In this document: piece by piece, positions 1-64,000 of the stretch
How positions within the stretch are numbered: position 1 is the first letter of the stretch
Layout: every line of letters begins with the position of its first letter
Assembly (NCBI RefSeq): GCF_058153355.1
Contig: NZ_CM177019.1
Reading direction: 5' to 3' (one strand)
Length of the DNA stretch: 64,000 bases
The notes under the pieces: generated by a model
What the model saw: only the letters and a program-made list of their open reading frames with translations
Database searches by the model: none
Told to the model about the DNA's origin: nothing
Made by a program: the position numbers and the translations under genes

Positions 1-630
1 CAACAGCTTGCATCTTCAGCCAAACGTTATGGCTTCGATGCCGTCTCCGCCGTCACGCCGTTCTACTACCCTTTCAGCTTTGAAGAACACTGCGATCACT
101 ATCGGGCAATTATTGATTCGGCGGATGGGTTGCCGATGGTGGTGTACAACATTCCGGCGTTAAGCGGCGTTAAACTGACCCTGGATCAGATTAACACTCT
201 GGTTACGTTGCCTGGTGTCGGCGCGCTGAAACAGACCTCTGGCGATCTCTATCAGATGGAGCAGATCCGTCGTGAACATCCGGATCTGGTGCTCTATAAC
301 GGTTACGACGAAATCTTTGCTTCTGGTTTGTTGGCGGGCGCTGATGGTGGTATCGGTAGTACTTACAACATTATGGGCTGGCGTTATCAGGGTATCGTGA
401 AGGCGCTGAAAGAAGGCGATATCCAGACCGCGCAGAAGCTGCAAACCGAATGTAATAAAGTCATTGATTTACTGATCAAAACGGGCGTATTCCGCGGCCT
501 GAAAACGGTCCTGCACTATATGGATGTCGTTTCTGTGCCGCTGTGCCGCAAACCGTTTGGTCCGGTCGATGAAAAATATCTGCCAGAACTGAAGGCGCTA
601 GCCCAGCAGTTGATGCAAGAGCGCGGGTGA
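1..630 (+). CDS. nanA: N-acetylneuraminate lyase, 3' portion (5' end lies outside the window)
   Basis: Frame-1 translation from position 1 is continuous to stop at 628-630 and matches the NanA C-terminal region (…[22 protein letters not shown]…); followed by nanT as in the nan operon. Confidence 0.9.
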
Positions 631-738
631 GTTGTTTCCCCTCGCTCGCCCCTACCGGGTGAGGGGAAATAAACGCATCTGTACCCTACAATTTTTATAC
701 CAAAGCGTGTGGGCATCGCCCACCGCGGGAGACTCACA

Positions 739-2229
739 ATGAGTACTACAACCCAGAATATCCCGTGGTATCGCCATCTCAACCGCGCACAATGGCGCGC
801 ATTTTCCGCTGCCTGGTTGGGATATCTGCTTGACGGTTTTGATTTCGTTTTAATCGCCCTGGTACTCACCGAAGTACAAGGTGAATTCGGGCTGACGACG
901 GTACAGGCGGCAAGTCTGATCTCCGCAGCCTTTATCTCTCGCTGGTTCGGCGGCCTGATGCTTGGCGCTATGGGCGACCGCTACGGGCGTCGTCTGGCAA
1001 TGGTTACCAGTATCGTTCTCTTCTCGGCCGGGACGCTGGCCTGCGGCTTTGCGCCAGGCTACATCACCATGTTTATTGCTCGTCTGGTCATCGGCATGGG
1101 GATGGCGGGAGAATACGGCTCCAGCGCCACCTATGTCATTGAACGCTGGCCAAAACATCTGCGTAACAAAGCCAGTGGCTTTCTGATTTCCGGCTTCTCG
1201 GTGGGTGCCGTCGTTGCCGCTCAGGTCTACAGCCTGGTGGTTCCGGTCTGGGGCTGGCGAGCGCTGTTCTTTATCGGCATTTTGCCAATCATCTTTGCTC
1301 TCTGGCTGCGTAAAAACATTCCGGAAGCGGAAGACTGGAAAGAGAAACACGCAGGTAAAGCACCAGTACGCACGATGGTAGACATTCTTTACCGTGGTGA
1401 ACATCGCATTGCCAATATCGTAATGACGCTGGCGGCGGCTACTGCGCTGTGGTTCTGCTTCGCTGGTAACCTGCAAAATGCCGCAATCGTCGCTGTTCTC
1501 GGGCTGTTATGTGCCGCAATCTTTATCAGCTTTATGGTTCAGAGTACGGGCAAACGCTGGCCAACGGGCGTAATGCTGATGGTGGTTGTGTTATTTGCTT
1601 TCCTCTACTCATGGCCGATTCAGGCACTGCTGCCAACGTATCTGAAAACCGATCTTGCTTATGACCCGCATACTGTTGCCAATGTGCTGTTCTTTAGTGG
1701 CTTTGGTGCGGCGGTGGGGTGCTGCGTCGGTGGCTTCCTCGGTGACTGGCTGGGAACCCGCAAAGCGTACGTTTGCAGTCTGCTGGCCTCACAGCTGCTG
1801 ATTATTCCGGTATTTGCGATTGGTGGCGCAAACGTCTGGGTGCTCGGTCTGTTACTGTTCTTCCAGCAAATGCTTGGACAAGGGATCGCCGGGATCTTAC
1901 CGAAACTGATTGGCGGTTATTTCGATACCGACCAGCGTGCAGCGGGCCTGGGCTTTACCTACAACGTTGGCGCATTGGGCGGCGCACTGGCCCCAATCAT
2001 CGGCGCGTTGATCGCTCAACGCCTGGATCTGGGTACTGCGCTGGCATCGCTTTCGTTTAGCCTGACGTTCGTGGTGATCCTGCTGATTGGGCTGGATATG
2101 CCTTCTCGCGTTCAGCGTTGGTTGCGCCCGGAAGCGTTGCGTACTCATGACGCTATCGACGGCAAACCATTTAGCGGTGCCGTGCCGTTTGGCAGCGCTA
2201 AAAACGATTTAGTCAAAACCAAAAGTTAA
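739..2229 (+). CDS. nanT: Sialic acid (N-acetylneuraminate) MFS transporter
   Basis: ORF 709..2229; conserved N-terminus [13 protein letters not shown] begins at ATG 739; 496 aa polytopic membrane protein; synteny nanA-nanT-nanE. Confidence 0.9.
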
Positions 2230-2275
2230 TCCTGTTGCCCGGTCTTCTACCGGGCCTTTCGCTAAGGGAAGATGT

Positions 2276-2961
2276 ATGTCGTTACTTGCACAACTGGATC
2301 AAAAAATCGCTGCTAACGGTGGCCTGATTGTCTCCTGCCAGCCGGTTCCGGACAGCCCACTCGATAAACCTGAAATCGTCGCCGCCATGGCATTAGCGGC
2401 AGAGCAGGCGGGAGCGGTTGCCATTCGTATTGAAGGTGTGACAAATCTGCAAGCCACGCGTGCGGTGGTGAGTGTGCCGATTATCGGGATTGTGAAACGC
2501 GATCTAGAGGATTCTCCGGTACGCATCACGGCATATATTGAAGATGTCGATGCGCTGGCGCAGGCAGGCGCGGATATCATCGCGATTGACGGCACCGACC
2601 GACCGCGTCCGGTGCCTGTTGAAACGCTACTGGCACGTATCCACCATCACGGTTTACTGGCGATGACCGACTGCTCAACGCCGGAAGACGGCCTGGCATG
2701 CCAAAAGCTGGGAGCCGAAATTATTGGCACTACGCTTTCTGGCTATACCACACCTGAAACGCCAGAAGAGCCGGATCTGGCGCTGGTGAAAACGTTGAGC
2801 GACGCCGGATGTCGGGTGATTGCCGAAGGGCGTTACAACTCGCCTGCTCAGGCGGCGGATGCGATGCGCCACGGTGCATGGGCGGTAACGGTCGGTTCTG
2901 CTATCACGCGTCTTGAACACATTTGTCAGTGGTACAACACAGCGATGAAAAAGGCGGTGCT

Positions 2962-2965
<4 letters not shown>
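2276..2965 (+). CDS. nanE: N-acetylmannosamine-6-phosphate 2-epimerase
   Basis: 229-aa ORF; stop overlaps nanK start (ATGA); nan operon synteny. Confidence 0.9.
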
Positions 2966-4298
<1,333 letters not shown>

Positions 4299-4317
4299 AA
4301 CTTAGTTCGTTTTAAAG

Positions 4318-4342
4318 ATTCTGCAGACACTGTCTGCAGAAT
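4318..4342. repeat. Perfect 25-bp palindrome ATTCTGCAGAC-ACT-GTCTGCAGAAT between yhcH and the yhcG-like gene
   Basis: Read directly; same GCAGAC-N3-GTCTGC core as the three palindromes at 4829-4932. Confidence 0.9.
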
Positions 4343-4367
4343 TCGAAACCGCTGAAATTAACGGCGT

Positions 4368-5234
4368 CTATAGCCTTCCTCTAGCACCGCCTGTGTTCGA
4401 ACGAGTTCGGCGGTGGAAAAACAGCAGATCGACACGAAACCAGTTGTCATCAATGCGTAACCTTCGCTGCCGACCAACAAAGGCAAAATCATCCCCAAGT
4501 TCCAGCATTAAATCCATCAGGTGATTGATCAGCGCCTCCTCAAAATCGGATTCTGAGTATTCATCTTTCAATTCCAGAAATTCGAGCACAAAGGGATCGC
4601 GTATCGCCTGTTGCGGAAGAATATGCGTCTCGGCAGGAGCGTGTTGTTGCAGCATGGCTGATTTGTCATGTGACAGTAGTGTTCGCTCATAAAATTGGGT
4701 CGCAATTTGCCGCTCTAGCTGGCGGACAGACCAACCACAGCGGAGCGCCTCTTTTTCATAAAAGCTGCGGGCGTCAGCGTTTTTAACGGAAAGTAGACGG
4801 ACGTAGGTGGACCAAGGCAGGGGGAACGATTTGGCAGACAGCGTCTGCCAAATCTTTGCCGATGGGAATTCTGCAGACGGTGTCTGCGGAATTCCCAATG
4901 GTGTTAATTCGCCAGACACTGTCTGGCGAATTTCAACATGTTGAAAAAAGAGGTAAAAAAGCCTCATTTGGCGTAAGTTTTTTGCAGAGAACCCACGCTT
5001 ATACCTTAGACTTAAATCCTTTGATAGTCGCTTGATTAGCTGCGCACCATACGCAGCTCTGGCCTCGCCACCTTGTTCAAATTCGACAATTCGTCGGCCA
5101 ATTTCCCAGTACGTCGCGGTCATCAGCGCGTTAACGCTACGTACCGTTTCCGTTCGGGCGCTATCGACCAGATGAATAATGCCGTCGTGGATTTGCTGGT
5201 AGCCTGCTGTGGTTCCTTCTGAGAGCGATTCCAT
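4368..5234 (-). pseudogene. yhcG: YhcG-like DUF1016 (PD-(D/E)XK nuclease family) gene, apparently 3'-truncated and carrying an in-frame palindrome expansion
   Basis: 288-aa ORF with DUF1016-like N-terminal region (…TYWEIGRRIVE…, …NLRQMRLFY…, IWQTLSAK motif). It stops shortly after VDLLFFH, before the expected catalytic E-x-K segment. Only 69 bp separate its stop from the yhcH stop. Confidence 0.55.
4829..4945. repeat. Cluster of near-perfect palindromes inside the yhcG-like coding sequence (4829-4853, 4864-4896, 4906-4932, plus CAACATGTTG at 4934-4943)
   Basis: Read directly: TTTGGCAGAC-AGC-GTCTGCCAAA; GGGAATTCTGCAGAC-GGT-GTCTGCGGAATTCCC; AATTCGCCAGAC-ACT-GTCTGGCGAATT. Each unit encodes a variant of the IWQTLSAK motif in frame. 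Confidence 0.85.
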
Positions 5235-5417
5235 TATCTTTCCCTTTATATGGCGCAGTGTTGAATAATGGAATCAGCTATACGCCGGGCATCTGCCGGT
5301 AACAATCCAGATGTGCGTATTACATTGGTTTTCTTCAGATTATGCGAGGCGCTTTCCAGAACGAAAGGAGAATTTCAGCGCCGACTCTTTTCTGAGGAGG
5401 CGGCGCTGGGACAGAGC

Positions 5418-6848
<1,431 letters not shown>

Positions 6849-9800
6849 TTACTGCGCCTGCACGCGCAACTCTGCTGCGCTACGACTACGGTGACCCAGC
6901 AGTGCTTTTACATCACTGGACTTCGGTTTAACCAGCGCGAATTTCGTGGCGAAGGTTGACCAGTTCGCCAGAATCTCTTCACCGCGCTGGGAACCGGTAT
7001 GCTGCACATGCTCGGTGATAAGACCACGCAGATGCTCTTCATGGATCGCCAAATCGTCAACGCTTAAGACCTCGACCAGTTCCGGGTTAACGCGTTTGCG
7101 GAAATCGCCGCTTTCATCGAGAACGTAAGCGAAGCCGCCGGTCATGCCCGCGCCGAAGTTAACGCCGGTTTTACCCAGAATACAGACAATACCGCCCGTC
7201 ATATATTCACAGCCGTTGTCGCCAATGCCTTCTACCACGGTGATAGCACCGGAGTTCCGCACGCCGAAACGTTCACCCGCGCGGCCTGCGGCATACAGAC
7301 GACCACCGGTCGCGCCATACAGGCAGGTGTTGCCGATAATGCTTGCTTCATGGCTGCGGAAGGCGGAACCAACCGGAGGACGAATGGCGATTAAGCCGCC
7401 CGCCATGCCTTTACCGACATAGTCGTTGGCATCACCGGTCAGGTACAGTTCCACGCCGCCCGCGTTCCACACACCGAAGCTCTGGCCTGCGGTGCCGTTG
7501 AAGTACGCTTTGATCGGATCGGCTGCCAGACCCTGATCGCCGTGCGTCTGAGCGATATAGCCTGAAAGCGACGCGCCGACAGAACGGTCGGTGTTGCGAA
7601 TATCGAACCAGAAGGTTTTGCTCTGACGCTCATCGACAAACGGTTTTGCCTGTTGCAGCAACTGCGCGTTCAGCAGGCCATTATCAAACGGCGGGTTGTT
7701 TTCGGTACAGTAGAGCGCCTTACCTGGATGCGGCTCGGCAGTCTCCAGCAGCTTCGACAGCGCCAGTTTCTGCTGTTTGGCGGTGAAACCGTCCAGCTCT
7801 TTGAGCAGGTCGGTACGGCCAATCAGATCCACCAGGCGCGTTACGCCCAGTTGCGCCATCAGCTCGCGGGTTTCACGGGCGATAAACTCAAAGTAATTGG
7901 TCACTTTGAACGGCAGGCCGTGATAGTGATTCTTACGCAGCTTGTCATCCTGAGTTGCTACACCGGTGGCGCAGTTGTTCAGATGGCAGATTCGCAGGTA
8001 TTTACAGCCGAGCGCCACCATCGGGCCAGTGCCGAAGCCGAAGCTTTCTGCGCCGAGAATCGCCGCTTTGATGATATCGACACCTGTTTTCAGGCCGCCA
8101 TCGACCTGCAAACGGATCTTATGACGCAAGCCGTTGGCAACCAGCGCCTGTTGTGTTTCAACAAGCCCCAGTTCCCACGGGCAGCCTGCGTATTTCACCG
8201 ATGAAAGCGGACTTGCGCCGGTGCCGCCGTCATAGCCTGCGATGGTGATCAAGTCCGCATAAGCTTTCGCCACGCCAGTCGCGATGGTGCCAACGCCCGG
8301 TTCAGAAACCAGCTTCACGGAGATCATCGCTTTCGGGTTAACCTGCTTGAGGTCGAAAATGAGCTGCGCTAAGTCCTCGATAGAGTAGATATCATGGTGC
8401 GGCGGCGGAGAGATCAGCGTCACTCCGGGCACCGAATAGCGCAGTTTGGCGATGTAAGGAGTGACTTTATCGCCCGGCAACTGACCGCCTTCGCCCGGTT
8501 TCGCGCCCTGGGCGACTTTAATCTGAATGACGTCAGCATTGACCAGGTACGCCGGAGTAACGCCGAAGCGACCAGAAGCCACCTGCTTGATGCGCGACAC
8601 TTTGTTAGTGCCGTAGCGCGCCGGATCTTCACCACCTTCACCGGAGTTCGAGTTACCGCCGATGCTATTCATCGCTTCCGCCAGCGCCTCGTGGGCTTCC
8701 GGGCTTAACGCGCCGATAGACATCGCAGCGGTATCGAAGCGTTTAAACAGTTCGCTTGCCGGTTCAACATCGGCAATGTTGACTGCGTTTTCACCCGGCG
8801 TAATTGCCAGCAGATCGCGCAGCGTGGTTGCCGGACGCTCATTAACCAGCTTCGCGTATTCCTGATAGTCGCTGTACTCGCCGCTTTGTACCGCCTGTTG
8901 CAGTGTGCGCACGACGTCCGGGTTGTAGGCGTGGTATTCGCCACCGTGCACGTATTTCAGCAAGCCGCCCTGGCTGATGGGCTTACGCGCCAGCCAGGCA
9001 CGTTTCGACAGATTCAGCAGATCCTGCTGGAAGTCTTCAAAGCTTGCCCCACCAATGCGGCTAACCGCGCCCTGGAAGCACAGGCCCACTACATCATCGT
9101 GCAGACCGACCGCTTCAAACAGTTTCGAGCCGCGGTAAGACGCGATGGTGGAGATGCCCATTTTGGACATGATTTTGTACAAGCCTTTGTTGATGCCGTT
9201 ACGGTAGTTGAGCATCACGGTACGATAATCTTTGGCAATCGCGTGGGTGTCTACCAGGCGGCCCAGCGTTTCATAGGCCAGGTACGGATAAATAGCCGTC
9301 GCGCCGAAGCCCAGCAACACGGCGAAGTGGTGCGGGTCGCGGGCGCTGGCGGTTTCGACGATGATATTGGCATCGCAACGCAGGCTTTGATCGACCAGAC
9401 GAGTCTGGATCGCGCCAACCGCCATCAGAGCCGGAACCGGCAGGCGATCTTTAGCGATATTCCGGTCAGAAAGCACCAGCAGCACGGTGCCGCTACGCAC
9501 CATCTGCTCTGCTTTGTCGCACAGCTCTTTGACCGTCGCTTCGAGCGTGGTTTTAGTGACGTCAAAGGTGATATCCAGCGTATTTGCGCGGTAGTGCTCC
9601 TCTTTCATCGTCGTGAGCTGTTTGAAATCGGAGTAGAGCAGAATCGGCGATTTAAAGCTTAAACGGTGCGCCTGGCCTTCTGCTTCACAGAAGACGTTCA
9701 TTTCACGCCCGATGCTGGTGGCGAGCGACATAACATGCGCTTCACGTAGCGGGTCGATTGGCGGGTTAGTGACCTGCGCAAACTGCTGGCGGAAGTAGTC

Positions 9801-11309
9801 GTAAATAATGCGCGGCTGGCTGGAGAGCACGGCGAATGGGGTATCATCGCCCATCGAACCGACGGCTTCCTGACCGTTTTCACCCAGTACGCGAATTACG
9901 GAGTCCAGCTCTTCCGCGCTGTAGTTAAACTGTTTCTGGTAGCTGGCAAGTGTGTCGTCGTCCAGTTCGCGGCTACCCACTTCTTCATCGGGCAGATCTT
10001 CAAACGGTACCAGACGGCGGACGTTTTTCTCCATCCACTCTTTATATGGATGGCGGCTTTTCAGATCGTCATCGGTTTCTGCCGAGTGCAGAATACGCCC
10101 ACTGCGGGTGTCGATAACCATTAGTTCGCCTGGCCCCACGCGGCCTTTTTCGACTACTTCGTCAGGCTGATAATCCCAGATACCGACTTCAGAGGCGCAG
10201 GTGATGAGCTTATCTTTGGTGATGACGTAGCGCGCCGGACGCAGACCGTTACGGTCGAGGTTACAGGCAGCAAAACGACCATCGGACATTACGATGCCCG
10301 CCGGGCCATCCCACGGCTCCATATGCATGGAGTTAAAGTCGAAGAACGCGCGCAGCTCCGGGTCCATATCCGGGTTGTTCTGCCAGGCGGGTGGCACTAA
10401 CAGACGCATGGCGCGGATGATATCCATCCCGCCCGCCAGCAGCAGTTCCAGCATGTTATCCATGGAACTGGAGTCAGAGCCGGTTTCGTTGACGAACGGC
10501 GCGGCGTCGTGCAGGTCAGGGATCAGCGGTGTCTGGAATTTATAGGTACGCGCTCGCGCCCATTGGCGGTTACCGGTGATGGTGTTGATTTCACCGTTAT
10601 GCGCCAGGTAGCGGAACGGCTGCGCCAGCGGCCAGCGCGGTACGGTATTAGTGGAGAAGCGCTGGTGGAACAGGCAGATGGCCGATTCCAGACGCAGGTC
10701 CGCGAGGTCCAGGTAGAAGCGCGGCAGATCCGCCGGCATACACAGACCTTTATAGATGTTCACCAGATTCGACAGGCTACAGACGTAGAAGTCTTTGTCA
10801 GCTTCGAGACGCTTTTCAATACGGCGGCGGGCGATAAACAGACGGCGCTCCATATCGCGCGGACGCCAACCTGCCGGGGCGTTCACAAAAATTTGCTCAA
10901 TGCGTGGCAGAGAGGAGAGGGCGATTTCACCCAGCACGCCTTCGTTAGTGGGGACATCACGCCAGCCGACAATCGACAACGTTTCGCGTTGCAGCTCTTC
11001 TTCAACGATGCGGCGTGCGGTCGCGGCGAGTTCAGGATCTTTATTCAGGAAAAGCATCCCGACGGCGTAGTTTTTCGCTAAACGCCAGCCTCGCTCCTGC
11101 GCAACAATGCGAAAAAAGCGATCCGGTTTTTGTAACAGCAAGCCGCAACCGTCACCGGTTTTACCATCGGCGAGAATCGCGCCACGGTGCTGCATGCGGG
11201 CCAGTGCGTGTATTGCAGTACGCACTACCTTGTGGCTAGGTTCGCCTTCTATGTGGGCGATCAGGCCGAAACCACAGTTATCCCTCTCAAGGGATTTATC
11301 GTACAACAT
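6849..11309 (-). CDS. gltB: Glutamate synthase large subunit
   Basis: ORF 6849..11417; conserved start [15 protein letters not shown] (propeptide followed by the amidotransferase Cys) at ATG 11309, giving 1486 aa. Confidence 0.9.
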
Positions 11310-11417
11310 ATCGTGAACCTCCCCCAGGCTCTGCGGGAACCCCACTTCCGAACCGCTGCGCACGGGCACAGAAAGAGCGTGGCGACGGGGTTTGCGTTTC
11401 ATACGCGCGCCTCGCAT

Positions 11418-11984
11418 TCGCCCCCTTGTTGTCCTTTTCGCATCGATTAATACGGTGAAGAGGGGATCTCAATTACTGCATAAATATGATGAGCAGGCTG
11501 CTCATCCAGAAAGCTTCCAGCGGATTTCCAACTTATCGGGAAAGCTGATACAGGTCAAATGGCAAGCTTATTGGTACAGAAATGTGCTTTAGCGCAAAAT
11601 TCTTTATTAATTTATTGAAATTAAAAAGGATTTGTTAATTAAGTTGAAAAGAGGCGTCGTTAGGGAAACAGTCAATTCCTGACTGTCATAAAGGCGTGTT
11701 AACCCTTATCCTGCCTTGAACTGACGAGAAAGGCAGTATTTTATACTGCATTAATTGGTAATGACGTTTCATGCTACTGTTTTTTGCCTAAAATCCATAA
11801 GGAGATAAAAAAATCTGACACAAGATAAGCAAAAGTGATTTATGTGATTATGCATGAAATTTCGGTAATTTTGATTGATTATGCAATTGATAAAAGCAGG
11901 CTGGGACGATTGATCCAGGTCATCGCCGAATTGAGCTAAAAATGGCAGGCTTTGGCCTCTTTTCAAGGCGCGGTCTATCAGATT
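11418..11984. promoter_or_regulatory. Long AT-rich divergent control region between gltB and yhcC (gltBD promoter and upstream regulatory region)
   Basis: About 570 bp non-coding, AT-rich with A/T tracts, upstream of gltB on the minus strand. Individual binding sites not resolved by eye. Confidence 0.5.
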
Positions 11985-12914
11985 ATGCAGTTACAGAAAT
12001 TAGTCAATATGTTTGGTGGTGATCTCACCCGTCGTTATGGGCAAAAGGTGCATAAGCTGACGCTGCACGGCGGTTTTAGCTGCCCTAACCGTGACGGTAC
12101 CATCGGGCGTGGTGGCTGCACATTCTGTAATGTTGCCTCGTTTGCCGATGAAGCGCAGCAGCATCATTCCATTGCCGAGCAACTGGCGCACCAGGCGAAT
12201 TTAGTTAACCGCGCTAAACGCTATCTGGCCTACTTTCAGGCGTATACCAGCACCTTTGCGGAAGTTCAGGTGCTGCGTTCTATGTATCAGCAGGCGGTGA
12301 GCCAGGCCAATATTGTCGGTTTGTGTGTTGGTACCCGCCCGGACTGCGTGCCGGATGCGGTGCTGGATCTGCTTTGCGAATATAAGGACCAGGGCTACGA
12401 AGTGTGGCTGGAGCTGGGGCTACAAACCGCCCACGACAAAACGCTGCATCGCATCAATCGCGGTCATGATTTTGCCTGCTATCAGCGCACGACGCAGCTG
12501 GCGCGTGAGCGCGGGCTGAAGGTGTGTTCTCACTTAATTGTCGGCCTGCCTGGCGAAGGGCAGGCTGAATGTTTGCAAACGCTGGAGCGAGTGGTTGAAA
12601 CCGGCGTGGACGGCATAAAGCTGCATCCGCTACATATAGTAAAAGGCAGCATTATGGCGAAAGCCTGGGAAGCGGGGCGTTTGAACGGTATTGAACTGGA
12701 CGATTACACGCTCACTGCCGGAGAAATGATTCGCCATACGCCACCGGAAGTGATCTACCACCGCATTTCCGCCAGCGCCCGTCGCCCGACGCTGCTTGCT
12801 CCGCTGTGGTGCGAAAATCGATGGACGGGAATGGTCGAGCTGGATCGCTATCTGAATGAACATGGCGTACAGGGATCGGCGCTGGGACGTCCGTGGCTAC
12901 CTCCAACGGCGTAG
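11985..12914 (+). CDS. yhcC: Radical-SAM family protein YhcC
   Basis: ORF 11952..12914 (TTG-extended in track); conserved start MQLQKLVNMFGG at ATG 11985; CxxxCxxC-type Cys cluster (CPNRDGTIGRGGCTFC). Confidence 0.8.
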   Translation: MQLQKLVNMFGGDLTRRYGQKVHKLTLHGGFSCPNRDGTIGRGGCTFCNVASFADEAQQHHSIAEQLAHQANLVNRAKRYLAYFQAYTSTFAEVQVLRSMYQQAVSQANIVGLCVGTRPDCVPDAVLDLLCEYKDQGYEVWLELGLQTAHDKTLHRINRGHDFACYQRTTQLARERGLKVCSHLIVGLPGEGQAECLQTLERVVETGVDGIKLHPLHIVKGSIMAKAWEAGRLNGIELDDYTLTAGEMIRHTPPEVIYHRISASARRPTLLAPLWCENRWTGMVELDRYLNEHGVQGSALGRPWLPPTA

Positions 12915-13009
12915 GCCATTGAGGGGAATTCCGCATTTCTCACACAATTTATAACGTAACTGTCAGAATTGGGTATTATTGGGGCAGGTTGTCGTGAAGG
13001 AATTCCCTA

Positions 13010-15346
13010 ATGAAGCAAATTCGTCTGCTGGCGCAGTATTATGTTGACCTGATGATGAAGTTAGGTCTGGTGCGCTTCTCAATGTTGCTGGCGCTGGCCC
13101 TCGTCGTTCTTGCCATTGTGGTACAAATGGCAGTGACCATGGTGCTGCATGGTCAGGTCGAAAGCATTGATGTTATTCGTTCTATCTTCTTTGGTTTGCT
13201 GATTACGCCGTGGGCGGTCTACTTTCTATCGGTGGTCGTTGAGCAATTGGAGGAGTCACGACAACGTCTGTCACGGCTGGTGCAAAAACTGGAGGAGATG
13301 CGCGAGCGCGATTTGAGCCTCAACGTTCAGTTAAAAGATAATATTGCCCAGCTAAATCAGGAAATTGCCGTTCGTGAAAAAGCGGAAGCAGAACTGCAGG
13401 AAACCTTCGGCCAACTGAAAATTGAAATTAAAGAGCGCGAAGAGACACAAATTCAGCTCGAGCAGCAATCCTCATTCTTACGTTCCTTCCTTGATGCTTC
13501 ACCCGACCTGGTTTTTTATCGTAACGAAGATAAAGAGTTTTCCGGCTGTAACCGCGCGATGGAGCTGCTGACCGGAAAAAGCGAAAAACAACTGGTTCAT
13601 TTAAAACCTGCTGATGTTTACTCGCCGGAAGCTGCCGCGAAAGTTATTGAAACCGATGAAAAAGTATTTCGTCATAATGTGTCTCTGACCTATGAACAGT
13701 GGTTGGATTATCCCGACGGACGCAAAGCCTGCTTTGAAATCCGTAAAGTGCCGTACTATGACCGCGTGGGTAAACGTCACGGTTTAATGGGTTTTGGTCG
13801 CGACATTACCGAGCGTAAGCGGTATCAGGATGCGCTTGAACGCGCCAGCCGCGACAAAACGACGTTTATCTCCACCATCAGTCACGAATTGCGTACACCG
13901 CTGAACGGTATCGTCGGCCTGAGCCGCATTTTGCTGGATACTGAACTTACCGCTGAGCAGGAAAAATATCTCAAAACAATCCATGTTTCGGCCGTCACGC
14001 TGGGGAATATCTTCAACGATATTATTGACATGGATAAGATGGAGCGGCGCAAGGTCCAGCTTGATAATCAGCCAGTTGATTTCACCAGCTTCCTTGCCGA
14101 TCTGGAAAATCTCTCCGCATTGCAGGCGCAACAGAAAGGGTTGCGCTTTAATCTGGAACCGACGCTGCCATTACCGCATCAGGTCATTACTGATGGGACG
14201 CGTTTACGGCAGATCCTGTGGAACCTCATCAGTAACGCCGTCAAATTTACCCAGCAGGGCCAGGTTACCGTGCGCGTGCGCTACGATGAAGGCGATATGC
14301 TGCATTTTGAAGTGGAAGACTCTGGTATCGGCATTCCGCAGGATGAGCTGGATAAAATCTTCGCCATGTATTACCAGGTGAAAGACAGTCATGGCGGTAA
14401 ACCTGCCACTGGCACCGGTATTGGTCTGGCCGTTTCTCGTCGTCTGGCGAAAAATATGGGCGGCGATATTACGGTTACCAGCGAACAGGGCAAAGGTTCA
14501 ACCTTTACGTTGACGATCCACGCACCGTCGGTAGCAGAAGAGGTTGATGATGCGTTTGATGAAGACGATATGCCTTTACCGGCGCTGAATGTGCTGCTGG
14601 TGGAAGACATTGAACTGAACGTGATTGTCGCACGCTCTGTGCTGGAAAAATTAGGTAACAGCGTTGATGTCGCCATGACCGGCAAGGCGGCGCTGGAGAT
14701 GTTTAAACCGGGCGAATACGACCTGGTGTTGCTGGATATTCAGTTGCCAGATATGACCGGGCTGGATATCTCTCGTGAACTGACGAAGCGTTATCCGCGC
14801 GAGGATTTACCGCCGCTGGTGGCCTTAACCGCTAACGTGCTGAAAGACAAACAAGAGTACCTCAATGCTGGAATGGATGATGTGCTGAGTAAGCCGCTTT
14901 CTGTTCCGGCGCTAACCGCGATGATCAAGAAATTCTGGGATACCCAGGATGATGAGGAGAGTACGGTGACGACAGAAGAGAACAGTAAATCAGAAGCATT
15001 GCTCGATATTCCCATGCTGGAACAGTATCTCGAACTTGTAGGACCGAAGCTGATCACCGATGGGTTAGCGGTGTTTGAGAAGATGATGCCGGGATATGTC
15101 AGCGTGCTGGAGTCGAATCTGACGGCGCAGGATAAAAAAGGCATTGTTGAGGAAGGACATAAAATTAAAGGTGCGGCGGGGTCAGTGGGGTTACGCCATC
15201 TGCAACAGCTGGGTCAGCAAATTCAGTCTCCTGACCTTCCAGCCTGGGAAGATAACGTCGGTGAATGGATTGAAGAGATGAAAGAAGAGTGGCGTCACGA
15301 CGTAGAAGTACTGAAAGCGTGGGTGGCAAAAGCTACTAAAAAATGA
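13010..15346 (+). CDS. arcB: Aerobic respiration control sensor histidine kinase (hybrid kinase with receiver and HPt domains)
   Basis: 778-aa ORF; N-terminal TM segments, H-box (SHELRTPLN), receiver domain and C-terminal HPt; adjacent to ArcZ. Confidence 0.95.
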   Translation: MKQIRLLAQYYVDLMMKLGLVRFSMLLALALVVLAIVVQMAVTMVLHGQVESIDVIRSIFFGLLITPWAVYFLSVVVEQLEESRQRLSRLVQKLEEMRERDLSLNVQLKDNIAQLNQEIAVREKAEAELQETFGQLKIEIKEREETQIQLEQQSSFLRSFLDASPDLVFYRNEDKEFSGCNRAMELLTGKSEKQLVHLKPADVYSPEAAAKVIETDEKVFRHNVSLTYEQWLDYPDGRKACFEIRKVPYYDRVGKRHGLMGFGRDITERKRYQDALERASRDKTTFISTISHELRTPLNGIVGLSRILLDTELTAEQEKYLKTIHVSAVTLGNIFNDIIDMDKMERRKVQLDNQPVDFTSFLADLENLSALQAQQKGLRFNLEPTLPLPHQVITDGTRLRQILWNLISNAVKFTQQGQVTVRVRYDEGDMLHFEVEDSGIGIPQDELDKIFAMYYQVKDSHGGKPATGTGIGLAVSRRLAKNMGGDITVTSEQGKGSTFTLTIHAPSVAEEVDDAFDEDDMPLPALNVLLVEDIELNVIVARSVLEKLGNSVDVAMTGKAALEMFKPGEYDLVLLDIQLPDMTGLDISRELTKRYPREDLPPLVALTANVLKDKQEYLNAGMDDVLSKPLSVPALTAMIKKFWDTQDDEESTVTTEENSKSEALLDIPMLEQYLELVGPKLITDGLAVFEKMMPGYVSVLESNLTAQDKKGIVEEGHKIKGAAGSVGLRHLQQLGQQIQSPDLPAWEDNVGEWIEEMKEEWRHDVEVLKAWVAKATKK

Positions 15347-15458
15347 CCCCGGCTAGACCGGGGTGCGCGAATACTGCGCCAACACCAGGGAAATCTTGGC
15401 TGCGCCGTAAATTATTATGATGAGTTACAAGGGCACAGCACTGTTTTTCAGGCCGCAC
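15338..15458 (-). ncRNA. arcZ: ArcZ small RNA (Hfq-dependent), antisense to the arcB 3' end
   Basis: The reverse complement of ~15338-15458 matches the ArcZ sequence as I recall it (GTGCGGCCTGAAAAACAGTGCTGTGCCCTTGTAACTCATCATAATAATTTACGGCGCAGCCAAGATTTCCCTGGTGTTGGCGCAGTATTCGCGCACCCCGGTCTAGCCGGGGTCATTTTTT), with terminator hairpin CCCCGG/CCGGGG and T-run overlapping the arcB stop. Confidence 0.75.
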
Positions 15459-15575
15459 GCAGTTAAGATAGCAAAACTTAAATGATTTGTTACATGAATC
15501 AGTTAAATGTGTGATGCGTAGCATTTTTATTAAAAAAATTAATGTGTTTCAGTCAATTGCGAAAGGATGATCACA

Positions 15576-16229
15576 ATGAAGAAAATTGGCGTAATTCTGA
15601 GCGGATGCGGCGTCTATGACGGTTCTGAAATTCATGAAGCGGTGTTGACGTTGTTAGCTATTTCACGCAGCGGTGCGCAGGCGGTCTGCTTTGCACCGGA
15701 TAAGCAGCAGGTTGATGTTATCAACCATTTAACTGGCGAAGCGATGACGGAAACGCGCAATGTGCTGATTGAAGCGGCACGAATAACGCGCGGTGAAATC
15801 CGTCCTCTGGCTCAGGCCGATGCCGCTGAACTGGATGCGTTGATTGTGCCGGGGGGGTTTGGCGCGGCGAAGAATTTAAGCAATTTTGCCAGTCTTGGTA
15901 GCGAATGCACCGTTGACCGTGAATTAAAGGCGCTGGCACAAGCGATGCATCAGGCCGGAAAACCGCTTGGTTTTATGTGTATTGCCCCGGCGATGCTGCC
16001 GAAAATTTTCGATTTCCCGCTGCGTTTGACCATCGGTACTGATATCGATACCGCAGAAGTGCTGGAAGAGATGGGCGCGGAGCATGTGCCGTGTCCTGTC
16101 GATGATATCGTGGTTGATGAAGACAATAAGATTGTCACCACCCCGGCATATATGCTTGCGCAGAACATTGCAGAAGCGGCGAGCGGCATTGATAAGCTGG
16201 TTTCCCGCGTGCTGGTTCTGACTGAATGA
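15576..16229 (+). CDS. elbB: DJ-1/PfpI-family glyoxalase-like protein ElbB
   Basis: ORF 15567..16229; conserved start [16 protein letters not shown] at ATG 15576; 217 aa. Confidence 0.85.
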
Positions 16230-16954
16230 GTAAAAGCCGCTTAACGGTGTTTAGTTTCGTTCGCCGTTTTCTTCTACGGTTAATGGTTGTCCTCGCCATT
16301 TTCTGGGGCGGGGGCATCGCGTTGTTTAGCGTTGCGCCTGTTCCTTTCTCAGCGGTAATGGCCGAGCGACAAGTCAGCGCCTGGCTGCATGGCAATTTTC
16401 GTTACGTGGCACATTCTGACTGGGTCAGTATGGATCAAATCTCGCCGTGGATGGGACTGGCGGTGATTGCCGCAGAAGATCAGAAGTTTCCTGAGCACTG
16501 GGGCTTTGATGTCGCTTCCATTGAGCAAGCCCTGGCGCACAACGAGCGCAATGAAAACCGTATTCGCGGCGCATCAACGATTTCTCAGCAAACAGCCAAA
16601 AATCTCTTTTTATGGGATGGACGTAGCTGGGTACGAAAAGGGTTGGAAGCCGGATTAACGCTGGGGATAGAAACAGTCTGGAGCAAAAAGCGTATCCTGA
16701 CGGTTTACCTGAATATCGCCGAATTTGGCGACGGTGTGTTTGGCGTCGAAGCTGCGGCACAACGTTATTTCCACAAACCCGCGAGCAAACTTACCCGGTC
16801 GGAAGCTGCGTTACTGGCTGCCGTATTACCTAATCCACTGCGTTTCAAAGTCTCCGCGCCATCGGGCTATGTGCGTAGCCGTCAGGCGTGGATTTTACGG
16901 CAGATGTATCAGTTAGGCGGTGAGTCGTTTATGCAACAACACCAGCTGAATTAA
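16226..16954 (+). CDS. mtgA: Monofunctional peptidoglycan glycosyltransferase
   Basis: 242-aa ORF with N-terminal TM anchor and transglycosylase motifs (…[12 protein letters not shown]…); ATGA overlap with elbB. Confidence 0.9.
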
Positions 16955-17583
16955 GCTTCGCGCGAAGTGAGGGCCAGCGTTTTGCTCTCACGTGGTTGCA
17001 GATCTTTCTGTAGGGCAATAGCCAGTGCCGGCTGGGCGATAAACCGTTTCCATAACCGCTCTTGCTTTCGCTGACAACACCACTTTGACCAGGTCGCCAG
17101 TGGAATCAACGTGCTTTCACCAATGTTGTCGCAGACGACGGGGATAACCTCTGACTCACTGATGCGGTGACAGAGGATATTCTGCGGCTTCAACGACATC
17201 GTCACGATATGGTTATCCTGCAAATAACGTTTCAGCTGTTTCAGTAACTGGCGCAGCTGTGCAACGTCTTCTTCGTAACGGCATTGTTCTGCAAATTCGG
17301 TCAGCGTAACGGAGGGCTTACCGTCGAAATCGGCAATCACATCGTAGACATAACCCGTTCCGCAATCCGTCTCCACGGTACCGTGATAGCGCGGTATTCC
17401 ACTCCAGTCTTTTAACCGGCGACCAAGATGCGCGTAATACTTTAACTCACGGCGGATCTCTTTATCACCACCATCACCACGGTGGTAGACAATCTTGATA
17501 CAGCGTTGGGCATCTTCCGGATGCGCATAACATTTCCGATGTCTTCCGGTGCCCAAGGGATTTTGTTCAGATAAGCGAATCAT
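16951..17583 (-). CDS. yrbL: PhoP-regulated protein YrbL
   Basis: ORF 16951..17640; conserved start [24 protein letters not shown] at the ATG on the minus strand ending at 17583; PhoP box lies just upstream. Confidence 0.75.
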
Positions 17584-17633
17584 ACCATCTCTTGGAAATA
17601 TTTTCTGACGATCTCCAGTATGGTCGAATAACT

Positions 17634-17650
17634 TAAACAAAACCTAAACA
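17634..17650 (-). promoter_or_regulatory. PhoP box (direct repeat TGTTTA-N5-TGTTTA) upstream of yrbL
   Basis: Minus-strand sequence TGTTTAGGTTTTGTTTA read directly, about 50 nt upstream of the yrbL start. Confidence 0.6.
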
Positions 17651-17795
17651 ATGCCTCTTAAGGTTTTCTTAAGGTTCTTCTGAAAGTGAAAAGCGCACAA
17701 AATGTACAATTTCCGTCATTAATAACGATTTCAGTACGCGCTTTTTTTATTGTCGGGGGGAGCTTGAAGGGATTTGTATGTCAAAGTGATGAAAA

Positions 17796-18068
17796 TTAAT
17801 CTTCATCAAAACCAGAGTTAAAGAGGGCGATAACGGCGGCCAGTGCTTCCTCTTCCTGTGGACCGGTCGCTTCGACTTCAATCTGCCGTCCTTTGGCAGA
17901 ATCCAGCATCAGCAGCGCAATAACGCTGTTGGCTTCAGCTTCAGTGCCTTCATCGTTACGTAACAGCACTTCAGCGTCAAAACCCTGCATTAATTCAAAC
18001 AGCTTCATTGCAGGCCGGGCATGCATGCCCAGCTTGTTTGTGATTTCAACAGTTTGCTTGACGGTCAT
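17796..18068 (-). CDS. ptsO: Nitrogen-PTS phosphocarrier protein NPr
   Basis: 90-aa HPr-like ORF (…GMHARPAM…); last gene of the rpoN operon. Confidence 0.9.
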
Positions 18069-18919
18069 GGTTTACGTTTTTCCAGCGTACGATGGCGTGA
18101 CTGGACGTTTTTACCGCGTGAACGGAAGTAGTCTGCCAACTGCTCTGCAATATACACCGAACGGTGCTTCCCGCCAGTACAACCAATGGCGACCGTCAGG
18201 TAGCTACGGTTGTTGGTTTCCAGCATAGGTAACCATAGCTCAAGATAGCTTCGCGTCTGGTAAATAAAATTGTGTACTTCTGTGTGGCGGTCGAGGAACG
18301 CGGCGACAGGCTTATCAAGACCTGTCATCGGACGCAGTTTTGGATCCCAGTGCGGGTTCGGCAAGAAGCGCACGTCAAAGACGTAATCTGCATCGATAGG
18401 GATACCGTGTTTGAAGCCGAAAGACTCAAAGACCATGGTCAGTTCGCGTTCACGTTTACCCAGTAAACGGGTACGCAACATTTCTGCCAGCTCGTGAACG
18501 GACATTTCTGAGGTATCGACAATCAGATCCGCTCGCGAACGCAGTGGTTCCAGTAGATCGCTTTCTTTGTCGATAGCACTTTCCAGCGACAGGTTTTTGC
18601 TGGAAAGGGGATGCAGGCGGCGCGTGTCACTGTAACGACGAATTAAGGTATTACGGTCGGCATCCAGGAACAGGAGTTGCGGTGAGAAAGCGTCAGGTAG
18701 GTTACTCATCGCCTGTTCGAATATTTCTGGTGACTCCGGCATATTACGAACATCAATGCTGACGGCGGCAGAAATCTCGCGATCGGCCAGAGTTCGAGCC
18801 AGATCGGGTAACAACACTACGGGGAGGTTATCCACGCAGTAAAAACCCATATCTTCCAGCGCACGAAGGGCGACAGATTTACCTGAACCTGAACGTCCGC
18901 TGACGATCATCAGTACCAT
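18065..18919 (-). CDS. rapZ: RNase adaptor protein RapZ (P-loop NTPase)
   Basis: 284-aa ORF with Walker A GRSGSGKS; between ptsN and npr. Confidence 0.9.
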
Positions 18920-18964
18920 GTACTGTTTCTCCTCACAACGTCTAAAAGAGACATTACCGAATAA

Positions 18965-19456
18965 CTACGCTTCATCCGGAGTACCTTCGGTATCCGTAAT
19001 GATTTGATACAGCTCTTCATCGCTCTGGGCTGCGCGTAAACGGCGGCAGATGGTTTTATCCGCCAGACGTTTCGCCACCAGCGACAGAGTATGCAGGTGC
19101 GTTTTGGTTTGGTCAGCCGGAACCAGCAACGCAAACAGTAAATCTACCGGTTGGTTGTCAATGGCATCGAAAGCTATGGGCGTTTCGAGCTGAACGAAAA
19201 CGCCAACGGCGCGCAGAGTATCTTCTTCCAGTTTGCCATGCGGAATGGCTATACCATTGCCGATACCGGTACTGCCCATTTTTTCCCGCGTCAGGATAGC
19301 TTCAAAAACCACCTGAGGCGGCAGGCTAAGTTGTTTCGCCGCCAGCTCGCTGATGATTTCCAGGGCGCGTTTTTTGCTCTGACAGTGGACGCGGCTTCGC
19401 GTACATTCCCTGTTAAGAACAGTGCTAAGCTGTAGAGTTGTATCATTATTTGTCAT
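18965..19456 (-). CDS. ptsN: Nitrogen-PTS EIIA(Ntr)
   Basis: ORF 18965..19480; conserved start MTNNDTTLQLS at the ATG ending 19456; 163 aa. Confidence 0.85.
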   Translation of the reverse strand: MTNNDTTLQLSTVLNRECTRSRVHCQSKKRALEIISELAAKQLSLPPQVVFEAILTREKMGSTGIGNGIAIPHGKLEEDTLRAVGVFVQLETPIAFDAIDNQPVDLLFALLVPADQTKTHLHTLSLVAKRLADKTICRRLRAAQSDEELYQIITDTEGTPDEA

Positions 19457-19573
19457 AATTTCACCTAAGAACCTGCTCACTCAAACGGTGGAACAGGTTC
19501 GGAGCATTAACTGTACAAATGGCCCGTTGTGCCGCACAACAGGCCGCCATGCACATGCTAATTGCCCGGACAA

Positions 19574-19861
19574 TTAGTGTTGTTTCAGTTTATCTTTATG
19601 TTTGGTCAACTGGCGTGCCAGCTTATCAATTAAGCCATCAATGGCAGCGTACATGTCCTGACCTTCCGCGCTGGCATGAATTTCACCACCGTTTACATGC
19701 AGTGTTGCATCTGAGGTATGGGTGACTTTCTCCACTTTCAGAACAACATAGACCTGGTTGATTCGGTCAAAATATTGCTCAAGTTTGGCAAATTTAGCAG
19801 TAACAAATTCGCGCAGTGCCTCGGTGATCTCGACGTTATTTCCGGTAATGTTGAGCTGCAT
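19574..19861 (-). CDS. hpf: Ribosome hibernation promoting factor
   Basis: ORF 19574..19945; conserved start MQLNITGNNVEITEALR at the ATG ending 19861; 95 aa; immediately downstream of rpoN. Confidence 0.85.
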   Translation of the reverse strand: MQLNITGNNVEITEALREFVTAKFAKLEQYFDRINQVYVVLKVEKVTHTSDATLHVNGGEIHASAEGQDMYAAIDGLIDKLARQLTKHKDKLKQH

Positions 19862-19883
19862 AGTGTCTTCCTTATCGGTTGGG

Positions 19884-21317
19884 TCAAACGAGCTGTTTAC
19901 GCTGGTTTGACGGCGGAATGGATAAAGACTCTCGGTACTTCGCAACAGTGCGGCGTGCCACCATGATACCTTGTTCCGACAGCAAAGAGGTTAACTTGCT
20001 GTCGCTCAACGGTTTCGCTGGGTTTTCCGCCGCGATTAATTTCTTCACCAGCGCACGAATTGCCGTTGAGGAAGCTTCGCCGCCGCCCTCGGTATTGACG
20101 TGACTGGAAAAGAAATACTTCAGTTCAAAAATGCCTCGTGGACTATGCAGGTATTTTTGCGTGGTCACGCGAGATATCGTCGATTCATGCATTTCGACAG
20201 CCTGGGCGATATCGGCCAGTACCATCGGTTTCATATATTCTTCGCCTTGCTCAAAGAAGGCTTGCTGCTGTTCAACGATACAGCGACTCACGCGTAGTAG
20301 CGTATCGTTACGGCTTTCCAGACTCTTGATCAACCATTTGGCATCCTGCAGATTGCTGCGGATAAACTGGCTGTCACCGTCGTTGCGCGCGTTATTGCAC
20401 ATCGAGGCGTAGTGCTGGTTGATTTGCAGACGCGGAATGCTGTCGCTATTGAGTTCTACCGTCCAGTGACCGTTATGCTTACGTACCAGTACATCTGGAA
20501 TGACATACTCCGGTTCGCCAGTCTGGATCGACTGTCCGGGGCGTGGATCGAGCGACTGGATCAGATTGACGGCTTCTTTCAGCACATCTTCTTTCAGTCG
20601 CGTGACGCGCATTAAGGTACGGAAGTCGTGATTGGCTAACAGATCGAGATGATCGCTAATGATCAGTCTCGCCTCTTCCAGCCACGGCGTAGTTTTATCG
20701 AATTGGGAGAGTTGGATCAGCAGGCAGTCACGCAGATCTTTCGCCGCTACGCCGACCGGATCAAACCGTTGGATCCGCTTCAGGACGGCTTCAACTTCAT
20801 CGATGTCGATTTCTTCATCGCCCATACTTTCGAGAATATCTTCCAGCGGAACAGTCAGATAACCGGTGTCATCAACGGCATCGACGATAGAGGTAGCAAT
20901 AGCGCGGTCAGTGTCGGAAAACGGTGTCAGCTCGACTTGCCACATCAGGTAATCTTGCAAGGTCTGCGTTGTTTCGCCCTGATAGACCGGCAGCTCGTCG
21001 TCAATGTAGTCACCGCTGGTGCCGGAGGGTGTACCAGCGGTGTAAATGGTGTCCCAACTGGCATCGAGCGGCAGCTCTTCCGGCATCTCTTTTTGTTCGA
21101 GTGCGTCGGCGGTGTCCAGTGTTTCACTGTCTTGCGTTTCGCGGGTGTCGATTTCTTCATGAGTGTCGATTTGCTCAAGCAGCGGATTACTCTCCAGCGC
21201 CTGCTGTAGCTCCTGCTGAAGTTCCAGCGTCGACAACTGCAACAGACGAATAGCCTGTTGGAGCTGTGGCGTCATCGCCAGTTGTTGGCTAAGCCTGAGT
21301 TGCAAACCTTGCTTCAT
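19884..21317 (-). CDS. rpoN: RNA polymerase sigma-54 factor
   Basis: 477-aa ORF; Gln/Leu-rich N-terminus ([33 protein letters not shown]) and C-terminal RpoN box ([10 protein letters not shown]). Confidence 0.95.
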
Positions 21318-21364
21318 GTTCAGAATCGTACTCTCCTGATAAAACGTCGCAAACTTCTACCCTA

Positions 21365-22090
21365 TCAGAGTCTGAAGTCTTCCCCAAGGTATACACGCTT
21401 AACATGTTCGTCTTGTAAGATTTCTGTAGGCGTGCCGTGGGCGATCAAATGCCCCTGACTGACGATATAAGCGCGTTCACAAACCGCCAGCGTTTCACGC
21501 ACGTTATGGTCGGTGATCAGCACGCCCAGGCCGCTGTCGCGCAAGTGCTCAATGATGCGTTTGATGTCGATAACCGAGATCGGGTCAACCCCGGCAAACG
21601 GTTCATCAAGCAGAATAAATTTCGGATTCGCAGCCAGTGCACGGGCAATTTCTACACGGCGACGTTCACCCCCGGAGAGTGACTGCCCCATGCTGTCACG
21701 CAGGTGTTCGATGTGAAACTCTTCCATCAGCTCGTTCGCGCGGTCTTCACGTTGTTCAGCAGACAAGTCGTCACGAATTTGCAGTACCGCCATCAGGTTA
21801 TCGTAAACGCTGAGGCGACGAAAAATGGAGGCTTCCTGCGGCAGATAGCCGATACCGCGGCGCGCGCGCGCATGCAGAGGCAGCAGACTGATATCGTCAT
21901 CATCAATAATGATATTGCCCGCATCGCGCGGCACAATGCCAACAACCATGTAGAAAGTGGTGGTCTTACCGGCACCGTTTGGCCCCAGCAGACCGACAAT
22001 TTCCCCGGAGTTGACGGTCAGGCTGACGTCTTCTACCACGCGGCGGCCTTTATAGGCTTTTGCAAGGTTCTTTGCAGTTAATGTTGCCAT
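21365..22090 (-). CDS. lptB: LPS export ABC transporter ATPase
   Basis: 241-aa ORF with Walker [10 protein letters not shown] and ABC signature LSGGERRR. Confidence 0.95.
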
Positions 22091-22096
22091 AACGAA

Positions 22097-22654
22097 TTAA
22101 TTACCCTTCTTCTGTGCCGGGGTCTGGCCTTTGTTGTTTTTGTCCTGCAGCTGCGACGGCACCAGAACGGTGGTTACGCGCTTGCCTTTGTCGCTGAACG
22201 CCTGCATTTTCTGCTCTTTCACCAGGTAAGTGATCTTATCACCCTTAATGTTGCTATCGACCTGCTGCAGATAAGCATTACCCGTCAGAACGACAAAATC
22301 TTTTGCCAGTTCGTAGTGCATCTGGGAAGCGTGACCTTCAACGGGTTTACCGTTGTCCTGCATCTGGTAGAACGTTGCCGGTTTACCGTAGCCGTCAATC
22401 ACTTCTTTACCTTGTTCGCCGCCCGGACGGGTAACGACCACTTTGTCGGCATTAATTTTGATGGTGCCCTGGGTGACGATGACATTACCGGTAAAGGTAA
22501 CCACGTTGCCTTGCATATCAAGAGATTGCTGGTCCGATTCAATGTGGATCGGCTGATCAGTGTCTCCGGTTACGGCAAATGCCGGAATGCTGGCGGCCAG
22601 AAGTGAGCTGGCAAGCACAAGATTAAGGCTGAGTTTGTTTGTTTTGAATTTCAT
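22097..22654 (-). CDS. lptA: Periplasmic LPS transport protein
   Basis: ORF 22097..22675; conserved start MKFKTNKLSLNLVLASSLLAASIPAFA (signal peptide) at the ATG ending 22654; overlaps lptC 3' end. Confidence 0.85.
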   Translation of the reverse strand: MKFKTNKLSLNLVLASSLLAASIPAFAVTGDTDQPIHIESDQQSLDMQGNVVTFTGNVIVTQGTIKINADKVVVTRPGGEQGKEVIDGYGKPATFYQMQDNGKPVEGHASQMHYELAKDFVVLTGNAYLQQVDSNIKGDKITYLVKEQKMQAFSDKGKRVTTVLVPSQLQDKNNKGQTPAQKKGN

Positions 22655-23198
22655 AGGATGTTCTAACCTTTTCAATCAGCTCGGCGTTCTTGCTGCGTAA
22701 GTTGCCGCGCATTTTCAGACCGCTGGAGTTAAATGTTGTTCCGTATAACGTGACAAGGTCTTCAGAGGTAACATCCTGCGTCACCAGATTGATCTGCGCG
22801 TTATCCGTCGTGATTCTGCGAAGTTGAGAGTCCGGCACGAGTGCGTTGACTTCAACGTGTCCATATAAATAGAGCATCCGGTCATTGGTCAGCTTGGCTT
22901 TATCTGCTTTTACGGACCATGTCGGGATTTTATCCTTATCAAACGTGGTAAGTACCGGCTGCGTAAACCACGAAACGGCCTGATCGGAATAATATTCAAC
23001 GTGTTGAGCAATCAATCGATAGCTTAGTGCCCCTTCTGGGTTATAGACGAGCGTGTCCGTATGCTCGCTTTTATAGGTGGGATCATTGTTGTTGACGACC
23101 ACCTGGGCGGTATCGTCTTTTTCGGCCATATTAATGCCGATCATCACCAGAACCGCCAGTGATAGCACAATGATAACCCAACGTCTGGCTTTACTCAT
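22623..23198 (-). CDS. lptC: LPS transport inner-membrane protein
   Basis: 191-aa ORF with N-terminal TM anchor; ATGA overlap with kdsC. Confidence 0.9.
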   Translation of the reverse strand: MSKARRWVIIVLSLAVLVMIGINMAEKDDTAQVVVNNNDPTYKSEHTDTLVYNPEGALSYRLIAQHVEYYSDQAVSWFTQPVLTTFDKDKIPTWSVKADKAKLTNDRMLYLYGHVEVNALVPDSQLRRITTDNAQINLVTQDVTSEDLVTLYGTTFNSSGLKMRGNLRSKNAELIEKVRTSYEIQNKQTQP

Positions 23199-23761
23199 AT
23201 CGATTGCCCTTTGGCTTCATCCAGTTTGCCCTGCGCCAGGAGTAATAAGTCGCAAACTTCTCGCACTGCGCCACGACCGCCAGCAATGCGCGTCACGTAA
23301 TCGGCGCGCGGGAGCAACAGTGGATGCGCATCGGCCACGGCGATGCTTAAACCCACTTTTTCCATTACCGGCCAGTCAATGAGATCATCGCCGACATAAG
23401 CCACATTTTCCGGGGCAATTGCCAGTTTTTCCAGCAGATCGCTAAAGGCGATCAGTTTGTTTGACTGCCCCTGATACAAGTGAGTGATCCCCAATGTGGC
23501 ACAACGATCTTCTACCAGTTTAGCCTTTCGCCCGGTAATGATAGCGACTTCAATATCAGAGGTGAGCGCACAACGAATGCCATAACCGTCACGAACATTG
23601 AACGCTTTCAGCTCTTCGCCATTATTGCCCATATAAATCAGGCCATCTGACAGTACGCCATCGACATCGAGGATCAGCAGACGAATGTTCTCTGCTTTTG
23701 CCATAACGTCGGCGCTGACAGGGCCGTAACAGGTCGCAAGCGACGCACCTGCTTTGCTCAT
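23195..23761 (-). CDS. kdsC: KDO-8-phosphate phosphatase (HAD family)
   Basis: 188-aa ORF with HAD motif LILDVDGVL. Confidence 0.9.
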   Translation of the reverse strand: MSKAGASLATCYGPVSADVMAKAENIRLLILDVDGVLSDGLIYMGNNGEELKAFNVRDGYGIRCALTSDIEVAIITGRKAKLVEDRCATLGITHLYQGQSNKLIAFSDLLEKLAIAPENVAYVGDDLIDWPVMEKVGLSIAVADAHPLLLPRADYVTRIAGGRGAVREVCDLLLLAQGKLDEAKGQSI

Positions 23762-23781
23762 TGTTGTTTATCCTTGAATCT

Positions 23782-24768
23782 TTACACTACGCCTGCACGC
23801 AGTAAATCATGCATATGTAACACACCGAGTAAATGGTCGCCATCGGCAACCATCACGGAGGTGATATGGCGGGACTGCATTAAGTTCAGTGCCTCAACGG
23901 CCAGAATGCCAGGGCGTACACGTATTCCCCCCGGCGTCATCACATCGGCAATACTTAACTGACGAACATCCACACCCATATCGAAGACACGGCGTAAATC
24001 ACCGTCGGTAAAGATGCCTTCAATCATCATATTGTCATCGCAAATGACCGTCATACCAAGATTTTTGCGGGTAACTTCCAGCAACGCGTCGCGCAGGCTG
24101 GCCGTTTTCTTAACATGCGGGATCTCATCGCCCGTATGCATAATATCGTTTACGCGCAGCAGAAGTTTACGACCCAGTGCGCCGCCGGGGTGTGAGAGCG
24201 CAAAATCTTCAGCAGTAAAGCCGCGTGCTTTTAACAGCGCGACAGCGAGCGCATCGCCCATAACCAGCGTGGCGGTCGTGCTGCTGGTCGGTGCCAGCCC
24301 TAACGGACAGGCTTCTTTCGCTACTTTAACACACAGATGCACATCTGCGGCGCGCGCCATGCTGCTCTCCGGGCGACCGGTGATGCAGATTAACGGCACG
24401 TGAAGACGCTTAAGCACTGGAATTAAGGCCGTGATTTCGCTGGATTCACCGGAGTTAGAGATAGCAATCACCACGTCCTGCGGGGTGACCATACCCAAAT
24501 CACCATGAGCAGCTTCACCTGGATGGACGAAAAATGAAGGTGTACCAGTGCTGGCAAACGTTGCCGCCATTTTGCGCCCAATATGCCCCGATTTCCCCAT
24601 CCCCATGACGACAACTTTCCCTTTACACCAGAACATCTTTTCACAGGCAAGCGTGAAATTCTGATTGATGTATTGATCAAGCTCCGCCAGGCATTCACGT
24701 TCAATCGCCAGGACTTCTTTACCTGCTTGCTGAAAGTCAAAACCCGGTTGTAACTCTACGTGCGACAT
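23782..24768 (-). CDS. kdsD: D-arabinose-5-phosphate isomerase (SIS + tandem CBS)
   Basis: ORF 23782..24789; conserved start MSHVELQPGFDFQQAG at the ATG ending 24768; 328 aa. Confidence 0.85.
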   Translation of the reverse strand: MSHVELQPGFDFQQAGKEVLAIERECLAELDQYINQNFTLACEKMFWCKGKVVVMGMGKSGHIGRKMAATFASTGTPSFFVHPGEAAHGDLGMVTPQDVVIAISNSGESSEITALIPVLKRLHVPLICITGRPESSMARAADVHLCVKVAKEACPLGLAPTSSTTATLVMGDALAVALLKARGFTAEDFALSHPGGALGRKLLLRVNDIMHTGDEIPHVKKTASLRDALLEVTRKNLGMTVICDDNMMIEGIFTDGDLRRVFDMGVDVRQLSIADVMTPGGIRVRPGILAVEALNLMQSRHITSVMVADGDHLLGVLHMHDLLRAGVV

Positions 24769-24781
24769 AATACGTTTCCAG

Positions 24782-25759
24782 TTATTCAACGAGTATTGGC
24801 GATAACCAGTACAACATCGCCAGCCATACGATAAATCCGCCAGTTAATAATACCCCTACACCACGGCCTGGTTGCGGGGAGCGCCGCCAGCACAGCAACG
24901 CAAAAATAATGCTCACCAGCAACATCACGCTGTAGTCACGACTGTACGCCAGTGGATCAATCTCTCCAGGCGTTATCAGCGCGGGTAAACCCAACACGAT
25001 GACAATATTAAAAATGTTTGCGCCAATGATATTCCCGACAGCAATGTCGTTTTCACCTTTGCGAACCCCCGCGATTGCGGTTGCCAGTTCTGGCAGACTG
25101 GTTCCGATAGCGATTGCCGTCAGACCCATCGTCAACTCGCTGATGGCAAAGTAATTCGCCAGCACCGTGGCGTTATCAACCACCATCCGCGTGGCCACTG
25201 GCATGATGATCAGCGCAATGCCGAGCCATAAAAACGCGACGGGCAATCCGCCTTCACGCGGCAGCTCTGCAAGCTGCTCTCTGGTCAGGCTGTCAGTCCC
25301 CTGACATTCAGCCAGACGTGCAAGTTTAACAATGAACAGCAGCCATAGCACAGCCAGAAAGAGGAGAAAGATACCATCGCTGCGACTAAGTTGTCCGTCA
25401 TAGAGTACGGAACCGGCCACTACACTGACCAACAACATTAAGGGTAATTCGCGGCGCAGAACATCGGAATGGACGGTAAAAGGACGTACCAGCGCAGCCA
25501 GACCGAGGATCAGCAAAATATTGATAATGTTTGATCCGAGGGCTACACCAACGGCTAAATCGCGTTGTTCGTGCAGTGATGCGGCAAGCGAAACGATGAT
25601 TTCTGGTAACGATGTGCCAATACTGACCACCGTCATGCCGATGATCAGTGGCGGTATGCCAAAGGATCGGCAAAGAATGGACGCGGCAAATACCAGGCGG
25701 TCGGCACTGTAAACGACCAAAAGTAAACCAACAATTAACAGTGCCGTAGCTAAAAGCAT
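24782..25759 (-). CDS. yrbG: Ca2+/Na+ antiporter family inner-membrane protein
   Basis: 325-aa hydrophobic ORF with duplicated GTSLPE motifs; divergent from mlaF. Confidence 0.85.
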   Translation of the reverse strand: MLLATALLIVGLLLVVYSADRLVFAASILCRSFGIPPLIIGMTVVSIGTSLPEIIVSLAASLHEQRDLAVGVALGSNIINILLILGLAALVRPFTVHSDVLRRELPLMLLVSVVAGSVLYDGQLSRSDGIFLLFLAVLWLLFIVKLARLAECQGTDSLTREQLAELPREGGLPVAFLWLGIALIIMPVATRMVVDNATVLANYFAISELTMGLTAIAIGTSLPELATAIAGVRKGENDIAVGNIIGANIFNIVIVLGLPALITPGEIDPLAYSRDYSVMLLVSIIFALLCWRRSPQPGRGVGVLLTGGFIVWLAMLYWLSPILVE

Positions 25760-25968
25760 CTAACGTCCTTTCTTCAGGTATACTCGCCGGTCCGCTGAAG
25801 ATTTTCAGAAAGCCGTAACGGATTCTTAATTTTGACTTTATGCGGCTAAAAAGTAAAACAAATGCCAGCTTTCGCTAACCACGGCGGGTAATATTCTGTA
25901 AATATGTTGGGTTCAAGGTTAAATTGAGCGCCATGCTTAGAAAATCAACGCAAGACGAAGGGTGAATT

Positions 25969-27568
<1,600 letters not shown>

Positions 27569-27572
27569 GTTC

Positions 27573-28124
27573 ATGCAAACGAAAAAAAATGAAATTTGGG
27601 TGGGTATCTTTTTATTAGCAGCACTGCTGGCGGCGCTGTTTGTTTGCCTGAAGGCGGCGAACGTGACGTCCATACGTACTGAACCGACCTATACGCTTTA
27701 TGCGACGTTCGATAACATTGGCGGCCTGAAAGCGCGCTCTCCGGTCAGCATTGGTGGCGTTGTTGTGGGCCGGGTGGCGGATATTACGCTGGACCCGAAA
27801 ACCTATCTGCCACGCGTAACGCTGGAAATTGAACAACGTTATAACCACATTCCTGATACCAGTTCGCTGAGCATCCGTACTTCCGGCCTGCTGGGGGAAC
27901 AATATCTGGCATTAAACGTCGGTTTTGAAGACCCGGAACTGGGGACTGCTATCCTGAAGGATGGCGATACAATCCAGGACACTAAGTCTGCGATGGTGCT
28001 GGAAGATCTCATTGGTCAGTTCCTTTACGGTAGTAAAGGCGATGACAATAAGAATAGTGGCGATGCGCCAGCTGCTGCGCCAGGTAATAATGAAACCACT
28101 GAACCTGTGGGTACAACGAAATAA
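27573..28124 (+). CDS. mlaD: Mla MCE-domain substrate-binding protein
   Basis: ORF 27558..28124; conserved start MQTKKNEIWVGIFLL at ATG 27573; 183 aa. Confidence 0.85.
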   Translation: MQTKKNEIWVGIFLLAALLAALFVCLKAANVTSIRTEPTYTLYATFDNIGGLKARSPVSIGGVVVGRVADITLDPKTYLPRVTLEIEQRYNHIPDTSSLSIRTSGLLGEQYLALNVGFEDPELGTAILKDGDTIQDTKSAMVLEDLIGQFLYGSKGDDNKNSGDAPAAAPGNNETTEPVGTTK

Positions 28125-28777
<653 letters not shown>

Positions 28778-28778
<1 letters not shown>

Positions 28779-29071
28779 TGAGCGAGTCACTGAGCTGGAT
28801 GCAGACGGGTGACACGCTGGCGTTATCCGGAGAGCTGGATCAGGACGTTCTGCTACCGCTTTGGGAAATGCGTGAGGAGGCGGTGAAGGGGATTACCTGC
28901 ATCGATCTTAGCCGTGTATCCCGCGTTGATACAGGTGGACTGGCGCTGCTGCTCCATCTTATCGATCTGGCGAAAAAGCAGGGCAACAATGTGACGCTTC
29001 AGGGGGTAAACGACAAAGTGTATACCCTGGCGAAATTGTATAATTTGCCTGCTGATGTTCTGCCTCGTTAA
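28778..29071 (+). CDS. mlaB: STAS-domain Mla accessory protein
   Basis: ORF 28682..29071; conserved start MSESLSWMQTGDTLAL at ATG 28778; 97 aa. Confidence 0.8.
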
Positions 29072-29081
29072 ATTTTTTCAG

Positions 29082-29111
29082 GCCGGATAAGGCGTTAACC
29101 GCCTGTCCGGC
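29082..29111. repeat. REP-like palindromic element downstream of mlaB
   Basis: GCCGGATAAGGCGTTAACCGCCTGTCCGGC read directly; resembles the REP family (GCCGGATG…CATCCGGC type). Confidence 0.5.
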
Positions 29112-29230
29112 AAACCTGCCTGCAAGTTGAGCCTTGTCTGATTTATCAGCGAGGCTTTTTGCTTATTTATGCCAGCGCAACTTTGCTCTAAGATGTTTCG
29201 CTGGTTTATTAACTGATGATTGAAGATCCC

Positions 29231-29485
29231 ATGGAAAATAATGAAATTCAGAGCGTGTTGATGAACGCTCTCTCCCTCCAGGAAGTCCACGTTTCCGGCG
29301 ATGGCAGCCACTTTCAGGTTATTGCCGTGGGTGAGTTGTTTGACGGCATGAGTCGGGTTAAAAAACAGCAGACGGTCTATGGTCCGCTGATGGAATATAT
29401 TGCGGATAACCGCATACATGCTGTGTCGATTAAAGCGTATACCCCTGCGGAGTGGGCGCGCGATCGCAAACTGAACGGCTTTTGA
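29231..29485 (+). CDS. ibaG: BolA-family acid-stress protein
   Basis: ORF 29216..29485; conserved start [14 protein letters not shown] at ATG 29231; 84 aa. Confidence 0.8.
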
Positions 29486-29539
29486 GCTATGGGCGATTCG
29501 CCGGTAGCGGATATGAATTGTTAACTGAGAACAAACTAA

Positions 29540-30799
<1,260 letters not shown>

Positions 30800-30846
30800 T
30801 CGTCCGAGAGCTGGCAGCCCCGTTCGCGGGGCTACCGCCAGACCAC

Positions 30847-31125
30847 TCATTTTTTCGGTTTAGTGTAGCTACGCATCAACTGCGTTCTGTCGATAAACTC
30901 ATGGGTCTGCGGATCATGGTAGCGTGATGGCCAGATAACCCAGGGGTCAGTTCCCAGGGCTTTCGCAATAATCATCTCTCCTTTCGGCCATGGGCGCGAT
31001 AATGCGTTCGCCAGCGTTGAGGAACTCAAACCATTTCTACGAGATTCCGCCGCCATTGACGTTCCTTTCTTGCGTAAACCCGCAATGATGTCAGCGGGAT
31101 GCCAGTCAATGAAATTACTTTCCAT
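30847..31125 (-). CDS. sfsB: Ner-like DNA-binding transcriptional regulator
   Basis: 92-aa ORF; small basic HTH protein in the expected position between murA and ispB. Confidence 0.8.
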   Translation of the reverse strand: MESNFIDWHPADIIAGLRKKGTSMAAESRRNGLSSSTLANALSRPWPKGEMIIAKALGTDPWVIWPSRYHDPQTHEFIDRTQLMRSYTKPKK

Positions 31126-31353
31126 CTTTCCTCACTCCTTAAGTTAGTCGCTTTCATTCAGAACACTTCTTCTGTCGAGCATCACTATACTCCTGATGGC
31201 CTATTGCTCTAAAAAGTTCCTGTAAAGAGTGTGAATATTCAGAATATATAAAGATACATACACTGGTTTTTCAGGCGTTATTACGCTGAATAAGTGTTTT
31301 TATGGAACTTATTGGAATCATCCCGCGCACTGCGCGGGATGAGGGGGAGGGGA

Positions 31354-32325
31354 TTAACGATCGCGTTGAACAGCGATGTGCGCGAGGCCGATGAGTGCTT
31401 CTCGCCACGGGGTGTCCGGGAGCACCTGTAACGCTGCGATGGCTTTGTCTGCTTCTTCCTCGGCACGCTGACGCGTCCATTCAAGAGAGCCACAAGCGTT
31501 CATTGCTTCCAGAACCGGTTCCAGAAGATGACGACCGTTACCCTGTTCGATGGCGGTACGAATCATCTGTGCCTGTTCTGGTGTGCCATGATGCATTGCA
31601 TGCAGCAGCGGCAGCGTCGGTTTACCTTCGTTCAGATCGTCGCCGACGTTTTTACCTAACTGTTCGCCATCGGCATTGTAATCGAGTAAATCGTCAATCA
31701 ACTGGAAAGCGGTGCCGAGATAACGCCCATAATCCTGCAGGCCTTTCTCCTCCTCCGGCGTACAGCCAGCCAGAATCCCGGAACACTGCGCGGCAGCCTC
31801 AAACAGACGCGCGGTTTTGCTATAGATAACGCGCATGTAGTTTTCTTCGGTGATGTCCGGATCGTTAACGTTCATCAGTTGCAGAACTTCACCTTCTGCG
31901 ATGACGTTTACGGCTTCTGACATGACTTCCAGCACTTTGAGCGAACCGAGGCTGGTCATCATCTGGAACGCGCGGGTATAAATAAAATCGCCTACCAGCA
32001 CGCTGGCGGCATTGCCAAATGCGGCGTTGGCGGTAGCTTTACCCCTGCGCATATCTGATTCATCCACAACGTCGTCGTGCAGCAGAGTCGCCGTGTGGAT
32101 AAACTCGATCAGGGCAGCAATGGTGACATGCGCATTTCCCTCATAGCCAACAGCTCGTGCAGCCAGTACAGCAATCATCGGACGAATACGTTTACCGCCG
32201 CCGCTGACGATGTAATAGCCTAACTGATTGATCAGTTGGACGTCGGAATTAAGCTGCTCAAGGATTGCCGCATTAACACCCGCCATATCTTGCGCGGTTA
32301 ACTCATTGATTTTTTCTAAATTCAT
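31354..32325 (-). CDS. ispB: Octaprenyl diphosphate synthase
   Basis: 323-aa ORF with polyprenyl synthase Asp-rich motifs (LLHDDVVDESD and DDLLDY). Confidence 0.9.
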   Translation of the reverse strand: MNLEKINELTAQDMAGVNAAILEQLNSDVQLINQLGYYIVSGGGKRIRPMIAVLAARAVGYEGNAHVTIAALIEFIHTATLLHDDVVDESDMRRGKATANAAFGNAASVLVGDFIYTRAFQMMTSLGSLKVLEVMSEAVNVIAEGEVLQLMNVNDPDITEENYMRVIYSKTARLFEAAAQCSGILAGCTPEEEKGLQDYGRYLGTAFQLIDDLLDYNADGEQLGKNVGDDLNEGKPTLPLLHAMHHGTPEQAQMIRTAIEQGNGRHLLEPVLEAMNACGSLEWTRQRAEEEADKAIAALQVLPDTPWREALIGLAHIAVQRDR

Positions 32326-32547
32326 CGCAAAAGCCGGGCTTTTCGCCCCGATTACCTTACTGTGAACAAAGGCAACTTAGGGTTTATGGTTAGGAATATA
32401 GGGTGATTGTACTGAAAAAATGGCACAGATAAACGTTACCGTACAAGTTGTGTTTTTTTTCTTCGTGTATTGACTGTAGCACTTGTCAAAGGCGTGCGTT
32501 TTGCGTAATATTCGCGCCCTATTGTGAATATTTATAGCGCACTCTGA

Positions 32548-33173
<626 letters not shown>

Positions 33174-33198
33174 GTTTTTCGCGTCCCGGTAACGGATG

Positions 33199-33228
33199 AA
33201 AGCCCCGCAACACGTTGCGGGGCTTTTT
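33199..33228 (+). terminator. Rho-independent terminator after rpmA
   Basis: AGCCCCGCAA-CACG-TTGCGGGGCT followed by TTTTT. Confidence 0.8.
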
Positions 33229-33299
33229 ACATTCGATAACCGGTAAAAATTCGCATCGTGCGGCGTTAACTCGCAAATGCGTTTTGTAGGGAATACGGT

Positions 33300-34265
33300 A
33301 TGAAGCAGCAGGCAGGCATTGGCATTCTTTTGGCGCTCACCACAGCAATTTGCTGGGGGGCGTTGCCAATTGCAATGAAGCAGGTGCTGGAGGTGATGGA
33401 ACCTCCGACAATCGTGTTTTACCGTTTCTTGATGGCGAGTATTGGCCTTGGTGCCATTCTTGCGGTGAAGAAGAGGTTGCCGCCATTACGCGTGTTTCGT
33501 AAGCCACGCTGGTTGATTTTGTTGGCAGTGGCGACCGCCGGGCTGTTTGGGAACTTCATCCTGTTCAGCTCATCCTTGCAATACCTGAGTCCGACCGCTT
33601 CGCAGGTGATTGGTCAACTCTCGCCAGTTGGCATGATGGTTGCCAGCGTATTTATCCTGAAAGAGAAAATGCGCAGCACCCAGGTAGTGGGGGCATTGAT
33701 GCTCCTGAGCGGCCTGGTGATGTTTTTTAACACCAGTCTGGTTGAGATATTTACAAAGCTCACCGATTACACCTGGGGAGTTATCTTTGGGGTCGGTGCG
33801 GCGACGGTTTGGGTGAGTTATGGCGTAGCGCAGAAGGTTTTATTGCGTCGGCTGGCCTCACCGCAGATCCTGTTTTTGCTGTACACTTTATGTACAATTG
33901 CGCTCTTCCCTCTGGCAAATCCTGGAGTGATAGCGCAGCTTAGCCACTGGCAGCTCGCATGTTTAATTTTTTGCGGACTGAATACATTGGTAGGATATGG
34001 CGCCCTGGCGGAAGCGATGGCTCGCTGGCAGGCAGCGCAGGTGAGCGCGATCATCACGCTCACCCCACTGTTTACGCTGTTTTTTTCAGATCTTTTATCA
34101 CTGGCCTGGCCCGATTTCTTCGCCAGACCGATGTTAAACCTTTTAGGTTATCTCGGTGCGTTTGTCGTGGTTGCGGGCGCGATGTATTCCGCCATTGGTC
34201 ATCGTATTTGGGGCGGATTACGTAAGCATACAACGGTGGTATCGCAACCCCGCGCAGGCGAATGA
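33300..34265 (+). CDS. yhbE: EamA/DMT-family inner-membrane transporter
   Basis: 321-aa polytopic ORF upstream of obgE. Confidence 0.8.
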   Translation: MKQQAGIGILLALTTAICWGALPIAMKQVLEVMEPPTIVFYRFLMASIGLGAILAVKKRLPPLRVFRKPRWLILLAVATAGLFGNFILFSSSLQYLSPTASQVIGQLSPVGMMVASVFILKEKMRSTQVVGALMLLSGLVMFFNTSLVEIFTKLTDYTWGVIFGVGAATVWVSYGVAQKVLLRRLASPQILFLLYTLCTIALFPLANPGVIAQLSHWQLACLIFCGLNTLVGYGALAEAMARWQAAQVSAIITLTPLFTLFFSDLLSLAWPDFFARPMLNLLGYLGAFVVVAGAMYSAIGHRIWGGLRKHTTVVSQPRAGE

Positions 34266-35453
<1,188 letters not shown>

Positions 35454-35460
35454 TCAGCTA

Positions 35461-35490
35461 AACCCCGGCCATGTGCCGGGGTTTCTCTTT
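35461..35490. terminator. Hairpin between convergent obgE and dacB (probable bidirectional terminator)
   Basis: CCCCGGC-CATGT-GCCGGGG followed by TTTCTCTTT. Confidence 0.6.
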
Positions 35491-35493
35491 AGA

Positions 35494-36927
35494 CTAATTA
35501 TTCTGATAAATATCTTTATACAAACGGCTTTCAAAACGCACTAACGGAATGCGGCGATTACGCTGATCCGCGGGTTCTACCGCATAGCCAGAAAGATATT
35601 GTACAAACGCCATTCGTTGCCCGCTCGCTGTGGTAATGAATCCCGCCAGGTTATATACCCCCTGCAAAGAGCCGGTTTTTGCTGAGACTTTTCCGTCCAC
35701 GCCAGCCTGATGCAGGCCCGCACGGTACTGCAAAGAGCCGTCATAGCCTGCCAGCGGCAGCATAGAGATAAAGTTAAGTTCATTGTCATGTTGGGCAATG
35801 TATTGCAGCACCTGCATCATGGTGGCAGGTGCAATCAGGTTATGCCGCGAAAGCCCTGAACCATCGGCAATAATCGTGTTACCAATATCGATACCAGCTT
35901 GCTGACGCAGGATCTGACGTACGGCGTCCGACCCGGCCCGCCATGTTCCGGGCACATTGAAGCGCGCATGGCCTATCATGCGGAAAACCGTATCGGCAAT
36001 CATGTTGTCTGACTTTTTCAGCATAATCTTAAGCAGATCGTGCAACGGGGCCGACTGTTTACTGGCAACTACCGTTCCGGGTTCATTAACCTGAGTCTGG
36101 CGCAGTAGTGTTCCGCTCCAGGTGATACCTGCCTGTTTTAACTCATCTTTCAGAATTGCACCGGCATAGCTGGCTCCATCCTGTATGGCAAAAGCCAACG
36201 GGAGCGGCTCAGAACGTTGTGGCAGGCATCCGGTCAGCGTAAAGCGGTTCAGGTCGCCTGGCACCACATCCAGCTCGCAATATTGCGCTTCGGCAGAACC
36301 ACGGGGGAGGGTGCGTACCTGGCTGAACATCGTAACGGGGTAATAAGATGCCACGCGTATAAAGGCCATATCACCGGGTTTTTGGGCACTGTAGAGCGAG
36401 ACGGAGAAACAGTTGCGGTCAACTATGGCGGCGGCAGGCGGAGCGCTAAAGCATTGTGTCATGTCATTCCACGGCCAGCCGGGGGCTTTATCGTGGCTGG
36501 CAAAAATGGAGGTGTCTATCAACACATTACCATCAATTTGGTTGACGCCAGATTTTTTCAAAGTCGTGACCATATTGCGAATATCCTGACGTTTTAACGT
36601 CGGATCGGCACCAAATCGCGCCACTAAGTCACCCCTGAGTACGCCGTTTTCCACATTGCCTTTGGTTTCAAGCGTAGTAGTAAAACGAAAATCGGGGCCG
36701 AGTTGAATCAACGCCACCAGCGCAGTAATCACTTTCTGCGTACTGGCGGGCAGCGCCATCTGCTGACTGTGGTAATCAATAGCGGGGGCCGATGCGCCGA
36801 CTTTTTGCACCATCAGGGCAAGGTTGGCACCAGCGGGAAGTTGAGTAATGTACTCATCAACATTTGCGGCCTGAACACTGAACGCTATACAGCTGGTCAA
36901 TCCGATGATAAATCTGGAAAATCGCAT
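35494..36927 (-). CDS. dacB: D-alanyl-D-alanine carboxypeptidase/endopeptidase PBP4
   Basis: 477-aa ORF with signal peptide and S-x-x-K motif (STQK). Confidence 0.9.
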   Translation of the reverse strand: MRFSRFIIGLTSCIAFSVQAANVDEYITQLPAGANLALMVQKVGASAPAIDYHSQQMALPASTQKVITALVALIQLGPDFRFTTTLETKGNVENGVLRGDLVARFGADPTLKRQDIRNMVTTLKKSGVNQIDGNVLIDTSIFASHDKAPGWPWNDMTQCFSAPPAAAIVDRNCFSVSLYSAQKPGDMAFIRVASYYPVTMFSQVRTLPRGSAEAQYCELDVVPGDLNRFTLTGCLPQRSEPLPLAFAIQDGASYAGAILKDELKQAGITWSGTLLRQTQVNEPGTVVASKQSAPLHDLLKIMLKKSDNMIADTVFRMIGHARFNVPGTWRAGSDAVRQILRQQAGIDIGNTIIADGSGLSRHNLIAPATMMQVLQYIAQHDNELNFISMLPLAGYDGSLQYRAGLHQAGVDGKVSAKTGSLQGVYNLAGFITTASGQRMAFVQYLSGYAVEPADQRNRRIPLVRFESRLYKDIYQNN

Positions 36928-37009
36928 AATCTCGCGCTAACAACCTGGAATCGAGCCGTCATACTACGGCGCAACGCCCTATAAAGTAAACGATGACCCT
37001 TCGGGAACT

Positions 37010-37080
37010 TCAGGGTAAAATGACTATCAAAATGTGAATTGTAGCTGACCTGGGACTTGTACCCGGGTCGGTATTTTTTT
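37010..37080 (+). ncRNA. graL: greA leader region with intrinsic attenuator (GraL-type leader RNA)
   Basis: Hairpin GACCTGGG…CCCGGGTC followed by TATTTTTTT about 100 nt upstream of the greA start; a leader-derived sRNA is described for greA. Exact ends not determinable from sequence. Confidence 0.4.
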
Positions 37081-37174
37081 GCTTCTGGTCCCGGTGAGGA
37101 GTTTTGCCGGGCAGGCCGAACAGCCGGGGTGGGTGAAGACTTGCCCCATCAGGAATATTCAAGAGGTATAACAA

Positions 37175-37651
<477 letters not shown>

Positions 37652-37693
37652 GAATTACCCAATACTCAAGATGTTGATGTATTGTAAAGAAAG

Positions 37694-37720
37694 GAAAAAG
37701 GCCGCTATGCGGCCTTTTAT
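37694..37720. terminator. Bidirectional rho-independent terminator between greA and yhbY
   Basis: AAAAAGGCCGC-TAT-GCGGCCTTTTAT. Confidence 0.75.
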
Positions 37721-37806
37721 CAACGAACAGAGCGTGGCATTTTGCTCTCCTGCCTGCGGAAAACCCCTCGTTTTACACAGCAAATGTGTGTAACTTTAGG
37801 ATAATC

Positions 37807-38100
37807 TTAGCGTGGCAACGAGATTTTACGTTCTTTAGTTGGGCGATAAAGCACCAGCGTTTTACCGATGACCTGTACATTACAGGCGCCGGTTTCGCGC
37901 ACGATAGCTTCCACGATCAAGGTTTTAGTTTCGCGATCTTCGGTGGCGATTTTCACCTTGATGAGTTCATGGTGCTCTAACGCTTGTTCAATCTCGGCCA
38001 GCACCCCTTCGGTCAAACCATTACTGCCAAGCAGAACAACTGGCTTGAGCGGATGTGCCAGACCTTTCAGGTGCTGTTTTTGTTTAGTACTCAGATTCAT
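37807..38100 (-). CDS. yhbY: CRS1/YhbY-family RNA-binding protein
   Basis: 97-aa ORF; divergent from rlmE. Confidence 0.85.
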   Translation of the reverse strand: MNLSTKQKQHLKGLAHPLKPVVLLGSNGLTEGVLAEIEQALEHHELIKVKIATEDRETKTLIVEAIVRETGACNVQVIGKTLVLYRPTKERKISLPR

Positions 38101-38225
38101 CGTATTTTTTGCTTACGTTGGGATTGAAAACGGGTCATTCTACCGCCATCTCCCATATATCACCAAATAGGCGCGTAAAAATTTACGCAATTGGTTACGA
38201 TGAGTTATCCCCATGGGAAAGTTAA

Positions 38226-38855
38226 ATGACAGGTAAGAAGCGTTCTGCCAGCTCCAGCCGCTGGCTTCAGGAACACTTTAGCGATAAATATGTTCAACAG
38301 GCACAGAAAAAGGGGTTACGTTCCCGTGCCTGGTTTAAACTTGATGAAATACAGCAAAGTGACAAACTCTTTAAACCGGGAATGACGGTTGTCGACCTTG
38401 GTGCTGCTCCGGGTGGTTGGTCACAATATGTGGTCACCCAAATTGGCGGCAAAGGCCGCATCATCGCTTGCGATCTTTTACCTATGGATCCTATCGTTGG
38501 TGTGGACTTTCTTCAGGGCGATTTTCGTGATGAACTGGTGATGAAAGCACTGCTGGAGCGCGTTGGCGACAGCAAAGTCCAGGTTGTCATGTCCGATATG
38601 GCACCAAACATGAGCGGAACACCGGCGGTGGATATCCCCCGTGCCATGTATCTGGTGGAACTGGCGTTAGAAATGTGTCGTGATGTATTAGCGCCAGGTG
38701 GCAGTTTTGTAGTGAAGGTGTTCCAGGGCGAAGGTTTCGATGAGTATCTAAGGGAAATTCGCTCCCTGTTTACGAAGGTCAAAGTTCGTAAGCCGGACTC
38801 TTCTCGTGCACGTTCGCGGGAAGTGTATATTGTAGCGACCGGGCGTAAACCCTAA
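38226..38855 (+). CDS. rlmE: 23S rRNA 2'-O-ribose U2552 methyltransferase
   Basis: 209-aa ORF with SAM-binding motif [12 protein letters not shown]; directly upstream of ftsH. Confidence 0.9.
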
Positions 38856-38954
38856 CCGGGAGATTTCAGACGAAAGTTTGAAAGATGCTGGATATAGAGT
38901 ATCCTGACGCTGTTTTTAACACAGTTGTAATAAGAGGTTAATCCCTTGAGTGAC

Positions 38955-40889
38955 ATGGCGAAAAACCTAATACTCTGGCTGGTCATTGCCGTTGTGCTGA
39001 TGTCAGTATTCCAGAGCTTTGGGCCCAGCGAGTCTAATGGCCGTAAGGTGGATTACTCTACCTTCCTACAAGAGGTCAATAACGACCAGGTTCGTGAAGC
39101 GCGTATCAACGGACGTGAAATCAACGTTACCAAGAAAGATAGTAACCGTTATACCACTTACATTCCGGTTCAGGATCCGAAATTACTGGATAACCTGTTG
39201 ACCAAGAACGTCAAGGTTGTCGGTGAACCGCCTGAAGAACCAAGCCTGCTGGCTTCTATCTTCATCTCCTGGTTCCCGATGCTGTTGCTGATTGGTGTCT
39301 GGATCTTCTTCATGCGTCAAATGCAGGGCGGCGGTGGCAAAGGTGCCATGTCGTTCGGTAAGAGCAAAGCGCGCATGCTGACGGAAGATCAGATCAAAAC
39401 GACCTTTGCTGACGTTGCGGGCTGCGACGAAGCAAAAGAAGAAGTTGCTGAACTGGTTGAGTATCTGCGCGAGCCGAGCCGCTTCCAGAAACTCGGCGGT
39501 AAGATCCCGAAAGGCGTCCTGATGGTCGGTCCTCCGGGTACCGGTAAAACGCTGCTGGCGAAAGCGATTGCAGGCGAAGCGAAAGTTCCGTTCTTTACTA
39601 TCTCCGGTTCTGACTTCGTAGAAATGTTCGTCGGTGTGGGTGCATCCCGTGTTCGTGACATGTTCGAACAGGCGAAGAAAGCGGCTCCGTGCATCATCTT
39701 TATCGATGAAATCGACGCCGTAGGCCGCCAGCGTGGCGCAGGTCTGGGCGGTGGTCACGATGAACGTGAACAGACTCTGAACCAGATGCTGGTTGAGATG
39801 GATGGCTTCGAAGGTAACGAAGGTATCATCGTTATCGCTGCGACTAACCGTCCGGACGTTCTCGACCCGGCGCTGCTGCGTCCTGGCCGTTTCGACCGTC
39901 AGGTTGTGGTTGGCTTGCCAGATGTTCGCGGTCGTGAGCAGATTCTGAAAGTTCACATGCGTCGCGTACCATTGGCACCCGATATCGACGCGGCAATCAT
40001 TGCCCGTGGTACTCCTGGTTTCTCCGGTGCTGACCTGGCGAACCTGGTGAACGAAGCGGCACTGTTCGCTGCTCGTGGCAACAAACGTGTTGTGTCGATG
40101 GTTGAGTTCGAGAAAGCGAAAGACAAAATCATGATGGGTGCGGAACGTCGCTCCATGGTGATGACGGAAGCGCAGAAAGAATCGACTGCTTACCACGAAG
40201 CAGGTCACGCGATTATCGGTCGCCTGGTGCCGGAACACGATCCGGTGCACAAAGTAACGATTATCCCGCGCGGTCGTGCGCTGGGTGTGACCTTCTTCTT
40301 GCCTGAGGGCGACGCAATCAGCGCCAGCCGTCAGAAACTGGAAAGCCAGATTTCTACGCTGTACGGCGGTCGTCTGGCTGAAGAGATCATCTACGGGCCG
40401 GAACATGTTTCTACCGGGGCGTCCAACGATATTAAAGTTGCGACCAACCTGGCGCGTAACATGGTTACCCAGTGGGGCTTCTCTGAGAAACTCGGTCCGC
40501 TGCTGTATGCGGAAGAAGAAGGTGAAGTGTTCCTCGGTCGTAGCGTAGCGAAAGCGAAACATATGTCCGATGAAACGGCACGCATCATCGACCAGGAAGT
40601 GAAAGCACTGATCGAGCGTAACTATAATCGTGCGCGTCAGCTTCTGACCGACAACATGGATATTCTGCATGCGATGAAAGATGCTCTCATGAAATATGAG
40701 ACTATCGACGCACCGCAGATTGATGACCTGATGGCACGTCGCGATGTACGTCCGCCAGCGGGCTGGGAAGAACCAGGCGCTTCTAACAATTCTGGCGACA
40801 ATGGTAGTCCAAAGGCTCCGCGTCCGGTTGATGAACCGCGTACGCCGAACCCGGGTAACACCATGTCAGAGCAGTTAGGCGACAAGTAA
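38955..40889 (+). CDS. ftsH: ATP-dependent zinc metalloprotease FtsH
   Basis: ORF 38946..40889 (TTG-extended in track); conserved start [13 protein letters not shown] at ATG 38955; Walker [14 protein letters not shown] zinc motif; 644 aa. Confidence 0.95.
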
Positions 40890-40920
40890 GTTCCCGCATT
40901 AGATGACTGTATTTGTACTG

Positions 40921-40952
40921 AAAACCCCGGGGCGTGCTCCGGGGTTTTTTCT
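40921..40952 (+). terminator. Hairpin with T-run after ftsH
   Basis: AAAACCCCGG-GGCGTGCT-CCGGGGTTTTTT. Confidence 0.7.
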
Positions 40953-40978
40953 TATCAATTCATACCAGGGATAACATC

Positions 40979-41827
40979 ATGAAACTCTTTGCCCAGGGCA
41001 CTTCACTGGACCTTAGCCATCCTCACGTAATGGGGATCCTCAACGTTACGCCTGATTCCTTTTCGGATGGCGGCACGCATAACTCGCTGATAGATGCGGT
41101 GAAACATGCGAATCTGATGATTAACGCTGGCGCGACGATCATTGACGTTGGTGGCGAGTCCACGCGCCCAGGGGCGGCGGAAGTTAGCGTTGAAGAAGAG
41201 TTGCAGCGTGTTATTCCTGTGGTTGAGGCAATTGCTCAACGCTTCGAAGTCTGGATCTCGGTAGATACTTCCAAACCAGAAGTCATCCGTGAGTCAGCGA
41301 AAGTTGGTGCTCACATTATTAACGATATTCGCTCCCTTTCCGAACCTGGCGCTCTGGAAGCTGCTGCAGAAACCGGTTTGCCAGTTTGCCTGATGCATAT
41401 GCAGGGAAATCCAAAAACCATGCAGGAAGCCCCGAAGTATGACGATGTCTTTGCGGAAGTGAATCGCTACTTTATTGAGCAGATAGCTCGTTGTGAGCAG
41501 GCGGGTATCGCAAAAGAGAAATTGTTGCTCGACCCCGGATTCGGTTTCGGTAAAAATCTCTCCCATAACTATTCATTACTGGCGTGCCTGGCTGAATTTC
41601 ACCATTTCAACCTGCCGCTGTTGGTGGGTATGTCACGAAAATCGATGATTGGGCAATTGCTGAACGTGGGGCCGTCCGAGCGCCTGAGCGGTAGTTTGGC
41701 CTGTGCGGTCATTGCCGCAATGCAAGGCGCGCACATCATTCGTGTTCATGACGTCAAAGAAACCGTAGAAGCGATGCGGGTGGTGGAAGCCACTCTGTCT
41801 GCAAAGGAAAACAAACGCTATGAGTAA
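40979..41827 (+). CDS. folP: Dihydropteroate synthase
   Basis: ORF 40934..41827; conserved start [32 protein letters not shown] at ATG 40979; 282 aa. Confidence 0.9.
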
Positions 41828-43157
41828 TCGTAAATATTTCGGTACCGATGGGATTCGTGGTCGTGTAGGGGATGCGCCGATCACCCCTGATTTTGTACTT
41901 AAGTTGGGTTGGGCCGCCGGTAAAGTGCTGGCGCGCCACGGCTCCCGTAAGATCATTATTGGTAAAGACACGCGTATTTCTGGCTATATGCTGGAGTCAG
42001 CACTGGAAGCGGGTCTGGCGGCTGCGGGCCTTTCCGCACTCTTTACAGGCCCGATGCCTACACCTGCCGTGGCTTATCTGACGCGTACCTTCCGCGCAGA
42101 GGCCGGGATTGTAATTTCTGCATCGCATAACCCATTCTACGATAACGGCATTAAATTCTTTTCTATTGACGGTACTAAGCTGCCGGATGCAGTTGAAGAA
42201 GCCATCGAAGCGGAAATGGAAAAAGAGATCAGCTGTGTTGATTCGGCAGAACTGGGTAAAGCCAGCCGTATCGTTGATGCTGCGGGTCGCTATATCGAGT
42301 TTTGCAAAGCCACGTTCCCGAACGAACTTAGCCTCAGTGAACTGAAGATTGTGGTGGATTGCGCAAATGGCGCGACTTATCACATCGCGCCGAACGTGCT
42401 GCGTGAACTGGGGGCGAACGTTATCGCTATCGGTTGTGAGCCGAACGGCGTAAACATCAATGCCGAAGTGGGGGCAACTGATGTTCGTGCGTTACAGGCG
42501 CGCGTACTGGCTGAAAAAGCAGATCTTGGTATCGCCTTTGACGGTGACGGCGACCGCGTGATTATGGTTGACCATGAAGGCAATAAAGTCGATGGCGACC
42601 AGATTATGTATATCATCGCGCGCGAAGGTCTGCGTCAGGGCCAACTGCGTGGTGGCGCGGTGGGTACATTGATGAGCAACATGGGGCTGGAACTCGCCCT
42701 GAAACAGCTAGGAATTCCGTTTGCTCGTGCGAAAGTGGGCGATCGCTACGTACTGGAAAAAATGCAGGAGAAAGGCTGGCGTATCGGTGCAGAGAATTCT
42801 GGTCATGTGATCCTGCTGGACAAAACCACAACCGGTGACGGCATCGTTGCTGGTTTGCAGGTGCTGGCGGCGATGGCGCGTAACCATATGAGCCTGCACG
42901 ACCTTTGCAGTGGTATGAAAATGTTCCCGCAGATTCTGGTTAACGTGCGTTACACCGCAGGTAGTGGCGATCCGCTGGAGCATGAATCAGTCAAAGCTGT
43001 AACCGCAGAAGTTGAAGCGGCGCTGGGTAGCCGTGGACGTGTGCTGTTGCGTAAATCCGGCACCGAACCGTTAATTCGCGTGATGGTGGAAGGCGAAGAC
43101 GAAGCGCAGGTGACTGAATTTGCACACCGCATCGCCGATGCAGTAAAAGCCGTTTAA
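41820..43157 (+). CDS. glmM: Phosphoglucosamine mutase
   Basis: 445-aa ORF; active-site serine motif ISASHNP; overlaps folP 3' end. Confidence 0.95.
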
Positions 43158-43384
43158 CGCGTTATATAACTGTCTAAAAAGGCGGCGATTGTCGCCTTTT
43201 TTCTCGGTGAACATATCGGTTTTGCTGTTTTTTTCCGCAGTTGATACAATGCGATAAAATTGCCCTTGCGAAGGCCATTCGCTTTGGTTAGTATTCACAC
43301 CCGCTTCAGTGGGAAAGATTAGAAATTCCCGCTTTATTGGTTGAAGCATTGGTACGCGGCAACTCCGCAAGGAACAGGTTGATT

Positions 43385-43717
43385 ATGTACGAAGCTCTTT
43401 TAGTAGTTTTCCTTATTGTGGCAATTGGCCTTGTTGGTCTGATCATGCTGCAGCAAGGTAAAGGCGCTGATATGGGAGCCTCCTTCGGAGCAGGCGCTTC
43501 CGCTACGCTGTTTGGTTCAAGTGGTTCTGGTAACTTCATGACCCGCATGACGGCGCTGCTGGCAACGTTATTCTTCATCATCAGTCTGGTGCTGGGTAAC
43601 ATCAATAGCAACAAAACCAATAAAGGTAGTGAATGGGAAAACCTGAGTGCACCGGCCAAAACCGAACAAACTCAGCCAGCTGCTCCGGCCAAGCCGACCA
43701 GCGATATCCCGAACTAA
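43385..43717 (+). CDS. secG: Protein-export membrane protein SecG
   Basis: ORF 43337..43717; conserved start MYEALLVVFLIVAIGLVGLIMLQQGKG at ATG 43385; 110 aa. Confidence 0.9.
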   Translation: MYEALLVVFLIVAIGLVGLIMLQQGKGADMGASFGAGASATLFGSSGSGNFMTRMTALLATLFFIISLVLGNINSNKTNKGSEWENLSAPAKTEQTQPAAPAKPTSDIPN

Positions 43718-43730
43718 AAAGTAGTATCCG

Positions 43731-43817
43731 TGCCGAGGTGGTGGAATTGGTAGACACGCTACCTTGAGGTGGTAGTGCCCAATAGGGCTTACGGGTTCAA
43801 GTCCCGTCCTCGGTACC
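43731..43817 (+). tRNA. leuU: tRNA-Leu (anticodon GAG)
   Basis: GCCGAGGTGGTGGAATTGGTAGACACGCTACCTTGAGGTGGTAGTGCCCAATAGGGCTTACGGGTTCAAGTCCCGTCCTCGGTACCA; cloverleaf with long variable arm, anticodon loop UUGAGGU, encoded CCA end. Confidence 0.9.
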
Positions 43818-43826
43818 AAATTCCAG

Positions 43827-43853
43827 AAAAGAGACGCTGAAAAGCGTCTTTTT
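43827..43853 (+). terminator. Rho-independent terminator after leuU
   Basis: AGACGCT-GAAA-AGCGTCT followed by TTTTTT. Confidence 0.8.
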
Positions 43854-44274
43854 TCGTTTTGGTTCTGGTCTGAGGAATGGTTGTCAGGTATCTGTATCTC
43901 GTCCAGTTGCTTTACTCGTAGCTGGTACTTTGAAACGATGGTGCCGGTACGCCTTAGTTATAAACTTTTCCCTACTGCTGACATAATTGGCACTTTATTG
44001 TGTCAACTCCAGTTCCGGTACGAATACGGATATGTTTACTTCTCGATAAACCATCCTGCTCCTGTCAGTATAACTACTGATGGCTACGTTCTGCGTAATG
44101 TTTAGAGACGCATTGATAATGTTATTTAATTACTGAGAACAATGGCCGCATCATTTAAAAAGAAAAAACTAACAGTGTTTCGGTCTGATATGGATCAGCG
44201 TTGAAAAACATGTCTGATATAAAATTGAACATTGTTGATAATTGTTTATATTGGTTGTGAACTTGGATTTCTGG

Positions 44275-45900
44275 ATGACAGTATTCAACAAATTTGTTAG
44301 AAGTTTTAAATCTCATTGGTTGTTGTATCTTTGTGTTATTGTTTTTGGTATTACGAACTTAGTCGCCTCTTCCGGAGCGCATATGGTTCAGCGATTGCTG
44401 TTCTTCGTTCTGACCATCCTAGTTGTTAAACGTATATCATCCCTTCCGCTTCGCCTGCTTGTTGCCGCACCATTTGTGTTACTGACAGCGGCAGACATGA
44501 GTATTAGCCTCTATTCATGGTGTACCTTTGGTACAACTTTCAATGATGGATTTGCGATTAGTGTGCTGCAGAGTGATCCGGATGAAGTTGTCAAAATGCT
44601 GGGGATGTATATCCCTTATCTATGTGCTTTTGCCTTTTTATCCCTTCTTTTTTTGGCAGTAATAATAAAATATGATGTTTCCTTGCCGACGAAAAAAGTG
44701 ACAGGAATATTATTGCTGATTGTCATTTCGGGCAGTTTATTTTCCGCTTGTCAATTTGCTTATAAAGATGCAAAAAATAAAAAAGCGTTCAGTCCATATA
44801 TACTAGCGTCGCGATTTGCTACCTATACACCGTTTTTCAATCTCAATTATTTTGCTTTAGCAGCGAAAGAGCATCAAAGATTACTCTCAATTGCAAACAC
44901 GGTGCCGAATTTTCAATTATCAGTCAGGGATACAGGTATTGATACCTACGTGTTGATTGTGGGGGAGTCTGTACGTGTCGACAATATGTCTTTGTATGGA
45001 TATACACGCTCTACGACACCGCAAGTCGAAGCACAAAGAAAACAGATCAAACTGTTTAATCAAGCAATAAGCGGTGCACCTTACACTGCGCTGTCGGTTC
45101 CCCTTTCTTTAACTGCTGATTCTGTTTTGAGTCATGACATTCATAATTACCCGGACAACATTATTAATATGGCTAATCAAGCAGGATTTCAGACTTTCTG
45201 GCTAAGCTCGCAATCCGCTTTTCGGCAGAATGGTACAGCAGTTACCAGTATCGCCATGCGCGCCATGGAAACAGTCTATGTCAGAGGATTTGATGAATTG
45301 TTGTTGCCGCATTTATCGCAAGCGTTACAGCAAAAGACGCAGCAAAAGAAACTGATTGTTCTTCATTTAAATGGAAGCCATGAACCGGCTTGTAGCGCCT
45401 ATCTGCAATCCAGCGCCGTGTTTCAACCACAGGACGATCAGGATGCCTGCTATGACAACTCCATTCATTACACAGATAGTTTGCTAGGTCAGGTTTTTGA
45501 ATTATTAAAAGATCGCCGAGCCTCGGTCATGTATTTTGCCGACCATGGCCTGGAACGCGACCCGACGAAGAAGAACATTTATTTTCATGGAGGCAGGGAG
45601 GCCAGCCAGCAGGCATATCATGTTCCGATGTTTATCTGGTATAGCCCCGTTCTTGGGGATGGCGTGGATCGCACAACGGAAAACGATATCTTTTCCACTG
45701 CTTACAATAATTACCTTATTAATGCGTGGATGGGGGTAACAAAGCCGGAACAGCCGCAAACGCTGGAGGAAGTGATTGCACACTATAAAGGAGACTCACG
45801 GGTTGTAGATGCAAACCATGATGTTTTCGATTTTGTGATGCTAAGAAAGGAGTTTACTGAGGATAAGCAAGGTAACCCCACCCCTGAAGGGCAGGGTTGA
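44275..45900 (+). CDS. yhbX: Inner-membrane sulfatase-domain protein, phosphoethanolamine-transferase (EptA/EptB/OpgE) family
   Basis: ORF 44242..45900; conserved start MTVFNKFVRSFKSHWLL at ATG 44275; N-terminal TM helices then sulfatase-like domain; strongly AT-rich relative to neighbours. Confidence 0.75.
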   Translation: MTVFNKFVRSFKSHWLLYLCVIVFGITNLVASSGAHMVQRLLFFVLTILVVKRISSLPLRLLVAAPFVLLTAADMSISLYSWCTFGTTFNDGFAISVLQSDPDEVVKMLGMYIPYLCAFAFLSLLFLAVIIKYDVSLPTKKVTGILLLIVISGSLFSACQFAYKDAKNKKAFSPYILASRFATYTPFFNLNYFALAAKEHQRLLSIANTVPNFQLSVRDTGIDTYVLIVGESVRVDNMSLYGYTRSTTPQVEAQRKQIKLFNQAISGAPYTALSVPLSLTADSVLSHDIHNYPDNIINMANQAGFQTFWLSSQSAFRQNGTAVTSIAMRAMETVYVRGFDELLLPHLSQALQQKTQQKKLIVLHLNGSHEPACSAYLQSSAVFQPQDDQDACYDNSIHYTDSLLGQVFELLKDRRASVMYFADHGLERDPTKKNIYFHGGREASQQAYHVPMFIWYSPVLGDGVDRTTENDIFSTAYNNYLINAWMGVTKPEQPQTLEEVIAHYKGDSRVVDANHDVFDFVMLRKEFTEDKQGNPTPEGQG

Positions 45901-45907
45901 TGTCGAA

Positions 45908-47266
<1,359 letters not shown>

Positions 47267-47299
47267 TTAATTAACTGATGATGAGCCTGGATTTCCGCT

Positions 47300-47350
47300 C
47301 TAACTGAATTTTTATGCAAAATAAATGAGTTTTCATTTAATCATCTTTTA
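47300..47350. promoter_or_regulatory. Putative ArgR operator (ARG boxes) in the argG promoter region
   Basis: AT-rich TGAATTTTTATGCA … ATGAGTTTTCATTTA resembling paired ARG boxes upstream of argG; assignment by pattern only. Confidence 0.4.
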
Positions 47351-47476
47351 TCGGTGACAGGAAGAGTTTAGTGTGTTTTTTGTAAAATAATGCGCTTAAG
47401 GAGGAGCAGTAGAGGGCAAAAGTATTCGACAAACGAAAGTGAACTGGATATTCATTCACGCGATTAGCAATAAATG

Positions 47477-47506
47477 TTGACAAAATGTGGCGTGGATCAC
47501 TATAAT
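47477..47506 (+). promoter_or_regulatory. Sigma-70 promoter (upstream metY promoter): TTGACA-18 bp-TATAAT
   Basis: Consensus hexamers TTGACA (47477-47482) and TATAAT (47501-47506) read directly. Confidence 0.6.
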
Positions 47507-47554
47507 GACTGCAGATTTTACGTCCCGTCTCGGTACACCAAATCCCAGCAGTAT

Positions 47555-47583
47555 TTGCATTTTTTACCCAAAACGAGTAGAAT
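47555..47583 (+). promoter_or_regulatory. Sigma-70 promoter immediately upstream of metY: TTGCAT-17 bp-TAGAAT
   Basis: Hexamers at 47555-47560 and 47578-47583; -10 is ~15 nt before the tRNA 5' end. Confidence 0.65.
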
Positions 47584-47598
47584 TTGCCACGTTTCAGG

Positions 47599-47675
<77 letters not shown>

Positions 47676-47797
47676 CTTTCCCTTAGAGTCCTTTTTCAAA
47701 TATACTGTGAAGACTTCGGCCTTCGTAGTGGGATTTGAAAAAATCCTTCTGGAAAGTGCTCCAGACCGCAGTTGCGGTTATAGGGTTCAGTTATATA

Positions 47798-47822
47798 AAG
47801 CCCCGATTTATCGGGGTTTTTT
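47798..47822 (+). terminator. Intrinsic terminator/attenuator between metY and rimP
   Basis: AAAGCCCCGA-TTTA-TCGGGG followed by TTTTTT. Confidence 0.65.
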
Positions 47823-47881
47823 GTTATCTGACTACAGAATAACTGGGCTTTAGGCCCTTTTTTTATGTCTTGGGGGTGGGC

Positions 47882-48334
47882 TTGTCCACATTAGAGCAAA
47901 AATTAACAGAGATGATTACTGCGCCAGTTGAGGCCCTGGGTTTTGAACTGGTTGGCATCGAGTTTATTCGCGGTCGCACATCCACACTGCGCATCTATAT
48001 TGATAGTGAAGATGGCATCAATGTTGATGATTGTGCTGATGTGAGCCACCAGGTAAGTGCTGTGCTGGATGTCGAAGATCCCATCACCGTGGCTTATAAC
48101 CTGGAAGTCTCCTCACCGGGTCTCGATCGCCCACTGTTCACGGCTGAACACTACGCCCGTTTCGTCGGAGAAGAGGTGACTCTGGTTCTCCGTATGGCGG
48201 TACAAAACCGTCGTAAATGGCAGGGCGTTATCAAAGCGGTAGACGGTGAAATGATCACAGTTACCGTCGAAGGTAAAGATGAAGTGTTCGCGCTGAGTAA
48301 TATCCAGAAGGCGAACCTGGTTCCCCACTTTTAA
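47882..48334 (+). CDS. rimP: Ribosome maturation factor RimP
   Basis: ORF 47870..48334; conserved N-terminus (M)[22 protein letters not shown] begins at TTG 47882; 150 aa. Confidence 0.8.
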
Positions 48335-48361
48335 TAGTCTGGATGAGGTGAAAAGCCCGCG

Positions 48362-49849
<1,488 letters not shown>

Positions 49850-49873
49850 TAAACTGTAGCAGGAAGGAACAGC

Positions 49874-52546
49874 ATGACAGATGTAACGATTAAAACGCTG
49901 GCCGCAGAGCGACAGACCTCCGTGGAACGCCTGGTACAGCAATTTGCTGATGCAGGTATCCGGAAGTCTGCTGACGACTCTGTGTCCGCACAAGAGAAAC
50001 AGACTTTAATTGACCACCTGAATCAGAAAAATTCAGGCCCGGACAAATTAACGCTGCAACGTAAAACCCGCAGCACCCTTAACATTCCTGGTACCGGTGG
50101 AAAAAGCAAATCGGTACAAATCGAAGTCCGCAAGAAACGCACCTTTGTGAAACGCGATCCGCAAGAGGCTGAACGCCTTGCTGCGGAAGAGCAGGCGCAG
50201 CGTGAAGCGGAAGAGCAAGCCCGTCGTGAGGCAGAAGAATCGGCCAAACGCGAGGCGCAACAAAAAGCTGAACGTGAGGCCGCAGAACAAGCTAAGCGTG
50301 AAGCCGCTGAACAAGCGAAACGTGAAGCTGCGGAAAAAGACAAAGTGAGCAATCAACAAGACGATATGACTAAAAACGCCCAGGCTGAAAAAGCCCGCCG
50401 TGAGCAGGAAGCTGCAGAGCTCAAGCGTAAAGCTGAAGAAGAAGCGCGTCGTAAACTCGAAGAAGAAGCACGTCGCGTTGCTGAAGAAGCACGTCGTATG
50501 GCGGAAGAAAACAAATGGACTGATAACGCGGAACCGACTGAAGATTCCAGCGATTATCACGTTACTACTTCTCAACATGCTCGCCAGGCAGAAGACGAAA
50601 GCGATCGTGAAGTCGAAGGCGGCCGTGGCCGTGGTCGTAACGCGAAAGCAGCGCGTCCGAAGAAAGGCAACAAACACTCTGAATCAAAAGCTGATCGTGA
50701 AGAAGCACGCGCAGCAGTACGTGGCGGTAAAGGCGGGAAACGTAAAGGTTCTTCGCTGCAGCAAGGCTTCCAGAAGCCAGCTCAGGCCGTTAACCGTGAC
50801 GTTGTGATTGGCGAAACCATCACCGTTGGCGAACTGGCGAACAAGATGGCGGTTAAAGGTTCTCAGGTCATCAAAGCGATGATGAAACTGGGCGCAATGG
50901 CAACCATCAACCAGGTTATCGATCAGGAAACCGCACAGCTGGTTGCTGAAGAGATGGGCCACAAAGTTATCCTGCGTCGTGAAAACGAGCTGGAAGAAGC
51001 GGTAATGAGCGACCGTGACACGGGTGCTGCGGCTGAACCGCGCGCGCCGGTTGTGACCATCATGGGTCACGTTGACCACGGTAAAACCTCTTTGCTGGAC
51101 TACATTCGTTCAACGAAAGTGGCCTCTGGCGAAGCGGGCGGCATTACCCAGCACATTGGTGCATACCACGTTGAAACTGAAAACGGCATGATCACCTTCC
51201 TGGACACCCCGGGGCACGCCGCGTTTACTTCAATGCGTGCACGTGGTGCGCAGGCAACGGACATCGTAGTCCTGGTTGTTGCTGCCGACGACGGCGTAAT
51301 GCCGCAGACCATCGAAGCAATTCAGCACGCGAAAGCGGCAGGCGTGCCGGTTGTGGTTGCAGTGAACAAGATCGACAAACCAGAAGCCGATCCAGATCGC
51401 GTTAAGAACGAACTCTCTCAGTACGGCATCCTGCCGGAAGAGTGGGGCGGTGAAAGCCAGTTCGTACACGTGTCTGCGAAAGCAGGTACCGGTATCGATG
51501 AACTGCTGGACGCTATCCTGTTGCAGGCAGAAGTTCTGGAACTGAAAGCGGTACGTAAAGGTATGGCGAGCGGTGCGGTTATCGAATCCTTCCTCGATAA
51601 AGGTCGTGGTCCGGTTGCTACTGTTCTGGTACGTGAAGGTACTCTGCACAAGGGCGACATCGTTCTGTGTGGTTTCGAATACGGTCGTGTTCGCGCAATG
51701 CGTAACGAAATGGGTCAGGAAGTGCTGGAAGCAGGTCCGTCCATTCCAGTTGAAATCCTTGGCTTGTCCGGTGTTCCGGCAGCGGGTGACGAAGTTACCG
51801 TAGTGCGTGACGAGAAGAAAGCACGTGAAGTTGCACTGTATCGTCAGGGCAAATTCCGTGAAGTTAAACTGGCACGTCAGCAGAAATCGAAACTCGAGAA
51901 CATGTTCGCCAACATGACCGAAGGCGAAGTTCACGAAGTGAACATCGTTCTGAAGGCAGACGTTCAGGGTTCCGTGGAAGCGATCTCCGACTCCTTGCTG
52001 AAACTGTCTACTGACGAAGTTAAAGTGAAGATCATCGGTTCTGGCGTAGGTGGTATCACCGAAACCGACGCTACCCTGGCTGCGGCGTCCAACGCCATCC
52101 TGGTTGGCTTCAACGTACGTGCTGATGCCTCTGCACGTAAAGTGATTGAAGCGGAAAGCCTGGATCTGCGTTACTACTCCGTCATCTATAACCTGATCGA
52201 CGAAGTGAAAGCGGCGATGAGCGGTATGCTGTCTCCGGAACTGAAACAGCAGATTATCGGTCTGGCGGAAGTTCGTGATGTGTTCAAATCACCGAAATTT
52301 GGTGCCATCGCAGGTTGTATGGTTACTGAAGGTGTGGTTAAACGTCACAACCCGATCCGCGTTCTGCGCGACAACGTGGTTATCTACGAAGGCGAGCTGG
52401 AGTCCCTGCGCCGCTTCAAAGATGACGTTAACGAAGTCCGTAACGGTATGGAATGTGGTATCGGCGTTAAGAACTACAACGACGTCCGCACTGGCGATGT
52501 GATCGAAGTATTCGAAATCATCGAGATCCAACGTACCATCGCTTAA
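49874..52546 (+). CDS. infB: Translation initiation factor IF-2
   Basis: 890-aa ORF; repetitive charged N-terminal region, GTPase domain ([18 protein letters not shown]). Confidence 0.95.
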
Positions 52547-52562
52547 GGTTTTTAGGGTTCTA

Positions 52563-52636
52563 TGCGGGATAAGGCGTTTACGCTGCATCCGGCATGGATT
52601 GCCTGATGCGACGCTGGCGCGTCTTATCAGGCCTAC
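52563..52636. repeat. Pair of inverted REP elements (BIME-like) between infB and rbfA
   Basis: TGCGGGATAAGGCGTTTACGCTGCATCCGGCA and GCCTGATGCGACGCTGGCGCGTCTTATCAGGCCTAC read directly. Confidence 0.75.
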
Positions 52637-52668
52637 GTGAACAGCCCTTCCACCTGAAATTAATTTTA

Positions 52669-52693
52669 AAAAGGGGCTAACAGCCCCTTTTTT
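52669..52693 (+). terminator. Hairpin with T-run just upstream of rbfA
   Basis: AAAAAGGGGCT-AAC-AGCCCC followed by TTTTTT. Confidence 0.6.
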
Positions 52694-52709
52694 GTCAGGA
52701 GAATTTATT

Positions 52710-53111
52710 ATGGCGAAAGAATTTGGTCGCCCGCAGCGCGTAGCGCAGGAAATGCAAAAAGAGATCGCTCTCATCCTGCAACGCGAAATTAAAGATCCTC
52801 GTCTGGGCATGATGACCACCGTTTCCGGTGTCGAAATGTCTCGTGACCTGGCGTATGCAAAAGTATATGTGACGTTCCTTAACGACAAAGATGAAGACGC
52901 GGTTAAAGCGGGTATCAAAGCATTACAAGAAGCCTCTGGTTTCATCCGCAGCCTGTTGGGGAAAGCGATGCGACTGCGCATCGTGCCGGAACTGACCTTC
53001 TTCTACGACAACTCACTGGTTGAAGGGATGCGTATGTCAAACCTGGTGACCAGCGTGGTCAAACATGACGAAGAACGTCGTGTTAACCCGGACGACAGCA
53101 AGGAGGACTAA
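52710..53111 (+). CDS. rbfA: Ribosome-binding factor A
   Basis: ORF 52692..53111; conserved start [20 protein letters not shown] at ATG 52710; 133 aa. Confidence 0.9.
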
Positions 53112-54055
53112 TGAGTCGTCCTCGTCGTCGCGGTCGCGACATTAACGGCGTTTTGTTGCTGGATAAACCACAGGGTATGTCCAGCAACGATGCGCTGCAA
53201 AAAGTGAAACGGATTTATAACGCCAACCGTGCCGGACACACTGGCGCGCTGGATCCGCTGGCGACCGGCATGCTGCCGATTTGCCTCGGGGAAGCCACCA
53301 AGTTTTCCCAGTATCTGCTGGACTCTGACAAACGCTATCGGGTGATTGCGCGTCTTGGACAGCGTACCGATACTTCTGATGCCGACGGACAAATCGTTGA
53401 AGAACGTCCGGTAACCTTTAGTGCAGAGCAACTGGCGGCGGCACTGGATACTTTCCGTGGTGATATCGAACAGATCCCATCGATGTATTCAGCACTGAAA
53501 TACCAGGGCAAAAAACTGTACGAATATGCGCGTCAGGGAATTGAAGTCCCGCGTGAAGCACGCCCGATTACCGTTTATGAATTGCTGTTTATTCGCCACG
53601 AAGGCAATGAACTGGAGCTGGAAATTCACTGCTCAAAAGGCACCTATATCCGCACTATCATTGACGATCTCGGCGAAAAACTCGGCTGTGGCGCGCATGT
53701 TATTTACCTGCGTCGCCTGGCTGTAAGTAAATATCCGGTTGAACGGATGGTGACTCTGGAACATCTGCGTGAACTGGTTGAGCAAGCCGAGCAGCAGGAT
53801 ATTCCGGCAGCGAAGTTACTTGATCCATTACTGATGCCAATGGACAGTCCAGCTTCGGACTATCCGGTGGTGAACCTTCCGTTAACGTCTTCTGTTTACT
53901 TCAAAAATGGTAACCCGGTTCGTACATCTGGCGCGCCGCTGGAAGGACTGGTTCGCGTTACAGAAGGTGAGAACGCCAAGTTTATCGGTATGGGTGAAAT
54001 TGACGATGAAGGCCGCGTTGCGCCTCGTCGCCTGGTGGTTGAATACCCGGCGTAA
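53111..54055 (+). CDS. truB: tRNA pseudouridine-55 synthase
   Basis: 314-aa ORF; catalytic Asp motif GHTGALDP; TAATG overlap with rbfA. Confidence 0.95.
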
Positions 54056-54107
54056 TGTTAACCGTCTTGCGATAACAAGTCGCTACGAGTAGAATACTGC
54101 CGCTTAA

Positions 54108-54473
<366 letters not shown>

Positions 54474-54490
54474 TTCTTGCGAGTTTCAGA

Positions 54491-54516
54491 AAAGGGGCCT
54501 GAGTGGCCCCTTTTTT
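54491..54516 (+). terminator. rpsO rho-independent terminator
   Basis: AAAAGGGGCC-TGAGT-GGCCCC followed by TTTTTT. Confidence 0.85.
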
Positions 54517-54519
54517 CAA

Positions 54520-54718
54520 ACTGACGGCAGCAATTCACTGGAAACTAATGTATTGTTGCTATGAATGATCTTCCGTTGCAGAGGTTCGCGCGGCTAATGA
54601 GAGGCTTTACCCACATTGGGCTGGGTTAGGGTTGTCATTAGTCGCGAGGATGCGCAGAAGATCGGGTATTAACACCAGTGCCGTAAGGTGCTGTCTAAGA
54701 AAGAGAAAGGATATTACA
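54520..54718 (+). promoter_or_regulatory. pnp promoter/leader with long stem-loop (autoregulatory RNase III-processed leader in E. coli)
   Basis: ~200-nt untranslated region ending at a UUG start; extended pairing potential across 54590-54680; function assigned from what is known of pnp regulation. Confidence 0.55.
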
Positions 54719-56854
54719 TTGCTTAATCCGATCGTTCGTAAATTCCAGTACGGCCAACACACCGTGACTCTGGAAACCGGCATGATGGCGCGTCAAGCCA
54801 CTGCCGCTGTTATGGTTAGCATGGATGACACCGCGGTATTCGTTACCGTTGTCGGCCAGAAAAAAGCCAAACCAGGTCAGGACTTCTTCCCGCTGACCGT
54901 TAACTATCAGGAGCGTACCTACGCTGCTGGTCGTATCCCGGGTAGCTTCTTCCGTCGTGAAGGCCGCCCAAGCGAAGGCGAAACGCTGATCGCGCGTCTG
55001 ATTGACCGCCCGATTCGCCCGCTGTTCCCGGAAGGTTTCGTCAACGAAGTTCAGGTTATCGCCACCGTGGTTTCTGTTAACCCGCAGGTTAACCCGGATA
55101 TCGTCGCGATGATTGGTGCTTCTGCGGCGCTGTCTCTGTCTGGTATTCCGTTCAATGGTCCGATTGGTGCTGCCCGCGTAGGTTACATCAATGACCAGTA
55201 CGTACTGAACCCGACTCAGGACGAGCTGAAAGAGAGCAAACTGGACCTGGTTGTTGCCGGTACAGAAGCTGCCGTGCTGATGGTTGAATCTGAAGCTGAA
55301 CTGCTGAGCGAAGACCAGATGCTGGGCGCAGTGGTGTTCGGTCATGAACAACAGCAGGTTGTTATTCAGAACATCAATGAACTGGTGAAAGAAGCCGGTA
55401 AACCGCGTTGGGATTGGCAGCCGGAGCCGGTAAACGAAGCGCTGAACGCGCGCGTTGCTGCGCTGGCTGAAGCTCGTCTGAGCGATGCTTATCGCATCAC
55501 CGACAAACAAGAGCGTTATGCGCAGGTTGATGTCATCAAATCTGAAACCATCGCGACGCTGCTTGCTGAAGACGAAACCCTGGACGAAAACGAACTGGGT
55601 GAAATTCTGCACGCTATCGAGAAAAATGTTGTTCGTAGCCGCGTACTGGCAGGCGAACCGCGTATCGACGGTCGTGAAAAAGATATGATCCGTGGTCTGG
55701 ATGTGCGTACTGGCGTGCTGCCGCGTACTCACGGTTCTGCGTTGTTCACCCGTGGTGAAACGCAGGCACTGGTTACCGCAACGCTGGGTACTGCACGTGA
55801 CGCACAGGTTCTTGATGAACTGATGGGCGAACGTACTGACACCTTCCTGTTCCACTACAACTTCCCTCCGTACTCCGTAGGCGAAACCGGCATGGTCGGT
55901 TCTCCGAAACGTCGTGAAATTGGTCACGGTCGTCTGGCGAAGCGCGGTGTGCTGGCAGTCATGCCGGATATGGACAAATTCCCGTACACCGTACGTGTTG
56001 TGTCTGAAATCACCGAATCCAACGGTTCCTCTTCTATGGCTTCCGTGTGCGGCGCGTCTCTGGCGCTGATGGACGCAGGTGTGCCAATCAAAGCTGCTGT
56101 TGCGGGTATCGCAATGGGTCTGGTGAAAGAAGGCGACAACTACGTTGTACTGTCTGACATTTTGGGCGACGAAGATCACCTGGGCGATATGGACTTCAAA
56201 GTTGCGGGTTCCCGCGACGGTATCTCTGCATTGCAGATGGATATCAAAATTGAAGGTATCACCAAAGAGATCATGCAGGTTGCGCTGAACCAGGCTAAAG
56301 GTGCGCGTCTGCATATCCTGGGCGTAATGGAACAGGCGATCAACGCGCCGCGTGGCGATATCTCTGAGTTCGCACCGCGTATCCATACCATCAAGATCAA
56401 CCCGGACAAGATCAAAGACGTTATCGGTAAAGGCGGTTCTGTTATCCGTGCTCTGACCGAAGAAACTGGCACCACCATCGAAATCGAAGATGACGGTACT
56501 GTGAAAATCGCAGCGACCGACGGCGAGAAAGCGAAACATGCTATTCGTCGTATCGAAGAAATCACCGCAGAAATCGAAGTAGGCCGCGTCTACAATGGTA
56601 AAGTGACTCGTATCGTTGACTTTGGCGCATTTGTTGCCATCGGCGGCGGTAAAGAAGGTCTGGTGCACATCTCTCAAATCGCTGACAAACGTGTTGAGAA
56701 AGTGACCGACTACCTGCAGATGGGTCAGGAAGTACCGGTGAAAGTTCTGGAAGTTGATCGCCAGGGCCGTATCCGTCTGAGCATTAAAGAAGCGACTGAG
56801 CAGTCTCAACCTGCTGCAGCACCGGAAGCTCCGGCTGCAGAACAGGGCGAGTAA
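54719..56854 (+). CDS. pnp: Polynucleotide phosphorylase
   Basis: ORF 54632..56854; conserved N-terminus (M)[20 protein letters not shown] starts at TTG 54719, preceded by GAAAGG Shine-Dalgarno; two RNase PH domains, KH and S1; 711 aa. Confidence 0.9.
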
Positions 56855-56962
56855 GGTTGCCATTTGCCCTCCGCTGCGGCGGGGGGCTTTTAACCGGGCA
56901 GGACGCCTTGTTAGCAACCGGGAACAGGACGTTCATTCAACCGTGGTCTTCGGGAGTGGGAA

Positions 56963-57847
56963 ATGAAGCCTTTTTTGCGCTGGTGTTTCGTTGCGACAGC
57001 ACTTACGCTTGCAGGATGCAGTAATACTTCCTGGCGTAAAAGTGAAGTCCTCGCGGTACCATTGCAACCGACTTTACAGCAGGAAGTGATTCTGGCACGT
57101 ATGGAACAAATCCTTGCCAGTCGGGCTTTAACCGATGACGAACGCGCACAGCTTTTATATGAGCGCGGAGTGTTGTATGATAGTCTCGGTCTGAGGGCAT
57201 TAGCGCGTAACGATTTTTCGCAAGCGCTGGCAATCCGACCGGATATGCCGGAAGTATTCAATTACTTAGGCATATATTTAACGCAGGCAGGCAATTTTGA
57301 TGCTGCCTATGAAGCGTTTGATTCTGTACTTGAGCTTGATCCAACTTACAACTACGCGCACTTGAATCGCGGGATCGCATTATATTACGGCGGTCGTGAC
57401 AAGTTAGCGCAAGATGATCTGCTGGCGTTTTATCAAGACGATCCCAATGATCCTTTCCGTAGTCTGTGGCTTTATCTCGCCGAGCAGAAGCTCGATGAGA
57501 AGCAGGCTAAAGAAGTGTTAAAACAGCACTTCGAAAAATCGGATAAGGAACAGTGGGGATGGAACATTGTCGAGTTCTACCTGGGCAACATTAGCGAACA
57601 AACGTTAATGGAAAGGCTCAAGGCGGACGCAACGGATAACACCTCGCTCGCTGAGCATCTCAGTGAAACCAACTTCTATTTAGGTAAGTACTACCTAAGT
57701 CTGGGGGATTTGGACAGCGCCACGGCACTGTTCAAACTGGCGGTTGCCAACAACGTTCATAACTTTGTTGAGCACCGATACGCATTGTTGGAATTATCGC
57801 TCCTGGGCCAGGACCAAGATGACCTGGCAGAATCGGACCAGCAATAG
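56963..57847 (+). CDS. nlpI: TPR-repeat outer-membrane lipoprotein NlpI
   Basis: 294-aa ORF with lipoprotein signal (…LTLAGCSN…) and TPR repeats. Confidence 0.9.
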
Positions 57848-57953
57848 CTGACGTACACATCAGCCCGTAATCTTTTTTGATTGCCATCACCTTAACGGGT
57901 GAGGGCGTTGTTGTTCGTTAATACACCTACTTTGAGCCGGTTCACACTTTTCA

Positions 57954-58034
57954 ATGAAAATTGCTGATCAATTTCATGATGAGTTATGTAGACTGGCCGC
58001 CATTAATTTTGAGGCACACGTACTACATGGCTGA
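57954..58034 (+). CDS. yrbN: Small ORF (26 aa) in the deaD leader, overlapping the deaD start codon
   Basis: ATG 57954 … TGA 58032-58034 encodes [26 protein letters not shown], consistent with the small protein YrbN as I recall it; below the ORF-track size cutoff. Confidence 0.5.
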
Positions 58035-59916
58035 ATTCGAAACCACTTTTGCAGATCTGGGCCTGAAGGCTCCTATCCTTGAAGCCCTTAACGATCTGGG
58101 TTACGAAAAACCATCTCCAATTCAGGCAGAGTGTATTCCACATCTGCTGAATGGCCGCGACGTTCTGGGTATGGCCCAGACGGGGAGCGGAAAAACTGCA
58201 GCATTCTCTTTACCTCTGCTGCAAAATCTTGATCCTGAGCTGAAAGCACCACAGATTCTGGTGCTGGCACCGACCCGCGAACTGGCGGTACAGGTTGCTG
58301 AGGCAATGACGGATTTCTCTAAACACATGCGCGGCGTAAACGTGGTTGCCCTGTACGGCGGCCAGCGTTATGACGTGCAATTACGCGCCCTGCGTCAGGG
58401 GCCGCAGATCGTTGTCGGTACTCCAGGCCGTCTGCTGGACCACCTGAAACGTGGCACTCTGGACCTCTCTAAACTGAGCGGTCTGGTTCTGGATGAAGCT
58501 GACGAAATGCTGCGCATGGGCTTCATCGAAGACGTTGAAACCATTATGGCGCAGATCCCGGAAGGTCATCAGACCGCTCTGTTCTCTGCAACTATGCCGG
58601 AAGCGATTCGTCGTATTACCCGCCGCTTTATGAAAGAGCCGCAGGAAGTGCGCATTCAGTCCAGCGTGACTACCCGTCCTGACATCAGCCAGAGCTACTG
58701 GACTGTGTGGGGGATGCGTAAAAACGAAGCACTGGTACGTTTCCTGGAAGCGGAAGATTTTGATGCGGCGATTATCTTCGTTCGTACCAAAAACGCGACT
58801 TTGGAAGTGGCAGAAGCTCTTGAGCGTAACGGCTACAACAGCGCTGCACTGAACGGTGACATGAACCAGGCGCTGCGTGAGCAGACGCTGGAACGCCTGA
58901 AAGATGGTCGTCTGGATATCCTGATTGCGACCGACGTTGCGGCCCGTGGCCTGGACGTTGAGCGTATCAGCCTGGTAGTTAACTACGATATCCCGATGGA
59001 TTCTGAGTCTTACGTTCACCGTATTGGTCGTACCGGCCGTGCGGGGCGTGCTGGTCGTGCGCTGCTGTTCGTTGAGAACCGCGAGCGTCGTCTGCTGCGC
59101 AACATTGAACGCACTATGAAGCTGACCATTCCGGAAGTAGAACTGCCGAACGCAGAGCTGCTGGGCAAACGCCGTCTGGAAAAATTCGCCGCTAAAGTAC
59201 AGCAGCAGCTGGAAAGCAGCGATCTGGATCAATACCGTGCACTGCTGAGCAAAATTCAGCCGACTGCAGAAGGTGAAGAGCTGGATCTCGAAACTCTGGC
59301 AGCCGCACTGCTGAAAATGGCACAGGGTGAACGTACTCTGATCGTGCCGCCAGATGCGCCGATGCGTCCGAAACGTGAATTCCGCGACCGTGACGACCGT
59401 GGTCCGCGCGATCGTAACGACCGTGGCCCGCGTGGCGACCGTGAAGATCGTCCGCGTCGTGAACGTCGTGATGTTGGCGATATGCAGCTGTACCGTATTG
59501 AAGTGGGCCGCGATGATGGTGTTGAAGTTCGTCATATCGTTGGCGCGATTGCTAACGAAGGCGACATCAGCAGCCGTTACATCGGTAATATCAAGCTGTT
59601 TGCTTCTCACTCCACCATCGAACTGCCGAAAGGTATGCCGGGTGAAGTGCTGCAACACTTTACGCGTACTCGCATTCTTAACAAGCCGATGAACATGCAG
59701 TTGCTGGGCGATGCACAGCCGCATACTGGTGGTGAGCGTCGTGGCGGTGGTCGTGGTTTCGGTGGCGAACGTCGTGAAGGCGGTCGTAACTTCAGCGGTG
59801 AACGCCGTGAAGGTGGTCGTGGTGATGGTCGTCGTTTTAGCGGCGAACGTCGTGAAGGCCGCGCACCGCGCCGTGATGACTCTACCGGTCGTCGTCGTTT
59901 CGGTGGTGATGCGTAA
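58027..59916 (+). CDS. deaD: Cold-shock DEAD-box RNA helicase
   Basis: ORF 57961..59916; conserved start [21 protein letters not shown] at ATG 58027; motifs [25 protein letters not shown]; Arg/Gly-rich C-terminal tail; 629 aa. Confidence 0.9.
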
Positions 59917-59941
59917 TCATCGCTGATTAGCGAACACAATC

Positions 59942-59959
59942 TGTAAAATAATATATACA
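59942..59959. promoter_or_regulatory. TyrR box (TGTAAA-N6-TATACA) upstream of mtr
   Basis: TGTAAAATAATATATACA read directly; mtr is a TyrR-regulated gene. Confidence 0.55.
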
Positions 59960-59990
59960 GCCCCGATTTTAACCATCGGGGCTTTTTTTC
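59958..59990 (+). terminator. deaD rho-independent terminator
   Basis: AGCCCCGAT-TTTAACC-ATCGGGGCT followed by TTTTTTT. Confidence 0.8.
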
Positions 59991-59998
59991 TGTCTTTT

Positions 59999-60018
59999 GT
60001 ACTCGTGTACTGGTACAG
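59999..60018. promoter_or_regulatory. TrpR operator-like palindrome in the mtr promoter
   Basis: GTACTCGTGTACTGGTACAG (trp operator-like GTACT…GTAC half-sites) about 50 bp upstream of the mtr ATG. Confidence 0.6.
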
Positions 60019-60069
60019 TGCAATACATAACAACGTAGTCGCACTATTTTTCACTGGAGAGAAGCCCAC

Positions 60070-61314
60070 ATGGCAACACTAACCACCACCCAAACGTCAC
60101 CGTCGCTGCTTGGCGGCGTGGTGATTATCGGCGGCACCATTATTGGCGCAGGGATGTTTTCTCTGCCAGTGGTCATGTCCGGTGCGTGGTTCTTCTGGTC
60201 AATGGCGGCGCTGATCTTTACCTGGTTTTGTATGCTGCATTCCGGCTTGATGATTCTGGAAGCTAACCTGAATTACCGAATCGGCTCGAGCTTTGACACC
60301 ATCACCAAAGACTTGCTGGGCAAAGGCTGGAACGTGGTCAACGGCATATCCATTGCCTTTGTGCTCTATATCCTGACCTATGCCTATATTTCTGCCAGTG
60401 GTTCGATTCTGCATCACACCTTTGCAGAGATGTCGCTGAATGTCCCGGCACGGGCGGCGGGATTTGGTTTTGCACTGTTGGTGGCGTTCGTGGTGTGGTT
60501 GAGCACTAAAGCCGTCAGCCGGATGACGGCGATTGTACTTGGGGCGAAAGTTATTACCTTCTTCCTCACTTTCGGCAGTTTGCTGGGGCATGTGCAGCCT
60601 GCGACATTGTTTAACGTCGCGGAAAGCAATGCGTCTTATGCACCGTATCTGTTGATGACCCTGCCGTTCTGTCTGGCCTCATTTGGTTATCACGGTAACG
60701 TGCCGAGCCTGATGAAGTATTACGGCAAAGATCCGAAAACTATCGTGAAATGTCTGGTCTACGGTACGCTGATGGCGCTGGCGCTGTATACCATCTGGTT
60801 GCTGGCGACGATGGGCAACATCCCTCGTCCGGAGTTTATCGGCATCGCCGAGAAGGGCGGTAATATTGATGTGCTGGTACAGGCGTTAAGCGGCGTGCTG
60901 AACAGTCGTAGTCTGGATCTGCTGCTGGTCGTGTTCTCAAACTTTGCGGTAGCGAGTTCGTTCCTCGGTGTTACGCTGGGTTTGTTTGACTATCTGGCAG
61001 ATCTGTTTGGTTTCGATGACTCAGCTGTGGGACGCTTGAAAACGGCACTGTTGACCTTCGCACCGCCTGTTGTGGGTGGTTTGCTGTTCCCGAACGGATT
61101 CCTGTACGCCATTGGTTATGCTGGCTTAGCGGCTACCATCTGGGCGGCAATCGTTCCGGCGCTGCTGGCCCGCGCATCGCGTAAACGCTTTGGCAGCCCG
61201 AAATTCCGTGTCTGGGGCGGCAAGCCGATGATTGCACTGATTCTGGTGTTTGGCGTTGGCAACGCACTGGTGCATATTTTATCGAGCTTTAATTTGCTGC
61301 CGGTGTATCAGTAA
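60070..61314 (+). CDS. mtr: Tryptophan-specific permease
   Basis: 414-aa polytopic [36 protein letters not shown]…. Confidence 0.9.
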
Positions 61315-61322
61315 TTGAACGA

Positions 61323-61347
61323 GCCGGATGAGCAGTTTTCATCCGGC
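61323..61347. terminator. Hairpin between mtr and the convergent 176-aa ORF
   Basis: GCCGGATGA-GCAGTTT-TCATCCGGC; no strong T-run, possibly bidirectional. Confidence 0.5.
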
Positions 61348-61373
61348 AATATTCCATAGTGCGCGCGAGGTAA

Positions 61374-61904
61374 TCAAATATATCCTTGTTTATTATAAAG
61401 TTCTTCGGCAAGTGCTTCCCCATGTTCATCGAAAAATGCATTGGCGATCTTTAAATTATTCTCCTCAGGATTTGCCGTTATCCTGCTACCATTGGAATCA
61501 AATTCGAGCGCGATGGCGATCTCCGACCCCCACCAGTAATCATAAATTAGCGCAAAATTATTTTCCCCTGGCGTAATAAATTTCTCGATGCCTCGCACAC
61601 AGGCCATGAGTGGTATGAAGATTTCATAGCTCTCTGAGAGAAATATATGATCCATCGTGACTATCTGTGTTTCTTTATTAAAGTTGATATGTTCGGCATA
61701 AATATTCTTTTCACTTTCACCAGAATTACAAGCTGCAAGATTGTTAAGCATTTTTGCAGGATCGCCGTACAACCGCTGCTTCTCGATAAACCATGGCAAC
61801 CAGTCGTCATGGTCTTTGATATTTGTTGCTGGTGAATGGAAAAACTTCTCGAGGTTACTCTCGGTAATATGTGTATGAAGAAAAAAGGAAGCCGGTTCAC
61901 TCAT
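61374..61904 (-). CDS. Hypothetical protein (176 aa), no recognisable domain; first gene of the AT-rich islet between mtr and yhbW
   Basis: Uninterrupted ORF in AT-rich DNA with a plausible start context; no signal peptide seen; Trp/Tyr-rich (IYDYWWGSEIAIALEFD). Confidence 0.55.
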   Translation of the reverse strand: MSEPASFFLHTHITESNLEKFFHSPATNIKDHDDWLPWFIEKQRLYGDPAKMLNNLAACNSGESEKNIYAEHINFNKETQIVTMDHIFLSESYEIFIPLMACVRGIEKFITPGENNFALIYDYWWGSEIAIALEFDSNGSRITANPEENNLKIANAFFDEHGEALAEELYNKQGYI

Positions 61905-62062
61905 AATGATTTTCTCTGGTAATAAGTCGATTTGTTCATTTCTCTGTTTGGCGATGATAAAACGATGACTATTTTATAAAAGTACAGAACTGGACCTTTC
62001 ATCTATTTCCTATCATAGGAAAATATATACTTGAACTGGATCAGAATAAGCGGAATACGAAA

Positions 62063-62782
62063 ATGGGGTGTAAAGGATTACTCGCTATTGTATTGTTGAG
62101 CCTGTTTATCGCTTTTATTTTAAAAATTTTCTGGCCCACCCCGCACGATGAACATCTTTTCCTGCCCGTTGAAAAACCTTTCGTATCGTCTTTAAAAATC
62201 ATTCGCCCCGGCGACCAGTTATTTATCCGCATTCTGAAAGCGGAAGATAAGCTGGAACTGTGGGCAAGCATCAACAACAAGCCTTACGAACTCTATAAAA
62301 CCTGGACTATATGCGCGTGGTCTGGTGGCTTAGGGCCAAAACACAAACAGGGGGATGGTAAAAGCCCGGAAGGTTTTTATGCCACCAACAAAGGGTTGCT
62401 TAACCCAAACAGCCGCTATCATCTGGCATTTAATATTGGTTACCCGAATGCTTACGATCGGGCAAACGGCTACACCGGTGATTTCATTATGGTTCACGGA
62501 AACTGCGTTTCGGCGGGCTGCTATGCCATGACCGATGCTGGTATTGAAGAGATTTATCAACTGGTGGCGCAGGCGCTGAATAGCGGACAGAAGAGCGTGC
62601 CGGTGCATATCTTCCCGTTTGCGATGAACGACGAAAATATGCGCCAGGCGCAGGCATGGCCGGAATATAATTTCTGGCGTATGTTGAAGCCCGGCTATGA
62701 TTACTTTGAAAAAAATCGCCGATTGCCAACCATCAACGTTGAAAACCGGCGTTATAAAATCAGCCCAACAACTCTTCCTTAA
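62063..62782 (+). CDS. YafK/DpaA-like L,D-transpeptidase-fold (YkuD) protein with N-terminal membrane anchor or signal
   Basis: 239-aa ORF; hydrophobic N-terminus ([18 protein letters not shown]); YkuD catalytic signature [14 protein letters not shown] (His … Ser-x-Gly-Cys) and YafK-like motifs [32 protein letters not shown]. Confidence 0.65.
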
Positions 62783-63767
62783 CATCCATCGCCAGTTCAA
62801 ACGAATGCAGGCGCGCCTGGTGGTCGAAAATCTGCCCGTTAACCATAATCTCATCCGCGTCGGTTTCGCGCAGGATCGACTGCAAACCATGACGCACTTT
62901 CGCTTTATCACCCACCAGCGACATACTCAGCGCCTGCTGCACGCCATACTGCTCAGACGGTGACCAGAACTGATCCATATTTTGAATCGGTGGCGGCAGT
63001 TGCCCGGTTTCACCGCGGCGCAGCTTCACAAAGGCTTGCTGCATTGAGGTAAACAGAAATTCAGCGTCGCGGTTGCTGTCGGCGGCGATAATATTGATGC
63101 ACACCATCGCGTACGGTTTCTCCAGCCGCGCTGACGGTTTGAAGTTACTGCGATAAAGATGCAGCGCCTGGAATAGCATATCCGGTGCGAAGTGTGAGGC
63201 AAACGCGAACGGCAGACCAAGCTGCGCCGCCAGTTGTGCACTGTAAAGACTGGAGCCTAATAACCACACGGGGATTTTCTCGCCATAGCCCGGTACAGGG
63301 CGCACATGCGGATTGGGATCACGGGCGTCAAACCAGTCCACCAGCTCCGCGACATCGCGGGGGAAATTATCAATATCGCCGCTCATATGGCGACGTAGTG
63401 CCATCATTGTCCGTTGGTCACTACCTGGCGCACGACCCAGCCCCAAATCGATTCGCCCCGGATAGAGCGTATTGAGCGTACCGAACTGTTCGGCAATCAC
63501 CAACGGTGAGTGGTTTGGTAACATCACGCCGCCAGACCCCAGATGCAGCGTGGTGGTATTTGCCGCCAGATAGCCAATCAATACTGATGTTGCAGCACTG
63601 GCAATGCCAGTCATATTGTGGTGTTCCGCCAGCCAGTAGCGATGATAGCCGCGCTTTTCAGCCAGACGGGCGAGGTCGAGAGAGTGGGAGAACGCTTCTC
63701 GCGCTGAAGAACCTTCGGGGATGGGGGCCAGATCGAGTAGCGAAAACGCAATGGTTTTATCAGTCAT
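62760..63767 (-). CDS. yhbW: Luciferase-like (LLM class) flavin-dependent monooxygenase
   Basis: 335-aa [29 protein letters not shown]…; its 3' end overlaps the convergent YafK-like ORF by 23 bp. Confidence 0.85.
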
Positions 63768-64000
63768 AACAGCTCACTTTGTTACCGATTAATCTTTAAT
63801 ACTGCATTAAAGGGTAGTTAAAGTTGTTAACAAAGTGAGCTATTTGCTTAGGCTTGCAGTTCCAGCCCAGCCAGCCGTCTCCAGTAGCCATTACAGTCGC
63901 TGTTTGCCGTCAACGGGAGTGGTGCAGCGCCATTTTCATTAGCGCGGAAGGCGTCGAGCATCGCGAAAGTGTCAGTACCCTGCGGTGACAGGCGGACCAC

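Follow-up and report, generated by a model that had tools for sequence, protein, structure and literature searches.

The yhcG gene in the window (the whole 64-kb stretch of DNA that we analysed) is, judged by alignment to intact alleles, a pseudogene formed by one internal 251-bp deletion, and its predicted product cannot be an active nuclease. The best explanation overall, which we hold with good confidence, combines this deletion with a native palindrome in the spacer beyond the gene and with a palindrome that is conserved across the gene family and has an inferred role at the level of DNA.

A 251-bp deletion within yhcG

The frameshifted yhcG ORF (4368-5234, minus strand; identified from ORF calls and Pfam) is a pseudogene remnant of 288 aa belonging to the DUF1016/YhcG nucleases. 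It lies between gltD (5418-6836, minus strand), its upstream neighbour in alleles of the window's type, and the convergent yhcH/nanQ gene for N-acetylneuraminate anomerase (3834-4298, plus strand). The window lacks gltF-yhcADEF and the gltD-proximal solo palindrome, both of which are present in K-12. It is 99.0 per cent identical to the best-matching complete genome, and apart from the deletion its YhcG shares 98 per cent identity with the intact E. coli protein. Shigella was considered as the source, but every window protein sampled carries an E. coli name, and rare variants lead to an E. coli draft assembly.

An earlier note on this DNA described an ORF that stops after the VDLLFFH segment without a (D/E)xK element, falls roughly 90 residues short, and is separated from the convergent yhcH stop by 69 bp containing a perfect 25-bp palindrome of the same family as an array inside the gene. 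This description is accurate. The ORF ends in ...VDLLFFHRRTRSNTGGARGRL* and lacks D284-L-K286 of the intact protein, the shortfall is 87 aa (288 against 375 aa), the stop-to-stop distance is 69 bp (4299-4367), and a pattern match places the palindrome at 4318-4342.

The same note also suggested that the gene was cut off at its 3' end by a deletion with an endpoint at a palindrome copy, and here the alignment disagrees. Compared with the intact yhcG of E. coli EC42405, the window has a single 251-column gap at 4408|4409 (GAACGAGTT|CGGCGGTGG) with identical flanks; at the junction (4407-4409), the C at 4408 constitutes 1 nt of microhomology. The deleted segment corresponds to codons 277-360 (LRCLLIVDLKVGK...EKRLAD) and includes the D-L-K catalytic motif; the intact 375-aa YhcG contains ...FFHRRLRCLLIVDLKVGK... 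The gap is internal and the native end of the gene is still there. Its final 16 codons (ELVRTQAVLEEGYRRR) and their own TAA (4358-4360) are retained at 4358-4407 on the minus strand, and these codons, the stop, the spacer, and the palindrome have the same letters in intact alleles. Because 251 is not divisible by three, the frame shifts downstream of the junction, and the native 3' end is read out of frame as the TRSNTGGARGRL* tail of the window ORF, which is now closed by a TAG at 4368-4370.

The deletion took out most of the nuclease core. The helical Pfam domain DUF1016_N (PF17761) is complete in the window ORF (E 7e-44, above the curated cut-off). For YhcG_C (PF06250, 157 profile positions), the window ORF covers positions 1-71 and the intact allele 1-155. 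D269, which lies in VDLLFFH, is retained, while D284, L285, and K286, invariant in fifty homologues, all fall in the missing 251 bp, and the catalytic E...D...(D/E)xK constellation is left incomplete. With D-L-K and most of the nuclease core deleted, the earlier suggestion of a probably inactive nuclease remnant is well founded.

We find it barely credible that the 288-aa ORF represents a short but functional YhcG variant that natively ends here. Its uninterrupted frame and complete N-terminal domain would suit such a variant, but this end, with this C-terminal peptide, occurs in none of the best 120 of 8,000 homologue matches, so the truncation stands. Moreover, the tail is the native tail in the wrong frame, and the invariant D-L-K is gone together with the strands and helices that follow it. 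The 288-aa product has no exact counterpart in a collection of 15 billion proteins, as expected of a pseudogene.

A very unlikely alternative is that the strain's yhcG is intact and that the gap comes from an error of assembly or sequencing. Two results fit an artefact: the junction is unique and the closest relatives carry an intact gene. An 80-nt junction probe had no contiguous match at E<=1e-20 in 5,426 complete E. coli genomes, 3,511 of which match it solely as two halves 251 bp apart; a 30-mer across the junction had 0 matches in JGI metagenomes; and contigs with the identical NanE variant have a yhcG of 375 aa. However, the deletion is clean, with flanks identical to those of the intact allele, there is no repeat that could collapse in assembly, the endpoints share just 1 nt, and inactivation of yhcG is very common and independent in E. 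coli. Approximately 38 per cent of complete E. coli genomes cover less than 80 per cent of the locus query, and some have IS or replacement alleles at the locus or no yhcG at all. Among eighty homologues, four have internal stops.

The missing 251 bp were not found elsewhere within the 64-kb window, though a second, intact yhcG may lie outside it. The deletion might have arisen at the edge of an imported segment, since the window matches its nearest relative at 99.5 per cent identity on the left and 98.0 per cent on the right, but the mismatches form mosaic clusters on both sides with no tie to the junction. The pseudogene is private to the window's genome and is an everyday case of decay. E. 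coli often loses this accessory nuclease gene, and a further independent loss matters little by itself.

Palindrome copies at the yhcG locus

The palindrome pattern has four matches in the 64-kb window against 0.00 expected, and all four are at yhcG. The solo copy in the convergent nanQ|yhcG spacer, ATTCTGCAGACA-C-TGTCTGCAGAAT (4318-4342), has 12-nt arms with 100% complementarity and a 1-nt centre; it lies downstream of both genes, 15 bp from the native stop of yhcG and 19 bp from that of nanQ. The other three are inside the gene, at a spacing of 39 bp (thirteen codons): unit 1 (4907-4931, codons IRQTVSGE), unit 2 (4868-4892, IPQTPSAE, with one arm mismatch), and unit 3 (4829-4853, IWQTLSAK). 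With the flanking A/T included (4906-4932), unit 1 forms a perfect palindrome of 13+1+13 nt. In a read-through allele the solo palindrome encodes ILQTLSGES, a peptide motif that it shares with the intragenic units.

On the model of the earlier note, the spacer copy would be the scar of a terminal deletion that had ended there, and we give this almost no weight. The model does account for a short ORF without the (D/E)xK element, and palindrome-bounded rearrangements are known at the locus in other E. coli lineages. But the gap is internal and 66 bp from the spacer palindrome; the native sixteen codons, the stop, and the native 59-bp nanQ|yhcG spacer (measured to the native TAA) are kept, along with the palindrome itself. 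Three intact alleles and K-12 also carry the solo copy with every base the same. On this comparison the spacer palindrome is native to the locus, next to intact yhcG genes, and not a deletion scar.

Across E. coli, yhcG carries one to four in-frame copies of the palindrome, and solo copies follow both yhcG and gltD. The number of palindrome places per genome has a median of three and a maximum of six, all tied to the yhcG locus, and no repeat is annotated at these sites in K-12. Endpoints that coincide with palindromes, as the earlier note proposed, do not apply to the window's deletion but do occur in other lineages. In the ST131-type allele without yhcG, a crossover has joined two solo palindromes, and the breakpoint of the E. 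coli B-type allele is the exact edge of intragenic palindrome 3 (Pfam gives no match for the 101-aa 'transposase' of this allele). The downstream solo copy looks like a collapsed piece of the intragenic array (LFQRFRILQTLSGES compared with YFQRIEILQTVSGEF). As a by-product of DNA structure, the palindrome copies would act as hot spots of recombination and rearrangement, from which solo copies, differing numbers of units, and several of the E. coli deletion alleles could have arisen, though not the window's deletion. The palindromes would explain why the nanQ-yhcG-gltD locus is structurally polymorphic in E. coli.

We also considered the palindromes as the ends of a mobile yhcG cassette and rejected this as a general model. 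The flanks of eighty homologues, 362 kb in all, contained just four extragenic copies, two in E. coli and two in homologue L026.

A conserved palindrome in DUF1016/YhcG genes

Comparison of homologous genes indicates that the palindrome is conserved across DUF1016/YhcG genes in general. In-frame copies, one to four in number, occupy a fixed codon position immediately 5' of a conserved L-P/S-W-G/S-H motif; the window yhcG has three copies there. Among eighty close homologues (GTDB representatives with 55-93% amino acid identity, from many phyla and including Methanoperedens), seventy-seven carry a palindrome at this site whose arms measure 9 bp or more, the exceptions being L050, L067, and L083. 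Palindromes with unrelated stems were found in seventeen of eighteen remote homologues (27-40% identity), and remote homologue L101 has a degraded palindrome only. The family's palindromes are 19-33 bp long, with near-perfect stems of 9-16 bp, a centre of 1-3 nt, and AATT ends. Carriers include plasmids, phage contigs, and one archaeon.

The stems vary by subfamily, but compensatory changes preserve strict Watson-Crick pairing, and third positions at synonymous sites track their partners. In an alignment anchored solely on the Trp codon, 92.1 per cent of cells are paired, against 60.9 per cent after shuffling (0/500) and 31-46 per cent in slid controls. Double-sided changes number 59 where 17.4 are expected, and each of the nine pairs called by RNAalifold shows compensatory changes. 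The variable arm triplet is wholly paired in 73 of 105 units, compared to 7.8 when shuffled.

Codon choice at the motif is strongly skewed. Ser is encoded by TCT in 127 of 136 cases (background 11%) and Ile by ATT in 98 of 109 (background 33%), while ACC is used for Thr just once in 131 (background 40%) and AAG has 0 uses. The rare motif codons are kept even in genomes of 60-67% G+C. In L073, L077, L080, and L082 the amino acids are altered and the pairing is preserved. A 19-33 bp palindrome at one codon offset, with strict pairing and compensation, points to nucleic-acid selection inside a coding sequence. For the peptide, structure prediction gives YhcG residues 101-139 a pLDDT below 50, and by this model the palindrome-coded segment in E. 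coli is a disordered linker.

The protein encoded by these genes is a common but uncharacterised nuclease. The predicted YhcG structure has a NucS-like nuclease fold that resembles NucS/EndoMS (PDB 2vld), whereas the predicted N-terminal domain gives generic helical-bundle matches alone. An earlier profile analysis tied YhcG to DUF91 and to YraN/Hjc-like enzymes (PMC1189080). The intact yhcG allele matches the PADLOC profile HMMs for PDC-S02, a candidate single-gene defence (E 2.5e-135), and an NCBIfam search gave no match; the one PDC-S02 representative assayed against T4, T5, and T7 did not protect from any of them (bioRxiv 10.1101/2024.09.26.614923). YhcG co-purifies with HsdMRS and McrABC, and deletion of yhcG is synthetic lethal with dnaB, dnaN, and parE hypomorphs (PMC2672614). 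About a quarter of the homologues sit between hsdM and hsdS in Type I R-M operons, and some DUF1016/YhcG genes are plasmid-borne.

We tentatively favour the DNA palindrome, as a hairpin or cruciform, as the object of selection, rather than the peptide or the sense-strand RNA, with the encoded homodimeric NucS-like nuclease as its putative reader. The palindrome would fold as a hairpin or cruciform, and the NucS-like homodimer would read that structure for self-regulation or self-directed recombination. The palindrome travels with the gene through unrelated hosts, so the reader is most likely the encoded nuclease. We are more doubtful of the broader proposal that nearly all DUF1016/YhcG genes contain a gene-embedded, self-recognised structured-DNA element for host-independent self-regulation or for breaks or recombination at the gene itself.

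Two points count against a DNA model. The G+C-rich centre and 1-3 nt spacer are unfavourable for spontaneous cruciform extrusion, and template-switch ('quasipalindrome') correction could maintain strict Watson-Crick pairing. Because pairing could be maintained in this way, the palindromes might act as RNA hairpins in the yhcG mRNA, and the solo copies as hairpins at the 3' end of each of the nanQ, yhcG, and gltD transcripts. Candidate roles would be in the stability of the mRNA, in a pause of translation between subdomains, or in autoregulation in which the protein binds or cuts its own message, and we regard this reading and its roles, taken jointly, as possible but somewhat unlikely. The predicted hairpins are very stable, at -65 kcal/mol for the array (z -9.7) and about -25 kcal/mol for the spacer (z -4.7), and the covariation is consistent with pairing. 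The solo copies lie 15-19 bp past the stops of convergent genes, like REP-type stabilisers, and some PD-(D/E)XK relatives (Can2, Card1) cleave RNA. Yet G.U pairs are not enriched: they occupy one of 144 inner-pair cells in the remote set, and mismatches in the E. coli subfamily are GT/TG in nine cases and AC/CA in eight. The stem constraints are strand-symmetric, as is the R-S-Y constraint on the loop. No T/U run follows 4318-4342, which is succeeded by TCGAAACC on the plus strand and CTTTAAAACG on the minus strand, and a terminator scan of both strands from 3800 to 5500 did not call it. Rfam returned no family, the sole match being a chance hit to mir-3913 (E 0.9, 19.6 bits against a gathering threshold of 100).

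It is unlikely that the palindromes are functionless, that is, an inherited quirk kept in a tolerant linker by template-switch correction, with the solo copies as leftovers of rearrangement. The disorder of the peptide in E. coli, the variable number of units (one to four), the likeness of the downstream solo copy to a collapsed array fragment, and the fit of templated repair to strict Watson-Crick pairing are all compatible with such a history. It does not explain why palindromes with wholly different stems keep the same codon offset down to 27 per cent identity and across many phyla, why rare codons persist in genomes of 60-67% G+C, or why residues change in favour of pairing (as in the four homologues named above).

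The hairpin motif is apparently undescribed so far. Searches of open-access text found no published description of it, and the family papers PMC1189080, PMC9881135, PMC4316617, and PMC2672614 do not mention an intragenic palindrome. The palindrome sequence matched only three unrelated shRNA or primer sequences in full-text papers, and nothing relevant in the open-access text joined PDDEXK, hsdS, and a palindrome or hairpin.

The palindrome offers a handle on YhcG, a PDC-S02 defence-island candidate and Type I R-M passenger, and it suggests that the yhcG gene brings its own substrate or operator. It also carries a warning for annotation, in that the variable-length 'linker' of YhcG proteins would be dictated by DNA and not by protein function. 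If the model of a self-read DNA element is true, the class is one so far undescribed, and E. coli K-12 yhcG is a ready experimental model.

Comparison with known systems

The window yhcG has the same two-domain architecture as the DUF1016/YhcG family (PF17761 plus PF06250; COG4804; PDC-S02), without positions 72-157 of YhcG_C and without (D/E)xK. Beyond the family, NucS/EndoMS (PDB 2vld) and the archaeal Holliday-junction-resolvase-like nucleases are homodimers that read DNA structure or symmetry. YhcG differs from these NucS/Hjc-like enzymes in its N-terminal domain, and a sequence search of the PDB gave no match for it.

The yhcG palindromes resemble the REP/BIME elements of E. coli as short palindromes just past stops between convergent genes, able to form stable hairpins and marking the endpoints of rearrangements. 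REP/BIME elements are dispersed in hundreds of extragenic copies per genome. The yhcG palindromes are unrelated to them in sequence, occupy one to six places per genome at one locus, and lie mostly in frame within coding sequence. Rickettsia palindromic elements (RPE; Ogata et al. 2000) are reportedly found in frame within protein genes, and like the yhcG units they are palindromic DNA that adds a tolerated peptide. RPE are about 100-150 bp long, scattered over many unrelated genes, and confined to one genus, whereas the yhcG units are 25-39 bp, stay at a single fixed site within a single gene family, and span many phyla.

Integron attC sites are imperfect palindromes of 57-141 bp with extrahelical bases and RYYYAAC/GTTRRRY cores, found at cassette ends near an integron integrase. 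The yhcG palindromes do not fit this description, having near-perfect stems of 9-16 bp, centres of 1-3 nt, and AATT ends, and lying inside coding sequence. The two (on attC, see PMC3053210) are alike in keeping structure while sequence varies, in a proposed folding of single-stranded DNA, in short conserved outer motifs (AATT...AATT in the yhcG palindromes), and in their frequent presence on mobile DNA. By analogy, the model proposed here, with YhcG as putative reader, shares its logic with parS. The parS site in parB/spo0J is a palindrome within the gene of its own reader and is co-inherited with it. In parS the sequence is conserved and the stems do not covary, whereas the stems of the yhcG palindrome do.

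The deletion in yhcG

The region follows the E. coli order nanT-nanE-nanK-yhcH(nanQ) / yhcG / gltD-gltB. The yhcG ORF (4368..5234, minus strand) encodes 288 aa with the C-terminus VDLLFFHRRTRSNTGGARGRL*, and a stop-to-stop gap of 69 bp separates it from yhcH/nanQ, which ends at 4298. For positions 4100-5500 the top E. coli hit comes as two aligned pieces spanning 251 extra bases, and alignment with the intact allele of EC42405 (375-aa YhcG) leaves a single clean 251-column gap between 4408 and 4409, with identical flanks. On the sense strand the deletion begins after codon R276, and the lost segment is LRCLLIVDLKVGK...EKRLAD. Because 251 bp is not divisible by three, the native tail (minus strand, ELVRTQAVLEEGYRRR with its TAA at 4358-4360) is retained out of frame, and the odd C-terminus ends at an out-of-frame TAG (4368-4370, minus strand). 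Pfam finds DUF1016_N intact, but its match to the 157-position YhcG_C nuclease domain covers just 1-71; D284, L285 and K286, invariant among 50 homologues, are deleted. A frameshifting internal deletion has therefore removed the catalytic core.

The earlier note described the sequence accurately: ORF, palindrome and pattern scans all agree with its ORF end, 69-bp spacer and perfect palindrome of the same family as the intragenic copies. Its reading of the ORF as an inactive nuclease remnant without the (D/E)xK element was also correct. Its proposed 3' truncation does not hold, since the lesion is internal and the alignment to EC42405 places the real 3' end still at the locus; nor does the palindrome lie at the deletion junction, which is 66 bp away. 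The missing coding sequence, which the note had suggested seeking elsewhere in the genome, has no copy elsewhere in the 64-kb window. In the form first noted, the finding amounts to an ordinary pseudogene whose origin was misread.

An 80-nt junction probe matched 3,511 of 5,426 complete E. coli genomes, in every case with its two halves split by 251 bp. Under an E-value cut-off that just an unbroken junction match could pass, no hit remained among the 5,426 genomes. The exact junction 30-mer was absent from JGI metagenomes, and the 288-aa product from a collection of 15 billion proteins. Contigs with the window's exact NanE variant carry a 375-aa yhcG and are 99.5% identical to the window on the nan side; the closest complete genome is 99.0% identical over 11.5 kb. 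From these searches, the deletion looks private to the window's strain. The nearest relative (L110, compared over 1-6714) is 99.5% identical to the left of the junction and 98.0% to the right; on either side the mismatches cluster into blocks (e.g. 4160-4268 and 5532-5928), giving the mosaic look usual for E. coli recombination.

yhcG is nevertheless often lost. About 38% of complete E. coli genomes cover <80% of the locus query, and these include replacement alleles and genomes lacking yhcG. Internal stops occur in four of 80 species-representative homologues (L006, L026, L081, L085), among them the E. coli GTDB representative (L006) and a Methanoperedens copy.

Palindromes at the E. coli locus

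The spacer palindrome, ATTCTGCAGACA-C-TGTCTGCAGAAT (4318-4342), is perfect. Scanning the window with the degenerate pattern ATTCNNCAGACNNNGTCTGNNGAAT, allowing ≤2 mismatches, gave four sites in 64 kb (4318, 4829, 4868 and 4907) against 0.00 expected, all at yhcG. Twelve palindromes in the whole window have ≥11 matched arm pairs, including these four; most of the others look like intergenic terminators. Three E. coli alleles with an intact yhcG, and K-12 as well, carry the spacer, palindrome included, with every base identical; the palindrome is thus native and not a deletion scar. The remnant retains all four palindromes, yet the nuclease can no longer be made.

K-12 (L086) has five copies. 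Three are inside yhcG (8131-8233), and two solo copies follow the stops of gltD (633-657) and yhcG (8971-8995), each at a distance of 15 bp. In the window, yhcG directly follows gltD (5235-5417, versus 617-7827 in K-12), and K-12's gltF-yhcA-yhcD-yhcE-yhcF block is missing together with the gltD-proximal solo palindrome, an arrangement common to most complete E. coli genomes matching the whole query. The intragenic units are 13 codons long; their number varies from one to four among E. coli and its close relatives, and the protein length with it (349, 362, 375 and 382 aa). In a read-through variant the downstream solo copy encodes LFQRFRILQTLSGES, closely similar to the intragenic YFQRIEILQTVSGEF, as if this copy were a collapsed fragment of the array.

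In other E. coli lineages, copies coincide with the endpoints of rearrangements. Genomes without yhcG, such as MNCRE44 (L002), keep one palindrome (527-553) in a 67-bp nanQ/gltD spacer. Its nanQ-side flank is that of K-12's nanQ-proximal copy, while its arms and gltD-side flank are those of the gltD-proximal copy. This hybrid is therefore the product of a crossover between the two solo copies, with loss of the intervening DNA, so that the gltF-yhcADEF-yhcG block was removed from palindrome to palindrome. In the E. coli B-type allele (NEBExpress, L109, 400-895), the C-terminal two thirds of yhcG are missing along with the downstream palindrome; ~470 bp of unrelated DNA stands there instead, and yhcG homology restarts precisely with base 1 of intragenic palindrome 3. 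The replacement DNA includes a 101-aa gene annotated 'transposase', for which Pfam gave no match. The E. coli yhcG locus is built around its palindromes.

Two smaller features adjoin the array. Residues 83-101, the 20 residues upstream of the units, are only ~50% identical among alleles that are otherwise ~99% identical (window 4780-4990; proteins P0004, P0005, P0009, P0031 and P0034), which hints at local gene conversion or diversification beside the palindromes. On the plus strand, antisense to yhcG, a 59-aa ORF (4856-5035) also encodes the peptide motif in frame (ILQTVSAEF, IRQTLSGEF), as follows from the palindromic DNA, and is probably a mere mirror effect.

Conservation by pairing across the family

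We scanned one genome per species and obtained 80 loci with proteins of 55-93% identity, from Beta- and Gammaproteobacteria, Acidobacteria, Planctomycetes, Cyanobacteria, Nitrospirae and a Methanoperedens archaeon. At one shared position in the gene, 77 of these 80 close homologues have one to three palindromes fitting ATTnnnCAGAC-N3-GTCTGnnnAAT, and only four extragenic copies occur in 362 kb of flanks. Beyond E. coli, such copies were seen only in L026 and, as the degenerate, changed-core ATTTCCGAAACACTGTCTCGGAAAT, 91 bp upstream of the homologue in two Methylomonas loci (L017, L031). The two extra palindromes of L026, 220-260 bp upstream of the gene, are possibly a fragment of a second copy.

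Codon usage was examined at sites set by the protein motif alone (x-Q-T/S-x-S), ignoring the DNA, in 136 motifs from 77 genes (G+C 40-67%), with the rest of the same genes as background. It is extreme: serine is TCT in 127/136 cases (background 11%) and isoleucine ATT in 98/109 (33%), while threonine ACC occurs in 1/131 (40%), lysine AAG not at all (58%) and glutamate GAG twice (47%). Each of the three variable arm positions takes three Watson-Crick types, and all three are paired in 73 of 105 distinct units (shuffled mean 7.8, maximum 17). Some lineages have compensated core changes (TCGAC...GTCGA, CGAGAC...GTCTCG) that also alter the peptide.

The remote set comprised 18 homologues of 27-40% identity from plasmids and viral contigs, with hosts including Hymenobacter, Phocaeicola, Serratia, Shewanella, Enterobacter, Deinococcus, Anabaena, Rhodococcus, Legionella, Moraxella, Burkholderia, Leptolyngbya and Curtobacterium. 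In 17 of the 18, palindromes with unrelated stems occupy the same spot, directly before a conserved L-P/S-W-G/S-H motif. In an ungapped alignment anchored on the Trp codon alone, a 12-bp helix was 92.1% paired, against 60.9% when shuffled (0/500) and 31-46% in slid controls, with 59 double-sided changes against 17.4. RNAalifold independently called nine pairs, all with compensatory changes. The palindrome centre is a first codon position; first positions pair with first and third with second, so the partner codon dictates the synonymous sites. The palindrome is conserved family-wide by pairing rather than by sequence. It is unusual and, as far as we found, apparently undescribed: searchable papers on the family make no mention of it.

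The selected molecule and its candidate reader

A PDB sequence search with YhcG gave no match. AlphaFold models the repeat region of intact YhcG (residues 101-139) with pLDDT <50 and no secondary structure; in E. coli the repeat peptide is therefore a tolerant linker.

Predicted hairpins are very stable on both strands, as expected if an mRNA hairpin were the selected form, a serious rival that we consider somewhat less likely than a DNA role. In the remote set, G.U accounts for 1/144 cells across the eight inner pairs, close-set mismatches are balanced (GT/TG 9, AC/CA 8), and the constraints are strand-symmetric (loop R-S-Y, with centre G and C equally frequent). Such features speak against the sense RNA as the only target of selection, and Rfam has no matching family. 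No T-run follows the hairpins, and a terminator scan made no call there. The same signals fit DNA, either as a hairpin or cruciform or as a symmetric site held perfect by template switching. That the palindrome is functionless and self-perpetuating seems improbable.

We tentatively favour, short of real confidence, an element that acts as DNA and whose reader is most likely the gene's own homodimeric nuclease, given that it accompanies the gene into unrelated hosts, with a stem specific to each subfamily. The encoded nuclease would read it for self-regulation or self-directed recombination.

PADLOC classes yhcG as the candidate single-gene defence PDC-S02, one representative of which gave no protection against T4, T5 or T7. 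About a quarter of homologues lie between hsdM and hsdS (19/74 upstream and 16/75 downstream neighbours), in agreement with PMC9881135. In K-12, YhcG was co-purified with HsdMRS and McrABC, and yhcG deletion was synthetic lethal with dnaB, dnaN and parE hypomorphs (PMC2672614). On a Serratia plasmid (L093, 250-1299) the DUF1016 gene overlaps a DNA methyltransferase stop and the hsdS start, an arrangement that suggests translational coupling of all three. In the IncP/IncA plasmids (L094, L095; 241-1308) its overlap is with the stop codon of a gene for a site-specific integrase.

The palindrome family occupies a median of 3 places per E. coli genome and a maximum of 6, and so, unlike REP, it is not a dispersed repeat.

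Follow-up and report, generated by a model that had tools for sequence, protein, structure and literature searches.

A palindromic DNA unit, tandemly repeated in frame in E. coli yhcG and shared by the yhcG/DUF1016 family

The yhcG gene of the window and its palindromic array

The window (the whole stretch of 64,000 nucleotides of contig NZ_CM177019.1 that was analysed) carries yhcG on its minus strand (4368–5234), near ORFs corresponding to nanK, nanQ, gltD and gltB. This gene belongs to the YhcG/DUF1016 family, as it encodes a DUF1016_N domain (PF17761) followed by a YhcG_C nuclease domain of the PD-(D/E)XK type (PF06250). The members of this family are widespread, uncharacterised nucleases that PADLOC includes as the candidate defence gene PDC-S02. 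The yhcG copy of the window is a pseudogene: an internal deletion of 251 bp (junction 4408|4409) has shifted its frame, and the original C-terminal end remains readable at 4358–4408.

Three palindromes of 27–35 bp each lie in frame within this gene at 4826–4934 (minus strand), with a start-to-start period of 39 and 39 bp (13 codons). Taken in gene order, unit 1 (4904–4934, minus strand) encodes IRQTVSGEL and has the form AATTCGCCAGACA-G-TGTCTGGCGAATT with arms of 13 bp, its palindrome being located at 4906–4932 (AATTCGCCAGAC ACT GTCTGGCGAATT). Unit 2 (4863–4897, minus strand), of the form TGGGAATTC-x-GCAGAC NNN GTCTGC-x-GAATTCCCA, encodes IPQTPSAEF and is palindromic over its whole length (TGGGAATTCTGCAGAC GGT GTCTGCGGAATTCCCA), with arms of 16 bp and one mismatch. 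Unit 3 (4826–4856, minus strand; GATTTGGCAGAC NNN GTCTGCCAAATC) encodes IWQTLSAKS and carries its palindrome at 4828–4854 (GATTTGGCAGAC AGC GTCTGCCAAATC). A previous sequence-only reading of this DNA had reported three consecutive palindromes inside yhcG, each encoding a variant of a single family peptide, and both statements hold. All three units are recognized by the covariance model R1, built from the units of the distant yhcG loci described below (42.6 bits and E 3.6e-10 for unit 1, 33.4 bits for unit 2, 39 bits for unit 3).

A fourth unit (4315–4345, minus strand; 39.7 bits with R1), which was absent from the earlier reading, is located outside of the ORF, 13 nt beyond the normal stop codon of yhcG on its 3' side. 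Read along with its 5' flank, it would give FQRFRILQTVSAES in the window, like the start of the linker (FQRIEILQTVSGES), and it reads ILQTLSGES in the stop-loss read-through allele P0019. It is probably the remnant of a duplicated linker fragment. A role as a terminator was rejected, its stem lacking a following T-run. The four yhcG units are the only matches of R1 in the window. They also account for four of the only six odd palindromes with at least 11 of 12 positions paired in the whole window, and CAGACNNNGTCTG occurs four times in these 64 kb versus 0.04 expected, a count reached in none of 100 shuffles. Folding of the segment 4815–4945 as a single strand predicts three hairpins, with z values of -9.9 for DNA and -9.7 for RNA. 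The TCAACATGTTGA palindrome, counted with the array by the sequence-only reading, is indeed present next to unit 1 (4933–4944, perfect) but was rejected as a component of the unit system: it is statistically ordinary, since perfect even palindromes of 12 nt or more number 15 per window, and allele-specific, since other alleles read TCAACGCATTGA at this position.

The peptide region encoded by the units is an insertion within DUF1016_N, predicted as coil with a pLDDT below 50; no solved structure could be found by sequence. The unit therefore sits in frame where the gene encodes a disordered loop of the N-terminal domain. The yhcG alleles of E. coli carry one, two or three units, and the lengths of their proteins step by 13 aa. 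Clusters at 90% identity include 4387 member sequences with three units, 914 with two and 165 with one, the single-unit alleles showing at least six independent junction types. The centre base flips between C and G among close alleles. The orthologues from Salmonella, Citrobacter and their relatives have only one unit, so that, compared with these close orthologues, the motif occurs in triplicate, as had been proposed from the sequence, and neither the same three units nor a constant length is found everywhere. With its 39-bp period, its strain-variable copy number and its several independent junctions, the array fits a polymorphic in-frame tandem repeat (coding VNTR), and the suspected slippage hotspot can be recognized in this behaviour, the number of units changing by recombination or slippage between them. 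The array is thus a strain-variable tandem expansion of one palindromic DNA unit that belongs to the whole yhcG/DUF1016 family.

Conservation and distribution of the unit

The unit was analysed in a distant set of 80 yhcG loci from Bacteria and Archaea, with protein identities of 37–57% and gene GC contents of 27–70%. A palindrome with at least 10 of 12 positions paired is found in the linker of 64 of these 80 loci, versus 1–4 of 80 for control windows taken from the same genes, and at least 9 of 12 pairs are kept in 75. The consensus of the unit is AATT-NNN-CAGACA-S-TGTCTG-N'N'N'-AATT. AGACNNNGTCT occurs 72 times in the 611 kb of this set, 68 times inside the linker. An independent set of 80 further loci from viral contigs gave 61 hits with R1, 58 of them in the linker.

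Synonymous sites within the unit are almost frozen. The Ser of QTxS is encoded by TCT in 77 of 79 cases (97%), versus 10 of 64 (16%) at the invariant Ser of WSHY, the reference values ranging over 16–19%; its Thr is encoded by ACA in 65 of 79 cases versus 32% elsewhere; and the Leu at the centre is encoded by CTG 34 times versus TTG twice, although many of the sampled genes are AT-rich. The arms vary in a concerted manner. Among units picked on their core only, complementarity reaches 87% at position d=7 and 93% at d=8, with all four bases used, versus 30% between units, and position d=6 shows a C-G/G-C swap (61:7). The alignment of the units contains 211 cells changed on both sides versus 59 in shuffles, a significance that is inflated because the units are phylogenetically related; sliding the partner collapses the pairing. 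A-T/G-C pairing is also enriched at d=1. In E. coli, Salmonella and Pseudocitrobacter, even the pairs of residues follow base pairing: W(TGG)-AK, R(CGC)-GE, V(GTG)-AQ, L(CTC)-GE and P(CCG)-AE. One frame is used in 80 of 89 units. Homologues without QTxS have a palindrome with another core at the same place, in two cases in another reading frame, and encode over it peptides such as YPMGS, SQSVIG, ATQCVA or QQPAG. The frozen synonymous sites and the covariation of NNN with N'N'N' therefore indicate a selection on the nucleic acid, the peptide (IxQTxSxE/K-F/L) being a by-product. This family-wide selection at the nucleotide level was missing from the earlier reading. No earlier description of the unit was found in Rfam or in the searched literature on DUF1016, YhcG, PDC-S02 and the core sequences; a paper on Rickettsia mentions DUF1016 and palindromic elements, though separately (PMC4316617).

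The distribution of the unit follows that of the gene. When 5,426 complete E. coli genomes were searched with a 39-nt query around the fourth unit, matches were confined to genomes bearing yhcG (4430 vs 4467) and were never found on plasmids. The unit occurs at 1–6 places (median 3, both strands counted) in these genomes. Likewise, 577 kb of flanking sequences contain only three core matches outside of the called yhcG ORF, all beside or inside other yhcG copies. Units or linker fragments that adjoin yhcG out of its frame were found in E. coli and in the loci L012, L027, L172, L189 and L223. Extra units beside the gene are known from E. coli (one), L012 (seven), L027, L189 and L223, whereas most of the 160 loci lack them; every extra copy near a yhcG gene has the same orientation as that gene. 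L012, where seven extra copies surround yhcG, is a metagenome bin. The exact 15-mer GCAGACANTGTCTGC has 94 matches in viral contigs, only 7 of which (script count) are near a YhcG-like ORF, so the bare core arises by chance elsewhere and is not diagnostic without its arms.

Level of action and candidate explanations

The properties of the unit suggest, with moderate confidence, that it acts as DNA, in the form of a single-stranded hairpin, of a cruciform extruded from the double strand or of a duplex site with two-fold symmetry. A hairpin in the mRNA might instead be a transcript site through which YhcG or another protein controls translation or decay, a site of RNase processing or ribosome pausing, or an RNA cofactor carved from the message. 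The predicted RNA hairpins are very stable (-65 kcal/mol for the array, with the z of -9.7 given above), their conserved stem top and loop above a covarying lower stem have the usual anatomy of protein-binding RNA hairpins, the extra copies all lie in gene orientation and the 3' untranslated region contains the fourth E. coli unit. However, G·U pairs do not seem to be tolerated, as stem mismatches include 5 G·T versus 18 A·C, i.e. no excess of G·U, and the two most variable pairs show none in 86 units. Furthermore, the loop centre is C (44) or G (37) about equally and A or T in only 5 cases, which suggests that both orientations are used, and the symmetry reaches d=1, a position that cannot pair in a hairpin. 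A scan of 3800–5800 against Rfam, with E up to 10, returned only chance-level matches to miRNA models (E of at least 1.3, far below gathering scores), and the sequence that follows the stem does not resemble a terminator. Since the element lacks strand asymmetry, the unit probably does not act through mRNA, and this explanation is unlikely.

The best explanation overall, rated at roughly even confidence, combines a conserved palindromic DNA unit of yhcG, tandemly expanded in E. coli, with an action as DNA and, at low confidence only, with a reading of the site by the nuclease encoded by the gene itself. No specific partner other than the gene product accompanies the site in all of these lineages, and the cores of paralogues within one genome differ (L014/L015 and L025/L050); for these reasons, the putative reader may tentatively be identified with the YhcG protein, presumably a dimeric PD-(D/E)XK nuclease similar to NucS and Holliday-junction resolvases. 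The unit would then be, with the same low confidence, a hairpin- or cruciform-forming putative self-site for a NucS-like nuclease. The sequence-only reading had listed a recognition site for a DNA-binding protein or a restriction-like activity among its suggestions, and this putative role is the one favoured here. Taken as a whole, the following model can be drawn. YhcG would bind to the site within its own transcription unit, which would provide a promoter-independent self-control of a potentially toxic and horizontally mobile nuclease gene. From time to time, the site would be cleaved or processed as a hairpin, which would lead to gains and losses of units, to the long perfect arms of some lineages and to the small linker fragments found beside yhcG genes. 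A more far-reaching version, which is possible but rather doubtful, is that the yhcG/DUF1016 family carries an ancient, co-inherited, in-frame DNA hairpin or cruciform site that is read and sometimes cut by its own nuclease and that has begun to spawn REP-like satellites in L012.

Some features fit the self-site model less easily. A plain duplex operator would not need complementarity at arm positions that are not contacted, and a simple hairpin would not need the symmetry at d=1, which is nevertheless enriched; thus, neither simple form explains everything. The conservation of the core could result in part from joint hairpin constraints combined with some selection on Q-T-x-S, and the equal use of C and G at the centre could reflect a frequent flip-flop of the loop instead of a symmetric recognition. 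A site cut by the product of its own gene would also be hazardous, and a mechanism of protection is not evident. None of the known E. coli operators considered (MetJ box, LexA, CRP and others) matches CAGAC-N3-GTCTG. GACNNNGTC, inside the core, is presumably a known type II site, which is given here as a lead only.

The unit might also be a self-perpetuating mutational by-product devoid of selected function, i.e. a quasi-palindrome located in a mutation-tolerant loop, whose symmetry, lengthening and duplication would come from intrastrand template switching and slippage. This would account for compensated double changes without single-step intermediates, for the perfect arms of 17–21 bp in L034, L041, L066 and L083, for the flips of the centre base between close alleles and for an unstable copy number in a disordered loop. 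However, template switching cannot fix one core, one position and one frame across Bacteria and Archaea at GC contents of 27–70%, palindromes are prone to deletion and yet the pairing persists in nearly all loci of the distant set, and the bias for CTG at the centre holds despite many AT-rich genes. Such an origin is therefore quite unlikely.

Hardly more can be said for a recombination module, in which the shared palindrome would be a break or joint site for in-frame exchanges between diverged yhcG alleles or paralogues and would diversify a defence gene, an explanation that is rated slightly lower still. Several observations would fit this: the E. coli allele R32_14 is a mosaic with a divergent patch of about 200 bp centred on the units, strain SC487 (L001) has another C-terminal half whose junction falls precisely on the border of unit 3, strain E272 (L180, with an IS1 at the locus) ceases to resemble the window at about 4850, inside unit 3, and several lineages harbour gene fragments that start or end at a unit near yhcG. 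The identities of the N- and C-terminal parts are also discordant in some pairs (51% versus 88%), but the clearest discordant pair breaks near residue 200, away from the unit, which led to rejection of a universal in-frame recombination joint. In addition, a core of 13 nt offers little length for homologous recombination, the copies of L012 are not associated with any alternative domain sequence and no inverted or swapped arrangement was found in the 160 loci. An intragenic inverton, in which units would flip a gene segment, was likewise rejected, as the N- and C-terminal parts lie on opposite strands in none of them.

The sequence-only reading had considered a miniature palindromic element inserted without breaking the frame and called for a genome-wide search for dispersed copies. 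In-frame location, known for the palindromic elements of Rickettsia as far as PMC4316617 describes them, and the seven extra copies of L012 could be seen as signs of a REP- or RPE-like mobile element. That search has spoken against it: the unit is not dispersed in E. coli, where it accompanies yhcG and never occurs on plasmids, nor in the window beyond the four yhcG units, and its few off-ORF matches in flanks adjoin or lie within other yhcG copies. As it occupies the same position of the gene across phyla, in Bacteria and in Archaea, it appears ancestral to the family and not inserted. Nor is the array an assembly artefact, since it is present in thousands of independent complete E. coli assemblies. 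Mobile element and artefact are both highly improbable. Finally, selection of a repeated IxQTxS peptide with incidental DNA palindromy, as might be suggested by a widespread motif mostly in one frame with Q, T and S as its most conserved positions, is already contradicted by the codon usage, the base-pairing covariation, the non-QTxS homologues, the units in other frames or outside of ORFs and the predicted disorder of the region, and is scarcely tenable.

These data have several implications. That a 13-nt palindrome keeps its synonymous sites frozen over GC contents of 27–70%, in genes from bacteria, archaea and viral contigs, points strongly to a function and opens a first concrete and testable approach to the YhcG family. 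Should the nuclease read a site in its own gene, a mobile toxic gene would thereby carry its control or trigger in a novel manner; such a self-contained nuclease-plus-site module would be a portable switch for self-control or structure sensing, with no described counterpart. More generally, a conserved 'peptide motif' of a disordered loop can be the mere shadow of a nucleic-acid element. As a natural polymorphism of copy number within a coding sequence, the yhcG array of E. coli can also serve to mark strains and to report on the instability of palindromes.

Comparison with known systems

The yhcG unit shares some features with REP/BIME sequences and their RAYT (TnpA-REP) partners, which are also short (~20–40 nt) imperfect palindromes specific to a nuclease gene and whose arms evolve by compensatory change. 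REPs flank their nuclease gene, and extra yhcG units lie beside theirs in some loci; several copies cluster around the gene in one lineage, L012. However, REPs lie between genes, reach tens to hundreds of copies, bear a GTAG/CTAC head and are processed by an HUH (Y1) tyrosine transposase, whereas the yhcG unit lies in a coding frame, normally in 1–5 copies and in that gene only, and has a PD-(D/E)XK nuclease as partner. No GTAG head was found in the unit consensus nnAATTTnnCAGACACTGTCTGnnAAATTnn, and dispersed intergenic copies that would assign it to this group are lacking in E. coli, where matches occur only in yhcG-bearing genomes.

The palindromic elements of Rickettsia are protein-coding palindromes (Ogata et al. 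2000, 2002, as cited in PMC4316617). As far as that source describes them, they are, like the unit, translated in frame in structurally tolerant regions and leave the host protein intact, but they are mobile elements of 100–150 bp that occupy many unrelated genes of one genus. The yhcG unit, of 27–35 bp, is found in one gene family and at one position across domains of life, and was therefore not assigned to these elements. The attC sites of integrons combine a conserved structure with a variable sequence and are recognized as folded single-stranded DNA; a copy located 3' of an ORF recalls the fourth E. coli unit, and the L012 locus is array-like. Unlike attC sites, the main yhcG copy is located inside the ORF and not after it, and has no extrahelical bases. 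Neither R/L boxes (RYYYAAC/GTTRRRY) in the unit consensus nor an integrase in the window were found.

The HsdS subunits of EcoR124I/II contain an in-frame 12-bp TAEL repeat whose copy number is variable. Like the yhcG array, such repeats have a length that is a multiple of three, vary among strains and form a spacer between functional parts of a protein of a nuclease system, but they are not palindromes and their synonymous sites are not known to be conserved across phyla. At the quasi-palindromic template-switch hotspots of E. coli (Ripley model), imperfect inverted repeats mutate towards perfect complementarity. If one arm of the yhcG unit were copied from the other in this way, its compensated double changes and its long perfect arms would be accounted for; however, these hotspots are not known to be conserved, whereas the position, core and frame of the unit are conserved family-wide. 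In TnpB/IscB systems, the scaffold of the guide RNA overlaps the 3' end of the nuclease gene. Both cases involve a cis element that is embedded in, and co-inherited with, the nuclease that it may serve. The TnpB/IscB element is a long asymmetric RNA at the end of a gene carried by a transposon, whereas the yhcG unit, a palindrome both short and symmetric, lies midway along its gene and shows signs of acting as DNA.

The palindromic array and its gene

Three palindromic units lie in frame in yhcG, as the sequence-only reading had claimed and as was found again within 4800-4950; the array is on the minus strand, between nanK-nanQ and gltD. In gene order, unit 1 (4904-4934) contains the palindrome AATTCGCCAGAC-ACT-GTCTGGCGAATT (4906-4932), unit 2 is the palindrome TGGGAATTCTGCAGAC-GGT-GTCTGCGGAATTCCCA (4863-4897, one mismatch) and unit 3 (4826-4856) contains GATTTGGCAGAC-AGC-GTCTGCCAAATC (4828-4854), with a start-to-start spacing of 39 bp. 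The 64-kb window has four copies of the core CAGACNNNGTCTG (0.04 expected), of which the fourth (4315-4345) is missing from the earlier account. Four of the six odd palindromes of comparable quality in the window are these units, which are also the sole matches of a covariance model below E 1e-6. Single-stranded, the array is predicted to fold into three hairpins (z about -9.9 for DNA, -9.7 for RNA). The adjoining palindrome TCAACATGTTGA (4933-4944), also reported previously, does exist but has no special status, as the window holds 15 such palindromes and other alleles lack it. Two further strong palindromes (31315-31345 and 52665-52695, the latter, AAAAAGGGGCTAACAGCCCCTTTTTT, with a T-run) resemble ordinary GC-stem terminators, and three weak covariance-model matches elsewhere (33196-33229, 40919-50 and 58190-230; E 0.06-0.9) are probably due to chance. 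On the antisense strand, an open frame (4856-5035, +) would encode similar peptides (MPMGILQTVSAEFPMVLIRQTLSGEF...) because the units are palindromes.

In intact YhcG of K-12, DUF1016_N covers residues 18-183 and the YhcG_C PD-(D/E)XK domain residues 207-359. The DUF1016_N match spans 166 residues versus 137 model positions; the units (residues ~100-130) are therefore an insertion inside this domain. In the AlphaFold2 model, residues 100-130 are coil with pLDDT <50 and the flanking helices are confident. The window gene (4358-5234) is a pseudogene: an internal deletion has removed 251 bp of the nuclease domain (junction between 4408 and 4409) and shifts the frame. K-12 and nearly all E. coli lack this deletion, as does each full-length match listed for complete E. 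coli genomes; the best E. coli match of the window gene is only 99.0% identical. A stationary-phase ncRNA of E. coli K-12, G0-10703, is reported to be divergent from yhcG and to overlap its 5' region by 128 bp (PMC7967276); its position is unrelated to the palindromes.

Conservation of the palindrome across the yhcG family

A search of 1.84 billion representatives gave 21,155 relatives, many of which carry 0-5 IxQTxSxx units directly before the LSWSHY/FPLPWS motif. In 80 loci sharing 37-57% identity with YhcG (gene GC 27-70%; Cyanobacteria, Acidobacteria, Bacteroidota, Firmicutes, Verrucomicrobia, Woesearchaeota, Altiarchaeales, Methanomicrobiales and others), AGACNNNGTCT is found 72 times in 611 kb, including 68 times in the linker, the unit-bearing stretch of the gene. 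The three matches outside the called ORF belong to a tandem paralogue (locus L049), to the locus's own gene, whose ORF was miscalled (L029), and to a mini-ORF upstream of the gene (L027). Within a 250-nt linker window, the best palindrome pairs 10 or more of 12 positions in 64 of the 80 loci, versus 1-4 in three control windows of the same genes; 11 or more are paired in 41 loci versus none (Wilcoxon p 7e-14). Homologues devoid of QTxS keep a palindrome at the same spot with another core, such as TACCCA-A-TGGGTA (YPMGS), CAATCA-G-TGATTG, GAGACA-G-TGTCTC (ETVSR), CAGCAGCC-T-GCTGG or CTACACA-G-TGTGTAG; some have arms of up to 20-21 bp, and two palindromes lie in another reading frame. As an independent check, a covariance model derived from the genomic units was run on 80 newly fetched viral-contig loci (875 kb): 58 of the 61 distinct sites obtained at E ≤ 1e-3 fall in the linker of a yhcG homologue (53 loci).

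In the gene frame, the unit reads A ATT N5N6N7 CAG ACn nnG TCT GN7'N6' N5'AA TT, and its base pairing therefore predicts which residues should co-occur. This prediction is borne out in E. coli, Salmonella and Pseudocitrobacter, where Trp (TGG) goes with Ala-Lys, Arg (CGC) and Leu (CTC) with Gly-Glu, Val (GTG) with Ala-Gln and Pro (CCG) with Ala-Glu; QTLS and QTVS are a single palindrome in opposite orientations (ACT versus AGT centres). Across the 80 family loci, QTxS has TCT as its Ser codon in 77 of 79 cases; the Ser of WSHY, which is just as invariant, has it in 10 of 64, and its share elsewhere is 19%. Likewise, ACA encodes the Thr in 65 of 79 (32% elsewhere) and CAG the Gln in 65 of 79 (versus 46%). 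When units are chosen by their four core pairs alone, arm complementarity reaches 87% at d=7 and 93% at d=8 (d being the arm position counted from the palindrome centre) with all four bases in use, C-G/G-C swaps occur at d=6 (61:7), and arms taken from different units are only 30% complementary. This core-selected comparison at d=6 to d=8 is the unbiased test, an alignment of 86 units having been preselected for palindromy; in the latter, 211 cells are changed on both sides versus 59±7 in shuffles, a statistic inflated by the relatedness of the units, and pairing drops from 92% to 21-44% once partners are slid. The window array exemplifies an in-frame palindrome that is deeply conserved throughout the family. 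In E. coli, this ancient element, an integral part of yhcG-family genes that is conserved at the nucleotide level, has expanded into a polymorphic tandem array; the encoded peptide is a by-product, which a disordered loop tolerates.

Level of action, turnover and copies of the unit

At the centre, 44 units have C, 37 have G and 5 have A or T; the two orientations are thus used equally and A/T is avoided (CTG versus TTG, 34 to 2), though all four bases encode Leu, Val or Met. Complementarity reaches d=1, which is unable to pair in a hairpin. Stem mismatches comprise 5 G·T versus 18 A·C, with zero G·U at the two most variable pairs. An mRNA hairpin, the alternative that survives best, would fit the RNA fold of the array, but this mismatch pattern is the opposite of what a sense-strand RNA stem would tolerate and no Rfam family matches the unit, so that this explanation appears possible yet unlikely. 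Because of the C/G-equal centre, the lack of G·U tolerance and the complementarity at d=1, a DNA-level element is favoured, which would be a cruciform, a single-strand hairpin or a two-fold symmetric duplex. The equal use of C and G could alternatively reflect frequent flipping of the loop by arm-arm recombination.

Of 5426 complete E. coli genomes, 4467 have the yhcG locus. YhcG lengths vary there by 13-residue steps, and alignment reveals three, two or one units (4387, 914 and 165 members of 90%-identity clusters, respectively); Salmonella, Citrobacter, Kluyvera and their relatives have one. Single-unit E. coli alleles show at least six distinct junctions (IRQTMSGELT/PLP, IRQTVSAKSF, IRQTASAKSF, IRQTVSGESF, IRQTLSAKFS and IRQTLSAKSL), which indicates repeated independent collapses between units 1 and 3. 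A second allele class (e.g. R32_14) is near-identical to the window except for a ~200-bp patch around the units that resembles Pseudocitrobacter. In SC487 (locus L001, 3530-4001), ~470 bp of unrelated DNA with a 101-aa ORF annotated 'transposase' (WP_000639208.1) take the place of the fourth unit and of two thirds of yhcG, the C-terminal part; on the right, the junction coincides exactly with the edge of unit 3, a breakpoint common to several other genomes (H27-H29). E272 (L180, 3802-4515) has an IS1 at this locus, and its similarity to the window stops within unit 3; MRSN352231 (L181, 4007-5220) carries an IS3-family insertion in yhcG ~60 bp upstream of the array. The sequence-only reading, right that the feature is real and unusual, had guessed its behaviour in part. 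Three constant units everywhere, which would have refuted that reading, are not what the alleles show, and a hotspot of slippage or recombination is supported by the varying unit number, the independent junctions and the breaks at or within unit 3. This turnover would also suit a self-perpetuating mutational by-product, an unlikely origin for a palindrome kept at one spot throughout the family; a recombination module, with which the breaks at unit 3 are compatible, seems similarly unlikely. Among YhcG homologues, N- and C-terminal identities can be discordant (e.g. 51% vs 88%; L213/L228, L047/L074, L261/several), a pattern that indicates modular exchange within the family; the L213/L228 switch is near residue 200, away from the palindrome.

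Units or short linker fragments adjoin yhcG in several unrelated lineages. The fourth E. coli unit (4315-4345) is located 3' of the yhcG stop, outside the ORF; it would read FQRFRILQTVSAES in the window (with its 5' flank), is read through as RILQTLSGES in the stop-loss allele P0019, and is carried by most yhcG-bearing E. coli genomes and absent from Salmonella and Pseudocitrobacter. Since its 5' flank FQRFR resembles the linker start FQRIE, this unit is probably what remains of a duplicated piece of linker. In an Altiarchaeales contig (L027, 3560-3680), a mini-ORF of two units, MEYPKFQTVSGKFKYRIQKSQAPSHQL..., which has a Shine-Dalgarno-like sequence of its own, precedes yhcG by ~170 nt, and two viral contigs carry a small remnant containing the unit (L172) or a near-exact ~75-nt copy of their own gene's linker (L189). 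In three loci (L223, 5912-5942; L071, ~3938; L073, ~3939), a second unit with the arms of the linker unit is found at the 5' end of the gene, ~330-350 nt upstream (in a different frame in L223, DIPDTVWNI); the segment for the first N-terminal helices is therefore bracketed by two near-identical palindromes. Eight covariance-model matches surround one yhcG in the uncultured bacterium LJ_bin-5039 (L012, 873-5967; CAIOLW010000134), five of them within a ~115-nt direct repeat (linker-like flank, unit and GC-rich palindrome GGACTTGCGCCGGCGCAAGTC) present in a single orientation in the non-coding DNA upstream of the gene, with cores differing from copy to copy by compensatory changes. This arrangement looks REP/RAYT-like or array-like; nearby are genes for NYN, MqsA-like and SNF2 helicase proteins. 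Gene fragments start or end at a unit in L022 and L187. Given these copies adjoining yhcG in several lineages, the unit can exist, duplicate and persist outside a reading frame, always near its own gene. Dispersal, which the sequence-only reading had envisaged, was not observed: a search of E. coli genomes finds units in 4430, essentially the yhcG carriers, nowhere beyond the yhcG locus and never on plasmids. A mobile element, to which the extra copies might point, or an artefact is very improbable, and a conserved protein motif, to which the invariant Ser of QTxS could point, is hardly credible beside the codon usage of that residue.

A putative reader and relation to known systems

The unit would act as DNA and, more tentatively, may be read by the nuclease that its own gene encodes. 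A host-specific reader is unlikely because the site accompanies the gene in Bacteria, in Archaea and on mobile DNA. NucS, resolvase-like and FokI-like cleavage domains are dimers acting on symmetric or branched DNA. Reading by the gene's own nuclease is consistent with this enzyme class and with the different cores that paralogues of one genome can carry (L014/L015, L025/L050). Under such a model, a site inside the transcription unit would provide control independent of the promoter where the gene lands, and sporadic processing there would explain how units are gained and lost, how arms lengthen and where the nearby fragments come from; both points speak for this reader.

No description of the unit was found in Rfam or in the literature (open-access papers and bioRxiv), and the mechanism behind the palindrome has a fair chance of being new. 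The unit is similar to REP units with their RAYT nucleases, Rickettsia protein-coding palindromes, integron attC sites, the HsdS TAEL repeat (a coding tandem repeat) and quasi-palindrome mutation hotspots, yet differs from each of these families in at least one defining respect; the array does display the features of a generic polymorphic coding tandem repeat. The unit is rated as akin to nuclease-associated palindromic units or to structured cis elements in coding sequence.

Follow-up and report, generated by a model that had tools for sequence, protein, structure and literature searches.

In Escherichia coli K-12, the chromosomal interval between the gltBD and nan operons carries the yhc operon, which is assigned to the beta class of chaperone-usher systems (clade beta of Nuccio & Baumler; Korea et al. 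2010, as cited in PMC5216030). A survey of E. coli fimbriae described the Yhc type as "highly under-represented" and "sporadic" (Wurpel et al., PMC3559732), and the beta-class yhc locus was reported only in phylogroup A, in a study that counts gltF as a putative structural subunit (Del Canto et al., PMC5216030). The interval also contains yhcG, a member of the DUF1016 family. The PD-(D/E)XK motif of this family has been described as E-D-E(I/L/V)K (PMC1189080), and DUF1016 genes have been reported beside restriction-modification loci (PMC9881135).

The 64-kb stretch of DNA analyzed here (the window) lacks gltF and the fimbrial genes, and gltD is followed directly by a yhcG-like gene. A sequence-only reading of the window had attributed this to the loss of about 6-7 kb from a deletion-prone segment. 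The analysis described below indicates instead that the arrangement was probably inherited as an existing haplotype, and not created by a deletion in this genome's own history.

Gene order at the gltD–nanQ interval

The window begins inside nanA and reads on the strand opposite to the usual K-12 display, such that nanT, nanE, nanK and nanQ lie on the plus strand, ending at 4298, and converge on yhcG and gltBD. The genes and the spacer that define the interval are as follows.

3834-4298, plus strand: nanQ (yhcH), the final gene of the nan operon and the conserved anchor on the far side of the variable interval.
4368-5234, minus strand: yhcG-like open reading frame of 288 aa, a pseudogene (translation and ORF list).
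5235-5417, no strand assigned: gltD–yhcG spacer of 183 bp, the standard spacer of the haplotype that has only yhcG in the interval (yhcG-only).
5418-6836, minus strand: gltD, glutamate synthase small subunit, intact, 472 aa (ORF list, tblastn and RefSeq annotation of matching E. coli records).
6849-11417, minus strand: gltB, glutamate synthase large subunit, intact (ORF list and tblastn).

The glutamate synthase operon is complete and its gene order is kept, with GltD sharing 99.6% aa identity with its K-12 counterpart over the full length and GltB sharing 99.5% over 1,486 aa (tblastn). The gltD stop codon begins at 5418 and the yhcG-like start codon finishes at 5234, leaving a gap of exactly 183 bp, as the sequence-only reading had counted from the letters and the ORF list. 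The K-12 order that it had given (gltB-gltD-gltF-yhcA-yhcD-yhcE-yhcF-yhcG-yhcH-nanK) matches the MG1655 annotation, and the reported absence of gltF and yhcADEF from the junction was borne out: nothing other than the 183 bp lies there, and tblastn searches detected no homologue of gltF, yhcA, yhcD or yhcF in the whole 64-kb window. In particular, the K-12 YhcD query found no match at E <= 1e-3 that could represent an usher (PapC_N/Usher/PapC_C), and neither the PapD-like chaperone YhcA nor the DUF1120 proteins GltF and YhcF had a tblastn match in the window. With usher, chaperone and subunits all absent, the locus falls outside the class of Yhc fimbrial loci.

The gltF gene, described as a regulator in the sequence-only reading, is not an established one. 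The annotation of its product is that of a periplasmic DUF1120 protein resembling fimbrial subunits, and the gene is the first of the yhc cluster. Goss and colleagues reportedly found in 2001 that gltF is dispensable for nitrogen regulation, and the gene is said to be absent downstream of gltD in Klebsiella aerogenes. For annotation purposes, gltF is best grouped with the yhc fimbrial cluster and not with gltBD.

The best E. coli matches to the window are 98.3% identical at the locus and 99.3% identical over 20 kb, and outside the interval the window is otherwise colinear with K-12 at about 97% identity. Two further differences from K-12 were seen. A 1.45-kb segment (61316-62763) lies between mtr and yhbW, where K-12 has about 120 bp; it includes a 239-aa ORF (62063-62782, plus strand) with a weak match to the YkuD L,D-transpeptidase domain (E = 2e-6), and its opposite strand has an ORF of 176 aa. 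At about 35456-35460, some 150 bp of the K-12 dacB–obgE gap are absent, possibly a REP-type element.

The 183-bp spacer compared with the K-12 junction

Comparison of the spacer with K-12 resolved it into two parts, the first of which contains a hairpin.

5362-5415, no strand assigned: 54 bp adjoining the gltD stop, without a K-12 counterpart (blastn boundaries and alignment).
5376-5408, minus strand: GC-rich hairpin CAGCGCCG…CGGCGCTG followed by a U-rich stretch, 13 nt past the gltD stop.
5235-5361, minus strand: 127-bp yhcG upstream region, held in common, in diverged form, with the K-12 yhcF–yhcG spacer.

The blastn alignment to K-12 confirmed a K-12-only segment, 7,080 bp long (locus L002, 6620-13699), of which IS5 accounts for 1.2 kb and the remainder for 5.9 kb. 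This segment stands where the window has the 54 bp at 5362-5415. The limits of homology lie 2 bp beyond the stop codon of gltD and 57 bp beyond that of yhcF, and the two haplotypes are unrelated from the gltD stop to a point 127 bp upstream of yhcG. Alignment of the 54-bp segment with K-12 returned only chance matches of 9-10 nt. Because these 54 bp have no K-12 counterpart, no simple deletion of K-12 DNA can give the junction found in the window. The spacer is also 183 bp long in the two E. coli loci inspected (L001 and L062), and all of it, including the 54 bp, aligns end to end with sequences from Escherichia sp. E1V33, E. whittamii, the E. albertii type strain and Pseudocitrobacter vendiensis. 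The short direct repeats that the sequence-only reading had suggested might be found at the junction were looked for at the boundaries, and there were none. Likewise, the window spacer contains no IS, IS remnant or K-12-type remnant of the kind that an IS-mediated deletion would leave as a scar. On the K-12 side, the extra segment has no annotated integrase, no tRNA and no boundary repeats, and its G+C content of 43%, compared with 57% for gltBD, is the sole trait that it has in common with classical genomic islands.

The gltD-proximal hairpin is a putative terminator of the gltBD operon in the yhcG-only haplotype. It was not called by a simple terminator scan, and the 81-nt fold that includes it has a predicted energy of -23.2 kcal/mol with a z-score of only -1.8. 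The hairpin is kept in P. faecalis even though this species has neither the yhc cluster nor yhcG. The remaining 127 bp presumably carry the promoter and ribosome-binding site of yhcG; together with the adjoining part of the gene (4408-5361), this region is 94.4% identical to K-12 overall (blastn), with identity falling in the upstream part (alignment). A scan of the window spacer called no consensus promoter or terminator, and no Rfam family was found in it, the sole match being to a chance miRNA model (E = 0.9) located inside yhcG.

The yhcG-only arrangement is the most common one in E. coli

A total of 5,426 complete E. coli genomes were sorted by BLAST coverage into classes, some of them obtained by subtraction, and the resulting counts are not phylogeny-aware. 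The plurality state, found in about 2,420 of the 5,426 genomes (∼45%), has gltD and yhcG in one contiguous place. The K-12 gltF–yhcADEF cluster reaches >=80% coverage in 1,120 genomes (∼21%), and 1,293 show some match to it; the approximately 170 genomes that make up the difference match only in part or over a few tens of bases. Essentially all matches to the K-12 cluster across the 5,426 genomes are >=99% identical. In another 947 genomes (∼17%), for example ST131 EC958, gltD directly adjoins nanQ and yhcG is lacking. Most of the remaining genomes, as estimated by subtraction and an evenly spaced listing, resemble E. coli B, in which yhcG is cut off beside a transposase remnant. The yhcG-only arrangement is probably that of most non-A E. 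coli, with the phylogroup assignment taken from the literature.

Taken together with the published surveys, these counts establish that absence of gltF-yhcADEF is the majority state in E. coli and one that was already documented. In K-12, gltD does not adjoin yhcG, and it does so in a large share of other E. coli; the window has the commonest layout of the species, and K-12, with its additional cryptic fimbrial operon, belongs to the minority. The K-12 gene order should therefore not be taken as the default here, and genes that are absent relative to K-12 are not for that reason deleted.

Variation is also seen nearby at dcuC/dcuD between sspB and nanR. This gene is absent from EC958 (L003, 6352-6460), present in E. 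coli B (L004, 264-2054), and a pseudogene with an internal stop in Z0117EC0005 (L001, 1-525).

yhcG carries a lineage-specific deletion

The sequence-only reading was correct in calling yhcG truncated, and the lesion was mapped by blastn to a single position.

4408/4409, no strand assigned: junction of a 250-bp deletion inside yhcG, corresponding to missing positions 6110-6359 of L001, with 1-bp microhomology.

The deletion shifts the reading frame, such that 276-277 native residues, finishing at ...FRVDLLFFHRR, are followed by a frameshifted tail; the original stop codon would be at 4358-4360. Up to residue ∼277, the product is 99% identical to full-length YhcG. The DUF1016 N-terminal domain is readily detected (PF17761, E = 7e-44), and the nuclease domain YhcG_C (PF06250) is represented only by positions 1-71 of 157. 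The VDLK sequence that forms the (D/E)xK element in full-length orthologues is lost, and the truncated protein is presumably inactive. None of the best-ranked among 3,711 E. coli matches to the region has the deletion, all of them being split by it into two pieces, and the exact 288-aa product was found on just one other contig in the gene index. Judged from these comparisons, the deletion is private to this lineage, and yhcG of this genome should carry a pseudogene annotation. The full-length orthologue from L001 matches the PADLOC candidate PDC-S02 (E = 9.3e-136), of which the window has a truncated copy, making intact YhcG a candidate anti-phage defence system.

Alternative cargo at the same site in other Enterobacteriaceae

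An outgroup scan anchored on NanQ retrieved the locus from 43 Enterobacteriaceae species representatives, and none of the 43 has GltF, YhcA, YhcD or YhcF homologues at the site. The order gltD–yhcG–nanQ was found in several Escherichia species, Pseudocitrobacter vendiensis and Citrobacter amalonaticus, and yhcG, whole or in fragments, lies at the site in these as well as in C. gillenii and Salmonella arizonae/diarizonae. In most genera (Citrobacter, Enterobacter, Lelliottia, Kluyvera, Trabulsiella and Siccibacter), gltD and nanQ are 43-110 bp apart, and the gap holds either a canonical terminator of the bidirectional type or a REP-like sequence. Other cargo, about 3 kb in length, lies between nanQ and gltD in several Citrobacter, in Salmonella arizonae/diarizonae and in Enterobacter pulveris (L047); the loci with such cargo are L013, L015, L018, L024, L025, L026, L028, L038 and L047.

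A protein search with YhcD located related clusters in additional genomes. Some E. albertii have a gltF-yhcADEF-like cluster between gltD and nanQ without yhcG, and their usher is 82% identical to that of K-12. In E. marmotae, the usher of a similar cluster is 67% identical and a yhcG remnant lies downstream, which is the K-12 architecture. All of these clusters (L063-L068) occupy the same site in the same orientation as in K-12. More distant clusters (56-57%) adjoin gltD in a Citrobacter (L069) and a Kluyvera (L071), where they have the opposite orientation, and a related cluster in Klebsiella oxytoca (L072) is found at an unrelated, corA–rarD-like site. In the Citrobacter locus L069, the other cargo of the interval is an amidohydrolase plus a cytosine/purine permease pair.

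In the generally accepted view, E. marmotae is a closer relative of E. coli than is E. albertii. The greater divergence of its usher is therefore out of step with the species tree, and suggests that alleles were transferred between lineages rather than simply passed on by descent. The presence of yhc-like clusters at the same site in other Escherichia indicates that the arrangement with both the cluster and yhcG is old as well. The idea that the K-12 cluster is a recent insertion in phylogroup A was considered and is weakened by the usher homologues at this site in E. albertii and E. marmotae. The interval between gltD and nanQ is an old hotspot of variation that can hold alternative cargo, and the range of arrangements found supports the earlier suggestion of a variable segment between two core operons.

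Palindromes are associated with breakpoints in yhcG

Four copies of a short palindrome family were found in the interval.

4318-4342, no strand assigned: perfect palindrome of 25 nt, ATTCTGCAGACACTGTCTGCAGAAT, located where nanQ and yhcG converge, with a fold of -19.4 kcal/mol.
4829-4853, 4868-4892 and 4907-4931, no strand assigned: three in-frame palindrome copies in yhcG, 39 bp apart, forming a block at 4829-4931.

The copy at 4318-4342 is likely to act as a bidirectional terminator. Members of the family are perfect palindromes of 25-27 nt with the form A(A)TTnnnCAGACnnnGTCTGnnnAAT(T), and each internal yhcG copy encodes an I-x-Q-T-x-S-x-(E/K) unit. A pattern search returned 4 matches in the window against 0.00 expected; Tandem Repeats Finder did not report the 39-bp array. 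Across the loci compared, eight arm variants were seen, all of them perfectly self-complementary, and the copy number varies among yhcG orthologues. K-12, the B2-type strains and E. marmotae have an additional copy directly after gltD. The B2 palindrome is identical at 27 of 27 positions to the third internal yhcG copy, and the B2 spacer consists of the nanQ-side flank, the palindrome, and the gltD-side flank of K-12.

Several losses of yhcG sequence have an endpoint at one of these palindromes. A deletion in the E. albertii type strain joins the downstream palindrome to internal copy 2 (L011, 10485-10550), yhcG of E. coli B is cut off at the edge of copy 1 (L004, ∼8000-8025), derivatives carrying IS1 break inside copy 1 (L075, ∼5930-5960), and an internal yhcG deletion in E. 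marmotae ends at the edge of copy 3 (L066, ∼14130-14160). Two diverged Citrobacter cases appear to end at copy 2, where alignment ends are less reliable at ∼70-75% identity. The 250-bp deletion of the window does not involve the palindromes.

These coincidences are suggestive of palindromes that make the segment fragile, and it is in this sense that the "deletion-prone" label holds: yhcG has been truncated or lost many times independently, and the label fails for the absence of the fimbrial cluster from the window. A broader proposal would be that gltD–nanQ is an ancient, trans-species cassette hotspot whose turnover is driven in part by the palindromes associated with yhcG, with recombination, slippage or IS targeting at the palindromes as the route. 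We consider this proposal tentative and rather doubtful. If true, it would explain at least four independent endpoints (E. albertii type strain, E. coli B type, IS1 derivatives and E. marmotae), as well as the palindrome retained at the "empty" B2 site. The association between palindromes and breakpoints is the sole part of this locus that may merit follow-up, as a possible case of short palindromes shaping gene loss.

Origin of the window junction

The yhcG-only arrangement is the commonest in E. coli and is common to other Escherichia, and the absence of the operon from the window therefore probably reflects the content of an inherited haplotype. The window would then represent one of at least four long-standing alternative arrangements between the convergent gltBD and nan operons, in this case running from gltD through a 183-bp spacer that has a hairpin of its own to yhcG, and on through a palindromic hairpin to nanQ. 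Such haplotypes would presumably be exchanged among lineages when the core genes on either side undergo homologous recombination; both this mode of spread and any direction given to the ancient events are inferred.

The alternative that survives best places a deletion far in the past. If the cluster and yhcG were ancestral in Escherichia, the yhcG-only form could have arisen once by loss of the cluster and then been inherited or recombined. This would account for the deeply diverged yhc-like clusters at the same site in three Escherichia species and for the yhcG upstream region of K-12 and E. marmotae, which runs on directly from the yhcF terminator. The related clusters adjoining gltD in one Citrobacter and one Kluyvera would also fit, but they are inverted relative to K-12. 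Moreover, the usher identities (82% in E. albertii, 67% in E. marmotae) do not follow the species tree, and the low G+C content of the cluster (43% versus 57% for gltBD) sets it apart from its neighbors. The yhcG-only spacer, gltD-proximal hairpin included, extends to Pseudocitrobacter, and the hairpin persists in P. faecalis, which has neither gene set; these features also speak against loss of a cluster as the source of the spacer. We regard an ancient deletion as unlikely.

A recent deletion, in which one event of 6-7 kb would have removed a gltF-yhcADEF cluster of the K-12 type from the lineage of the window, as the sequence-only reading had proposed, is effectively excluded. The K-12 cluster does occupy exactly this site, the yhcG gene of the window is itself partly deleted, and genuine deletions of the K-12 cluster occur in E. 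coli. However, in the known examples, PSJ-32-1 and MS15047, gltD is still followed by K-12-type sequence (177 or 82 bp), next to which come IS1 and a yhcG without its N-terminus (L075, 5001-5950; L076, 5001-5850), whereas the window has neither the K-12-type sequence nor IS1. It has no boundary repeat or other IS, its 54 bp adjoining gltD are unrelated to K-12 sequence, and the same arrangement is found base for base in the ∼2,420 E. coli genomes described above and in other Escherichia. An assembly or scaffolding artefact that collapsed the interval can be dismissed, since no point was found in its favor, the junction region is 100% identical over 6,867 bp in the independent Logan assembly SRR31441161, and the same junction recurs in thousands of complete genomes.

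With inheritance of an existing haplotype as the preferred explanation, the only event specific to this lineage would be the 250-bp frameshifting deletion that converted yhcG to a pseudogene.

Comparison with known arrangements

The closest arrangement to that of the window is the yhcG-only form of Z0117EC0005, O157:H7 and O103/O111 E. coli, which has the same gltB-gltD pair, 183-bp spacer, yhcG and nanQ at 97.6-98.6% nucleotide identity. The difference lies in yhcG, which is full-length (375 aa) in these strains and disrupted by the private 250-bp deletion in the window. Within the YhcG/DUF1016 family of PD-(D/E)XK proteins (COG4804, PF06250), the window copy keeps DUF1016_N together with the first half of the nuclease domain, but the (D/E)xK part of the motif is missing.

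K-12 shares the chromosomal interval and the flanking gltD and yhcG genes with the window. Between them it has gltF-yhcA-yhcD-yhcE(IS5-interrupted)-yhcF, which the window lacks, and the sequence right after gltD differs from that of the window and includes a palindrome of the yhcG-associated family. The B2-type arrangement (ST131 EC958) resembles the window in having the same core flanks without gltF-yhcADEF, but yhcG is absent as well, whereas the window keeps a truncated copy. Its gltD–nanQ spacer is 67 bp long with a single palindrome, and the 40 bp adjoining gltD are 97.5% identical to K-12. E. coli B/BL21 and the IS1 derivatives are like the window in combining a damaged yhcG with the absence of the fimbrial cluster. 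However, they have a transposase remnant or IS1 at the breakpoint, on the yhcG palindrome block, whereas the deletion in the window is IS-free and lies elsewhere in the gene. The locus is a compact example of a hotspot between two core operons, which may be empty or may hold alternative cargo in the form of a fimbrial operon or a candidate defence nuclease.

Follow-up and report, generated by a model that had tools for sequence, protein, structure and literature searches.

The overlapping 3′ ends of arcZ and arcB in Escherichia coli: terminator anatomy, conservation and ArcB terminal codons

Introduction

The small RNA (sRNA) ArcZ is made as a 121-nt, Hfq-binding transcript, from which RNase E cleavage yields a 3′ form of approximately 56 nt, the 5′ end of which carries a seed that pairs in trans with many mRNAs and accounts for nearly all of the known interactions (PMC11331407). 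ArcZ activates rpoS by pairing with positions -91 to -63 of its leader, opening an inhibitory hairpin and preventing Rho termination (PMC11331407). Together with the neighbouring gene arcB it has also been placed in a feedback loop, in which ArcB/ArcA-P represses arcZ under low oxygen (PMC11331407), ArcZ lowers arcB mRNA (PMC11331407, PMC4281340 and PMC3937726, citing Mandin & Gottesman 2010), and arcB mRNA, in the role of an antisense RNA, is believed to reduce the stability of ArcZ (PMC11331407). According to a 2024 review, the overlap of arcZ with arcB is usually some ten bases long (PMC11331407), whilst the ArcZ binding region on arcB has been described as the 3′UTR as well as 6 nt of coding sequence (PMC4281340).

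A comparable arrangement is that of GadY and gadX. Like ArcZ, the sRNA GadY binds Hfq and is encoded on the strand facing the 3′ end of the mRNA next to it, where pairing alters the fate of that mRNA (PMC3937726, PMC4281340). The two systems differ, however, in that GadY stabilises its target and directs its processing but ArcZ reportedly makes arcB less stable, and in that ArcZ, unlike GadY, controls a large trans regulon via a separate seed. Another sRNA, SraG, is transcribed opposite to the rpsO-pnp operon (Fontaine et al. 2016).

The overlap of arcZ and arcB is therefore already known, being evident in the K-12 annotation, the Rfam family and the 2024 review, and has been described since 2001. 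What this analysis adds is a quantitative survey of the overlap, along with the observation that, in the sampled genomes that have the overlap, the last two codons of ArcB are invariably AAA.

Results and Discussion

Identification of arcB and arcZ

The window, by which we mean the whole stretch of 64,000 nt that was analysed, is part of an E. coli chromosome; a 1-kb query taken at the locus matched 5416 of 5426 complete E. coli genomes, with a best identity of 99.9%. Positions are counted from the first nucleotide of the window, and its two central features are as follows.

13010 to 15346, plus strand: arcB coding sequence, encoding the hybrid sensor histidine kinase of the ArcB/ArcA system (ORF list; NCBIfam; RefSeq annotation of near-identical genomes)
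15338 to 15458, minus strand: arcZ, full-length primary transcript of 121 nt, K-12 b4450 (K-12 alignment; Rfam)

The arcB reading frame comprises 778 amino acids plus a stop codon, with a 3′ end reading GCT ACT AAA AAA TGA, and its product scored 1483 bits over residues 1-778 against the NCBIfam ArcB equivalog NF008302, for which the cut-off is 838. Downstream of arcB on the plus strand lie elbB and then mtgA. When the whole window was scanned against Rfam at the gathering threshold, the ArcZ model RF00081 was matched at 15351 to 15458 on the minus strand, across model positions 1-106 of 106, with 120.8 bits (E = 4.1e-27), nearly twice its gathering score of 66. A 62-aa ORF covering ArcZ on the minus strand (15336 to 15524) had no NCBIfam match and was treated as spurious. 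The automatic RefSeq annotation of the closest genome does not include arcZ.

Alignment of 15338 to 15458 with K-12 arcZ (NC_000913.3, 3350577 to 3350697) gave 121 identical positions out of 121, hence the interval assigned to ArcZ in the first-pass annotation is exactly the K-12 arcZ gene, and the RNA differs at no position from the sRNA catalogued as RF00081 and b4450. The 261 aligned nucleotides contained three differences from K-12, all in the flanks and outside the RNA, one of which is a synonymous GCT/GCC difference in the fourth-from-last codon of ArcB. The K-12 gene likewise lies between a convergent arcB and elbB, with the same terminator, and its curated record places arcZ at 3350577 to 3350697 and arcB at 3350689 to 3353025, giving the same 9-nt overlap. 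The proposals that ArcZ is encoded antisense to the last codons of arcB, and that the two genes overlap at their 3′ ends, were thus upheld by both the covariance model and the alignment, at a level of agreement that greatly exceeds chance. Given the identity of the RNA to K-12 ArcZ, the published biology of ArcZ applies here.

The ArcZ terminator and its overlap with arcB

The junction between the two genes is composed of three closely packed features.

15346 to 15364, minus strand: Rho-independent terminator stem-loop of ArcZ, ACCCCGG-UCUAG-CCGGGGU (terminator scan; MFE fold; consensus structure)
15338 to 15343, minus strand: 3′ oligo-U tract of ArcZ, the U-tract of the terminator (sequence)
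15338 to 15346, both strands: overlap, reading AAA AAA TGA on the plus strand, that is Lys777, Lys778 and the stop codon of ArcB (sequence; K-12 annotation)

The terminator scan placed the stem-loop at 15364 to 15346 on the minus strand, followed by CATTTTTT, and the MFE fold of the 121-nt ArcZ recovered the same hairpin at the 3′ end of the RNA, which terminates in CACCCCGGUCUAGCCGGGGUCAUUUUUU. Within this end, UCAUUUUUU is the complement of the overlap at 15338 to 15346. As the first-pass annotation had noticed, the T-run of ArcZ on the minus strand is the A-run at the end of arcB: the six U residues from 15343 to 15338 are templated by the last two codons of ArcB, AAA AAA (Lys777-Lys778). 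The arcB TGA (15344 to 15346; complement UCA) sits between the A-run and the stem, and its last base, A15346, is the template for the stem-closing U of the terminator. The oligo-U tail of Hfq-dependent sRNAs binds Hfq, and by membership of this class the ArcZ tract at 15338 to 15343 would be the Hfq-binding tail.

The position of the ArcZ 3′ end has been mapped in K-12 by Term-seq, in which a strong 3′ end at 3350696 (+) was recovered under all three growth conditions and placed in the internal class for arcZ and the antisense class for arcB (supplementary file 1 of Adams et al. 2021). This coordinate corresponds to position 15339 of the window, so the mapped ArcZ RNA shares 8 nt with the arcB coding sequence, one fewer than the annotated 9 nt. 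With its 3′ end inside that coding sequence, ArcZ must be antisense to a full-length arcB mRNA over 8 nt or more.

We considered whether the shared hairpin might be a bidirectional intrinsic terminator and rejected this reading, as the T-run is present on the minus strand only; on the plus strand the hairpin is followed by GCGCGAAUAC / GCGCGAATAC, without a U-tract. The 9-nt overlap is best seen as a terminator packed tightly against a stop codon, an arrangement that imposes AAA AAA on arcB. We assign a probability of roughly 0.95 to the reading that this locus is E. coli arcZ (formerly sraH or ryhA), convergent to arcB, with its terminator packed against the arcB stop codon and with arcB transcripts presumed to read through it.

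Conservation of the overlap in the Enterobacterales

Loci were gathered from a species-representative genome collection by exact match to a conserved 23-nt core of ArcZ, TGGTGTTGGCGCAGTATTCGCGC, which returned at least 120 loci from the families Enterobacteriaceae, Erwiniaceae, Yersiniaceae and Morganellaceae, of which 118 were scorable, the window included. Loci of Pectobacterium, Dickeya, Serratia, Hafnia and Edwardsiella were not amongst these. The core itself (15365 to 15387) is invariant by ascertainment, having been used to collect the loci; the same does not apply to its conserved flanks.

As in the window and in K-12, ArcZ was located directly downstream of arcB and convergent to it in every one of the 118 scorable Enterobacterales among the matches listed, and in all 118 it ended in a T-run of 5-8 nt. 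The arcB stop codon abutted the ArcZ stem in an identical register in 101 of the 118 (approximately 85%), and in those genomes the overlap, measured from the stop codon as far as the last base of the T-run, amounted to 9-11 nt; among the matches listed, this geometry was kept to the nucleotide over the four families. Three genomes carried a one-base change in the A-run that extends the arcB frame into the hairpin, such that the protein ends in ...KKMTPA* and the overlap grows to 21-23 nt.

The overlap has been lost, with the genes apart or barely touching, in several Pantoea, in Mixta, Chimaeribacter and Morganella psychrotolerans, and in a Pluralibacter-like group. A gap of 5-105 nt separates arcB from ArcZ in several lineages, in which ArcZ and its terminator remain intact; the overlap is therefore not needed for ArcZ function.

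The terminator hairpin anticipated on the minus strand was not only present by scan and fold but was also found to covary across genera. In an alignment of 26 genus-level representatives all seven consensus pairs were unbroken, and compensatory GC-to-AU changes had occurred at two of these pairs in six of the 26 sequences, the stem alternating between CCCCGG/CCGGGG and CCCCAA/TTGGGG. Conservation of the RNA was concentrated in its 3′ half, from UUUCCC to the terminator, where identity per column was at least 90%, compared with 30-80% in the 5′ half (118 genomes among the matches listed).

Codon usage at the ArcB C-terminus

The ArcB protein ended in Lys-Lys in 102 of the 118 scorable genomes among the matches listed, and the codons for these terminal lysines were AAA in 204 of 204 cases. 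By comparison, lysine codons in the rest of the 3′ part of arcB, in the same genes, were AAA in 912 of 1372 cases (66.5%). The codon that precedes the terminal pair also has A in its third position in most cases, lengthening the A-run. In the uncoupled lineages the Lys-Lys tail has mostly gone, with ArcB instead ending in REK, QDK, EKS, KKQ, NKP, ASR, DRR or EQA, and AAG is present.

The exclusive use of AAA at the overlap (204 of 204, against 66% elsewhere), in conjunction with the decay of the tail and the presence of AAG in uncoupled lineages, argues that the ArcB C-terminus is constrained by the sRNA. We lean, at odds slightly better than even, towards a joint reading in which the Lys-Lys tail and stop codon of ArcB are evolutionarily locked to the terminator and Hfq-binding U-tail of ArcZ, and in which arcB mRNA, lacking a terminator of its own, reads through the whole of arcZ, so that the true antisense duplex would measure approximately 110-120 bp. 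As part of this joint reading, one sequence would be put to two uses, with the sRNA terminator setting both the amino acids and the codons of the protein C-terminus. Locking of the last ArcB codons finds no mention in the ArcZ review or in the other accessible ArcZ literature that was reviewed.

Probable read-through of arcB and reciprocal regulation

A scan for intrinsic terminators on the plus strand found none between arcB and elbB, and the Term-seq tables contain no arcB-strand (K-12 minus) 3′ end near or antisense to arcZ (Adams et al. 2021). In view of the lack of a plus-strand U-tract after the hairpin and of a terminator before elbB, arcB transcripts probably cross the whole of arcZ. 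A candidate non-canonical arcB terminator, formed by the antisense of the ArcZ 5′ hairpin followed by UUUUU (approximately 15400 to 15447, plus strand), coincides with no Term-seq 3′ end.

The statements in the first-pass annotation that ArcZ regulates rpoS and is reciprocally regulated with arcB are borne out by the literature (PMC11331407, PMC4281340, PMC3937726). If arcB transcripts do continue across the arcZ region, as the sequence downstream of the stop codon suggests, then mutual destabilisation of ArcZ and arcB mRNA would most likely proceed via the arcB 3′UTR together with the last codons, with pairing of up to approximately 120 nt that extends well beyond the 9-nt overlap. Consistent with control at the 3′ end, a translational fusion to the 5′ part of arcB was unresponsive to ArcZ in an Erwinia study. 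The other arm of the loop is less straightforward, as ArcA ChIP recovered no binding site in the region upstream of arcZ (Park et al. 2013), a finding that sits uneasily with the accepted direct repression by ArcA-P.

It could be argued that the overlap has no regulatory role and reflects mere compact packing, with ArcZ affecting arcB indirectly, for example via RpoS or ArcA. The lineages in which the genes are split by 5-105 nt, with ArcZ kept, would fit such a view, as would the other short 3′-3′ overlaps in the window, such as the 4 nt shared by mtgA and yrbL. Secondary sources, however, report direct mutual destabilisation of ArcZ and arcB mRNA, and the geometry is exact over four families, though terminator constraint alone could account for the latter; on balance we consider this explanation rather unlikely, at about one chance in four.

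Transcriptional interference, in which polymerase collision or a shared bidirectional terminator produces the reciprocal expression of arcB and arcZ, appears less probable again. The genes are indeed convergent, with a palindromic hairpin exactly at their junction, and a region of Rho-dependent termination was assigned to the ArcZ strand inside arcB, at K-12 3351461, which implies that some transcription on the ArcZ strand enters arcB. The 800-nt upstream window of that entry spans the ArcZ 3′ end, so the high count there is no proof that transcription continues past the ArcZ terminator. Against interference, a U-tract follows the hairpin on the ArcZ side only, the arcB strand having GCGCGAAUAC at this point. 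Furthermore, Mandin and Gottesman are said to have found in 2010 that plasmid-expressed ArcZ lowers arcB mRNA in trans, which counts against a mechanism confined to the junction.

That regulation resides in the 8-9 shared nucleotides themselves, the duplex between the ArcZ tail and the last arcB codons alone triggering decay or blocking translation termination, is highly improbable: the overlap is real, conserved in 101 of the 118 scorable genomes among the matches listed, and 6 nt of coding sequence are included in the reported ArcZ binding, but a duplex of 8-9 bp, nearly all A-U, is very weak, the U-tail of Hfq-dependent sRNAs is occupied by Hfq, overlap-free lineages retain an intact ArcZ and terminator, and the reported binding extends to the 3′UTR (PMC4281340). 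We therefore retain extended pairing through the arcB 3′UTR and last codons as the preferred account of the feedback.

Processing, target pairing and putative promoter of ArcZ

Further elements of arcZ were placed relative to its annotated 5′ end and its published processing.

15465 to 15470, minus strand: likely -10 element of arcZ, TATCTT (-12 to -7, with C at -13), deduced from sequence against the annotated 5′ end at 15458
15488 to 15493, minus strand: putative weak -35 element of arcZ, GTAACA, deduced from sequence
15338 to 15393, minus strand: RNase E-processed active 3′ form of ArcZ, approximately 56 nt (size from PMC11331407, coordinates computed from the 121-nt transcript)
[quoted passage not shown]

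A sigma-70 promoter scan of 15000 to 15800 returned no promoter, and the TATCTT/GTAACA pair recognised by eye matches at 8 of 12 positions, where the scan threshold is 9 of 12. Bak et al. inactivated arcZ through a -10 mutation, sparing the arcB 3′ end (PMC3937726).

Pairing with the K-12 rpoS leader was also predicted computationally. RNAduplex gave -40.4 kcal/mol for the 56-nt form of ArcZ and -23.0 kcal/mol for a 30-nt seed, values that were equalled or bettered by 302 and 320 of 500 shuffled sequences, respectively, and the energies were accordingly set aside as evidence. A search for contiguous helices recovered a 9-bp helix between ArcZ 78-86 and rpoS -87 to -79, which falls within the published -91 to -63 region, with equally long helices occurring elsewhere.

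Other convergent gene pairs in the window

The first-pass annotation had taken arcZ and arcB to be the only clear sense/antisense pair in the window; this did not hold, as SraG opposite rpsO-pnp and a 4-nt overlap of mtgA with yrbL are present also.

54489 to 54660, minus strand: SraG (Rfam, 160.8 bits), antisense to the rpsO-pnp intergenic region, whose transcript runs on the plus strand

SraG resembles arcZ in being a curated E. coli sRNA opposite a housekeeping operon, with a hairpin held in common with the terminator of the convergent gene. The SraG terminator hairpin (54489 to 54517) is flanked by a T-run on either side and doubles as the rpsO terminator, hence it is truly bidirectional, unlike that of arcZ and arcB. 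SraG differs additionally in that its whole length is antisense to a 5′ leader or intergenic region and touches no coding sequence. The coding sequences of mtgA (plus strand, ending at 16954) and yrbL (minus strand, ending at 16951) overlap at 16951 to 16954, and a Term-seq 3′ end at window position 16854 indicates that yrbL transcripts run approximately 100 nt antisense into mtgA.

Conclusions

The locking of the last ArcB codons to the ArcZ terminator would constitute a small, clean example of dual constraint on a coding sequence. Deletions or codon editing at the arcB 3′ end can damage ArcZ, an unannotated global regulator, a risk that arises because arcZ is missing from the RefSeq annotation of the closest genome. 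If the locking proposed here is true, ArcZ and RpoS output would shift with synonymous substitutions in the final codons of arcB.

Variation at the arcB/arcZ 3′ overlap

The A-run at the end of arcB differs by one base in three of the compared genome loci, L112 (Enterobacter sichuanensis), L034 (a MAG) and L022 (Pantoea sp. 1.19), in which arcB passes its usual stop and ArcB is read into the ArcZ terminator hairpin (e.g. ...KKMTPA*), giving an arcB/ArcZ overlap of 21-23 nt. This change could be either a true variant or a homopolymer assembly error.

At five other loci (L024, L015, L027, L048 and L100) arcB does not adjoin the terminator, and the UCA/UUA directly following the ArcZ stem, the complement of a stop codon, was found to be retained. 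The end of arcB in L024 (Pantoea sp. Mb-10) lies 19 nt further along, where the gene has an AAG AAA AAA TAA of its own; it looks as though an ancestral arcB/ArcZ overlap had been split by a short duplication or insertion.

Transcription and regulation of arcZ

A Rho-dependent termination region has been reported within arcB on the ArcZ strand, at K-12 3351461 (+), equivalent to window position ~14574 (-), with a Rho score of 15.2 and an increase in downstream reads from 20 to 418 upon bicyclomycin treatment (Adams et al. 2021). The transcription reaching this region may stem either from read-through of the ArcZ terminator or from a separate antisense promoter, two sources that the signal does not tell apart because its 800-nt upstream window takes in the ArcZ 3′ end. 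Upstream of arcZ, in the region corresponding to 15459..15560, ArcA ChIP identified no ArcA site (Park et al. 2013), in contrast to the accepted model of arcZ repression by ArcA-P.

Annotation of arcZ and other RNA features

The RefSeq/PGAP annotation of NZ_CP169399.1, the closest genome, carries arcB, elbB and mtgA but no arcZ feature in the region equivalent to 14400..16400; arcZ is a feature of the curated K-12 record only. An ATG-initiated ORF covers all of ArcZ and its promoter:

15336..15524 (-), 62-aa ORF

No NCBIfam match was obtained for this ORF, which is almost certainly spurious. Further Rfam features of the window were taken at the gathering threshold, with the tRNAs named by K-12 position:

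36958..37079, greA leader
43732..43815, tRNA leuU
47599..47672, tRNA metY
47764..47864, rimP leader
52563..52633, naRNA4, a REP-derived nucleoid-associated RNA
54146..54260, S15 leader

Other antisense arrangements

The first-pass annotation had called arcZ/arcB the only clear sense/antisense pair of the window. Another such arrangement within it, that at SraG, exceeds arcZ/arcB in size:

54489..54660 (-), SraG sRNA, opposite the rpsO-pnp intergenic region
54489..54517, SraG terminator hairpin, with T-runs on both strands

The same hairpin also constitutes the rpsO terminator. Two coding sequences additionally overlap at their stop codons:

16951..16954, 4-nt overlap of mtgA (+) and yrbL (-)

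Since a published Term-seq 3′ end lies at K-12 3349181, equivalent to 16854 (-), yrbL transcripts run ~100 nt antisense into mtgA.

Follow-up and report, generated by a model that had tools for sequence, protein, structure and literature searches.

The npr-yrbL locus

The DNA analysed here (the window, a stretch of 64,000 nucleotides of contig NZ_CM177019.1) is colinear with the K-12 order mlaE...rpoN-hpf-ptsN-rapZ-npr-yrbL-mtgA-elbB-arcZ-arcB over 20 kb at 97.5% identity. As the preliminary description had stated, yrbL adjoins the rpoN operon, in the order rpoN-hpf-ptsN-rapZ-npr / yrbL / mtgA, and the npr / yrbL / mtgA context is the same in K-12. A 951-bp query (features npr, yrbL and mtgA) matched 5425 of the 5426 complete E. 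coli genomes. The features of the yrbL promoter region are collected in Table 1. The small RNA ArcZ (Rfam RF00081, 120.8 bits) was also found at 15351-15458 on the minus strand, 100% identical to K-12, and the ORF track over-extended two further genes: ptsN, listed with 171 aa from GTG 19480 (18965-19480, minus) and annotated with 163 aa from 19456, and elbB, listed with 220 aa from 15567 (15567-16229, plus) and annotated with 217 aa from 15576.

Table 1. Features of the npr-yrbL region in window coordinates
Feature	Position	Strand	Location or basis
npr (ptsO), last gene of the rpoN operon	18068..17796	minus	directly upstream of yrbL, same strand; ORF list, RefSeq, K-12 mapping
Conserved block TTGTACATTTTGTGCGCTTT, core TACR-N4-GTGC	17709..17690	minus	alignment conservation
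PmrA/BasR box CTTAAG-AAAAC-CTTAAG	17673..17657	minus	6 bp upstream of the PhoP box
Linker AGGCAT	17656..17651	minus	between PmrA box and PhoP box
PhoP box TGTTTA-GGTTT-TGTTTA	17650..17634	minus	-35 region of the yrbL promoter
Spurious 19-codon (57-nt) extension of the ORF track	17640..17584	minus	promoter and leader DNA, non-coding
Spacer AGTTATTCGAC, 11 nt	17633..17623	minus	PhoP box to -10
-10 hexamer CATACT	17622..17617	minus	hexamer and 11-nt distance as in Salmonella yrbL
33 nt including AAGAG	17616..17584	minus	between -10 and ATG
Predicted transcription start	17614, within a few nt	minus	transferred from the Salmonella S1 map
Ribosome-binding site AAGAG	17593..17589	minus	alignment to other E. 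coli
yrbL coding sequence, 210 aa (633 nt)	17583..16951	minus	RefSeq, Pfam PF10707, homolog N-termini

Both RefSeq and Pfam name the product of yrbL 'PhoP regulatory network protein YrbL'. A PDB sequence search with YrbL returned only a marginal match to a kinase domain (STK17B, E = 0.008), so no solved structure of YrbL was apparent. On a human gut metagenome contig (L020, 1201-2991) we identified two convergent YrbL-family genes beside a Kdo/WaaP-family kinase gene (PF06293), outside the npr-mtgA context. This PF06293 neighbour, faint Pkinase hits and the marginal STK17B match are hints that YrbL may be a small kinase linked to the cell envelope. Mutations in yrbL arise under antimicrobial-peptide selection. 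A contig of Tannerella forsythia ATCC 43037 (contig135, locus L013, 420 bp) encodes residues 1-129 of a YrbL that is 96% identical to the E. coli protein, which is almost certainly E. coli contamination of a Bacteroidota assembly.

The PhoP box and the yrbL promoter

The preliminary description had reported a repeat TGTTTA-N5-TGTTTA on the minus strand, about 50 nt upstream of the conserved MIRLSEQ start of yrbL. We found this repeat with its half-sites at 17650..17645 and 17639..17634, and it ends 50 nt before ATG 17583..17581. All 12 positions of (T/G)GTTTA-N5-(T/G)GTTTA are matched. The exact form TGTTTA-N5-TGTTTA occurs once in the 64 kb, counting both strands, where 0.01 occurrences are expected from shuffled sequences; one of 100 shuffled windows held an exact match. 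When one mismatch to KGTTTA-N5-KGTTTA was allowed, a single extra site appeared at 25724..25740, which is at chance level. For the position weight matrix scan that had been suggested as a check, a matrix of 19 columns was derived from 25 published Salmonella PhoP activation boxes (Table 1 of Zwir 2012, PMC3335776), with yrbL excluded. The segment 17651..17633 ranked first in the window at 22.5 bits, above the best training site (19.1 bits) and above the maxima of all 50 shuffled windows (mean 14.6, highest 19.7). The second-best match was CTGTTAATTGTTGGTTTAC at 25741..25723 (minus, 16.3 bits), just inside the 5' end of yrbG; with a score within the range of the shuffled-sequence maxima, it is probably due to chance.

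We compared the promoter among 14 syntenic npr-yrbL regions, one genome per genus. A contig scan with one protein gave only Escherichia and Citrobacter, and the more distant genera were reached through protein hits and the contigs that carry them. The distance from the PhoP box to the ATG was 50-53 nt across 10 genera. The hexamer CATACT was invariant in the 12 aligned Escherichia and Citrobacter sequences and also occurred in 12 of the 14 syntenic promoters that were scored, and its distance to the ATG was 33-37 nt across species. A consensus sigma-70 scan of 17400..17900 found no promoter, a result that is expected, and uninformative, for an activator-dependent promoter that lacks a -35 element.

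The preliminary description had concluded that PhoPQ controls yrbL, and published experiments on the identical box in Shigella or the orthologous box in Salmonella bear this out. The Shigella flexneri yrbL box is listed as the 19-mer tTGTTTAggtttTGTTTAa, identical to that of the window (Lin 2018, PMC5775216). In the same study, phosphorylated PhoP shifted the Shigella yrbL promoter in a concentration-dependent manner in the gel-shift assay, a lacZ assay agreed, and deletion of phoPQ lowered the yrbL transcript to 0.02 of the wild type by microarray, a roughly 50-fold drop (PMC5775216). For Salmonella yrbL, a DNase I footprint and an S1-mapped start have been reported, and the promoter was assigned to 'architecture I' (Zwir 2012, PMC3335776), its single box, TCGTTTAGGTTTTGTTTAA, being directly oriented and separated by 11 nt from the downstream -10 hexamer CATACT. 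Transcription there begins at a single start that depends on PhoP and low Mg2+, giving a 32-nt leader, and class II activation was predicted because the box overlaps the -35 region (PMC3335776). Salmonella yrbL is the earliest-induced yet lowest-expressed PhoP target. In E. coli, the yrbL promoter is PhoP-activated and belongs to the Mg2+ stimulon (Minagawa 2003 and Zwir 2005, as cited in PMC5775216), and yrbL serves as a standard PhoP reporter in later work. Perez 2009 makes no mention of yrbL.

The window promoter closely resembles these characterized promoters. K-12 has exactly the same PmrA box, PhoP box (tTGTTTAggtttTGTTTAa) and -10 hexamer (CATACT), whereas its 11-nt spacer between box and -10 has A where the window has T, and its ribosome-binding site is AGGAG instead of AAGAG. 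The PhoP box of Shigella flexneri is likewise the same. The geometry of architecture I, a single direct box that ends 11 nt before the -10 hexamer and lies over the -35 region, was found in the window. Salmonella shares the single direct box, the 11 nt to CATACT, a leader of similar length (32 nt, against about 31 nt here) and a PmrA box whose centre is about 23-24 bp upstream of that of the PhoP box, but its first half-site is CGTTTA (TCGTTTAGGTTTTGTTTAA), while both half-sites in the window are TGTTTA. The canonical class II promoters of mgtA and phoP also carry a (T/G)GTTTA-N5-(T/G)GTTTA box that overlaps the -35 region and precedes the -10 hexamer by one helical turn. They differ from yrbL in the distance between box and -10 (12 nt, against 11 nt for yrbL) and in that no adjacent PmrA box has been reported; the mgtA promoter differs further by its long regulatory leader.

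Short T-rich repeats are common between genes, and the exact match in one of the shuffled windows could be taken to mean that AT-rich intergenic DNA has produced the repeat by chance and that it plays no part in regulation. This reading has a negligible probability: it is opposed by the low expected number per window, by a matrix score above all shuffles and training sites, and by a position that is fixed relative to the conserved -10 hexamer and the ATG across genera, and the gel-shift, footprint and expression results published for the identical or orthologous box refute it. We therefore hold with high confidence that the repeat is the PhoP site of the E. coli yrbL promoter and that the 229-aa ORF reaching into it, described below, is an accident.

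From the Salmonella S1 map, we infer that the yrbL transcript starts near 17614, which would give a leader of about 31 nt (17614..17584) and place the start 26 nt downstream of the TTG of the longer ORF. The transferred start lies only 2 nt past the -10 hexamer, which is unusually close, and it could be in error by a few bases. At the yrbL ribosome-binding site the window has AAGAG, against AGGAG in nearly all other E. coli, the difference lying at base 17592; the exact 33-mer with the A variant at 17592 was present in 4 of the 5426 complete E. coli genomes. Judged by this substitution, the window strain probably translates YrbL less efficiently.

In the proposed mechanism, PhoQ would sense low Mg2+, antimicrobial peptides or acid pH and phosphorylate PhoP. 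A PhoP dimer would then bind the two TGTTTA half-sites head-to-tail, standing in for the -35 element, and recruit sigma-70 RNA polymerase to CATACT 11 nt downstream, in the class II manner of architecture I. Transcription would proceed from about 17614 into a leader of about 31 nt that bears the ribosome-binding site, and translation from ATG 17583 would yield the 210-aa, kinase-like YrbL. Activated PmrA/BasR (Fe3+) would repress the promoter through the CTTAAG-N5-CTTAAG box 6 bp upstream of the PhoP box.

The translation start of yrbL

The ORF list contained a 229-aa ORF that starts at TTG 17640 (peptide MFKLFDHTG...). The preliminary description had argued that this longer start would overlap the regulatory repeat, and the TTG (17640..17638) does lie inside the box, where it consists of the last spacer base and the TG of the second half-site. 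The stop codon that opens the long ORF, TAG 17646..17644, is made up of the TA of the first half-site and the first spacer base. Given that both the TAG and the TTG are inside the PhoP box, the boundary of the long ORF is a by-product of the repeat itself. The TTG further falls within the -35 region and precedes the transcript start taken from the Salmonella S1 map.

The shorter start that had been favoured on these grounds was upheld by RefSeq, by Pfam, by the N-termini of homologs, by the lack of conservation of the TTG and by in-frame stops. RefSeq places the start at the ATG, giving 210 aa, both in a strain of 99.7% identity and in K-12 (b3207). Pfam PF10707 was matched with 232.6 bits (cut-off 31.5; E = 3.6e-69), with profile positions 1-184 on residues 2-185, and the 19 extra residues fall outside the profile. 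We aligned 23 homologs down to 34% identity: close relatives start at MI.LS, distant ones at most 4 residues earlier, and the N-terminal extension was present in none of the 23.

At the DNA level, the TTG is replaced by TTC in Escherichia sp. MOD1-EC7003 and at three of the four Citrobacter loci, C. amalonaticus retaining TTG. It is TCG in O157:H7-type E. coli, where the promoter reads TGTTTAGGTTTCGTTTA; the exact 41-mer was found in at least 841 of 5426 genomes. The extension is interrupted by in-frame stops, 48 nt before the ATG in both E. albertii and C. amalonaticus and 21 nt before it in Salmonella, and the Citrobacter sequences carry compensating +1 and -1 indels in the extension region. 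The TTG is preceded by a single purine-rich stretch, AAGAGG, whose end is 13 nt from that codon, a distance too large for a ribosome-binding site, while ATG 17583 is preceded by AAGAG (usually AGGAG) at a 5-nt spacing.

It is conceivable that a 229-aa YrbL is real, being translated from TTG 17640 on transcripts that read through from rpoN-npr or arise at an upstream promoter, with the PhoP box doubling as coding sequence. No stop interrupts the frame between 17640 and 17583 in the window strain, in K-12 and in several Escherichia species, the ribosome-binding site of the ATG is weakened in the window strain, and a terminator scan of 17400..17900, together with folding, found no canonical terminator between npr and yrbL in this strain. 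A read-through RNA that contains the TTG may thus exist; nothing suggests that translation begins at the TTG. The loss of the TTG in at least 841 E. coli genomes, in MOD1-EC7003 and at most Citrobacter loci, the stops in E. albertii, C. amalonaticus and Salmonella, the Citrobacter indels, the absence of the extension from homologs, Pfam profile columns and RefSeq models, and the distant AAGAGG all speak against the 229-aa form, which we regard as very improbable. The sequence comparisons indicate that translation of yrbL starts at ATG 17583 and that the longer start is an artefact.

The PmrA box, the upstream block and natural variants

Next to the PhoP box lies a PmrA/BasR box that was absent from the preliminary description. 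Its sequence, CTTAAG-N5-CTTAAG, is unique in the window (0.07 expected) and fits the published PmrA box CTTAAG-N5-xTTAAT except that the second half-site ends in G, not T. The centre-to-centre distance to the PhoP box is 23 bp here. PmrA has been reported to repress yrbL directly in E. coli, and the same is predicted in Salmonella, with the boxes about 24 bp apart (sources including PMC3335776). An independent transcriptome study of E. coli B adapted to Fe(III) found higher expression of basR, eptA and the arn genes, with yrbL among the most strongly decreased genes, which fits repression by PmrA. As a guess, PmrA might repress by interfering, sterically or cooperatively, with PhoP or the polymerase alpha subunit.

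In the 14 syntenic promoters, the PmrA box was more widely conserved than the PhoP box. A PmrA box with 11-12 of 12 matches stood at the homologous position in 13 of the 14. The PhoP box matched at 12 of 12 positions in E. coli, E. whittamii and E. albertii and at 9-11 of 12 in Citrobacter, Salmonella, Enterobacter hormaechei and Superficieibacter, and it was unrecognizable in Pluralibacter and Cedecea. Such a distribution raises the alternative that yrbL is, family-wide, primarily under PmrA/BasR control and that the PhoP box is a lineage-restricted addition (Escherichia, Salmonella and some Citrobacter), PhoP control being secondary. The promoters that retain a PmrA box of this quality include those of Siccibacter, Pluralibacter, Cedecea and 'Erwinia sp. 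CPCC 100877', in which there is either a degenerate PhoP box (8-9 of 12) or none. However, in E. coli and Salmonella it is the PhoP box that activates, PmrA only repressing; the sample holds one genome per genus; and degenerate boxes (9-10 of 12) can still bind PhoP, judging by the spread of published sites. We consider this alternative unlikely, though worth keeping in mind; it concerns evolutionary history and is compatible with PhoP activation of yrbL as the main explanation for the window.

Upstream of the PmrA box, alignment revealed a conserved 20-bp block. In the 12 Escherichia and Citrobacter sequences 19 of 22 columns were invariant and the flanks diverged. The distance of its core, TACR-N4-GTGC, from the ATG is 111-114 nt in 11 of the 14 syntenic promoters; in Pluralibacter it is 96 nt. 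The block, TTGTACATTTnGTGCnCTTT, occurs once in the window and equals the PmrA box in its degree of invariance; in most of the syntenic genera sampled, a constant distance separates it from the PmrA box downstream. Several candidate identities were considered. As the 3' arm of an npr terminator the block was rejected: folding in six species gave no shared structure (z from -0.8 to 0.0, except in C. amalonaticus), and in C. amalonaticus, Pluralibacter and one further Escherichia (locus L023) a canonical terminator lies upstream of the block. An Rfam search of 15000..20000 at a relaxed threshold returned only ArcZ and a chance snoRNA match, with no hit on the block. Comparison by eye with CRP, sigma-54, MarA, ArcA and sigma-S motifs gave nothing convincing or conserved. 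The published RstA box TACATNTNGTTACA, also compared by eye, was matched at 8 of 12 specified positions, the conserved GTGC differing from the second half of the RstA box. The first half of the block resembles a TACA half-site of the RstA or OmpR type; this likeness to RstA, confined to the first half-site, is a weak lead. One may speculate that yrbL has a three-input promoter, in which the block would be the site of a third regulator and the PmrA box, not the PhoP box, would be ancestral across Enterobacteriaceae, but on these alignments we think this rather doubtful.

The locus also varies within E. coli. Identity to K-12 is 95.3% for yrbL and 93.3% for the npr-yrbL spacer, lower than for their neighbours (97-99%). 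The npr-yrbL intergenic region (17560-17800) is a rare allele, with at least 99% identity in only 18 of the 5426 E. coli genomes; the other matches were all below 95%, 5401 genomes at 90-95% and 3 at 80-90%. The differences are concentrated in the npr-proximal half, and the promoter core is unchanged. The second half-site of the PhoP box is polymorphic, TGTTTA in the window and CGTTTA in O157-type strains (E. coli O157:H7 ECP19-2498, locus L026; AVS0710, locus L027), and AVS0710 also has the spacer GATTT within the box; because the second half-site varies among E. coli, the 'perfect' PhoP box is allele-specific. The yrbL promoter of E. coli 2009C-3133 (locus L025, 3196-3893) is split by an IS1A element, which sits between PhoP box and -10 hexamer and is accompanied by a 9-bp duplication, AATCGACCA. 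Since the element parts the activator site from the core promoter, this allele would be a natural knockout of the yrbL promoter.

The PhoP-dependent promoter of yrbL is already known and well characterized, so the finding reported here is correct but not new. RefSeq has the start of yrbL right and the ORF track makes the gene 19 codons too long, which has little significance beyond annotation hygiene. The analysis places the window promoter among the well-characterized PhoP-activated, PmrA-repressed promoters. Its by-products may be of interest to those who study YrbL, and workers on PhoP and PmrA may find use in the wider conservation of the PmrA box, the conserved upstream block and the natural promoter variants: the TGTTTA or CGTTTA second half-site, the weakened ribosome-binding site and the IS1 insertion.

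Follow-up and report, generated by a model that had tools for sequence, protein, structure and literature searches.

The window considered here is a stretch of 64,000 nucleotides of contig NZ_CM177019.1 from the RefSeq assembly GCF_058153355.1. Its list of open reading frames gives the gene order obgE (+), dacB (−, 35494–36927), greA (+), yhbY (−), rlmE (+) and ftsH (+), which, by comparison with the annotation of E. coli records, is the E. coli arrangement. The leader of greA lies directly upstream of the gene on its sense strand and is divergent from dacB, i.e. at the position known for GraL, the small-RNA array of the greA leader, and for the Rfam family RF01769. The features assigned to this region, together with hairpin loci from other bacteria that are discussed further below, are compiled in Table 1.

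Table 1. Features of the greA leader region (window coordinates) and short-gap hairpins in comparison loci (coordinates within each locus, where given).
Feature	Position	Strand	Basis or remarks
Conserved promoter-region DNA (RF01769 positions 1–71)	36958–37028	.	upstream of or at both mapped starts; not in GraL RNA
greA P1 promoter, sigma70-type, ATGACC-N17-TAAAAT	36993–37021	+	consensus scan; +1 inferred at ~37025–37026
greA P2 promoter, sigmaE-type, GGAACTT-N16-TCAAA	37004–37031	+	exact consensus match; +1 inferred at ~37036–37037
GraL small-RNA array, 50–60 nt from P1, 40–50 nt from P2	37026–37085	+	PMC2836576; window identical to K-12 here
Terminator hairpin, 11-bp stem (37044–37054 with 37062–37072), 7-nt loop	37044–37072	+	fold, covariation, published "11 bp stem"
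Terminator tail, A-U7-G-C-U2	37073–37084	+	sequence equals published AU7GCU2; zone of multiple GraL 3' ends
Rest of greA 5' UTR, read-through mRNA only	37085–37174	+	GC-rich hairpins at ~37087–37150; Shine-Dalgarno AGAGG at 37162–37166
greA coding sequence, 158 aa	37175–37651	+	ORF list; Pfam GreA_GreB_N and GreA_GreB; RefSeq annotation of the homologous stretch
Short-gap hairpin loci (Aeromonas, Oceanisphaera, Shewanella group, Alteromonadales)	L037:1142–1170, L040, L052, L056, L064, L074, L080, L055:1130–1182, L057:1137–1184	sense	

Since the window is about 97.2–97.9% identical to E. coli K-12 MG1655 over 12 kb, its DNA can be assigned by sequence to a divergent E. coli-like lineage. Within the leader the agreement is much closer, as positions 36928–37095, with promoters, hairpin and tail included, align with MG1655 base for base. 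The 251 bases around the leader (36930–37180) have a counterpart of at least 95% identity in 5425 of 5426 complete E. coli genomes; an identical stretch is absent from the complete E. coli genomes in this collection, the best matches being one base off. Three substitutions (37096, 37104 and 37147) distinguish the window from the K-12 GraL leader, all of which fall downstream of the terminator and leave the terminator itself untouched. The closest complete genome of E. coli that was aligned differs from the window at only one of these positions, T37104 (A in E. coli), and in the computed fold this T converts an A·A mismatch of the first post-terminator hairpin into an A–U pair.

A sequence-only reading of this DNA had drawn attention to a stable hairpin with a T7 run on the sense strand, roughly 100 nt ahead of greA, and this description is borne out. 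The stem arms GCTGACCTGGG (37044–37054) and CCCGGGTCGGT (37062–37072) enclose the loop ACTTGTA and form 11 pairs, seven of them G–C and three G–U. The seven T residues (37074–37080) follow an A and precede GCTT, and the distance to the greA start codon at 37175 amounts to 102 nt from the end of the stem and 94 nt from the end of the T run. The interval originally proposed for the element, 36990–37175, does contain the hairpin but is far too wide, as it also takes in both promoters and the remaining 5' UTR. Calculation of the folding energy, which had been suggested as a check, supports the assignment: the hairpin reaches a minimum free energy of −19.6 kcal/mol versus −10.2 ± 2.6 kcal/mol for dinucleotide shuffles (z = −3.67), only one of 200 shuffles being as good, and the pairs of the terminator have probabilities of 0.86–1.0, whether GraL is folded by itself or as part of the whole leader.

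A scan against Rfam identified the region as RF01769 ("Enterobacteria greA leader") with 127.5 bits and an E-value of 1.8e-24, the match covering the model from position 1 to 124 of 124 at 36958–37079 on the plus strand, far above the gathering score of 60 bits. In K-12, Potrykus et al. [quoted passage not shown] The window further shares with GraL and RF01769 (PMC2836576, PMC6829880) the site before greA and the pair of promoters P1 and P2, with promoters and GraL identical to those of K-12. The hairpin is hence the known GraL terminator of the greA leader, and its recognition from sequence was correct, if not new.

For comparison, greA loci were taken from 80 species. RF01769 reached its gathering score in 22 of these, all of which are Enterobacterales or an unclassified metagenome-assembled genome; the remaining 58 stayed below it. 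The 22 positive loci and the window gave 23 enterobacterial leaders, which were aligned by sequence only. In this alignment, nine of the 11 stem pairs exhibit compensatory changes on both sides and 86.6% of the cells are paired. Such a degree of pairing was equalled by none of 500 shuffles, and it dropped to 23–59% when one arm was slid by one to three columns. These data confirm and extend an earlier observation from four species, in which pairing survived 17 of 18 stem mutations (PMC2836576). They also bear on the question of whether the hairpin could have arisen by chance or could serve a neighbouring gene as terminator. Shuffled sequences lead one to expect 1.3 hairpin-plus-T-run motifs per 1.2 kb, which would speak for coincidence; both variants nevertheless have next to no probability in light of the z-score, the covariation and the retention of the element in 5425 of 5426 E. 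coli genomes and 22 other enterobacterial species, and because dacB is divergent, no gene ends at the hairpin.

Transcripts enter the element from two promoters, whose motifs are both found just upstream of the stem in a form identical to K-12. According to Potrykus et al. (PMC2836576), P1 and P2 are strong and overlapping, with starts 11 bp apart. P1 depends on sigma70, and its start was mapped by primer extension and ApU-primed initiation, while P2 is transcribed in vitro by the sigmaE holoenzyme and conforms to the consensus GGAACTT N16 TCNAA (Figure 1 legend therein). Dylewski et al. (2019, PMC6829880) specified 19 nt ahead of the terminator structure. The exact +1 bases in Table 1 were inferred from this figure in combination with the ApU priming; on this placement, about 18 nt (P1) or 7 nt (P2) would precede the stem.

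The sequence-only reading had predicted that premature termination would yield a leader RNA of about 60 nt, and it had named Northern blots or Term-seq as the means to detect it. Both types of evidence exist in the literature for K-12, so that the short transcript and the 3'-end signal, whose absence would have spoken against the idea, are documented. About two thirds of the P1 and P2 transcripts stop at the terminator, and GraL RNAs of 50–60 and 40–50 nt, respectively, are released, with 3' ends spread over about 10 nt (PMC2836576). Northern blots revealed clusters of about 55 and 45 nt, and addition of the terminator to a P1P2-lacZ fusion lowered its activity to the level of the whole region (PMC2836576). 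The Term-seq supplement of Adams et al. (2021, PMC7815308) lists a 3' end at MG1655 3,328,811(−), −96 from the greA start, with average reads of 65,239 and 61,204 in two growth conditions. This base corresponds to window position 37079, the sixth U of the run, which would lie 54 and 43 nt from the inferred starts and fits the Northern clusters.

Some features of these RNAs could be taken to indicate Rho-dependent termination, polymerase pausing or arrest, or nuclease processing instead of intrinsic termination, in particular the unusual heterogeneity of the 3' ends with their 10-nt spread (PMC2836576), and a conditional role of Rho is still entertained (PMC6829880). Such an origin of the short RNAs is nonetheless extremely unlikely. 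GraL was freed from immobilised templates by pure RNA polymerase, was refractory to GreA and GreB, and displayed the same pattern in rnc and rne mutants (PMC2836576). In the Term-seq data, the 3' end at 3,328,811(−) received a Rho score of 0.67 and the entry "No", i.e. it lies outside Rho termination regions, along with an intrinsic-terminator score of 5.2, where values of at least 3 indicate intrinsic termination (PMC7815308).

As an intrinsic terminator, the element of the greA leader resembles canonical representatives in its G+C-rich stem, short loop, U-tract and factor-independent release. It differs from them in its location within a 5' leader, only about 18 nt from the start, and in its partial efficiency of roughly two thirds. 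Moreover, canonical intrinsic terminators end transcripts at one to three positions, whereas GraL ends at about 10 consecutive positions in a manner sensitive to the bottom of the stem (PMC2836576).

The label "attenuator-type", which had been attached to the hairpin from sequence, does not hold in its classical sense. A classical attenuator or a riboswitch would require that an antiterminator, a leader peptide or an aptamer sets whether the terminator forms. The element shares with these systems its location in a 5' leader and its lowering of downstream expression, and an AUG-UGA start-stop at 37032–37037 might even call a leader peptide to mind. However, with merely 18 or 7 nt upstream of the stem, the best fold that sequesters the 5' arm attains −0.2 kcal/mol versus −18.9 kcal/mol for the terminator; as no antiterminator fold is possible, the terminator is not part of a two-structure attenuator. 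The AUG-UGA is not conserved (Citrobacter has ATAGAG and Enterobacter ATTGAA) and is absent from P2 transcripts, so attenuation by a leader peptide was rejected along with the antiterminator. For an aptamer, 18 nt are too short, and the Rfam scan returned no riboswitch family at E ≤ 1. Dylewski et al. likewise consider the element neither an attenuator nor a riboswitch, since its effector enhances rather than relieves termination (PMC6829880). Switching of this kind is thus very unlikely, and the greA-leader element is a hard-wired, partially efficient intrinsic terminator. The AUG-UGA itself, which lies within GraL at a distance of 6 nt from the 5' end of P1 transcripts, is probably meaningless.

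In outline, the further proposal that greA expression is coupled to the elongation machinery is supported, as catalytically active GreA represses greA via the leader in cis (PMC6829880). Deletion of greA raised the activity of a greA-lacZ fusion about 3.5-fold and lowered GraL about 4-fold. Repression was restored by wild-type GreA and not by the catalytically dead D41A variant; it persisted upon exchange of the promoter for lacUV5 and was abolished when the leader was cut to +10 (PMC6829880). Autoregulation by GreA hence works through the leader, and the cis element is both necessary and sufficient. GraL in trans, Hfq, Nus factors and sigmaE do not explain the effect, and a scrambled GraL sequence leaves residual regulation (PMC6829880). 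Termination efficiency was found to be constant through growth (PMC2836576). Purified GreA had no effect on termination (PMC2836576, PMC6829880), and as purified components fail to reproduce the effect, an accessory factor or an indirect route has been proposed, with a conditional role of Rho still raised as possible (PMC6829880). While nothing speaks against the identity as the GraL terminator, the residual regulation, the constant termination efficiency and the missing effect of purified GreA argue that the feedback model is not yet complete.

GraL may also have a life of its own, an aspect missing from the sequence-only reading. Its overexpression alters more than 100 transcripts and affects fitness, and nudE has been reported as a target (PMC2836576, PMC6829880). 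On these grounds, the hairpin could be regarded primarily as the terminator of an independent gene for a trans-acting small RNA, with control of greA as a by-product of read-through. This is rather improbable, albeit compatible with a leader terminator that governs greA. GraL supplied in trans is inert on greA fusions, and regulation requires the cis element (PMC6829880); no direct target had been identified in 2010 (PMC2836576); and a terminator-like hairpin is retained before greA in lineages that have an unrelated RNA sequence upstream of it, an argument for a function in cis linked to greA.

We therefore hold with high confidence that the element acts by hard-wired partial intrinsic termination, with release of GraL, read-through into greA mRNA and feedback by GreA. 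Transcripts would start at P1 (sigma70, +1 at ~37026) and P2 (sigmaE, +1 at ~37037), and RNA polymerase would meet the hairpin after only 18 or 7 nt. The hairpin should form every time, as nothing competes with it. About two thirds of the polymerases would then stop without Rho, spread across 37075–37085, and free GraL RNAs of 40–60 nt, while the remaining third would read through to give greA mRNA. In vivo, more catalytically active GreA would lead to more GraL and less read-through, independently of the promoter but dependent on the GraL sequence in cis, so that the feedback probably acts at the decision between termination and read-through in the U-tract and not at initiation. Released GraL may additionally act in trans, with nudE as the proposed target. 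Termination, release and the partition of about 2:1 have been demonstrated in published experiments on the identical K-12 sequence, as has the leader-dependent feedback by GreA in vivo.

A related logic is known from rho attenuation, in which a termination factor controls its own abundance by terminating transcription ahead of its gene, at Rho-dependent sites. The greA leader follows the same principle with an intrinsic terminator instead of a Rho-dependent one. Another parallel is the SreA SAM riboswitch of Listeria (cited in PMC6829880), which also gives rise to a prematurely ended leader RNA that combines control in cis with action in trans; in contrast to GraL, SreA possesses a ligand-binding aptamer and alternative structures.

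Since Rfam already contains a curated family and the literature covers the element with its promoters and 3' ends as well as its part in GreA autoregulation, the window adds little in this respect. GraL is nevertheless easily rediscovered. The MG1655 RefSeq annotation contains no graL feature and the name GraL does not occur in the Term-seq table (PMC7815308), which makes the element look unannotated. No paper was found that ties GraL to the Term-seq data or that describes GraL outside the enterics. The case is useful as a control, in that a real regulatory terminator was recovered from sequence alone and without tools.

Closer inspection of RF01769 revealed that a large part of the model does not correspond to GraL RNA. 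The region matching model positions 1–71 contains two invariant blocks, ATACTACGG (36961–36969) and AAAGTAAACGATGACC (36983–36998), with a variable spacer in between. RNA structure in this part, for which Rfam assigns three helices, was considered and dismissed: the 23 sequences show not a single compensatory change, pairing equals the shuffled expectation, and substitutions break pairs of the 5' helices in up to 13 of the 23 sequences. Helix 3 coincides with the −10 elements of P1 and P2. The 5' two-thirds of the model thus look like promoter DNA and not like RNA structure, a practical point for users of RF01769, most of which describes DNA of this kind. As a side observation, ATACTACGG and AAAGTAAACGATGACC resemble promoter hexamers; read on the minus strand from 36990 to 36961, they give TTTACT-N18-TAGTAT, a candidate promoter for the divergent dacB, and a similar TTTACT-N17-TATTAT is present in Aggregatibacter.

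Hairpins of comparable appearance precede greA well beyond the range of RF01769. Of 82 sequences, 50 carry a sense-strand hairpin with a U-tract within 260 nt upstream of greA; the antisense strand yielded nine, and the shuffled controls 19 out of 410. At loci with a divergent dacB, which are those of Enterobacterales and Pasteurellaceae, the share rises to 31 of 32, and because no upstream gene could end there, these hairpins belong to the greA leader. Two positional classes emerge, one about 80–145 nt from the greA start codon in Enterobacterales and one about 25–35 nt from it in Pasteurellaceae, Aeromonas, Oceanisphaera and some members of the Shewanella group. The examples from Pasteurellaceae (L031, L033, L026, L029, L035 and L045) are located about 30 nt before the ATG at 1201. 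In Aeromonas, Oceanisphaera, several members of the Shewanella group and other Alteromonadales, the hairpin and U-tract end about 17–35 nt before the ATG, and they do so irrespective of the upstream gene (motB-like in Aeromonas, dnaJ in Oceanisphaera, acrB-like in Parashewanella). As no promoter fits into a gap of about 25–35 nt, the greA mRNA must read through these short-gap hairpins. No such hairpin occurs where greA directly adjoins carB. When the upstream gene is co-directional, the hairpin may in some cases simply be its terminator. The one from Alcanivorax (L072), for instance, starts 5 nt after the carB stop codon and is thus probably the carB terminator, with no place among the leader elements. 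A promoter-like site in Aeromonas (cTGACA/CATATT), situated about 17 nt before the hairpin, recalls the E. coli layout.

In four Pasteurellaceae (L026, L029, L031 and L033; ~1031–1126), the intergenic region between dacB and greA harbours, in the orientation of greA, a match to RF02904 ("Aggregatibacter sRNA 69"). This family derives from AaHKsRNA69, which emerged from an RNA-seq screen (PMC5909427); neither greA nor GraL appears in the main text of that report. RF02904 resembles RF01769 in its strand, its place in the dacB–greA gap and the terminator-like hairpin downstream, which in L031 consists of a 12-bp stem and a U-tract at 1142–1168. It differs in that its model stops ahead of the hairpin, and the two families share no Rfam clan. 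Homology of the enterobacterial terminator with the hairpins of Pasteurellaceae, Aeromonas and Shewanella was likewise not substantiated, as these hairpins, with filters off, reached E ≥ 2.5, no better than random sites, against a covariance model built on the terminator module of the enterobacteria, which recovered only Budvicia (E = 0.0036). Given these scores, a shared stem base GCUG...CGGU is an impression only. By comparison of position and sequence, RF02904 and RF01769 appear as positional analogues and not as demonstrated homologues. It is conceivable, though we lean slightly against it, that a terminator-like hairpin in the greA leader is general across several gammaproteobacterial orders, with RF02904 as the counterpart of GraL, and that GreA homeostasis by partial leader termination is either ancient or has evolved repeatedly.

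The part of the leader that follows the terminator folds with −32.6 kcal/mol (z = −2.5). Apart from the surroundings of the Shine-Dalgarno sequence, it shows little sequence conservation among genera, and primer-extension ends within it, termed P3 and P4, are thought to be processing sites (PMC2836576). Conserved structure in 37085–37158 was considered as well and is weak at best, with z < −2 in only six of 22 species and a poor alignment. A motif GTCAGGATGA(C/G) is common to the post-terminator leaders of Yersinia, Brenneria, Pectobacterium, Pantoea and Hafnia, about 40–50 nt before the ATG (e.g. loci L019, L010, L012, L020 and L023), while Escherichia has CATCAGGAAT in the corresponding position.

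Downstream of greA, a perfect 10-bp GC-rich palindrome flanked by an A run and a T run (AAAAGGCCGCTATGCGGCCTTTT) occupies positions 37696–37718 between the convergent genes greA and yhbY. Only sub-threshold Rfam matches, to STnc420 and STnc540, were obtained for it. By its sequence, the palindrome looks like a bidirectional terminator, and a 3' end on the yhbY strand has been recorded at this site (MG1655 3,328,197 +; PMC7815308). On the greA strand, the same data set contains 3' ends at ~37822 (MG1655 3,328,068 −) and ~37898 (3,327,992) with 150,614 and 111,496 reads, respectively (PMC7815308). These lie 170–250 nt past the greA stop codon and antisense to the 3' part of yhbY, which suggests that greA-strand transcripts cross the bidirectional terminator into yhbY antisense.

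Follow-up and report, generated by a model that had tools for sequence, protein, structure and literature searches.

The yhbX gene lies between a tRNA-Leu gene, leuU, and the convergently transcribed argG in the analysed window, which comprises the whole 64-kb stretch of DNA (Table 1), and the same arrangement was found in the aligned genomes. The K-12 counterpart of yhbX is b3173, annotated as a 'putative hydrolase'. ARAGORN, the open reading frame, and the RefSeq annotation placed the tRNA gene and the coding sequence as the preliminary description had reported them, with tRNA-Leu immediately 5' of yhbX. The same description had given the spacer between them as ~380 bp, and this figure had to be revised: the distance from the end of the tRNA to the annotated ATG is 456 bp, and 382 bp is what separates position 43860 from the first TTG in frame. 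The sequence conserved 3' of leuU stops at 43860, where homology is lost right after the motif CGTTTT, and comparison with strain FDAARGOS_944, which carries a helix-turn-helix (HTH) cassette at this site, located the breakpoints of the variable segment at 43860 and 45907. The leuU terminator sequence was common to Salmonella, Citrobacter, and all three E. coli cassette alleles described below. At the other end of the segment, 7 bp separate the stop codons of yhbX and argG, and the cassette alleles differ in the final two codons of argG.

Table 1 Features of the leuU-yhbX-argG locus and of the YhbX protein, with positions in the window
Feature	Position	Strand	Evidence or remark
tRNA-Leu (anticodon GAG), leuU	43732-43818	+	ARAGORN; Rfam tRNA model, 52.8 bits; K-12 annotation leuU
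leuU intrinsic terminator	43826-43855	+	terminator scan; 13-bp stem followed by a T-run
yhbX cassette ('allele A'), 2046 bp	43861-45906		AT-rich variable segment from behind the leuU terminator to the stop codon of argG
yhbX leader and promoter region	43861-44274	+	AT-rich, non-coding; weak sigma-70-like sites at 44214-44252
yhbX coding sequence, 541 aa	44275-45900	+	open reading frame 44242-45900, annotated ATG at 44275; RefSeq name yhbX
N-terminal membrane domain, ~aa 1-206	44275-44892	+	five hydrophobic helices, with further periplasmic and bridging helices; AT content of yhbX is highest here
Periplasmic sulfatase/alkaline-phosphatase-fold domain, aa 224-466	44944-45672	+	Pfam PF00884 Sulfatase, 2e-55
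YhbX E231	44965-44967	+	aligned to N. meningitidis EptA E240
YhbX Thr271, predicted nucleophile	45085-45087	+	aligned to N. meningitidis EptA T280
YhbX H369	45379-45381	+	aligned to N. meningitidis EptA H383
YhbX D423-H424	45541-45546	+	aligned to N. meningitidis EptA D452 and H453
GC-rich hairpin, argG-sense strand	45874-45898	-	inside the last yhbX codons, 10 nt past the argG stop codon; without a U-tract
argG	45908-47251	-	convergent with yhbX

Every reading frame of the yhbX spacer is interrupted by stop codons, and a 2-bp indel was seen there among strains. The sigma-70-like sites of the leader showed 9/12 promoter matches, and a sigma-32 SELEX peak has been described in the yhbX-leuU spacer (PMC5493296). 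An Rfam scan of positions 43000-48000 returned two tRNAs and the rimP leader only, with zero matches in the spacer. A 74-codon spacer ORF (43881-44105) was rejected, being dissimilar to the small ORF that precedes the island paralog of yhbX and lying in a spacer in which no frame is free of stop codons. On the argG side, the hairpin has an 11-bp stem, and the RNA fold of 83 nt around it gave -18.5 kcal/mol with z = -1.5; the structure is therefore not exceptional. In the 531-aa allele of yhbX, the homologous hairpin, GGGCAGGG, lies in intergenic sequence. The argG-yhbX pair has been listed among the overlapping convergent transcripts detected by RNA-seq (PMC12288877).

A profile of GC content and codon usage bore out the earlier report that the region is AT-rich relative to its flanks, by a margin far larger than chance would give. 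GC content was 0.384 in the spacer and 0.427 in yhbX, whose GC3 of 0.415 was composed of 0.355 in the first 200 codons and 0.45 in the remainder. GC3 across the 48 remaining ORFs of the window was 0.556 +/- 0.042, which places yhbX at z = -3.3, and its codon-usage distance from the pooled other window genes (z = +2.9) was the largest among genes >900 bp. The cassette as a whole, with a GC content of 0.419 versus 0.516 for the window, has essentially the lowest GC of any 2-kb stretch in the 64 kb: just 0.2% of 2-kb windows were as low in GC, every one of them overlapping the cassette. The high-affinity H-NS motif TCGATAAATT (at most 2 mismatches) was not enriched, with 4 of 76 matches falling in the cassette; H-NS silencing of yhbX would be a guess from AT content alone.

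This composition could in principle be that of an ancestral core gene that is AT-rich for encoding a hydrophobic, low-expression membrane protein, an explanation with which the peak of the AT bias in the membrane domain agrees, as does a synonymous diversity within E. coli not above that of the flanks. However, the four K-12 paralogs of like architecture (eptA, eptB, eptC, and opgE) match yhbX in GC2 (0.36-0.39) but have a GC3 of 0.56-0.61 versus 0.42. The bias of yhbX is therefore a nucleotide-level one that membrane-protein composition does not explain. Its distribution bears on the same question. The cassette was carried by 5166 of 5426 E. coli genomes (95%), as a core gene might be; ~4.8% of complete genomes are without it, and alternative cassettes occupy the site. 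An unrelated HTH gene was found between leuU and argG in 237 of the 5426 genomes, and a 69%-identical yhbX allele (531 aa) in nine E. coli genomes and in assemblies labelled E. fergusonii. In Salmonella enterica subsp. diarizonae and two Citrobacter genomes, the leuU-argG gap measured just 180-212 bp and held no yhbX; the leuU-pattern scan of genome contigs covered 16 loci, none from Escherichia species other than E. coli. In keeping with the preliminary description, yhbX is thus not universal at the leuU site, the gap being empty in Salmonella and Citrobacter and mostly filled by another cassette in the E. coli strains that lack the gene. Outside Escherichia, no protein among 1.84 billion representatives was >50% identical to YhbX, and the nearest relatives (42-48%) were patchily distributed. 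The core-gene explanation is largely refuted by these data, and we regard it as extremely improbable.

The yhbX cassette is instead foreign and exchangeable. At least three alleles exist in E. coli (yhbX, the 69% variant, and the HTH gene), and these share both breakpoints. The sequence flanking the 531-aa allele matches the window at 99.3-99.8% identity, yet the dS of the gene itself is ~3. Because the variable segment runs from 42 bp past the tRNA, beyond its terminator, to the last argG codons, homologous exchange fits and site-specific integration does not; the alleles were probably exchanged through homologous recombination in the conserved sequence on either side.

The preliminary description had seen in the position of yhbX a classic integration-site signature. 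The gene shares with tRNA-associated islands its place next to a tRNA, its atypical composition, and a presence that varies among strains. Nevertheless, no integrase was found among the ORFs between leuU and argG or elsewhere in the 64-kb window, the 20-nt tRNA 3' end (at most 3 mismatches) occurs in that window only once, and a search for direct, inverted, or att-like flanking repeats found none. Since integrase and att repeat are absent, an origin by tRNA integration is unproven, and the signature could not be upheld for a variable segment that begins beyond the terminator. An eroded island remnant, integrated site-specifically at leuU and since stripped of its integrase, att site, and other cargo, would account for the tRNA and the composition, and, as indirect support, relatives of YhbX do travel on such elements. 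In strain ECE204, a 64% paralog is cargo of an island that lies beside tRNA-Phe and has a tyrosine integrase; this paralog is also found on a 62-kb circular element with an integrase, AlpA, and CP4-type genes. A Buttiauxella massiliensis homolog (40-42%) has island genes around it (restriction-modification, TIR, AlpA, and YfjJ-type). The islands at pheU, pheV, and selC have likewise been described as carrying 'YjgX or YhbX' transferases (PMC6174562). The homology to the island paralog is, however, limited to the coding sequence, the variable segment starts past the tRNA and not within it, and the identical breakpoints of the three alleles fit flank-mediated homologous replacement. Together with the missing integrase and tRNA 3'-end copy, these features make an island remnant unlikely in our estimation.

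YhbX has the layout of its family, the EptA/MCR-type phosphoethanolamine transferases or 'YhbX/YhjW/YijP/YjdB family', with an N-terminal domain of about five transmembrane helices, a C-terminal periplasmic sulfatase fold, and a catalytic threonine with zinc ligands. Five Kyte-Doolittle hydrophobic segments were found in the N-terminus, and the AlphaFold2 model (pLDDT 93, pTM 0.91) placed helices at residues 2-13, 15-29, 34-52, 57-85, 113-132, and 140-167, with a bridging stretch at 174-206. The top Foldseek matches of this model were full-length EptA and MCR-1, and TM-scores normalised to target length were 0.71-0.78 against the catalytic domains of EptC, EptA, and MCR-1; the best solved relatives were EptC (5zzu) and N. 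meningitidis EptA (5fgn). Among 47 homologs, E104 was invariant and T271, E231, D423, H424, and H369 were invariant or at least 90% conserved. The zinc ligands and the nucleophile are intact in YhbX (E231, T271, D423, and H424, plus H369 and H438). The Pfam match, the agreement in fold with EptA and MCR-1 over the full length, and the conserved catalytic set all supported the earlier assignment to the EptA/EptB/OpgE-type sulfatase-domain family, and by architecture YhbX is predicted to be an intact phosphoethanolamine transferase of the EptA/MCR-1 type.

The yhbX gene is under purifying selection, with dN/dS values of 0.06-0.14 among E. coli and 0.07 between the two yhbX alleles, whose synonymous sites are saturated. 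None of the eight further E. coli-type sequences that were aligned full-length had an interrupted reading frame, and their sole length change was the in-frame loss of 9 bp in one strain. These values and the intact frames argue against yhbX being silent or in decay, or encoding a hydrolase that is not a transferase, with no role in present-day cells. The K-12 annotation as a hydrolase would suit such a gene, as would the AT-rich region with its weak promoter matches and a literature that shows no clear phenotype and in which deletions appear in broad screens only. The conservation of all catalytic residues weighs on the other side, and we consider a gene without present-day role very unlikely.

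Comparison with the named members of the family set YhbX apart. The NCBIfam models for EptA scored 92-118 bits on YhbX (cut-offs 561 and 660), the EptB model 102 bits (cut-off 493), and the CptA models 120-138 bits (cut-offs 404 and 900); all of these lie under the cut-offs, which puts YhbX outside these orthologous groups. Of the best 150 representatives at the 50%-identity level, about 60 were closer in score to YhbX than to any other E. coli paralog, and the neighbouring subfamilies consisted of OpgE-like and then EptC-like sequences. By these scores, YhbX constitutes a small subfamily of its own, apart from EptA, EptB, EptC/CptA, and OpgE. The pseudogene yjgX, near leuX in K-12, was rejected as an island counterpart because, at ~29% identity, it belongs to another subfamily. 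YhbX fragments in the representative library that appeared '74-88% identical' were likewise dismissed as candidate intermediate orthologs: the contig that carries one of them is a bisulfite-converted E. coli assembly, in which 472 of 497 differences from the window over 3 kb were C-to-T changes. Several 'plasmid' matches to YhbX were chromosome-sized PLSDB records and were disregarded.

If YhbX works as EptA and MCR-1 do, phosphatidylethanolamine would be attacked at its phosphate by Thr271 on the periplasmic side of the inner membrane, a covalent phosphoethanolamine-enzyme intermediate would form with release of diacylglycerol, and the phosphoethanolamine would then be handed to an envelope glycan acceptor. 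The literature searched offered no biochemical or genetic support for any YhbX substrate and no paper establishing one, as the preliminary description had stated. A Pectobacterium homolog (45% identical) encoded directly after waaP hints that the acceptor might be a position in the heptose/phosphate region of the LPS inner core. The Pectobacterium core operon has the order waaQ, a GT4 gene, waaP, the YhbX-like gene, a GT8 gene, and a waaZ-like gene, all on a single strand with gaps of 36-75 bp, and its waaP scored 415 bits (cut-off 170). This neighbourhood is that of one homolog; all others examined are stand-alone genes with unrelated neighbours. In E. coli, EptC already serves heptose-I phosphate.

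YhbX could alternatively act on a periplasmic glycan other than LPS, such as the osmoregulated periplasmic glucans modified by OpgE, or on another polysaccharide or a protein. The nearest characterised E. coli paralog by BLAST score is the glucan-modifying OpgE (123 bits versus 107 for EptC), which counts against an LPS-core acceptor; the proximity of the OpgE-like subfamily, the JGI auto-annotation of YhbX-subfamily members as 'glucan phosphoethanolaminetransferase', and the lack of linkage to LPS genes in most homologs point the same way. The identity to OpgE is nevertheless ~29% and covers the catalytic domain only, and the sole informative neighbourhood is that of the subfamily member right after waaP in an LPS-core operon. 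We judge a target outside LPS to be rather unlikely.

We therefore consider it highly probable, as an explanation of the whole locus, that the known gene yhbX encodes an EptA/MCR-1-type transferase carried on a foreign, swappable cassette, for which recombination in the flanks is the probable route of exchange and an LPS-core acceptor is weakly suggested. The gene was already known and annotated, and the new detail is modest. Relatives of YhbX govern polymyxin resistance and envelope charge, and yhbX is the one family paralog of E. coli K-12 still without an assigned substrate. Its function is narrowed here to that of an apparently intact, selected enzyme from a small, mobile, AT-rich subfamily, one member of which stands beside waaP in an LPS-core operon. 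The three-allele polymorphism at a fixed site is also a clear example of accessory-gene exchange by recombination in core flanks, though not a new type of biology.

More speculatively, leuU-argG may be a small hypervariable envelope locus whose cassettes are shuffled via the flanks, where members of the YhbX subfamily would modify the inner core of LPS beside the WaaP phosphate, so that phage or host-immune pressure would maintain the polymorphism; we hold this to be possible, though well short of probable. On this reading, the two yhbX alleles, which are 69% identical, saturated in dS, and both under purifying selection, would be ancient; together with the HTH cassette they would be shuffled between E. 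coli and E. fergusonii-labelled backgrounds through the near-identical flanks.

Among mobile relatives, the island-borne paralog of E. coli (pheV-type islands; pRHB40-C01_2) is the closest, being 64% identical over its full length and likewise AT-rich, with a GC content of 0.44 and all motifs kept. Unlike yhbX at the leuU site, it resides on integrase-bearing mobile islands and occurs in 455 of the 5426 genomes. The YhbX subfamily also includes PMI3040 of Proteus mirabilis, a stand-alone gene (33-34% identity at 94% coverage) for which its authors could hypothesise no function. The lipid A transferases EptA (PmrC) and MCR-1 match the fold of YhbX over its full length (5fgn and 9nww; TM-scores 0.62-0.65), and their threonine nucleophile and zinc ligands align with those of YhbX; they are, however, 18-25% identical to YhbX, the EptA and MCR models all scored far under their cut-offs, and no finding pointed to lipid A as the acceptor of YhbX. 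OpgE (YbiP), the periplasmic-glucan transferase, has the top BLAST score among the E. coli paralogs, but the similarity is confined to ~300 residues, and opgE, unlike yhbX, has a normal base composition and lies at the ompX-mntS locus. EptC/CptA (YijP in E. coli), the heptose-I-phosphate transferase of the LPS core, is only 24% identical to YhbX, and eptC has a normal GC3 of 0.61. EptC nonetheless shares the two-domain architecture and the catalytic residues, is the best solved match to the YhbX catalytic domain (5zzu, 1.3e-22; 6a82, TM-score 0.77), and acts in the LPS region that is also indicated by the waaP-adjacent homolog.

The window is part of an Escherichia chromosome, and its genes run in the order ftsH-folP-glmM-secG-leuU-yhbX-argG(-)-metY-rimP-nusA-infB. 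The yhbX product shares 98.5% protein identity with K-12 b3173, and argG is convergent with yhbX, the gene ends lying 7 bp apart. The spacer, put at about 380 bp in the preliminary description, measures 456 bp from the tRNA to the ATG; the smaller figure corresponds to the interval between 43860 and the first in-frame TTG. The AT-richness and atypical codon usage described for spacer and gene were confirmed. GC was 0.384 in the spacer and 0.427 in yhbX, where GC3 was 0.415 (z = -3.3 against the 48 other window ORFs, 0.556 +/- 0.042), and the codon usage of yhbX lay at a distance of z = +2.9 from that of the other genes taken together. The segment 43861-45906 (2046 bp), here called the cassette, had the lowest GC of any 2-kb stretch in the 64 kb. 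The K-12 paralogs eptA, eptB, eptC, and opgE, which have the same architecture as YhbX, showed equal GC2 (0.36-0.39) but higher GC3 (0.56-0.61); therefore, the bias of yhbX lies at silent positions and does not stem from hydrophobic residues.

Features located around yhbX and beyond argG (window coordinates)
Feature	Position	Remark
tRNA-Leu(GAG) leuU	43732-43818	
leuU terminator	43826-43855	hairpin and T-run
yhbX CDS	ATG 44275 to TGA 45898-45900	541 aa
sigma-70 promoter	47477-47506	12/12 consensus; upstream of metY
tRNA-fMet metY	47599-47675	
rimP leader	47764-47864	Rfam, 102 bits

Alignment of the window with E. coli FDAARGOS_944 revealed that homology ends at 43860, just past the leuU terminator, and restarts at 45907, in the last argG codons. 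Between these points, FDAARGOS_944 carries an AT-rich cassette of 1168 bp (L002 12162-13329; GC 0.37) unrelated to the yhbX segment, encoding on the opposite strand a 317-aa product with an N-terminal Xre/Cro-type helix-turn-helix (HTH) domain and an uncharacterised C-terminal part. This HTH cassette was present in 237 of 5426 complete E. coli genomes and the yhbX allele in 5166 genomes. A third allele in the same gap encodes a YhbX-like protein of 531 aa (69% identical) and occurs in E. fergusonii-labelled assemblies as well as 9 E. coli genomes. The left breakpoint is common to all three alleles, and the last two argG codons are allele-dependent. The 531-aa allele and the window yhbX are homologous over the entire cassette, including the hairpin GGGCAGGG, which is intergenic in the former and translated in the latter as the disordered C-terminal tail GNPTPEGQG. 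Their divergence was large (dN 0.21, dS about 3 and saturated, dN/dS 0.07), whereas the flanking genes of the same sequences gave dS values of 0.007-0.07. Alleles this ancient within near-identical flanks argue against divergence in place and indicate that the leuU-argG cassettes have probably replaced one another through homologous recombination.

The identity profile of the backbone is uneven. The window shares 97.4% identity with K-12 across 47.5 kb, and over its first 25 kb the best-matching E. coli genomes reach 98.5-99.0%. With a single exception, 5416 E. coli genomes are only about 96.3% identical to the window in gltB (6849-11417). A 1-kb stretch of glmM (42001-43000) falls to 92.7% against K-12, and the argG stretch 46001-47000 is among the regions showing a mosaic signal. 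Compared with other E. coli, dS was 0.17-0.32 for glmM and argG and lower, 0.05-0.09, for yhbX. The 11-13 kb around yhbX (38.2-50.9 kb) show >99% identity to a pair of E. fergusonii-labelled assemblies, of which one has a yhbX of the E. coli type and the second has the 531-aa allele. Judged from these comparisons, the region is evidently a recombination mosaic.

Elsewhere in the window, a 1.45-kb accessory insertion (61315-62759) between mtr and yhbW contains an AT-rich 176-aa ORF (minus strand, GC 0.40), which had no Pfam match, and a gene for a 239-aa YkuD-domain L,D-transpeptidase. It was found in 183 of 5426 E. coli genomes, with K-12 and N96 lacking it, and only one of the 183, goat isolate R32_14_1F, carried it at >=99% identity.

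Outside Escherichia, a genome scan with the exact leuU sequence returned 16 loci. Those that retain argG next to leuU, from Salmonella enterica subsp. diarizonae, Citrobacter amalonaticus, and Citrobacter sp. MGH106, have only 180-212 bp between the tRNA and the argG stop, a gap holding a REP-like sequence and a clean argG terminator; yhbX is thus not universal at this site in Enterobacteriaceae. The ancestral argG terminator was kept by the HTH allele and lost by the yhbX allele, and overlapping convergent transcripts detected by RNA-seq include the argG-yhbX pair (PMC12288877).

Relatives of yhbX occur on islands. A tblastn search of plasmid records recovered a 64%-identical gene on pRHB40-C01_2 (CP057032.1; L040, L041), a 62-kb circle catalogued as a non-mobilizable plasmid. 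Its genes include a tyrosine integrase, three AlpA/Gp2-type modules, a YeeU/CbtA-type toxin-antitoxin, antirestriction genes, an H-NS paralog, EAST1, and K88-like fimbriae. Because of the integrase, AlpA, and other island genes and the lack of a typed replicon, it looks more like an excised island than a plasmid. Full-length copies of the 64% paralog were present in 455 of 5426 E. coli chromosomes, and the copy of strain ECE204 lies inside an island that has tRNA-Phe and an integrase at its borders. The Buttiauxella massiliensis homolog neighbours restriction-modification, TIR, WYL, EcsC, and AlpA genes, and islands at pheU, pheV, and selC with 'YjgX or YhbX' transferases have been described (PMC6174562). 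These relatives lend indirect support to an island origin, and with the base composition and variable presence they support a foreign origin of the cassette. The preliminary description had gone further, reading the position 3' of the tRNA as an integration-site signature. However, a search of the window for an integrase, a repeat of the tRNA 3' end, and inverted repeats found none, and arrival by tRNA integration at leuU is unlikely.

About 1400 E. coli genomes hold only a remnant of about 100 bp, annotated 'hypothetical protein' and matching the island paralog's 3' end at 83-85% identity, which suggests that this paralog is often truncated. Separately, PLSDB contains chromosome-sized E. coli records (4.8-4.9 Mb), which produced spurious 'plasmid-borne' yhbX matches (H41-H43).

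The window yhbX is clearly under purifying selection, weaker than that on its flanks: dN/dS was 0.06-0.14 in comparisons with K-12 and five complete E. coli genomes, six E. coli-type sequences in all, and 0-0.06 in the housekeeping flanks. It was 0.29 against the near-identical strain N96, from which the gene differs by two nucleotides only. The reading frame was intact in all eight other E. coli-type sequences aligned across the whole gene, the sole length variant being E. coli HH35 (L032 4078-5694), where a 9-bp in-frame deletion leaves 538 aa. From its sequence, yhbX appears to be a functional gene.

The assignment of YhbX to the EptA/EptB/OpgE-type sulfatase-domain membrane enzymes held. 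Residues 224-466 match Pfam Sulfatase (2e-55), and the solved structures nearest in sequence are those of E. coli EptC (5zzu) and full-length N. meningitidis EptA (5fgn). E231, T271, H369, D423, and H424 align with EptA E240, T280, H383, D452, and H453; together with E104 of the membrane domain, they are invariant or >=90% conserved in an alignment of 47 homologs. Hydropathy analysis gave five hydrophobic segments, and the confident AlphaFold2 model built from this alignment (pLDDT 93, pTM 0.91) featured a helical membrane domain at the N-terminus, a pair of bridging helices, and an alpha/beta catalytic domain. Foldseek ranked full-length EptA and full-length MCR-1 at the top, together with the EptC catalytic domain. 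YhbX is thus predicted to be a phosphoethanolamine transferase, with all features of the family that can be checked in silico. It scored far under every curated cut-off of the specific NCBIfam models (EptA, EptB, CptA, MCR-1 to MCR-13) and is therefore not an ortholog of any named enzyme.

The subfamily is small: among 1.84 billion 50%-identity representatives, only 117 matched YhbX at E <= 1e-30. Of the 150 top representatives, about 60 score higher against YhbX than against any other E. coli paralog; those beyond are OpgE-like and EptC-like. Outside Escherichia, the closest full-length relatives share only 42-48% identity and are taxonomically scattered (Buttiauxella, one Pectobacterium, Mixta gaviniae, and the betaproteobacterium Microvirgula), and Proteus PMI3040 shares 34%. 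An apparent divergent YhbX in Logan assembly SRR3359616 was rejected: it derives from bisulfite-converted E. coli reads, the differences being nearly all C-to-T. This assembly gives rise to fake 'divergent' proteins that form separate clusters in protein libraries.

As the preliminary description had stated, the specific substrate is not established: the literature searched contained no assignment for YhbX, and there yhbX serves as a neutral marker or insertion site, figures in broad screens, or has 'no function established'. The homologs examined are mostly isolated genes. The exception, in Pectobacterium sp. B1J-3 (45.5% identical; 473 bits to YhbX, 115 to EptC), lies in a core-LPS operon immediately 3' of waaP (heptose-I kinase; 415 bits, cut-off 170), with waaQ and a GT4 gene before it and a GT8 transferase and a WaaZ-like gene after it. 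Because of this adjacency to waaP, the LPS inner core may tentatively be proposed as the acceptor; a glucan or other periplasmic glycan seems a rather improbable one. Since yhbX is a known, annotated y-gene, novelty is low; this analysis adds the precise ends of the cassette, its three alleles, the paralog carried on islands, and the homolog beside waaP, through which the substrate question becomes testable.
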